This document shows positions 1 through 16,614 of a stretch of 16,614 nt of DNA, one piece after another. The notes beneath the pieces were generated by a model that searched no databases, was not told the origin of the DNA, and saw only the letters and a list, made by a program, of their open reading frames with translations. The stretch covers positions 1 through 16,614 of the forward strand of contig CAZHPN010000142.1 in the NCBI GenBank assembly GCA_964534375.1, written 5' to 3'. The stretch is from an uncultured bacterium (GTDB taxonomy: Bacteria > Lernaellota > Lernaellaia > Lernaellales > Lernaellaceae). Position numbers and translations under genes: made by a program. Each line of letters opens with the position of its first letter. Positions within the stretch are counted from its first letter, which is position 1.

Positions 1-158
1 CGGCCATGTCGTATGCATTGACTTGTCGTGCGAAGGATCGGCCCATGAAAAAGACTTGGCTGTTGCTTCTGGTCCTTGCCTTGAGCGCCGTGCTGTTGGC
101 CGCCTGCGCGTCCGGCGGATCTTCGTCGAGCAAAACGATCGTCGTCGATGATGATGAC
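1..158 (+). repeat. Direct repeat copy 1 (upstream region, RBS, signal peptide, linker start); partner at 1450-1607
   Basis: Manual alignment at offset 1449 shows 6 mismatches in 158 nt. The repeat may extend beyond the window start. Confidence 0.95.
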
Positions 159-1367
159 AACGACGACAACGACAACGATGACAACGACAATGATGACAAC
201 GACGATTCGAGTCCGTCGGTCGACGACGATAACGATGATAATGACGACGATGATGGCAGCGACGATGACGATGATGACGACAACGACGACGACAATGACG
301 ACAACGACGACGACGATGACGATGGCGACGACGACGACGATAGCTCGCCGGCCGACGATGACGACAACAGTTTCTGGGGCCTCAATGCCGTGTGGGGAAG
401 CTCGGCGACGGACGTGTTCGCCGTCGGATGCCAGGGCGATGGCTATTGCGACCAGGGCTTGATCTTGCATTACGACGGAACGTCCTGGGCGGCGATGACG
501 GAGCCGAGCGGAACGAATTGGCTTGACGGCGTCTGGGGCGACTCGCCCACCGACGTGTTCGCGACGGGCGCCGAGGAGATCTTGCATTACGATGGAACGA
601 CCTGGGCGACAATGGCGACCTTTCCGGGGTCTTGGTGGTATTTTGAGGGCGTATGGGGAACTTCGCCGTCGGACGTGTTCACGGTGGGATTTAGTGCGCG
701 AGGCCCCACAGCCACCTGTATAATTTCCCATTACAACGAAACGTCCTGGGCGACGATGACGGTCCCGAACGACTGTAGCGAACTTATCGGCGTCTGGGGC
801 GCTTCCCCATCCGACGTTTTTGCTGCGGGCGGGAGGGAAATATTGCACTACGACGGAACTTCCTGGACGACGATGATGACCGCCCCAGAATGGGTGCGGG
901 GCGTTTGGGGCGCGTCGCCTTCCGACGTGTTCGTGTCAGCCTATGCGAACGTTTTGCAATACGACGGAACGTCCTGGACGGCGATGACGATGCCGAGCGA
1001 ACTAGCCGGGTTTGACGGCGTCTGGGGAACTGCGCTTTCCGAGGTGTTCGCGGTCGGAAACTATTTGTTGGACGACGACACGACCGAAAACCCAACGATT
1101 GTACATTACGACGGAACATCCTGGACGACAATGCCAATCCCGAGCGGAAACTACCACCTTTTCAGCGGGTGGGAAGCCTCGCGTTCCGACGGGTTCGCGG
1201 TCGGGAGCGATGTTGCGGACGACGATACTACAATCGAGGGGCCCGTGGTTTTGCATTACGATGGAACGTCCTGGGCCGAAATGCCGACCGGAACCAACCA
1301 GGCCCTCAACGGCGTCTGGGGAACGTCACCGTCGGACGCGCGGTCGGCGACCGCCGCGGCGCGTTGA
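45..1367 (+). CDS. Lipoprotein with Asp/Asn-rich linker and WGxSxxDVFAVG repeat (beta-propeller-like) domain; last repeat frameshifted
   Basis: AAGGA at 33-37 before ATG45; MKKTWLLLLVLALSAVLLAAC signal peptide II with lipobox; ~75 aa D/N tract; 7 complete VWGxSxxDVFAVG...ILHYDGTSW repeats plus a broken 8th. The propeller fold is inferred from the repeat pattern. Confidence 0.85.
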   Translation: MKKTWLLLLVLALSAVLLAACASGGSSSSKTIVVDDDDNDDNDNDDNDNDDNDDSSPSVDDDNDDNDDDDGSDDDDDDDNDDDNDDNDDDDDDGDDDDDSSPADDDDNSFWGLNAVWGSSATDVFAVGCQGDGYCDQGLILHYDGTSWAAMTEPSGTNWLDGVWGDSPTDVFATGAEEILHYDGTTWATMATFPGSWWYFEGVWGTSPSDVFTVGFSARGPTATCIISHYNETSWATMTVPNDCSELIGVWGASPSDVFAAGGREILHYDGTSWTTMMTAPEWVRGVWGASPSDVFVSAYANVLQYDGTSWTAMTMPSELAGFDGVWGTALSEVFAVGNYLLDDDTTENPTIVHYDGTSWTTMPIPSGNYHLFSGWEASRSDGFAVGSDVADDDTTIEGPVVLHYDGTSWAEMPTGTNQALNGVWGTSPSDARSATAAAR

Positions 1368-1449
1368 TTCGGCGCCACGGGAGCCATTCGTGGCGGATGT
1401 CTGGGGCCGCGTTATTCGATCCGGCTCTGTCGTTTGGTTGACGGTGCGG

Positions 1450-1607
1450 CGGCCATGTCGTATGCATTGACTTGTCGTGCGAAGGATCGGCCCATGAAAA
1501 AGACATGGCTGTTGCTTATGGTCCTTGCCTTGAGCGCCGTGCTGTTGGCCGCGTGCGCGTCGCGCGGATCTTTGTCGAGCAAAACGATCGTCGTCGATGA
1601 TGATGAC
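1450..1607 (+). repeat. Direct repeat copy 2 of 1-158
   Basis: cggccatgtcgtatgcattgac...gtcgtcgatgatgatgac is nearly identical to 1-158. Confidence 0.95.
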
Positions 1608-1733
1608 GACGCCTCGCCGGCCGACGACGCTTTCCCGTGCGGGCCGCAAGATTGCACCGGTTGCTGCGACGCGTCCAAAACGTGTCAGTCGGGTTACGAC
1701 CAACAGGAATGCGGCTACTTCGGCGAGCCTTGC
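1494..1733 (+). pseudogene. Truncated lipoprotein: duplicated signal peptide, short Asp linker and partial Cys-rich repeat (the frame runs on to 1856 through unrelated sequence)
   Basis: MKKTWLLLMV...LAAC, DDDDDASPADD, then CGPQDCTGCCDASKTCQSGYDQQECGYFGEPC. This matches the first 7 of the 10 Cys in the repeat unit of the 7729-8967 protein, and similarity stops abruptly after 1733. Confidence 0.7.
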
Positions 1734-1817
1734 CTTAGGAGCCCGTCGGTCAAACGTCTGTCCACCTGGCGTCCACCAGAAATGGGAGTCCGACCGGTTG
1801 GGGGCCATGATTTCAGC

Positions 1818-1853
1818 TTGCACAAAACTAAACTGTGGGTTAACATTCGTGCA
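1818..1853 (+). promoter_or_regulatory. Sigma70-type promoter of the abiE operon with overlapping imperfect inverted repeat (putative antitoxin operator); probably leaderless
   Basis: TTGCAC(1818-1823)-17 nt-TAACAT(1841-1846), ATG 6 nt later, no SD. Inverted repeat 1819-1833/1839-1853 matches 11/15. Confidence 0.7.
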
Positions 1854-2536
1854 TGAAGTCGCAGGTCACCAGGAAAGAGCGACGCCCGGATTGGGAGAAG
1901 CTCTATGAAACCGCTGCCGCCCAGGAGGGTCTCTTCACGACGGTCCAAGCGGCCGAGGCGGGTTACTCGCCGCAACTGATCGCCAAACACCTCGGGAACG
2001 GCCGCTTCGCCCGTGTGCGTCGCTCGGTTTACCGTCTGGTTCACTTTCCGCCGGGGGAGCACGAGGATCTCGTCGCCGTCTGGCTGTGGTCCGAACGAGC
2101 CTGTGTTTTCTCGCACGAGACGGCGCTCGCCCTTCACGGCCTGTCGGATGCCCTCCCGTCTCGTGTACACCTGACGCTCCCCGCCGCGTGGCTTCCCCGC
2201 CGCCTTCGCGTGCCCGAGGGCGTGATCGTCCACCACGCCGACGTCGGCAAGAAAGAGATGTCCTGGGTCGGCCCCGTTCCGGTCACGAGCATCGCTCGCA
2301 CGATAATCGACTGCGCCGACGCGCAAGTGGCCCCGGACGTCGTCAGGGATGCGTTCGAGCAGGCCGCCGACCAGGGACTTGTCCGGCGGGATTCCGTGCC
2401 ACAGGTCGTCTCCTACCTGAAGGGGTTCTTCTCCGTTTCCCATAGCCGGTCGGGTCCGCGGTTCGGCTCGGCGTCGGGCAGCCGATCCGGTTCAAGGACG
2501 AGATCGTCATCCGGGGCTGCGGCGAGGACCCGATGA
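1853..2536 (+). CDS. abiEi: Type IV toxin-antitoxin AbiEi family antitoxin / transcriptional regulator
   Basis: AAAQEGLFTTVQA...RVRRSVYRL wHTH-like N-terminus, FSHETALALHGL and VTSIARTIIDC motifs typical of AbiEi; ATGA overlap with the downstream toxin. Confidence 0.9.
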   Translation: MKSQVTRKERRPDWEKLYETAAAQEGLFTTVQAAEAGYSPQLIAKHLGNGRFARVRRSVYRLVHFPPGEHEDLVAVWLWSERACVFSHETALALHGLSDALPSRVHLTLPAAWLPRRLRVPEGVIVHHADVGKKEMSWVGPVPVTSIARTIIDCADAQVAPDVVRDAFEQAADQGLVRRDSVPQVVSYLKGFFSVSHSRSGPRFGSASGSRSGSRTRSSSGAAARTR

Positions 2537-3435
2537 CGGCGCGCACGTACGGAACCCCGGAATCCTTCAAGATGGCGCTTGAGCAACGGCTTCGCGCGTC
2601 CTCAACGACTGGCCTAGACTTTACTCGCCGACGCCAGCTTCTCGTGTTCGACCGGTTCCTCGCCCGCGTGACGGCGGTGATGGGCAATGCGGCAATACTG
2701 AAGGGCGGACTGGTCATCGAGTTCCGAATCGAGCGCGCTCGGACGACGAAGGACATCGACCTGCGCTTGGACGGATCGCCCGGCGACGTGCTCGACCGTC
2801 TGCGCGAGGCGGGGCGGCTCGACCTCGGCGATTTCATGAGGTACGAAGCGAACCTGGACCGCGACCATCCCGACATCCGCAACGAAGGAATGCGATACAA
2901 TGGCCTCCGCCACCGCGTCGAGGCGAAGCTGGCGGGGAAGGTCTTCGGCCAACCGTTCGGGGTCGATGTCGCCTTCGGCGATCCGATCCTCGGGGAGCCC
3001 GACATTGTCGTCGCCGGTGACACACTCGGCTTCGCAGGGATCGAACCCCCGACGCTGCGGCTCTATCCGATCGAATCCCAGATTGCCGAGAAGCTGCACG
3101 CCTACACGATGCCGAGGGAGCGGCAGAACTCCCGCGTCAAGGATCTGCCTGACCTCGCTCTGCTTGCGACCGTGCGCGAGATTGACGGCGCCAAGTTGCG
3201 TCTCGCGCTGGAGCGGACCTTCGACTACCGGGATACGCACGCGCTGCCCGCGTCGATCCCCGAACCGCCGGCGTCCTGGGCCGCCGTATACGAGCGTATG
3301 GTTGGCGAGGATGATCTTCGCTGGCGGACGCTCCCCGATCTCCTCGCGGCCGTGCGAGCCTTTCTCGACCCGGTCCTTGCAAACGCACCCGCCGGCCAGT
3401 GGACACCACCGCTGTGGGGATGGCACTCGGCGTAA
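2533..3435 (+). CDS. abiEii: Nucleotidyltransferase AbiEii/AbiGii family toxin
   Basis: ILKGG, ARTTKDIDL, IAEKLHA and SRVKDLPDL motifs of AbiEii-type nucleotidyltransferases; translationally coupled to the antitoxin. Confidence 0.92.
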   Translation: MTARTYGTPESFKMALEQRLRASSTTGLDFTRRRQLLVFDRFLARVTAVMGNAAILKGGLVIEFRIERARTTKDIDLRLDGSPGDVLDRLREAGRLDLGDFMRYEANLDRDHPDIRNEGMRYNGLRHRVEAKLAGKVFGQPFGVDVAFGDPILGEPDIVVAGDTLGFAGIEPPTLRLYPIESQIAEKLHAYTMPRERQNSRVKDLPDLALLATVREIDGAKLRLALERTFDYRDTHALPASIPEPPASWAAVYERMVGEDDLRWRTLPDLLAAVRAFLDPVLANAPAGQWTPPLWGWHSA

Positions 3436-3487
3436 CCCAGATACTTAGCAGACGGCCTGCATTCGTCTGTGCACCGGCAACACGCCG

Positions 3488-3871
3488 TTGGCCGACATTG
3501 GCGTGGATCAGATCGACGACTTGGTTGGGCAACTGCTGGTGGAAAACCATCCGCACGCCATCACGAAGAACGGGCGCGAGCCGAACCGGCTGGCGCCCCA
3601 TTCCATCAACAACGTCCTCGGCGTCCTCGGGCGCATCTTGACGGCGGCGCACCGGCGTGGGGCGATCCCCAGCAGGCCGCTCATCGAGAAGTTGCCGATC
3701 GACTATCCCGACGAGGTGGTAGACATCCTGGCGCGCGAGGAGGTCACCCGGCTGTTCGCTGCATGCGATGGCGTCCACGGCCGGATGCTCAAGACCGGCG
3801 TCCTGACCGGATGTCGTGTCGGGGAAGGTGCAAGACACGTAGGGCAGCACCGAACCGGCACAGGGGTTTGA
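3488..3871 (+). pseudogene. Tyrosine recombinase/integrase fragment
   Basis: PLADI...LAPHSINNVLGVLGRILTAAHRRGAI (core-binding-like), ILAREEVTRLFAAC, LTGCRVGE (box I Arg), then drift and a stop. No HxxR or catalytic Tyr; in-frame stop just upstream. Confidence 0.8.
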
Positions 3872-3900
3872 AGACCCAAAGCGTCGTTTTGCCGAGACAA

Positions 3901-3938
3901 AAAAGGGCGGTTGCCACAAACCTGCGGACCGCCCTTTT
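3901..3938. terminator. Bidirectional intrinsic terminator-like hairpin between convergent units
   Basis: AAAAGGGCGGT(3901-3911)...ACCGCCCTTTT(3928-3938), with T-tracts on both strands. Confidence 0.75.
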
Positions 3939-4022
3939 CGCGGGTCGACTCACTCAATCAACAATCGCGCCAAACGCGCAAACGCAACGCCGCCCGATGA
4001 CGCGAGCGCGGGGAACGGCGCG

Positions 4023-5405
4023 TCAGGGGCCGTAGTGCAAAATCAAAGCGCTTTCCGAGATATTGTCCACCCCTACGGCGAACACGTCCGTGGCCGAGCT
4101 TCCCCAAACCTCGTTCAAAGTCAAATTGTCCGTCGTGGGGATCGCCATCGCCGACCACGAGGAACCGTCGTACTGCCAAATCGCCCCCTGCAATTCAGTG
4201 TAGTCCTGTCCCACGGCGAACACGTCCGTGGCCGAGCTTCCCCAAACGCCGTTCAAATACACCTGATCCGTCGTGGGGATCGTCATCGCCTCCCACGAGG
4301 AACCAGCGTAACCGGCGTAATGCCAAATCACGGGAGCGCTGAAGGTATCGTCGTATCCGACGGCGAACACGTCCGTGACCGAGCTTCCCCAAACGCCGTA
4401 CAAATACCCTTCGTCCGCCGTGGGGTTCGCCATCGCCGCCCACGAGAAACCGTTGTACCGCCAGATCGCCGGGAGCGATGAAGTTTCGTCCTCTCCCACG
4501 GCGAACACGTCCGAGGCCGAACTTCCCCAGACGCCGGACAAATACACATTGTCCGTCGTGGGGATCGTCATCGCCGCCCACGAGGAACCGGCGTACCGCC
4601 AAGTCACCGGGAGGGACGCAGTAACGTCATATCCGACGGCAAACACGTCCGAGGCCGAGCTTCCCCAAACGGTGCGCAACTGCACCCTGTTCGTCGTGGG
4701 GTTCGTCATCGCCGCCCACGAGGAACCGGCGTACCGCCAAATCACCGCTTGGGCTGAAGTATCGTCGTAGCCGACGGCGAACACGTCCGAGGTCGAGCTT
4801 CCCCACACGCCGTACAACTCCCCCTCGTCCGTCGTGGGGTTCGTCATCGCCGCCCACGAGGAACCGTCGTACTGCCAAATCCCCGGGAGCACCGAACCGT
4901 CAGTTCCGACGGCGAACACGTCCGAAGCCGAGCTTCCCCAAACGCCGTTCAACAACGAATCGCCCGTCCCAGAGATCGGCATCACCGACCAGTAGTCGTC
5001 GTCGTCATCGTTGTCGTCGTTATCATCGTCGTTGTCGTCGTTATCATCGTCGTTGTCGTCGTTATCATCGTCGTTGTCGTCGTTGTCGTCGTTGTCGTTG
5101 TCGTCGTTGTCGTCATCGTCATCCGGCGCTGAATCGTCGTTGTCATCATCGTCCGGCGTCGGCGATGTGTCGTCATTGTCGTCGTCGTCGTCGTCATCGT
5201 CGGGAGTGGAATCGTCGTTGTCGTCGTCGTCCGGGGTCGGCGACGTGTCGTCGTTGTCGTCGTTGTCGTCGTTGTCGTCGTTGTCGTCGTCGGCTGAATG
5301 GCCGCCGCCCCCGCTCGACTTCGAACCGCCGCAAGACGCCGATGCCGCCACCACCAGACCCAGCAAAAGCGCCACAACCAACAACCGGAGAATCCAAGCC
5401 TTCAT
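4023..5405 (-). CDS. Lipoprotein with Asp/Asn-rich linker and 7-repeat beta-propeller-like domain (paralog of 45-1367)
   Basis: AAGGAG before ATG5405; MKAWILRLLVVALLLGLVVAASASC signal; ~100 aa acidic tract; 7 VWGSSxxDVFAVG repeats. Confidence 0.88.
   Translation of the reverse strand: MKAWILRLLVVALLLGLVVAASASCGGSKSSGGGGHSADDDNDDNDDNDDNDDTSPTPDDDDNDDSTPDDDDDDDDNDDTSPTPDDDDNDDSAPDDDDDNDDNDNDDNDDNDDDNDDNDDDNDDNDDDNDDNDDDDDYWSVMPISGTGDSLLNGVWGSSASDVFAVGTDGSVLPGIWQYDGSSWAAMTNPTTDEGELYGVWGSSTSDVFAVGYDDTSAQAVIWRYAGSSWAAMTNPTTNRVQLRTVWGSSASDVFAVGYDVTASLPVTWRYAGSSWAAMTIPTTDNVYLSGVWGSSASDVFAVGEDETSSLPAIWRYNGFSWAAMANPTADEGYLYGVWGSSVTDVFAVGYDDTFSAPVIWHYAGYAGSSWEAMTIPTTDQVYLNGVWGSSATDVFAVGQDYTELQGAIWQYDGSSWSAMAIPTTDNLTLNEVWGSSATDVFAVGVDNISESALILHYGP
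4035..4990 (-). repeat. Seven intragenic tandem repeats of ~138 bp (46 aa)
   Basis: CACGTCCG anchor at 4083, 4221, 4368, 4506, 4644, 4782, 4917 (spacings 138, 147, 138, 138, 138, 135). Confidence 0.92.
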
Positions 5406-5448
5406 CTCCCGCTCCTTATATTCGCGCAAATCGCCCATAGTTTGGCCG

Positions 5449-5477
5449 ATAGTGCCCGCCGTCCCCTGAGATGTCAA
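5449..5477 (-). promoter_or_regulatory. Sigma70-type promoter for the 4023-5405 gene
   Basis: Minus strand TTGACA-17 nt-CACTAT, with the -10 ending ~43 nt upstream of the start codon. Confidence 0.6.
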
Positions 5478-5569
5478 GGCCGTGTTTGGGGCAGCAATTC
5501 CGCAACGCGGCAATTCGACAGTCGCGGGAAACTAGGGACAGTCAACGGTTTTCTTGACAGCCCTCCTGG

Positions 5570-7498
5570 TTAGGGCAGCGTGCGGGCCACGCGGAACCCT
5601 TGGTACGAGCTGCGGTTTCCCGGATCGATGAAGTGGCGATACGCCGAGCGGCACTCGTAGGCGTAACTGCCCCAGTTGCCGCCGCGGTACACGCGGCCGG
5701 AACCCGTCGTCGGGCCGGTCGGGTCGGTGACCGTTCCCGGATACGCGCCGTACCAATCCCAGACCCATTCCTGGACGTTCCCGGCCACGTCGTATAAGCC
5801 CCACGCGTTCGCGGTTTTCTGGCCGACCGCCTCGGTCGTCGTGCGATCGTTGCCGCAGTACCAGCCGATCGTGTTCAGGTTCGCATCGACCGGCGTGCAG
5901 ACCGCTCCGGAAACGGCGATCGTCCCGTCGTAAAACGCGGTCGTCGTCCCCGCCCGGGCCGCGTATTCCCATTCCGATTCCGTCAACAGCCGGAAGCCCG
6001 TGCAGTCATAAACCGAAGCGACCACGTTGAGGGCGATGTTCGCCGAAGAAATGCCGCCGTGGGTGAGGCTTTCGCAGTTCATGTAGTCCGAGCCGACGGC
6101 CGTAGCGTCATTGCAGATCACGTCGGTCCAGGTGTAGCACGGCGTCTGTCCGGCGTTGAGCGAAATCTGGTCGGCGTACGCCGCCGCGTCGTACCAACTC
6201 ACCGAGTCTTCCGGGCAATTGCCGCCGCAACTCGCGAACGCGCTGGGGTTCCAGCTCATCGCGGCCGTGAACTGCTGCTGCGTGACTTGATAGACGCCGG
6301 TTTCGAAATCGTGGCTCAGCGTCACGGTGTGCTGCGTCTCATCCGCGTCGCGGCCGGGCTCGGACGCCGGGCTGCCCATCGTGAAACTGCCATGCGAAAC
6401 GCGAACGAAGCCGGAATCAACCGTGTCGTCGTTGTCGTCGTTGTCGTCGTTGTCGTCGTCGTCCGCGCCGCCGCGCGCGCAACGGAAACCGACCTCGGGG
6501 AAGGCCGAATCCGGCGTGATCCAGCCGCGGGCGGAGGTGCGCAGGGTGGTCGCCACGTCGCTGTAGCTGCCGCCGCGCACAACGCGGTACGTCCCGCTGG
6601 CCGGGCCTTGCGGATTGTCTTGCGGCGACGACGCGTAATAGGTCGCGTCGTACCAGTCGTTCACCCACTGGTCGACGTCGCCGAGCGGGTCGCACAGGCC
6701 CCAGGCGTTGGCCGTTTTTCCGCAAACCGGCTGGGTGGCGCCGCCGGAGTTGGCGGAATACCAGGCGAGCGCGCCGAGGCACGATTCCTCTTCGCAACCG
6801 TCATAGTAAATGTCGTTGGTTCCGGCGCGCGCGGCGAACTCCCACTCGGCCTCGGTCGGCAACCGCGCGCCGATCGCCTGGCAGTACGCCGCCGCCTCCG
6901 TCCAGCTCACCGTCTCGACCGGGCAATTGGCGCCGCAGCTCGCGAAGCTGCTCGGATTGGTTCCCGCGACGTTCTGGTATTCGGCCTGGGTGATGTCCGT
7001 TTTCGTGATCTCGAACGACGCGATCGTGACCGCATGCCGCGGGTTTTCGTCGTCGCGGCAGTTCGTGTCGCCCGGGATGCAGCCCATGTAGGCCGACCCG
7101 CCGGGAACCGGCAGCCAGACGATCCCGCTCGTGTCGTTGTCGTCGTCGTTGTCATTGTCGTCGTCGTTGTCGTTATCGTTATCGTTATCGTCATTGTCGT
7201 TGTCGTCATTGTCGTCGTTGTCGTCGTCGTCGTCATCGACCGGCGAAGCGTCGTCATCGACGGGCGAGGCGTCGTCATCGACGGGCGAGGCGTCGTCGTC
7301 GTCATCGGGGGAGGAATCGTCGTCGTCGTCCGGCGTCGCGTCGTCATCGATCGGCGAAGCGTCGTCGTCGCTTGGCGACGCGTCGTCGTCGAGCGGATGT
7401 TTGCTGCCGCCGCTGCTGCTGGAACTGCTGCACGCCGTCGCGGACAACAGCAACACCATCGTCAACAGAAACAACAAAACCCAACTGCCTCGTTTCAT
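5570..7498 (-). CDS. Lipoprotein with acidic linker and two formylglycine-generating enzyme (FGE-sulfatase/SUMF1, C-type lectin fold) domains
   Basis: GGAGG before ATG7498; ...LLSATAC lipobox-like; two domains each with RL(P/L)TExEWE(F/Y)AARAG, NAWGLxD, RGGx(Y/W) and GFR motifs, separated by DDDDNDDNDDNDD. Confidence 0.92.
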   Translation of the reverse strand: MKRGSWVLLFLLTMVLLLSATACSSSSSSGGSKHPLDDDASPSDDDASPIDDDATPDDDDDSSPDDDDDASPVDDDASPVDDDASPVDDDDDDNDDNDDNDNDDNDNDNDNDDDNDNDDDNDTSGIVWLPVPGGSAYMGCIPGDTNCRDDENPRHAVTIASFEITKTDITQAEYQNVAGTNPSSFASCGANCPVETVSWTEAAAYCQAIGARLPTEAEWEFAARAGTNDIYYDGCEEESCLGALAWYSANSGGATQPVCGKTANAWGLCDPLGDVDQWVNDWYDATYYASSPQDNPQGPASGTYRVVRGGSYSDVATTLRTSARGWITPDSAFPEVGFRCARGGADDDDNDDNDDNDDTVDSGFVRVSHGSFTMGSPASEPGRDADETQHTVTLSHDFETGVYQVTQQQFTAAMSWNPSAFASCGGNCPEDSVSWYDAAAYADQISLNAGQTPCYTWTDVICNDATAVGSDYMNCESLTHGGISSANIALNVVASVYDCTGFRLLTESEWEYAARAGTTTAFYDGTIAVSGAVCTPVDANLNTIGWYCGNDRTTTEAVGQKTANAWGLYDVAGNVQEWVWDWYGAYPGTVTDPTGPTTGSGRVYRGGNWGSYAYECRSAYRHFIDPGNRSSYQGFRVARTLP

Positions 7499-7673
7499 CG
7501 CGACACCTCCCAGGGAAGCCTGTCCCAAACTCGGTTAAACGCTCTGGAAAAACGGCCTTCCGGTCGAGTTCATAGCTACGCCCATCGTTTCCCGCCGTCA
7601 AGGCTGCGGCGCCGCTGTCGCATCGCCGTGGCGGCCTGGCTTGCGGTCTCGACCCGCACGAGGGCCGGAGATT

Positions 7674-7697
7674 CGGGGCGCGTCAGAACGCGCCCCG
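7674..7697. terminator. GC-rich hairpin downstream of the Cys-rich gene (terminator or stabiliser)
   Basis: CGGGGCGCGT-CAGA-ACGCGCCCCG perfect 10-bp stem, but no clear U-tract. Confidence 0.4.
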
Positions 7698-7728
7698 GTT
7701 GTCGGAACCAAACGCCGCCGGCTTCGAC

Positions 7729-8967
7729 TCAGCAGCCGCAGCCGGTGGAACTCTTGGCCGCGCCGGGGGTCGGCGGCGCCGGCGACGTGTCGTCATCGAC
7801 GGGCGACAAGTCGTCGTCGGTGGGCGAGGCGTCGTCGTCGGGCGACGTGTCGTCGTCGGGCGAGGAATCGTCGTCGGGCGAGGCGTCGTCGTCCGGCGAG
7901 CTATCGTCGTCGGGCGAGGAATCGTCGTCCGGCGGCGTCGTGTCGTCGTCGGGCGAAACGTCGTCGTTGTCGTTGTCATTATCGTCGTTGTCGTCATTGT
8001 CGTCGTCGTCCGGCGTCGGCGTGCACGCGCCGTTCACGCAATCGGACCCCGCGGCGCACGCCTGGCACTGGGCGCCGGCCGCGCCGCAAGCCCCATCGGT
8101 ATTGCCCGGGAGGCATTGCGCGGCGGAGCAGCAGCCGCTCGTGCACGTGGTCGGATCGCACACGCATTGCCCGCCGTCGGTCGCGCTCTCGCAGGCCGTG
8201 CCCTGGCCGCAACTCGAACACTGCGCGCCCGCCGAGCCGCACTGATCGGCGGTTTGGCCGGCGAAGGTAATGCAGGTCGTGCCGCTGCAGCAGCCCTGCG
8301 GGCACGAGGTGGGCGTGCACGGGTACTGGCACGCGCTGTCGATGCACGTCTGACCGTTCGCGCACGCCTGGCAGGTATCGCCGCCCGAACCGCATTCGGC
8401 GTCGGTCGTCCCCGGGTAGCAGGTCTGCTGCTCCGCGTCGCAACAGCCGTAGGGGCACGACGTGCTGTTGCACGCCCCCGACGTGCAGGCGCCGTCGACG
8501 CAGTTCTTGCCCTCGCCGGCGCAGTTGACGCAGGCGGCGCCGCCGCTGCCGCAATAATCGGCTGCGGTTCCGGGCTGGCAGCCGCCGTCCGGCCCGCAGC
8601 AGCCGGTTGTGCACGTGCCCGGGAAGCAGCCGCCGCCCGCCGCGCACTGATGCGCGAAGGAGCAGTATTCGCCCTCGGTCGCGCAGTCCGTGCAGGCTTG
8701 CGCCAGGAAGCCGCAGGCGTCGTCGGCGGTCCCCAGTTGGCAGGCGCCGTTGGCGTCGCAGCAGCCGTAATAACAATTGGTGATGTCGCAGGCTTTGTCG
8801 CGCGCGCCGAGCGGGCGATCGGCCGGCGCAACGGACGCAAGCGCGCTCCACGGGATCGCCGGCGCCGCGATCGGACGAACGTCTTCGGCGAAAGCCGCGG
8901 TTCCGAGGCAGGCCAACAGGACCAGTGCGAAGAACAAGCGAAGGACCGGCGTGAGACAACTCTTCAT
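7729..8967 (-). CDS. Secreted cysteine-rich repeat protein (5 repeats of 10 Cys) with C-terminal acidic linker and terminal GCGC
   Basis: GGAGG before ATG8967; signal peptide ending AAFA; five CxxxxCxxGCC...C..G.....CG....CxxC...C...C units; DDD(S/A)SP repeats; ends SSTGCGC-stop. Confidence 0.88.
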   Translation of the reverse strand: MKSCLTPVLRLFFALVLLACLGTAAFAEDVRPIAAPAIPWSALASVAPADRPLGARDKACDITNCYYGCCDANGACQLGTADDACGFLAQACTDCATEGEYCSFAHQCAAGGGCFPGTCTTGCCGPDGGCQPGTAADYCGSGGAACVNCAGEGKNCVDGACTSGACNSTSCPYGCCDAEQQTCYPGTTDAECGSGGDTCQACANGQTCIDSACQYPCTPTSCPQGCCSGTTCITFAGQTADQCGSAGAQCSSCGQGTACESATDGGQCVCDPTTCTSGCCSAAQCLPGNTDGACGAAGAQCQACAAGSDCVNGACTPTPDDDDNDDNDDNDNDNDDVSPDDDTTPPDDDSSPDDDSSPDDDASPDDDSSPDDDTSPDDDASPTDDDLSPVDDDTSPAPPTPGAAKSSTGCGC

Positions 8968-9133
8968 CTGGGCAACCTCCCGAAACATGGTTGGGGCCTG
9001 CATTCGCCACCGAGCGCGCCTTCAGCGAAAAAACATTTGCGCGGCGGAAGATCGTCCCACGCAACAAAACAATGCACGGCGCCGCTCTTTGGATCTTGGT
9101 TTTCACCGGGGGCCGACAACGCCCGCCGCAGTG

Positions 9134-9163
9134 AACATACGCCGGTCGCCGCGGGCCGGTCAA
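9134..9163 (-). promoter_or_regulatory. Candidate sigma70 promoter for the Cys-rich gene
   Basis: Minus strand TTGACC-18 nt-TATGTT. Confidence 0.45.
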
Positions 9164-9179
9164 CCCCGAGGCGCTCCTC

Positions 9180-9209
9180 TTGCCGCCGCCGCCGCCTTCG
9201 TGTTATCGT
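9180..9209 (+). promoter_or_regulatory. Candidate extended -10 promoter for the TonB receptor operon
   Basis: TTGCCG-18 nt-TATCGT with TG at 9201-9202; TTCGTGTTA direct repeat at 9197-9205 and 9217-9225. Confidence 0.45.
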
Positions 9210-9311
9210 TTTTCCGTTCGTGTTAAGAGGCGCCGACCCATAAATTTTTCGCAAGTGAAGCGCCGGCGAGCCGGCATCGCCGGGTTGGCGTCAAACGGAG
9301 GGAGCGACGCG

Positions 9312-9893
9312 ATGTGGCACGCTAATTCGAGCGCGGCGGGGCCGAGAGCAAAACTTCTTGAAAGCGGCTGGCCGAGCGCGAGTGGCGTTTTTCGCACACG
9401 CTCGCGCCGATATTTTCCGATTGCCGGCGGGCTCGTCGTCGTCGTCGCTCTGGGCGTGCTGGCCGCGGCCTGCGCGGACATCGCCCCGGAAAGTCCGCAG
9501 GTCGTGGTCGTGAACAACATCGGCCCGGCCGTCATGATCAAAGGCGTCAGCGTCTCGGGTTGCGAGTGGGACGCGGTGCTCGAATACGGCCAGGCCACCG
9601 CGCCGCAACGCTGCCTCGCCGGTCACGACCGGGTTCACTTTCAGAAATACGACGCCATCGAGTATTGCCTCGGCCAGGCGAAAAACGCGACCATCGAGAA
9701 CCTCTGCCTATGCAGCGAGGAAGGCAGCGAGGCGTCGGACGTCGACGTCGGCCCGCCCACCGTGGCGCCCGTGTGGTTCAATTATCAAACGGTCTCGGTC
9801 AAGCATCTCGTCGCGGGCCGCTTCGATCGTTTCGTGCTGAACGCCGACGATTTGACGCAGGATTTTTCCATTCCCGGCCCGTATGGCCACTGA
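9312..9893 (+). CDS. Hypothetical lipoprotein (start uncertain)
   Basis: GGAGGGAG before ATG9312; hydrophobic LVVVVALGVLAAAC lipobox; ends 18 nt before the TonB receptor start. Confidence 0.7.
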   Translation: MWHANSSAAGPRAKLLESGWPSASGVFRTRSRRYFPIAGGLVVVVALGVLAAACADIAPESPQVVVVNNIGPAVMIKGVSVSGCEWDAVLEYGQATAPQRCLAGHDRVHFQKYDAIEYCLGQAKNATIENLCLCSEEGSEASDVDVGPPTVAPVWFNYQTVSVKHLVAGRFDRFVLNADDLTQDFSIPGPYGH

Positions 9894-9911
9894 CCTCGCG
9901 AACCGTCGCCG

Positions 9912-11786
9912 ATGACCACGCTCTGGCGCCCGATATTCCTGGCGATGTTGTTCGTCGCCGCGTTGGCCGCCGGCGCCGCGGCCGATGAAGGGGCTTCGCC
10001 CGCGGACGACGACGCCTCGCCCTACGAAATGCCGGAGGTGAACGTCACCGGCAAGCCGCAGGTCGACCAGGACAAGACCGAAGACACCCGCGTTATTACC
10101 GGCGAGACGATTCGCGAAAGCTCGCGGCCCAGCGTCTTCGAGGCGATCGCGCAGCACGACGCCGACGTGTATGTCACCTCGCGCGGCGTCGGGTTCCACG
10201 GCGTCTCGTCCGGCGCGTCGGGCGATATCGCGATTCGCGGCCTCGGCGGCGCGCCGACGACGCAGGTGCTGGTGATCGAAGACGGCGTGCCGGACGTGAT
10301 GGGCATCTTCGGGCACCCGATTCCCGACGCGTACGCGCCGTTCCTGATCGACCGCGTGCGCGTGGTCGAGGGCGGCGACTCCGTGTTGTACGGCAGCAAC
10401 GCGCTGGGCGGCGTGATCCTCATCGACAGCCGCTGGCGCAAGCCGGAGGGCTACGAACTGGACGCCGATTCGGCGTACGGCAGCTATCAGACGCTGCGCG
10501 ACACGGTCGGTTTTCTCGGCCACTGGGGCGGCTGGGACACGGCCGGCGCGTTCACGTATCTGACGTCGCAAGGGCACCGCGCGGGCGCCGGCGGCACGAA
10601 CCTGGTGGGGCAGGCGGACGCGCGCTGGTCGGCGCCGTCGGGCCTTTCGGTGACGGTGCGCGAGAAGATCGCGCATTTGCAAGGCGCGGACCCGGGGCCG
10701 GCGTCGCATCCGACGCCCGACAACTGGTATGACGTTTGGCGCGACGTGGTGTCGGCGAACGTCAGCTATGCGACGCCGCGGTTGGCCGTGCGCGCGATTC
10801 CGTACGCGAACATCGGCCAGCACGAGTTGTACAGCGGCTTCGTCTCGCACGACGGCACCTTCGGCGGCCTCGCGGAGGCCGAATGGCAGCCGGTCGATCC
10901 GCTGATTGCGCTGTTCGGCATCTCGGCGGACGACGTCGACGCCGATGCGAAGAACCCCGCGCTCGAACAGACGGAGCCGGTGCATCCGCTGCAAACGTAC
11001 GCGTTTTACAACCAGCTATCCTGGTCGCCGTGGCCGTCGCTGGCGCTCGTCGGCGGCACGCGCGAACTGGAAAGCCCGAAGTACGGGTTCGTCTTTCTTT
11101 ACAAGGGCGGCGCGAAGTGGACGTTCTTCCCCGGCTTCGACGTGCGCGCCCGCATCGTGAAGAATTTCCGCCAGCCGACGATCAGCGAGTTGTATATCCC
11201 ATTTCCCTCGAACAATCCGAATCTGAAGCCGGAAAACGCGCTCAACATCGACGCCGGGTTCGACATCGACGTGCCCCATTTCGAAGCGACGGTGACGGGC
11301 TATCGCACCTACGCGCAGAACTTTATCAAGTATTTCGGCGAGTGGCCCGCGTCCGAGGTCATCAACATCGATCAGCTTACGATTTACGGGGTGGAAGCGC
11401 ACCTAGGCGCGAAGAAGCTCGGACCGCTGAGCGTGTTTGTCGACGGCGATTATCAGGATGTCGGCCGCGACTACACGAAACAGAATCCGCGCGAAAAATA
11501 CGATTTCACGATCGAGGGCGAGCACCGTTGGGGCGCGCATCAATTCCTGGCCGATCTTTCCGGCGAATGGGTCCGCGGCCTCTACCAGGAAAACTTCGAG
11601 CGCGGGGCCATGCCCGACGTGTTCTTCATGGACCTGTCGCTGCGCTATCGCGTTTCGCTGCCGCGCGGCATAATGCTCTCGCCGTATCTGATCCTGCGCA
11701 ACTTGTTGAATGCGCAATACCAGTTTATCGAGGATTACCCCTTGCCGGGGCTGAACGCGTTGCTCGGCCTCGAAGTGGGAATTTGA
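9912..11786 (+). CDS. TonB-dependent outer membrane receptor
   Basis: Signal peptide; EVNVTG TonB-box-like; plug motifs IRGLGG, VLVIEDGVP, IDRVRVVEGGDSVLYGSNALGGVI; barrel motifs FRQPTISELY, NPNLKPE, LRNLLN...PG. Confidence 0.93.
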   Translation: MTTLWRPIFLAMLFVAALAAGAAADEGASPADDDASPYEMPEVNVTGKPQVDQDKTEDTRVITGETIRESSRPSVFEAIAQHDADVYVTSRGVGFHGVSSGASGDIAIRGLGGAPTTQVLVIEDGVPDVMGIFGHPIPDAYAPFLIDRVRVVEGGDSVLYGSNALGGVILIDSRWRKPEGYELDADSAYGSYQTLRDTVGFLGHWGGWDTAGAFTYLTSQGHRAGAGGTNLVGQADARWSAPSGLSVTVREKIAHLQGADPGPASHPTPDNWYDVWRDVVSANVSYATPRLAVRAIPYANIGQHELYSGFVSHDGTFGGLAEAEWQPVDPLIALFGISADDVDADAKNPALEQTEPVHPLQTYAFYNQLSWSPWPSLALVGGTRELESPKYGFVFLYKGGAKWTFFPGFDVRARIVKNFRQPTISELYIPFPSNNPNLKPENALNIDAGFDIDVPHFEATVTGYRTYAQNFIKYFGEWPASEVINIDQLTIYGVEAHLGAKKLGPLSVFVDGDYQDVGRDYTKQNPREKYDFTIEGEHRWGAHQFLADLSGEWVRGLYQENFERGAMPDVFFMDLSLRYRVSLPRGIMLSPYLILRNLLNAQYQFIEDYPLPGLNALLGLEVGI

Positions 11787-11804
11787 TTCGCGAAGGAGAG
11801 GCCG

Positions 11805-12212
11805 ATGCGGACGTTTTCGACGATCGTTGTCTTGTGCAGCGTGGTCGCGTGTTTGGGCGCGTGCGGCGGCAAGGCCCCGAGTGCGCCGGCGAATCTGCAC
11901 TATCAGCGCATTGTGCTGTCGCCCCTCGCGGTCGAGCAGCCGCTGCTGGAAGGTCCGCCGCAGACCGCCGGCATGCGCTCGGGCCGCGTCGTGCTGCAGC
12001 AGGGCAAGACCATGAGCCGGCATTCGACGCGCAGCAGCGAAGAGTTCCTGATTTTCCTGAAGGGCTCGGCGCGCGTGCAACTCGGCGACGACACGCTGAT
12101 CGTCAACGCCGGCGAGGCGCTGTACATCCCGCCGCAGACCTACCACGAATTGCACAACGACAACGCCGAGGAATGCCGCTACATCTACGTGGTGGCGCCG
12201 GCGCACCATTAG
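11805..12212 (+). CDS. Cupin domain lipoprotein
   Basis: AAGGAG RBS; LGAC lipobox; cupin motifs HST..SEEFLIFLKG and AGEALYIPPQTYHELHN. Confidence 0.85.
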   Translation: MRTFSTIVVLCSVVACLGACGGKAPSAPANLHYQRIVLSPLAVEQPLLEGPPQTAGMRSGRVVLQQGKTMSRHSTRSSEEFLIFLKGSARVQLGDDTLIVNAGEALYIPPQTYHELHNDNAEECRYIYVVAPAHH

Positions 12213-12278
12213 CCGCGGCGCGATCGTCGGCGCCGCCGGCGGCGAAAGCCTTTTACGGACTCACGGTGAAAGCGGGCC

Positions 12279-12602
12279 ATGGCGACAGTCACGAAAATCA
12301 AACGAGCGCTTCAGGCATTGGTCATCATCACGTTTACGGGCAATTTCGTCGTCCAGGGGCGCTTGATCAACACGTACCTGGCGTCCAGCCCGCCCAAGCC
12401 AAACCCGGAGGCGGGGCACACGTACGCCTTCCGGGCTCACGGCAACATTGTTTATGTTACGGAGAGGCAGCGGACCTTATACGACCGGGTGCGTTGGGGC
12501 CGGGGTCTTCTGGCCGCGGTCTGCATCATCGGCATGTTGTATGCCGACCAAGTCGAGAAAAGACGCCGGAAAAAACAAGAGGAATCCGGAAACTTCACGT
12601 AG
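12279..12602 (+). CDS. Small hypothetical membrane protein
   Basis: Two moderately hydrophobic segments flank PPKPNPEAGHTY...HGNIVYVT, followed by a basic tail. Fills the gap between called genes; weak RBS. Confidence 0.55.
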   Translation: MATVTKIKRALQALVIITFTGNFVVQGRLINTYLASSPPKPNPEAGHTYAFRAHGNIVYVTERQRTLYDRVRWGRGLLAAVCIIGMLYADQVEKRRRKKQEESGNFT

Positions 12603-12646
12603 GCCGCAGGGGGGCCGAATGCCGCGGCGCGTGCGCCGCACGCAAG

Positions 12647-13255
12647 TCACGGATAGGTCACGCCCAGTTCGCCGCTCAATATCGTTTTGGACTCGAGTTC
12701 GTCCGCGATGTCTTCCAACAAGACCGTGCCGGTTCGGAAGCCGATCGTGTCCCGCAGCGCGTAGATCGTGAACAGGAAGAGGTGCGATTCGCCGGCGGGC
12801 GGGCAGGGGCCGTCGTAGCCGACCGTGCCCGCGGCGGTGGTGATTTCCCAGGCGTCGCCGGGCAGTTGGCCGTTCTGCTGGTTTTGCACGATCGAACGGT
12901 AGTCCCCGGGGATATTGATCAGGCCCCACAGGACGGCCGGCGGCGTGACGCTCAGGTCGAGGAGCGTGATCGCAAAGGCGTTCGTGCCGTTCGGGGTGTA
13001 CTGCCAATACATCGGCGGCGATTGATTTTGTCCGTTCAGTTGCGCGCAGGCGTACGGCGTGCGCAGCTTGCCCTTCTGCGGCATGTGCGGCGACAGCAGC
13101 ACCATCGACGTGACCGGCGGACGCGCGACGTCGAGCGCGTCGGAAACCATGCTTGTCGCCGGCACGTTGCAGGCCGGCAGGCCGAGCAGGCACAGCGCGG
13201 CAACGAGCGCCGCGGCGAGCAGGCGAAGGTGCGGCTGGGGGCAATTGCGCGGCAT
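12647..13255 (-). CDS. YbhB/YbcL family Raf kinase inhibitor-like (PEBP) lipoprotein
   Basis: GAGG before ATG13255; LGLPAC lipobox; GQNQSPP, WGLINIP and GYDGPCPPAGESH..FTIYAL motifs. Confidence 0.85.
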   Translation of the reverse strand: MPRNCPQPHLRLLAAALVAALCLLGLPACNVPATSMVSDALDVARPPVTSMVLLSPHMPQKGKLRTPYACAQLNGQNQSPPMYWQYTPNGTNAFAITLLDLSVTPPAVLWGLINIPGDYRSIVQNQQNGQLPGDAWEITTAAGTVGYDGPCPPAGESHLFLFTIYALRDTIGFRTGTVLLEDIADELESKTILSGELGVTYP

Positions 13256-13407
13256 CCGGGTCCTCGGTGGTTCGTCAGATAATTTATAACAGGTTGCGCC
13301 GCAGAAGAAAGGCGGCGCCGGCGCGGGCGCCGGGAGACTGTACGCCATCGGCTTGACGACCAAACCGCAATCCGGCATAGGATTCGCCAACAGGAGGGCC
13401 GAAAACA

Positions 13408-14139
13408 ATGGCGATTTATCTGGTCACCGGCGCATGCTCGGGCATCGGCGAAGCCCTCGCGCGGCAATTGTGCGCCGCCGGGCACACGGTCTACGGCGTC
13501 GCGCGCCGCGGCGACAAACTGGCCGAATTGGCCGGCGCGAATTCGGGCCGGTTTTTCGCGTTTCCGGGCGACGTGACCGACAAGGATGCGGTGAGCCGGC
13601 TCTGCGCCGCGCTGCCGCAACTGCCGGATGTGCTGATCCTCAACGCCGGCGTCGGCGAAATGGACGCGAAGGCGGGCTTCGACCTGGCGTTGCACGAGCG
13701 GACGTTCGCCGTCAATTACTTCGGCGTCATGCACTTCATCGACGCCCTGCTGCCGCGGATGCAGGAGCGCGGCGCCGGCAAGATCGCCGCCGTGGCGAGC
13801 CTCGCCGCCTATCGCGGGCTGCCGCGGGCGGCCGCGTACGGCGCCAGCAAGGCCGCCCTGTCGGTCGCGATCGAGTCGTTTCGCGTGACGAATATCGCGC
13901 ACGGCGTGGAATTTCTCACGATTCACCCCGGTTTCGTGAAGACGCCGATGGCCGGCAACAGCACCGACCCGCGGCCCTTCGAGTGGCCCGTCGACAAAGC
14001 CGCCCGTTTCATTCTCGCCAGCATCGAAAAGGGCGACGAGAACATCAGCTTCCCCTGGTCGTTGCGCCTGGGCATCGGCCTCTTGTGGCTTTTCCCGGCC
14101 GGTCTTTACCGGCGCCTCGTCAGAAAATCGCAAAATTAA
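13408..14139 (+). CDS. Short-chain dehydrogenase/reductase (SDR)
   Basis: AGGAGG RBS; TGACSGIG, NAG, catalytic Ser, YGASK and PGFVKT motifs. Confidence 0.95.
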   Translation: MAIYLVTGACSGIGEALARQLCAAGHTVYGVARRGDKLAELAGANSGRFFAFPGDVTDKDAVSRLCAALPQLPDVLILNAGVGEMDAKAGFDLALHERTFAVNYFGVMHFIDALLPRMQERGAGKIAAVASLAAYRGLPRAAAYGASKAALSVAIESFRVTNIAHGVEFLTIHPGFVKTPMAGNSTDPRPFEWPVDKAARFILASIEKGDENISFPWSLRLGIGLLWLFPAGLYRRLVRKSQN

Positions 14140-14145
14140 TAAAGT

Positions 14146-14168
14146 GCGGGTTCCAGGACGGAACCCGC
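14146..14168 (-). terminator. Intrinsic terminator-like hairpin
   Basis: GCGGGTTCC/GGAACCCGC perfect 9-bp stem, followed on the minus strand by ACTTTATT. Confidence 0.65.
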
Positions 14169-14169
14169 G

Positions 14170-14260
14170 GGTGGTGAGGTTAGAGCAGTAACCTAGCTGA
14201 GGGAGTGATCCTCCCTCGGTGGGACTGAAGGCTTATGGCCTTTTCGTGCCCTCGCCTCCA
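14170..14260. ncRNA. Unassigned structured RNA candidate (four-way junction)
   Basis: Three adjacent hairpins enclosed by a closing stem in a non-coding gap between convergent genes; no family recognised. Confidence 0.5.
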
Positions 14261-14374
14261 ATTACTTAGTCGCCTGCCAGGATTTTTTCTTACGGGCCAT
14301 GTTGAGATTGTTTACTAATATGTTCACGAGAGGCCGGCAGCGCCTCTGTGGAATTTTGCGGGCTTCGCGGCGCC

Positions 14375-15025
14375 TTACGCCGCAGCCGCCGGCAGCAGAT
14401 AAAAGAAGATTCCGCAGAAGTGGCACGCGGCGCCGCCCAGCACAAACAAGTGCCAAATCGCGTGATGAAACGGAATGCGCCGGTTGGCGTAAAACGCGAC
14501 GCCGGCCGTGTAGGCGAGGCCGCCGCCGACGAGCCAGGCCATTCCGCCGCGCGGCACGGACGCGAGCAGCGGCTTGATCGCGATCACGATCAGCCAGCCC
14601 ATGCCGAGGTACAGGGCGATCGTCACGCGCGGGAAGCGATCCATGAACAGGACTTCGTGCAAAATGCCGACGGCCGCGAAACCCCAGACCAGGCCGAACA
14701 GCGTCCAGCCCCATGCGCCCTTCAGCGCGACGAGCGTGAACGGCGTATACGTGCCGGCGATCAGCAGGAAGATGGCCGAGTGGTCGAAGACGCGCAGCAG
14801 GCTTTTCGCGCGCGGCGCGGTCGCGAGGTGGTACAGCGTCGAGCAGAGGAACAGCAGCGTCAGGCTCGCCCCGTACACGCTGACGCTGACGATCAGCCGC
14901 GCATCGCCCCGCCGCGCCGCGAGTGTGGCCAGCGCCGCCATCCCGACGGCGCCAAGCGCCGCGCCGACGCCGTGCGTGACGCCGCTGACCAGCTCCTCGC
15001 GAGGGGTGTAGCGCGCTTCGGTCAT
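14375..15025 (-). CDS. trhA: Hemolysin III / PAQR family membrane protein (TrhA/YqfA-like)
   Basis: AAGGAG RBS; EELVSGVTHG, STLYH, DHSAIFLLIAGTYTPF and HAIWHLFVL motifs; ~7 hydrophobic segments. Confidence 0.95.
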   Translation of the reverse strand: MTEARYTPREELVSGVTHGVGAALGAVGMAALATLAARRGDARLIVSVSVYGASLTLLFLCSTLYHLATAPRAKSLLRVFDHSAIFLLIAGTYTPFTLVALKGAWGWTLFGLVWGFAAVGILHEVLFMDRFPRVTIALYLGMGWLIVIAIKPLLASVPRGGMAWLVGGGLAYTAGVAFYANRRIPFHHAIWHLFVLGGAACHFCGIFFYLLPAAAA

Positions 15026-15244
15026 GTCGATCTCCTTGGAACACCATTATGGGGCCAACGGCGCCGGCCGGCGAGGGGGCGCCGGGACCCCATTATCCCG
15101 ACGGCCTCAATCGCGTGCGTTCGTGTGAACAAATGCGTTGTCGGGCGCCTTCGCGGCCCGCCGGGCGCGCCGGCGGCCGACTGCTTTTCATCGCCCATGT
15201 TTTATGTTATCCGAGGAAACAACTTCCGATGCGGGGGTGGACCC

Positions 15245-16495
15245 ATGCGCAAGCCGTTGAGCGTTTGTGGCCTATGGTTCCTTCTTCTTCTGTCGCTCGC
15301 GCTGTTCGCCGGGTGCGGATCGCAGTCGGCGTCTTCGAACGCCGGGAGCGCGCCGGCGGCTGGCGATGACGACGCCGCGGCCGCGGACGACGACCAGGCG
15401 ACCGGCGACGATGACGACGACGACGACAGCTCGCCGTTCTGGCCGCCGGACCAGCCGGGGCCGTACGGGGCGGGCGTCATCACGATCCAGACGCGCGACG
15501 ATAGCCGCTGGGAGTTGTGGGGCCTGCAATACCGCGGCCTGCCGCTGGAGATTTGGTATCCGACGACCGGCGACGACGGCACGCCCAACAACGTCAAGGC
15601 GATGGTCGGCGACTTGCCGGCGTGGATTATGGATATCGTCGGCCTGGTTTACGGCGACGACCTGAACACCCTGCTGACCACGCCGACGAAGGCGAAGCGC
15701 GATGCGACTCCGGCCGCCGGCGGCCCGTTCCCGGTGCTGTTGTTCAGCCACGGCATCTCCGCCATTCGCTTCCAGAACTACACGCTGTGCGAACACCTCG
15801 CCAGCCACGGCTTCGTCGTCGTGGCGCCCGACCACTACGACGGCGCGATCTTCGCCAACCTCGGCAACGACGACGTGGTCATCTTCAACGTGCTCACTTG
15901 GGTCACGGGTCTCGTCGACCGCCCGCTCGACGTCTCGTTCGTCTACCATTACCTGGAGGGGGCGGCCGGCAGCGGACCGCTCAGCCGCATTCCGATGGAT
16001 CTCGACCAATTCGGCGTCATCGGCCACAGCTACGGCGGCCTGACGGCGATGCAGGCGGGGCCGCAGTATCCGCAGTTCGTCAAGGCGATCGCGGCGCTCA
16101 ACCCGGTCTACACCGACAGCTATCCGCAGGACTATGCCGGGCCGTTCTTCATGCTGCAAAGCGCCGAGGACGAGATCGTCGGCGCGTTCAACGGCGGCAC
16201 GCGCGAGGCGTTCGAGAAGGCCGCCTCGCCCCGGAAATCCTATGTGCTGCTCAAGGAGGGCAGCCATTACAGCGTCACCGACGCCTGCGCCTTGCTGCCG
16301 CCGCTGCTGATCGTGCCGGCGCGCGGCTGCGGGGTGGCCGACCGCATCAATTCGACGCTGGCCAACGAGATTTCCGCGGCCTACGTGACCGCGTTTTTCA
16401 AGACGGGTGTGGTCGGCGACGAGCGGTATCGCGAATACCTGATGTCGAACCACTATCCGAAGGACATCAAATACGCCGTGGAGTGGCCGAAGTAA
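15245..16495 (+). CDS. Alpha/beta-hydrolase lipoprotein (PAF-acetylhydrolase/dienelactone hydrolase-like) with acidic linker
   Basis: MRKPL...LFAGC lipobox; DDD tract; LEIWYP, FPVLLFSHG, LASHGFVVVAPDH, nucleophile GHSYGG, candidate Asp (EDEIV) and His (GSHYS). Confidence 0.9.
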   Translation: MRKPLSVCGLWFLLLLSLALFAGCGSQSASSNAGSAPAAGDDDAAAADDDQATGDDDDDDDSSPFWPPDQPGPYGAGVITIQTRDDSRWELWGLQYRGLPLEIWYPTTGDDGTPNNVKAMVGDLPAWIMDIVGLVYGDDLNTLLTTPTKAKRDATPAAGGPFPVLLFSHGISAIRFQNYTLCEHLASHGFVVVAPDHYDGAIFANLGNDDVVIFNVLTWVTGLVDRPLDVSFVYHYLEGAAGSGPLSRIPMDLDQFGVIGHSYGGLTAMQAGPQYPQFVKAIAALNPVYTDSYPQDYAGPFFMLQSAEDEIVGAFNGGTREAFEKAASPRKSYVLLKEGSHYSVTDACALLPPLLIVPARGCGVADRINSTLANEISAAYVTAFFKTGVVGDERYREYLMSNHYPKDIKYAVEWPK

Positions 16496-16614
16496 GACGG
16501 ACTGTTCGAGGCCGAAGGCAATAGGGTAGACATCGGAGCCTTTTGCACAAATACCGGTACAATGCGCGACTCGTCGCGCCGACCCCTCCCCGAAAATTTC
16601 GGTTCCCGAAATTT

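Follow-up and report, generated by a model that had tools for sequence, protein, structure and literature searches.

Near-identical 5' modules before unlike cargo in two adjacent lipoprotein genes: probable recent recombination between neighbours, with Asp/Asn linkers as block boundaries

Two adjacent genes of an uncultured wetland bacterium begin with nearly the same DNA and go on to encode different proteins. How did this arrangement arise? The window considered here is the whole of one contig (16,614 nucleotides). When 1-420 is aligned with 1450-1760, positions 1-158 and 1450-1607 differ at 6 sites (56, 69, 104, 113, 114 and 124), and identity ends after base 158/1607, within GAT GAT GAT GAC. 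A repeat search of the window gives 96% for 1-162 against 1450-1611, and the match between the copies has E = 1e-69 in a search of the whole genome. The repeat holds 44 nt of upstream DNA with the ribosome-binding site (RBS) and codons 1-38, which encode a signal peptide with a LAAC lipobox, SSSSKTIVV and DDDD. The original prediction described the repeat correctly: six differences, a shared part that takes in the non-coding upstream DNA, RBS and signal peptide, and a stop inside the GAT/GAC run. It explained the pattern as a recent domain swap, with the linker DNA as a recombination joint. We argue that the near identity probably reflects recent recombination between neighbours, that gene conversion of the 5' module is its most likely form, and that linker tracts serve as block boundaries.

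The first copy belongs to an intact lipoprotein gene. Its upstream DNA with the RBS (1..44, forward strand) is identical to 1450-1493 in the window and sits in a promoter-like spacer with a weak -10-like hexamer, TATGCA at 12-17, read by eye. The gene (45..1367, forward strand) encodes 440 residues: a signal peptide, an Asp/Asn linker and a predicted 7-bladed beta-propeller. Lipoprotein signal peptides of the SPase II type have a positive N-terminus, a hydrophobic core and the lipobox [LVI][ASTVI][GAS]C. The translations of both copies read MKK, TWLLLLVLALSAVL and LAAC, and both copies thus appear to encode a bacterial lipoprotein signal peptide. In copy 1 this peptide, with Cys21 in the lipobox, and the conserved mature N-terminus ASGGSSSSKTIVV occupy 45..146. 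The Asp/Asn-rich linker that follows (147..368, 74 residues) closes with SSPADDDDN; the rest of the genome shares at most 37 nt with it exactly, in the tract, and no match of at least 55 nt was found. By paralogue and fold comparison the propeller and a short tail, ARSATAAAR, fill 369..1367. An AF2 model of this cargo has 26 strands (pLDDT 88.7, pTM 0.87), and its top Foldseek matches are 7-bladed propellers of the Ycf48 and WD40 types (TM about 0.6-0.73), a fold in which a ring is closed by seven blades of four strands; Pfam gives a weak DUF6087 match only. The model thus agrees with the propeller that had been predicted. The nearest paralogue is the second propeller (propeller B) of a two-propeller gene at C92, with 72% nucleotide identity and pS 0.39 over 322 codons.

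The second copy is a different matter. Its intergenic region and 5' UTR (1368..1493, forward strand) contain TTGACG at 1438-1443, TATGCA at 1461-1466 and the RBS AAGGA. The TTGACG-17-TATGCA pair is a reading by eye; a consensus promoter scan found no promoter, its 3 terminator-like sites compare with 2.2 expected, and an Rfam scan of 1-2000 had no match at E <= 1. The open reading frame (1494..1856, forward strand, 120 aa) joins the signal peptide to an 11-residue linker, DDDDDASPADD (1596-1628), and a Cys-rich fragment (1629-1733). The fragment resembles the repeat units of a secreted protein on the reverse strand at 7729..9003, our reference for this cargo type, which is built of about six Cys-rich units with an Asp-rich spacer on the C-terminal side and ends in GCGC (BLASTP E = 3e-4, plus further units). 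The cargo is therefore Cys-rich as predicted, but it amounts to only about two thirds of one unit, with unrelated sequence thereafter to the stop at 1856. Neither copy 2 nor the 7729-9003 protein has anything above cut-off in Pfam or NCBIfam; a cytochrome c551 hit was rejected as noise (16 bits against a cut-off of 118).

What cut the cargo after 1733 is still present. An AbiEi antitoxin gene (1853..2536, forward strand; Pfam AbiEi_4, E = 5.3e-10, 39.7 bits, cut-off 25) has its ATG overlapping the copy 2 stop codon. It overlaps in turn, at 2533-2536, with an AbiEii nucleotidyltransferase toxin gene (2533..3435, forward strand; Pfam AbiEii, E = 1.9e-30, 107 bits, cut-off 22.5), and 1853-3435 is a type IV toxin-antitoxin AbiE pair. 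Behind it lies a broken integrase (3449..3868, forward strand), 140 codons closed by a stop and lacking a start codon, which matches PHROG phrog_1 at profile positions 196-305 of 611 (E = 2.3e-10) and has no Pfam match. We detected no direct repeats flanking the AbiE/integrase block and no second copy of it in the genome; an ISL3 transposase lies upstream of the locus in L033, an independent contig. Relative to the family consensus, the 3 changed amino acids and a G>A in the RBS are all on the side of copy 2, damaging changes that point to relaxed constraint. Copy 2 is a truncated, decaying gene remnant beside mobile-element debris, and no working new combination.

Could the duplication, or a junction of cassette and cargo, be a chimera made at the low-complexity tract? 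All data are short-read assemblies, and the contig opens at the repeat. Its first base lies exactly 55 nt 5' of the first mismatch, as a break in a de Bruijn graph with k = 55 would leave it. Across the genome 41/762 contig ends are no more than 60 nt away from a tract, the contamination estimate is 3.56%, and public k = 31 contigs leave 219-397 uncovered. Against this, L033 covers -668 to 4660, agrees with 1-4660 at all but 2 positions with no indel, and spans both junctions. L032, from another assembly, matches 1441-4596 at 100%. From 1578 on, the sequence is also covered by unitigs of three runs (457, 2237 and 93 nt), none of which shows a difference. The six differences between the copies are spaced at less than 55 nt, the last of them no more than 35 nt before the sequences diverge, and 101-400 contains no exact repeat of at least 55 nt. 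We therefore regard an artefact as extremely unlikely; misassembly had been named as what might undo the original prediction, and two contigs of other assemblies show the same arrangement. The k = 31 "joints" in the public runs tie Asp tracts of other genes or organisms through sides of 20-35 nt and are uninformative here. The copy 1 linker is the same in L033 and the window; with no change in length between them, the tract is without visible instability.

The cassette is not confined to this locus. A DNA search of the genome, with the following domain listed for each match as had been proposed, gave 17 matches, from which 16 family members were read out. The first cargo is a propeller in 8, a pair of Lcl_C domains in 1 (Pfam E = 8e-19) and Cys-rich in 1; 3 members run off their contigs within the linker and 3 are remnants, so cargo is readable in 10/16. 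A cassette tied to a single domain type would have spoken against recombination of modules, and the cargo is mixed. The family was found to be restricted to this genome among those searched: cassette DNA has only two matches of 24-32 nt in 40 other genomes (E = 2e-4 and 5.5e-4), and the peptide has two marginal ones in 16 other genomes of the class (E = 5e-4 and 7.5e-4). The 5' UTR and signal peptide are conserved across the family, and both 158-nt copies are best read as the 5' modules of two adjacent members. The module consists of promoter-proximal DNA, a Shine-Dalgarno site, the lipoprotein signal peptide, SSSSKTIVV and the first Asp codons.

Within this family the two copies are the closest pair (95% identity in a 13 x 13 matrix; the runner-up has 88%). 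Other adjacent members are dissimilar (70% for the C66 pair and 76% for the C4 pair), so homogenisation of neighbours is not systematic. Two marks of gene conversion are found at the locus. The first is a block of depressed pS, 0.11 for the window pair against a family mean of 0.255. The second is discordance: the nearest relative of cassette 1 is copy 2, the nearest relative of cargo 1 is the C92 propeller B, and for the copy 2 cargo no close relative turned up. The same discordance recurs elsewhere. C332 and C344 share a 90% identical 5' region in front of a propeller and Lcl_C respectively, and for the C301 cargo the match is the second propeller of a C66 gene (pS about 0.3-0.4), with unrelated signal peptides on the two. 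Separate histories of cassette and cargo are thus supported.

One could instead suppose that there was no recent recombination and that strong purifying selection on the DNA or RNA and on the peptide keeps the 5' module nearly identical. Non-coding selection is real here, as the region 1368-1493 is 92-93% identical to the paralogous loci C92 and C230 where adjoining coding DNA has pS 0.3-0.4. The peptide is constrained too: C301 and copy 1 agree at 38/38 residues despite 7 synonymous differences in codons 2-35. However, selection on the peptide leaves synonymous sites free, and similarly constrained members stand at pS 0.25-0.35, well above the 0.11 of this pair. The modules of the C171 and C234 loci go down to 0.00-0.03, and copy 2, with its amino-acid changes and weaker RBS, is hardly a gene under strong constraint. 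We consider selection without recombination very unlikely as an explanation.

A true cargo swap has to be taken more seriously. It would require a tandem duplication of cassette, linker and propeller, and then replacement of the copy 2 propeller by a Cys-rich module through recombination or deletion between Asp/Asn tracts. The copy 2 linker is by far the shortest in the family (others have 27-110 residues), and in it the cassette's Asp codons are joined straight to ASPADD, the usual lead-in of Cys-rich modules. There is even a plausible precursor, since C4_10269 has a signal peptide, a propeller, a linker and a Cys-rich module, and a deletion between its two linkers would give the copy 2 arrangement. 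Linkers are also where the two-propeller genes of C92 or C66 differ in architecture from copy 1 or C301. But the search yielded no donor, as no paralogue of the copy 2 cargo exceeds 49% amino-acid identity. In the C171 tandem pair, old cargos sit behind a young 5' module (pS 0.60 in the propeller and 0.09 in the module, p = 1e-10), which is simplest as 5' conversion. Both C171 cargos being old propeller homologues, the case favours conversion. The window haplotype itself has the copy 2 bases at sites 29 and 33 of copy 1, and this speaks for exchange from cassette to cassette. We therefore think a cargo swap unlikely. Of the predicted recent domain swap the shared cassette and differing cargo stand, but copy 2 is a remnant and 5' conversion gives the same pattern. 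The cargos of the two copies are not alignable, and for that reason conversion and cargo replacement leave the same trace.

Sites 29 and 33 deserve further comment in connection with conversion of the 5' module. In L033 copy 1 has C29 and G33, so that its RBS reads GGAGGA and the copies differ there at 8/158 positions. Both sites are polymorphic among the public contigs and L033, and at each one allele is the copy 2 base. It is possible that this polymorphism represents ongoing conversion. The event has a 3' end at base 158. On the 5' side, comparison of the two copies in L033 gives 42/44 identical bases in the UTR, 75/82 in the intergenic DNA and 89/106 in the tail. For the intergenic stretch this is no higher than the identity seen with the C92 or C230 loci, so the event is without a clear 5' edge.

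Do the linkers define the other edge in general? The genome contains 765 tracts, merged into 437 linkers. In other paralogue pairs, Asp/Asn linkers mark where blocks of low pS end. In the C33 pair pS is 0.14 in FGE domain 1 against 0.60 and 0.58 on its flanks (Fisher p = 4e-21), and at C234 a signal peptide with pS 0.03 precedes PA-IL in one gene and Lcl_C plus a propeller in the other. We also examined 386 linker joints, with control points placed inside the cargo at 400 and 600 nt. High similarity on both sides was seen at 0/21 linker joints and 8/32 control points (Fisher p = 0.016, with pairs drawn from few families and hence not independent); the control points split into 4/14 at 400 nt and 4/18 at 600 nt. 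However, when all duplicated segments are taken genome-wide, their ends are not enriched at tracts: of 759 pairs, 12 end no more than 20 nt from a tract, where about 25 are expected by an estimate based on the share of the genome (0.84%) within that distance. Only the local density of segment ends at tracts is raised about 3-fold under our own width correction. Alignments naturally break off at length-variable low-complexity DNA. The predicted joint is thus partly supported by these comparisons: the low-pS blocks and the joint test agree with it and the genome-wide ends do not. The 3' end of the window repeat falls in Asp codons, as proposed.

The prediction that SPADD closes both linkers holds in the sense that TCGCCGGCCGACGA is present in both (346-359 and 1614-1627). 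But 43 contigs together hold 54 copies of this 14-mer. This makes it a generic linker word, which is no evidence for common ancestry of the two linkers. The junction is better described as an Asp/Asn tract of variable length in which SPADD is common but not fixed.

The scenario we prefer, conversion of the 5' module between neighbours with a 3' limit where the Asp tract begins, would make sense of these boundaries. Linkers share exact matches of 24-37 nt with other linkers. Tracts would become block boundaries because matches of this size would suffice for ectopic pairing, and because an in-frame join anywhere in the linker would still yield a working protein, so that breakpoints are kept. The tract DNA may either promote recombination or merely tolerate breakpoints. 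Export module and cargo modules would then evolve as separable units. One can imagine a bolder scenario in which Asp/Asn tracts are in-frame recombination joints throughout the genome, re-assorting export modules and lectin-like binding modules, and the exchange at sites 29 and 33 was caught in a natural population. We find it doubtful, though worth entertaining. If true, continual re-assortment of propeller, Lcl_C, PA-IL and Cys-rich modules would give a fast-evolving surface repertoire.

Modular exported proteins are common, but re-assortment of their modules is rarely visible. In this genome there are many natural replicates: three 5'-module families whose cargo is mixed, and conversion tracts that coincide with single domains. 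With them, guidance of domain shuffling by linker DNA, an old idea, can be put directly to the test. There is also a warning for annotation and assembly. Contig ends lie near tracts, and therefore the lipoprotein genes of this group will be systematically truncated in metagenome-assembled genomes.

It is worth comparing the locus with known systems. The variable surface lipoproteins vpma (M. agalactiae), vsp (M. bovis) and vsa (M. pulmonis) are, in the part of the source available, clustered families with conserved 5' UTR and signal-peptide DNA, differing mature parts and recombination in the conserved 5' part (PMC2268961). The conserved 5' UTR and signal peptide across a gene family are shared with our case. 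The mycoplasma loci, however, have an adjacent intact tyrosine recombinase and switch a single promoter by DNA inversion, whereas here there is only the 140-codon integrase fragment, and the cassettes, as direct repeats, both have a conserved upstream region of their own. Their variable parts are repeat peptides; ours are folded binding domains behind Asp/Asn linkers. A phase-variable locus or shufflon was rejected as a reading on the grounds of the direct repeats and the lack of an intact recombinase at the locus.

Polymorphic toxins and contact-dependent inhibition (CDI) systems are another candidate. Replacement of CdiA-CT at the VENN motif is proposed, in the portions of the papers at hand, to proceed by homologous recombination at the conserved part (PMC7662968; PMC3482391). 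The likeness lies in a constant N-terminal export part with exchangeable C-terminal modules, a conserved junction, remnants and mobile-element genes nearby. Unlike these systems, the cargo here is a propeller, Lcl_C, PA-IL or Cys-rich, no immunity genes follow it, and in place of a short fixed motif the junction seems to be a long tract of low complexity. Orphan cargo cassettes lacking a start were not seen. The polymorphic-toxin reading was rejected: the cargo is non-toxin, and AbiEi/AbiEii is a separate toxin-antitoxin pair rather than fused cargo.

The copy 1 cargo would fold like Ycf48- or WD40-type propellers (Foldseek E = 6.5e-9, TM 0.61-0.67 to 5ojr/2xbg), but it has about 12% sequence identity to them, a signature of its own (VWGxSxSDVFAVG..ILHYDGxxW) and no curated family. 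It has 4229 uncharacterised relatives at E <= 0.001 among 8000 scored candidates. The accessible text of a paper on the Lernaellota (PMC9324843) does not mention a lipoprotein, linker or propeller. For the TonB receptor the nearest named records, at 45-46% identity, are MAGs labelled Myxococcota and Deltaproteobacteria, which speaks neither for nor against a place in the Lernaellota. A literature search on domain shuffling and linkers returned no title on Asp/Asn linkers, and one combining conserved signal peptide, gene family and gene conversion returned no paper. A possible parallel for the linkers is in Cellulomonas fimi. There, CenA and Cex reportedly carry Pro-Thr boxes between catalytic and binding domains that occur in differing orders or combinations, and the repetitive linker DNA is said to have been proposed as a shuffling point. 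The linker of C. fimi is rich in Pro/Thr whereas that of our family is rich in Asp/Asn, and here there is synonymous-site evidence for the block boundaries.

The original prediction held that two near-identical lipoprotein export cassettes in the window carry different cargo, and that the linker DNA between cassette and cargo is a recombination joint. The observation stands, but only half of the proposed interpretation does. Alignment of 1-420 with 1450-1760 recovers the same six mismatches between 1-158 and 1450-1607 (positions 56, 69, 104, 113, 114 and 124) and the same end in the Asp codons. Similarity is lost directly after GAT GAT GAT GAC; a repeat search of the window pairs 1-162 with 1450-1611 at 96%. 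Each copy consists of 44 nt of upstream DNA including the RBS and then 38 codons. These encode MKKTWLLL(L/M)VLALSAVLLAAC with the lipoprotein lipobox, then ASGGSSSSKTIVV, then DDDD.

In copy 1 (45-1367) this 5' module leads into an Asp/Asn linker of 74 residues, behind which the VWGxSxSDVFAVG..ILHYDG motif is repeated eight times. Its AlphaFold model (pLDDT 88.7, pTM 0.87, 33 aligned sequences as input) resembles 7-bladed propellers such as Ycf48 in a structure comparison, as expected for the propeller domain predicted here. The nearest paralogue of the propeller is the second one of a two-propeller gene on contig C92 (72% nt identity, synonymous divergence pS 0.39). The peptide of the copy 1 cassette is identical to that of a family member on C301.

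Copy 2 (1494-1856) is a remnant. Its linker is only DDDDDASPADD. The Cys-rich repeat predicted as its cargo matches in type the one repeated in the 7729-9003 protein, but only about two thirds of one unit is present. The homology stops at the TGC codon 1731-1733; beyond it the frame is unrelated sequence, closed by a stop codon that overlaps the AbiEi start. The fragment has no paralogue above 49% amino-acid identity in its own genome. Judged against the family consensus, all three inter-copy amino-acid changes (L9M, G24R, S27L) fall on copy 2, whose Shine-Dalgarno sequence also has a G>A substitution. Both linkers do close with SPADD and this word recurs, but it is generic, with 54 copies in the genome. 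The 7729-9003 protein (- strand) has its own C-terminal arrangement, a long Asp/Ser/Pro spacer and then ...STGCGC.

AbiEi (Pfam E = 5e-10) is followed by AbiEii (Pfam E = 2e-30) and then by 140 codons of a broken integrase gene (PHROG E = 2e-10), for which a Pfam search gave no match. No second copy of this block was found in the genome. The overlap between the remnant's stop and the AbiEi start is ATGA at 1853-1856. The AbiE toxin-antitoxin pair may be transcribed by read-through from the lipoprotein promoter.

The window is the whole of contig C142 (16,614 nt), one of the 381 contigs of a genome with an estimated completeness of 94%. It starts exactly 55 nt ahead of the first mismatch, a position that we read as a break in a k = 55 assembly graph. 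When metagenome contigs were scanned for a 30-nt stretch of the copy 2 cargo, two records from other assemblies matched. L032 is identical to 1441-4596, and L033 matches 1-4660, including the copy 1 tract of Asp/Asn codons, except at 29 (T>C) and 33 (A>G), with zero indels. Both cassette-cargo junctions are therefore present in other assemblies, which makes a misassembly unlikely. In three public runs, k = 31 contigs cover 1578 onwards with zero differences and leave 219-397 uncovered. A scan that tried every third start position found no exact repeat of at least 55 nt between 101-400 and other contigs; exact matches reach at most 41 nt within the cassette and 37 nt within the tract.

L033 runs 668 nt farther upstream than the window. 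There it encodes the last 138 residues of an ISL3 transposase (L033:4914-5327, - strand, lying 250-668 nt before base 1 of the window; Pfam E = 1.3e-33). The ISL3 end adjoins a decayed propeller tail of about 100 nt and then an intergenic region like that upstream of copy 2. The gene that formerly preceded copy 1 was destroyed by the insertion sequence. Identity to the copy 2 unit is 89/106 in the tail, 75/82 in the intergenic region, 42/44 in the 5' UTR and 108/114 in the signal-peptide coding part.

Within its own genome the 158-nt module is matched 17 times and heads 16 genes. A search that listed the domain after each match found mixed cargo. The first cargo is a propeller in eight genes (one has two propellers; another continues with a linker and a Cys-rich module), two Lcl_C domains in one and the Cys-rich unit in copy 2. 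Three are unreadable as the contig stops within the linker, and three are remnants with 11-62 family codons. A DNA search for the module in 40 other genomes gave nothing beyond two 24-32-nt matches, and a search with its peptide in 16 genomes of the class yielded two marginal hits. A longer unit of propeller tail, 82-nt intergenic region and module is common to the window, C92, C230 and C301. Its non-coding part (window 1368-1449) is 92-93% conserved despite a pS of 0.3-0.4 in adjacent coding sequence, which suggests a selected regulatory element. A GCCACG..CGTGGC hairpin and a TTGACG box lie in this region; no Rfam family or consensus promoter was called in it. At C92:19203-19585 a family cassette is broken after 11 codons by an element of about 355 nt with other copies on C76, C113 and C66 (88-97% identity), whose ORF has no Pfam or PHROG match.

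No two modules in a 13 x 13 matrix are closer to each other than those of copies 1 and 2 (95% versus 88% for the runner-up); the pair has a pS of 0.11 against a family mean of 0.255. The two cargos are unrelated in history and fold, so the sequences appear to call for recombination that had one of its ends at the Asp tract. They would fit movement of the cassette or of the cargo alike. Three arguments make us prefer conversion of the 5' module. A tandem pair on C171 is a parallel case, with a module pS of 0.09 ahead of propeller homologues at 0.60 (p = 1e-10). Public data show sites 29 and 33 to be variable: copy 1 occurs as two haplotypes, T29/A33 in the window, which equals the copy 2 bases, and C29/G33 in L033 and contigs of runs X1-X3, with the copy 1-specific T56 on both. 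This looks like a short conversion tract polymorphic in nature. Finally, no donor of the Cys-rich cargo is visible. One can instead suppose that the copy 2 cargo arose by deletion or replacement, and we keep this alive given the very short copy 2 linker and the family member that has signal peptide, propeller, linker and Cys-rich module in that order. The missing donor, the young module ahead of two old propellers on C171 and the copy 2 bases carried by copy 1 at 29 and 33 all count against it, so module conversion is still the reading we favour.

Exported proteins of this organism make general use of the Asp/Asn linker. Three other window lipoproteins have one behind unrelated signal peptides: a propeller protein (4023-5405, -), a double FGE-sulfatase (5570-7528, -) and a PAF-acetylhydrolase-like hydrolase (15350-16495, +). 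Runs of at least six Asp/Asn codons number 765 in the genome and merge into 437 linkers. Lipoprotein genes with such linkers are under-assembled, because 41/762 contig ends lie within 60 nt of tracts that make up 0.49% of the genome and three family members are cut in the linker in this way.

Several cases speak for linkers as joints. Three genes on C234 have one 5' module with PA-IL, Lcl_C plus propeller, and propeller cargos. Two genes on C44 also have one module and differ in first cargo, and C332 and C344 are 90% alike in the 5' region with a propeller versus Lcl_C. C301 and a C66 gene have cargo in common and not the signal peptide. In a pair of double FGE-sulfatase lipoproteins on C33, pS drops from 0.60 in the signal peptide and linker 1 to 0.14 in domain 1 and returns to 0.58 from linker 2 on (p = 4e-21). 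At this locus (C33:24734-30042) the near-identical first domain is flanked on both sides by Asp/Asn linkers, and the divergence of the signal peptide and second domain is old. The window gene 5570-7528 is a third paralogue.

We compared 200-nt flanks at 386 joints, counting at least 85% identity as similar. Pairs were similar upstream only in 11 cases, downstream only in 10 and on both sides in 0. Control points placed 400 and 600 nt inside the cargo gave two-sided similarity in 4/14 and 4/18 pairs (Fisher p = 0.016; the pairs come from few families and are not independent). The pS blocks and this contrast of 0 versus 8 support the predicted recombination joint, but over all duplicated pairs only 12/759 alignments end at a tract, which is not above chance. 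Locally the enrichment of ends is about 3-fold after our own width correction, and alignments tend to stop in length-variable low-complexity DNA. The generic nature of SPADD and the unchanged copy 1 tract in L033 count against a joint as well. Module boundaries, discordant histories and synonymous-site blocks are plain in these genes. Linkers have exact words of 24-37 nt in common, near the minimal length for RecA-dependent exchange, and we infer that they could pair ectopically through these words. A selection filter would act alongside pairing, as an in-frame join anywhere inside a linker would be harmless.

Our literature searches turned up nothing on Asp/Asn linkers as recombination joints, and the parts consulted of a paper on the presumed phylum (PMC9324843) do not mention lipoproteins or linkers. 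The mycoplasma vpma/vsp/vsa lipoproteins are likewise families with a conserved 5' UTR and signal peptide (PMC2268961), but the window locus is without the intact recombinase and inverted sites that define them. CdiA, which exchanges toxin tips at the VENN motif (PMC7662968; PMC3482391), is among the nearest systems, but its defining toxin-immunity cargo is absent here. The main value of the case is that the genome offers many natural replicates to test linker-guided module exchange. Also among the nearest systems are the Cellulomonas glycanases, which reportedly undergo 'region shuffling' at Pro-Thr boxes.

Follow-up and report, generated by a model that had tools for sequence, protein, structure and literature searches.

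A candidate small RNA gene, probably on the minus strand, conserved in three genera of a Lernaellota family

A conserved block in the spacer between two convergent genes of an uncultured bacterium of the phylum Lernaellota is best explained as a stand-alone gene for a small non-coding RNA, encoded on the minus strand between about 14262 and about 14135 and thus some 125 nt long; we put the probability of this reading at about 0.5. Positions refer to the window, that is, the whole stretch of 16,614 nt that was analyzed. In three genera of one family, the block occurs once per genome and is held by purifying selection; read on the minus strand, the unit terminates in a GC-rich hairpin that is conserved and has a U-tract after it. 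The pairing of one of its hairpins, P2, is maintained through compensatory changes, and the unit keeps its identity despite changed neighbors. It most likely represents a candidate new sRNA family of the ordinary bacterial kind, not a tRNA-like one. The original prediction had described a cloverleaf-like RNA at this site and offered a novel sRNA, a tRNA-like element, or a 3′-UTR-derived RNA as its identity; the evidence favors the first of these, and comparison with relatives shifted the probable gene to the strand opposite to the one on which the cloverleaf had been drawn.

Locus and neighboring genes

The host genome (G000) is a 6.3-Mb bin of 381 contigs with 64% G+C. The element sits in a 235-nt spacer (14140-14374) flanked by the following convergent genes.

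13408..14139, plus strand: short-chain dehydrogenase (SDR) gene (Pfam adh_short, E 3e-39), convergent with the RNA
14375..15025, minus strand: HlyIII-family membrane protein gene (Pfam HlyIII, E 5.2e-42), upstream of the RNA on the same strand

SDR orthologs with 51-56% identity were present in all seven other genomes of the family. From the HlyIII stop to 14168, the terminator scan detected no terminator, and HlyIII transcripts may therefore read into the sRNA unit. A 5-6-bp hairpin, GAGGC...GCCTC, was seen at 14330-14346, just past the HlyIII stop, with a U-tract on neither strand.

Contigs of the same strain from four wetland DNA runs were identical across the element and thus provided no usable population variants. 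In the wetland runs, the contig depth rose 10-30-fold at 14680-14850 and 15352-15435, with many variant letters; these jumps reflect conserved protein motifs (HlyIII core) that further organisms in the samples share, rather than extra copies of the locus.

Occurrence and conservation in related genomes

BLAST of the element against 41 relatives and the phylum comparison set, which consisted of 17 species genomes of Lernaellota, returned short chance matches only. The best of them, in G008, lay within an 834-aa ORF. When genome and metagenome contigs were searched with the SDR protein, only distant SDRs (53% or less) were obtained, none of them with the element. The 3′ flanks of six of the seven SDR orthologs were read (the seventh genome, G006, was covered by the R2 search described below), and in G004, which belongs to a different genus, a look-alike began right after the SDR stop. 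The plus strand of the window sequence alone was used to build a covariance model (R1), which scored 14.9 bits on this flank; its best non-self match among the 17 genomes was G001:C19:8484-8610, with about 24.1-24.2 bits and an E value of 0.014. A three-sequence covariance model of the best-aligned half of the element (R2) scored G000, G001, and G004 at 98.5, 82.7, and 79.1 bits, respectively, with the next best match in the phylum at 21.7 bits. Over 151 genomes (the 17 phylum genomes plus other phyla), the best further R2 match reached 26.2 bits. The weak R2 matches in five phylum genomes (13.7-21.7 bits) were inspected and judged to be noise, as were the top 3 of the 10 matches in other phyla (19.2-26.2 bits), which were poor. 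With the covariance models, the element was found in three of the eight genomes of one family, representing three genera; the R2 search did not find it in the five other family genomes (completeness 84-98%) or in the nine phylum genomes outside the family. A 446-nt contig from the wetland run X2 matched 14141-14208 with 6 differences and 1 gap and is probably a fourth relative.

Local alignments among the three homologs gave z values of 12.8, 19.2, and 4.4 (0/300 shuffles each), and the global identity was about 59-60% over 200-218 nt. The control region, 200 nt upstream of the SDR orthologs, showed no similarity (z 0.7, 0.5, and -0.4), and SDR third codon positions were 40-47% identical at the same genome distance. 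No small ORF was conserved among the three homologs, and the minus orientation of G004 had none of at least 12 codons. Since the element was conserved beyond the spacer control without a shared ORF, purifying selection acts on a non-coding unit.

The element occurred as a single copy in its own genome (BLAST, blastn-short, nhmmer, and a covariance model found the self match alone), and the covariance model detected one copy in each of G000, G001, and G004; therefore, it is not a REP/MITE-type repeat. Like such intergenic repeats, it is rich in hairpins and sits where genes end, in a genome of high GC content, but it differs in its single copy in each of the three genomes and in that spacer searches within the same genome gave no repeat. 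Searches against Rfam 15 yielded no match at the gathering score, and at E <= 10 nothing overlapped the element in G000 or G001; the G004 element had one chance-level match, HgcF, with 15.3 bits (gathering score 70). The original prediction had named a multi-copy repeat, a known Rfam family, and a lack of conserved or covarying homologs as findings that would speak against it; the element is single copy, matched no family, and has homologs with compensatory changes. A motif scan also revealed, outside the window at about 7000-7110 of G000:C238, a unit of about 37 nt repeated three times in tandem (…TGTAAGAGCGCCTTTCCAGGCGCGACCATCATCATC…).

Genomic context in the relatives

In G004, the SDR ortholog is again immediately followed by the element, and the upstream gene, which has the same orientation as the unit, is closed off before it by a strong terminator (L051 198-230). 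In G001, the element occupies a 440-nt spacer between divergent glycosyltransferase-9 and M14 peptidase genes. The upstream gene there is divergent from the unit, and past the terminator hairpin of the element comes a separate sigma-70-like promoter for the downstream glycosyltransferase gene. The SDR ortholog of G001 is on the same contig as the element, 4 kb away, which suggests that sequence between the two was inserted or rearranged. The interval between them (L063 768-5611, G001:C19) contains a 603-aa ORF that matched no Pfam family, a methyltransferase gene, and the glycosyltransferase-9 gene. Inspection by eye of the 3′ flanks of 11 HlyIII orthologs revealed no look-alike of the element. 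Because the unit keeps its identity with three different upstream neighbors, it is neither the SDR nor the HlyIII 3′-UTR, and the earlier idea of an RNA derived from the SDR 3′-UTR is contradicted by its position in G001.

In two genomes of genus g3, G005 (L050) and G002 (L056), the SDR stop was followed closely by a classical sigma-70-type site (in L050, TTGACA, 17 nt, TAAATT) and by a gene starting MTDKKADLAGPG. Sigma-70-type sites behind the SDR orthologs of this genus indicate that the lineage uses standard promoters elsewhere.

Parts of the unit

The conservation spans about 14322-14125 on the minus strand. The parts of the unit are as follows, from its 3′ end to the outermost upstream block.

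14125..14145, minus strand: U-rich tail ACUUUAUUAAUUUUGCGAUUUUC from the terminator scan, overlapping the SDR stop codon (14137-14139) and the last codons
14146..14168, minus strand: hairpin T, a likely intrinsic terminator with 9 bp, GC-rich, and a 5-nt loop; the best conserved part
14169..14176, minus strand: C-rich linker CACCACCC, immediately 5′ of the terminator and free of pairs in the minus-strand folds
14177..14194, minus strand: hairpin P3, AGGUUA/UAACCU (arm 1 of the cloverleaf), 6 bp in G000 and weakly conserved
14199..14217, minus strand: hairpin P2, the 7-bp core GAGGGAG/CUCCCUC of arm 2; all cells pair in the three sequences
14224..14262, minus strand: 5′ hairpin P1, in which AUUGGAGGC (14262-14254) pairs with GCCUUCAGU (14232-14224); apical part variable
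14267..14293, minus strand: two-part motif GTAAG (14293-14289), 16 nt, CGACTA (14272-14267), a putative promoter
14312..14322, minus strand: third conserved block CATATTAGTAA (consensus YnTATYAGKAA), 21-24 nt upstream of GTAAG

All cells of hairpin T pair on the minus strand, and 92.6% on the plus strand; U-rich tails follow the same hairpin in G004 and G001. The linker together with the 3′ side of P3 reads CCUCACC, and all three genomes share a block CCUC(A/U)C. The linker may serve as a seed; alternatively, it forms the 3′ strand of the closing stem described in the original prediction. For P3, just 3-5 pairs could be drawn in G001 and G004. P2 extends on the plus strand to 14196-14220 via G.U pairs. 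Both sides were changed in 3 of the 7 pairs of its minus-strand core and in 4 of the 10 pairs of arm 2 on the plus strand. P1 was present in the minimum-energy folds of G000 and G004, and in one G001 fold the 5′ box was paired elsewhere than in P1. By hand pairing, one P1 position is G.U, A-U, and G-C across the three genomes; in the model-fitted alignment, G001 is aligned differently at this position and gapped. We infer that the RNA would begin at 14262 ± 4.

The GTAAG-to-CGACYA spacing was 16, 17, and 16 nt in the three genomes, and the spacer itself showed no similarity. Terminator and promoter scans of G000 and G004 found no sigma-70-type site upstream of the element. A two-part promoter layout with fixed spacing and a free spacer, lacking the sigma-70 consensus, suggests that an alternative sigma factor may read it, and the GTAAG/CGACYA motif may resemble ECF-type promoters. 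If this putative promoter is active and the gene is expressed, transcription would start a few bases past GTAAG-16-17 nt-CGACYA. The block at 14312..14322 marks the outer limit, beyond which the similarity stops.

The GTAAG/CGACYA motif had 6 matches in the genome versus about 8 estimated from base composition. As it was not enriched, and the four contexts inspected showed no pattern, it was rejected as a regulon marker. A 12-codon ORF, MARKKKSWQATK (14300-14262, minus strand), overlaps the GTAAG/CGACTA motifs; it was absent from G004 and G001, was rejected as a gene, and probably arose by chance.

Strand of the RNA

Judged from three sequences, the functional RNA is probably on the minus strand. 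The terminator scan flagged hairpin T and the U-tract on the minus-equivalent strand in all three genomes (G000, G004, and G001), whereas no terminator-like site was flagged on the plus-equivalent strand in any of them. One such site in 800 nt is the level given by shuffles (mean 1.1), and the argument from the terminator therefore rests on its conservation. In the G004 terminator stem, two G.U pairs on the minus strand correspond to two mismatches on the plus strand.

For 14135-14262 in G000, z was -5.13 on the plus strand versus -5.16 on the minus strand (0/200 shuffles on either strand). For G000, G004, and G001, the fold z values were -5.16, -3.77, and -6.37 on the minus strand and -5.13, -2.09, and -3.02 on the plus strand, respectively. 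The minus-strand folds had in common P1 (G000 and G004), the 7-bp P2, a pyrimidine-rich stretch with few paired bases, and the terminator, whereas the plus-strand minimum-energy folds differed between the three genomes.

A minus-strand covariance model built from the window alone (R3), over a range slightly different from that of R1, scored G004 and G001 at 28.1 and 27.9 bits, compared with 14.9 and 24.1 bits for R1. MAFFT (three sequences) and RNAalifold (two) misaligned the stems, and model-based alignments were used instead. In the R3 alignment, 97.9% of 94 cells pair and both sides are changed in 11 of 31 pairs, values that 0/500 shuffles reached; in slid controls on the same alignment, at most 61% of cells pair. 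This alignment was fitted to the model and has four rows, one of which is the palindromic hairpin of G000 from the other strand. Since the alignments were fitted to the models, all pair counts, which come from three sequences, lean toward the structures tested.

On the other hand, several observations are contrary to the minus strand. Only plus-strand folding lets the outer three pairs of P2 form in every one of the three genomes, and arm 2 has 9-10 bp in each of them on that strand. A U.G pair of arm 2 that is kept in all three on the plus strand is a C.A mismatch on the minus strand. The plus strand is also lower in absolute energy in G000 (-63.1 versus -54.2 kcal/mol) and in G001. A long-range closing stem can be drawn in all three genomes and competes with P1.

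The cloverleaf and its fold statistics

The stems on which the original prediction was built are present in the sequence. The closing stem GGTGA (14173-77)/TCGCC (14252-56) was confirmed, as was the alternative 7-bp stem GGTGAGG/CCTCGCC, which contains one G.U pair and is followed directly by TCCA at 14257-60. Arm 1 (GGTTA-GAGCAG-TAACC) lies at 14178-93, and the 10-bp arm 2 lies at 14196-14220 with two G.U pairs. The hairpin at 14146-68 has the loop AGGAC and, as had been noticed, a U-rich tract on the minus strand only, where the scan placed a terminator-like site. The individual stems of the four-arm cloverleaf thus exist where they were drawn, but all four cannot form together: arm 1 overlaps the 7-bp stem by 2 nt, and the GTGCCC of arm 3, an arm that requires a bulge, has CC in common with it. 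The minimum-energy fold of the plus strand is a closed multi-branch structure instead, and arms 1 and 3 were not retained in the homologs.

Fold energies were compared with those of dinucleotide shuffles for two ranges.

88-nt unit, plus strand: -40.8 kcal/mol, z -3.30, 0/300 shuffles as good
88-nt unit, minus strand: -34.4 kcal/mol, z -2.53, 5/300 shuffles as good
14140-14300, plus strand: -73 kcal/mol, z -4.24, 1/200 shuffles as good
14140-14300, minus strand: -62.6 kcal/mol, z -3.48, 0/200 shuffles as good

As a caution, the purine-rich strand of a genome with 64% GC folds into an impressive cloverleaf by itself.

Alternative explanations

An RNA read from the plus strand, with the hairpin at 14146-68 as a 5′ stem-loop followed by the closed multi-branch fold, and existing either on its own or as the 3′-UTR of the SDR mRNA (G000 and G004), is unlikely in our estimation. 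It would account for the lower energy of the plus strand, for the full length and the kept U.G pair of arm 2, for the closing stem, and for the position of the element directly behind the SDR stop in two of the three genomes. Against it stand the absence of a terminator-like site after the element on the plus strand (0/3), the location in G001 away from the SDR gene, the disagreement among the minimum-energy folds, the weaker z values in G004 and G001, and the two mismatches in the G004 hairpin; moreover, composition alone makes G/U-rich strands fold better. The locus could also hold no separate RNA gene, only the terminator and 3′-UTR of whichever minus-strand gene lies upstream (in the window, HlyIII) together with chance GC-rich hairpins in the spacer. 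HlyIII transcripts probably do cross the element in G000, and a terminator-like site every 800 nt is what shuffling yields, but we consider this very unlikely: the flanks of the HlyIII orthologs had no look-alike, the element follows another gene in G004, one that has a terminator to itself, and in G001 no gene of the same orientation precedes it, and its conservation is far above that of the neighboring spacer. Slightly less probable still is that the block acts as DNA, for example as a protein-binding or recombination site. Its short blocks at fixed spacing (GTAAG, 16-17 nt, CGACYA; YnTATYAGKAA) do resemble DNA motifs; P2, however, stays paired via compensatory changes, the hairpin and U-tract are kept in all three genomes, and the element is single copy, with no repeat found when the spacer was searched against its own genome.

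The original prediction had compared the loop of the first hairpin with a CsrA/RsmA site, and a plus-strand RNA that titrates CsrA/RsmA by offering GGA motifs would fit with a purine-rich plus strand carrying 5-8 GGA triplets per homolog (hand count), with the loop GGA in the window, and with the CsrA gene of the genome (PF02599, 85.2 bits, G000:C24), features also associated with the CsrB/RsmY/RsmZ sponges. We regard it as highly improbable. The first-hairpin loop contains GGA in only one of the three homologs (AGGAC, GUUU, and AAGA), and the GGA of arm 2 is in the stem, not in a loop, in G000 and G004. In contrast to the known sponges, the element has few motifs, mostly in stems, and its terminator is on the other strand; the GGA excess is only about twofold over composition by our estimate, the Rfam CsrB/Rsm families gave no match at E <= 10, and the objections to a plus-strand RNA hold here too. 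A tRNA-like element or a remnant of a tRNA or tmRNA with a CCA end would explain the 7-bp stem followed by U-CCA and the three inner hairpins on the plus strand of the window, yet it is scarcely credible. ARAGORN found no gene in the whole window at default settings and none in 14100-14420 at -ps80, and at -ps60 and -ps50 it gave only inconsistent calls with undefined anticodons; Rfam tRNA and tmRNA models were unmatched at E <= 10. The loops of the element have 6, 5, and 3-5 nt, and neither a T-loop nor a 7-nt anticodon loop is present, which bears out the earlier remark that canonical tRNA features are missing; D-arm geometry is likewise absent. The inner arms 1 and 3 are not conserved, and UCCA is no free 3′ end: it belongs to a conserved block kept as UCC(A/C)(A/U)AU, which is paired (GG/CC) in the plus-strand fold and on the minus strand forms part of the 5′ stem, whose start reads AUUGGA.

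Possible mechanism and likeness to known sRNAs

As a stand-alone minus-strand sRNA, the element would fold into the 5′ hairpin P1 (a GGAGG-like box paired with a GCCUYC box), P2, a weak P3, an unpaired C-rich stretch, and the terminator. The minus strand contains the CCUC-type boxes GCCUUC, CUCCCUC, and CCUCACC, which are complementary to the GGAG-type ribosome-binding sites ahead of neighboring genes. In the least certain step, the RNA might act in trans by base pairing through these pyrimidine-rich boxes and so keep target mRNAs from being translated, perhaps together with Hfq, for which the genome has a gene. The complementarity of the RNA to the ribosome-binding and start regions of the SDR, HlyIII, glycosyltransferase-9, and M14 peptidase genes was unexceptional (background fractions 0.74-0.95); because these neighboring start regions were not unusually complementary, we name no target. 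In G000 and G004, the RNA would also run at its 3′ end into the last part of the convergent SDR gene, which makes a local antisense effect possible.

The features may also be drawn together into a first riboregulator family of Lernaellota, controlled by an alternative (ECF-like) sigma factor and encoding a box-switching sRNA with both trans and local antisense action; this combined reading is a long shot. A single 5′ Shine-Dalgarno-like GGAGG box would then alternate among the anti-Shine-Dalgarno-like CCUC boxes (P1 versus the closing stem), and this switch could mask or expose a seed ahead of the terminator.

The nearest analogy is with the envelope-stress sRNAs of E. coli, which are driven by an ECF sigma factor. 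Like trans-acting Hfq-type sRNAs in general, the element is an intergenic, single-copy gene of about 125 nt with its own terminator hairpin and U-tail, a 5′ hairpin, unpaired pyrimidine-rich stretches, and a 3′ module that is best conserved, and it occurs in a genome with an Hfq gene, behind a promoter-like motif off the sigma-70 consensus. It differs from these sRNAs in having no sequence or Rfam relation to described families and in being known from sequence alone, in only three genera, all from a single family in a phylum without cultured members.

In the titles and opening lines of the abstracts returned by a search for the phylum name, small RNAs were not a subject of the Lernaellota literature. 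If transcribed, the element would give this phylum, which is represented solely by metagenome bins, a first candidate family of regulatory RNAs, and the covariance models provide a handle for collecting further members from peat and wetland assemblies.
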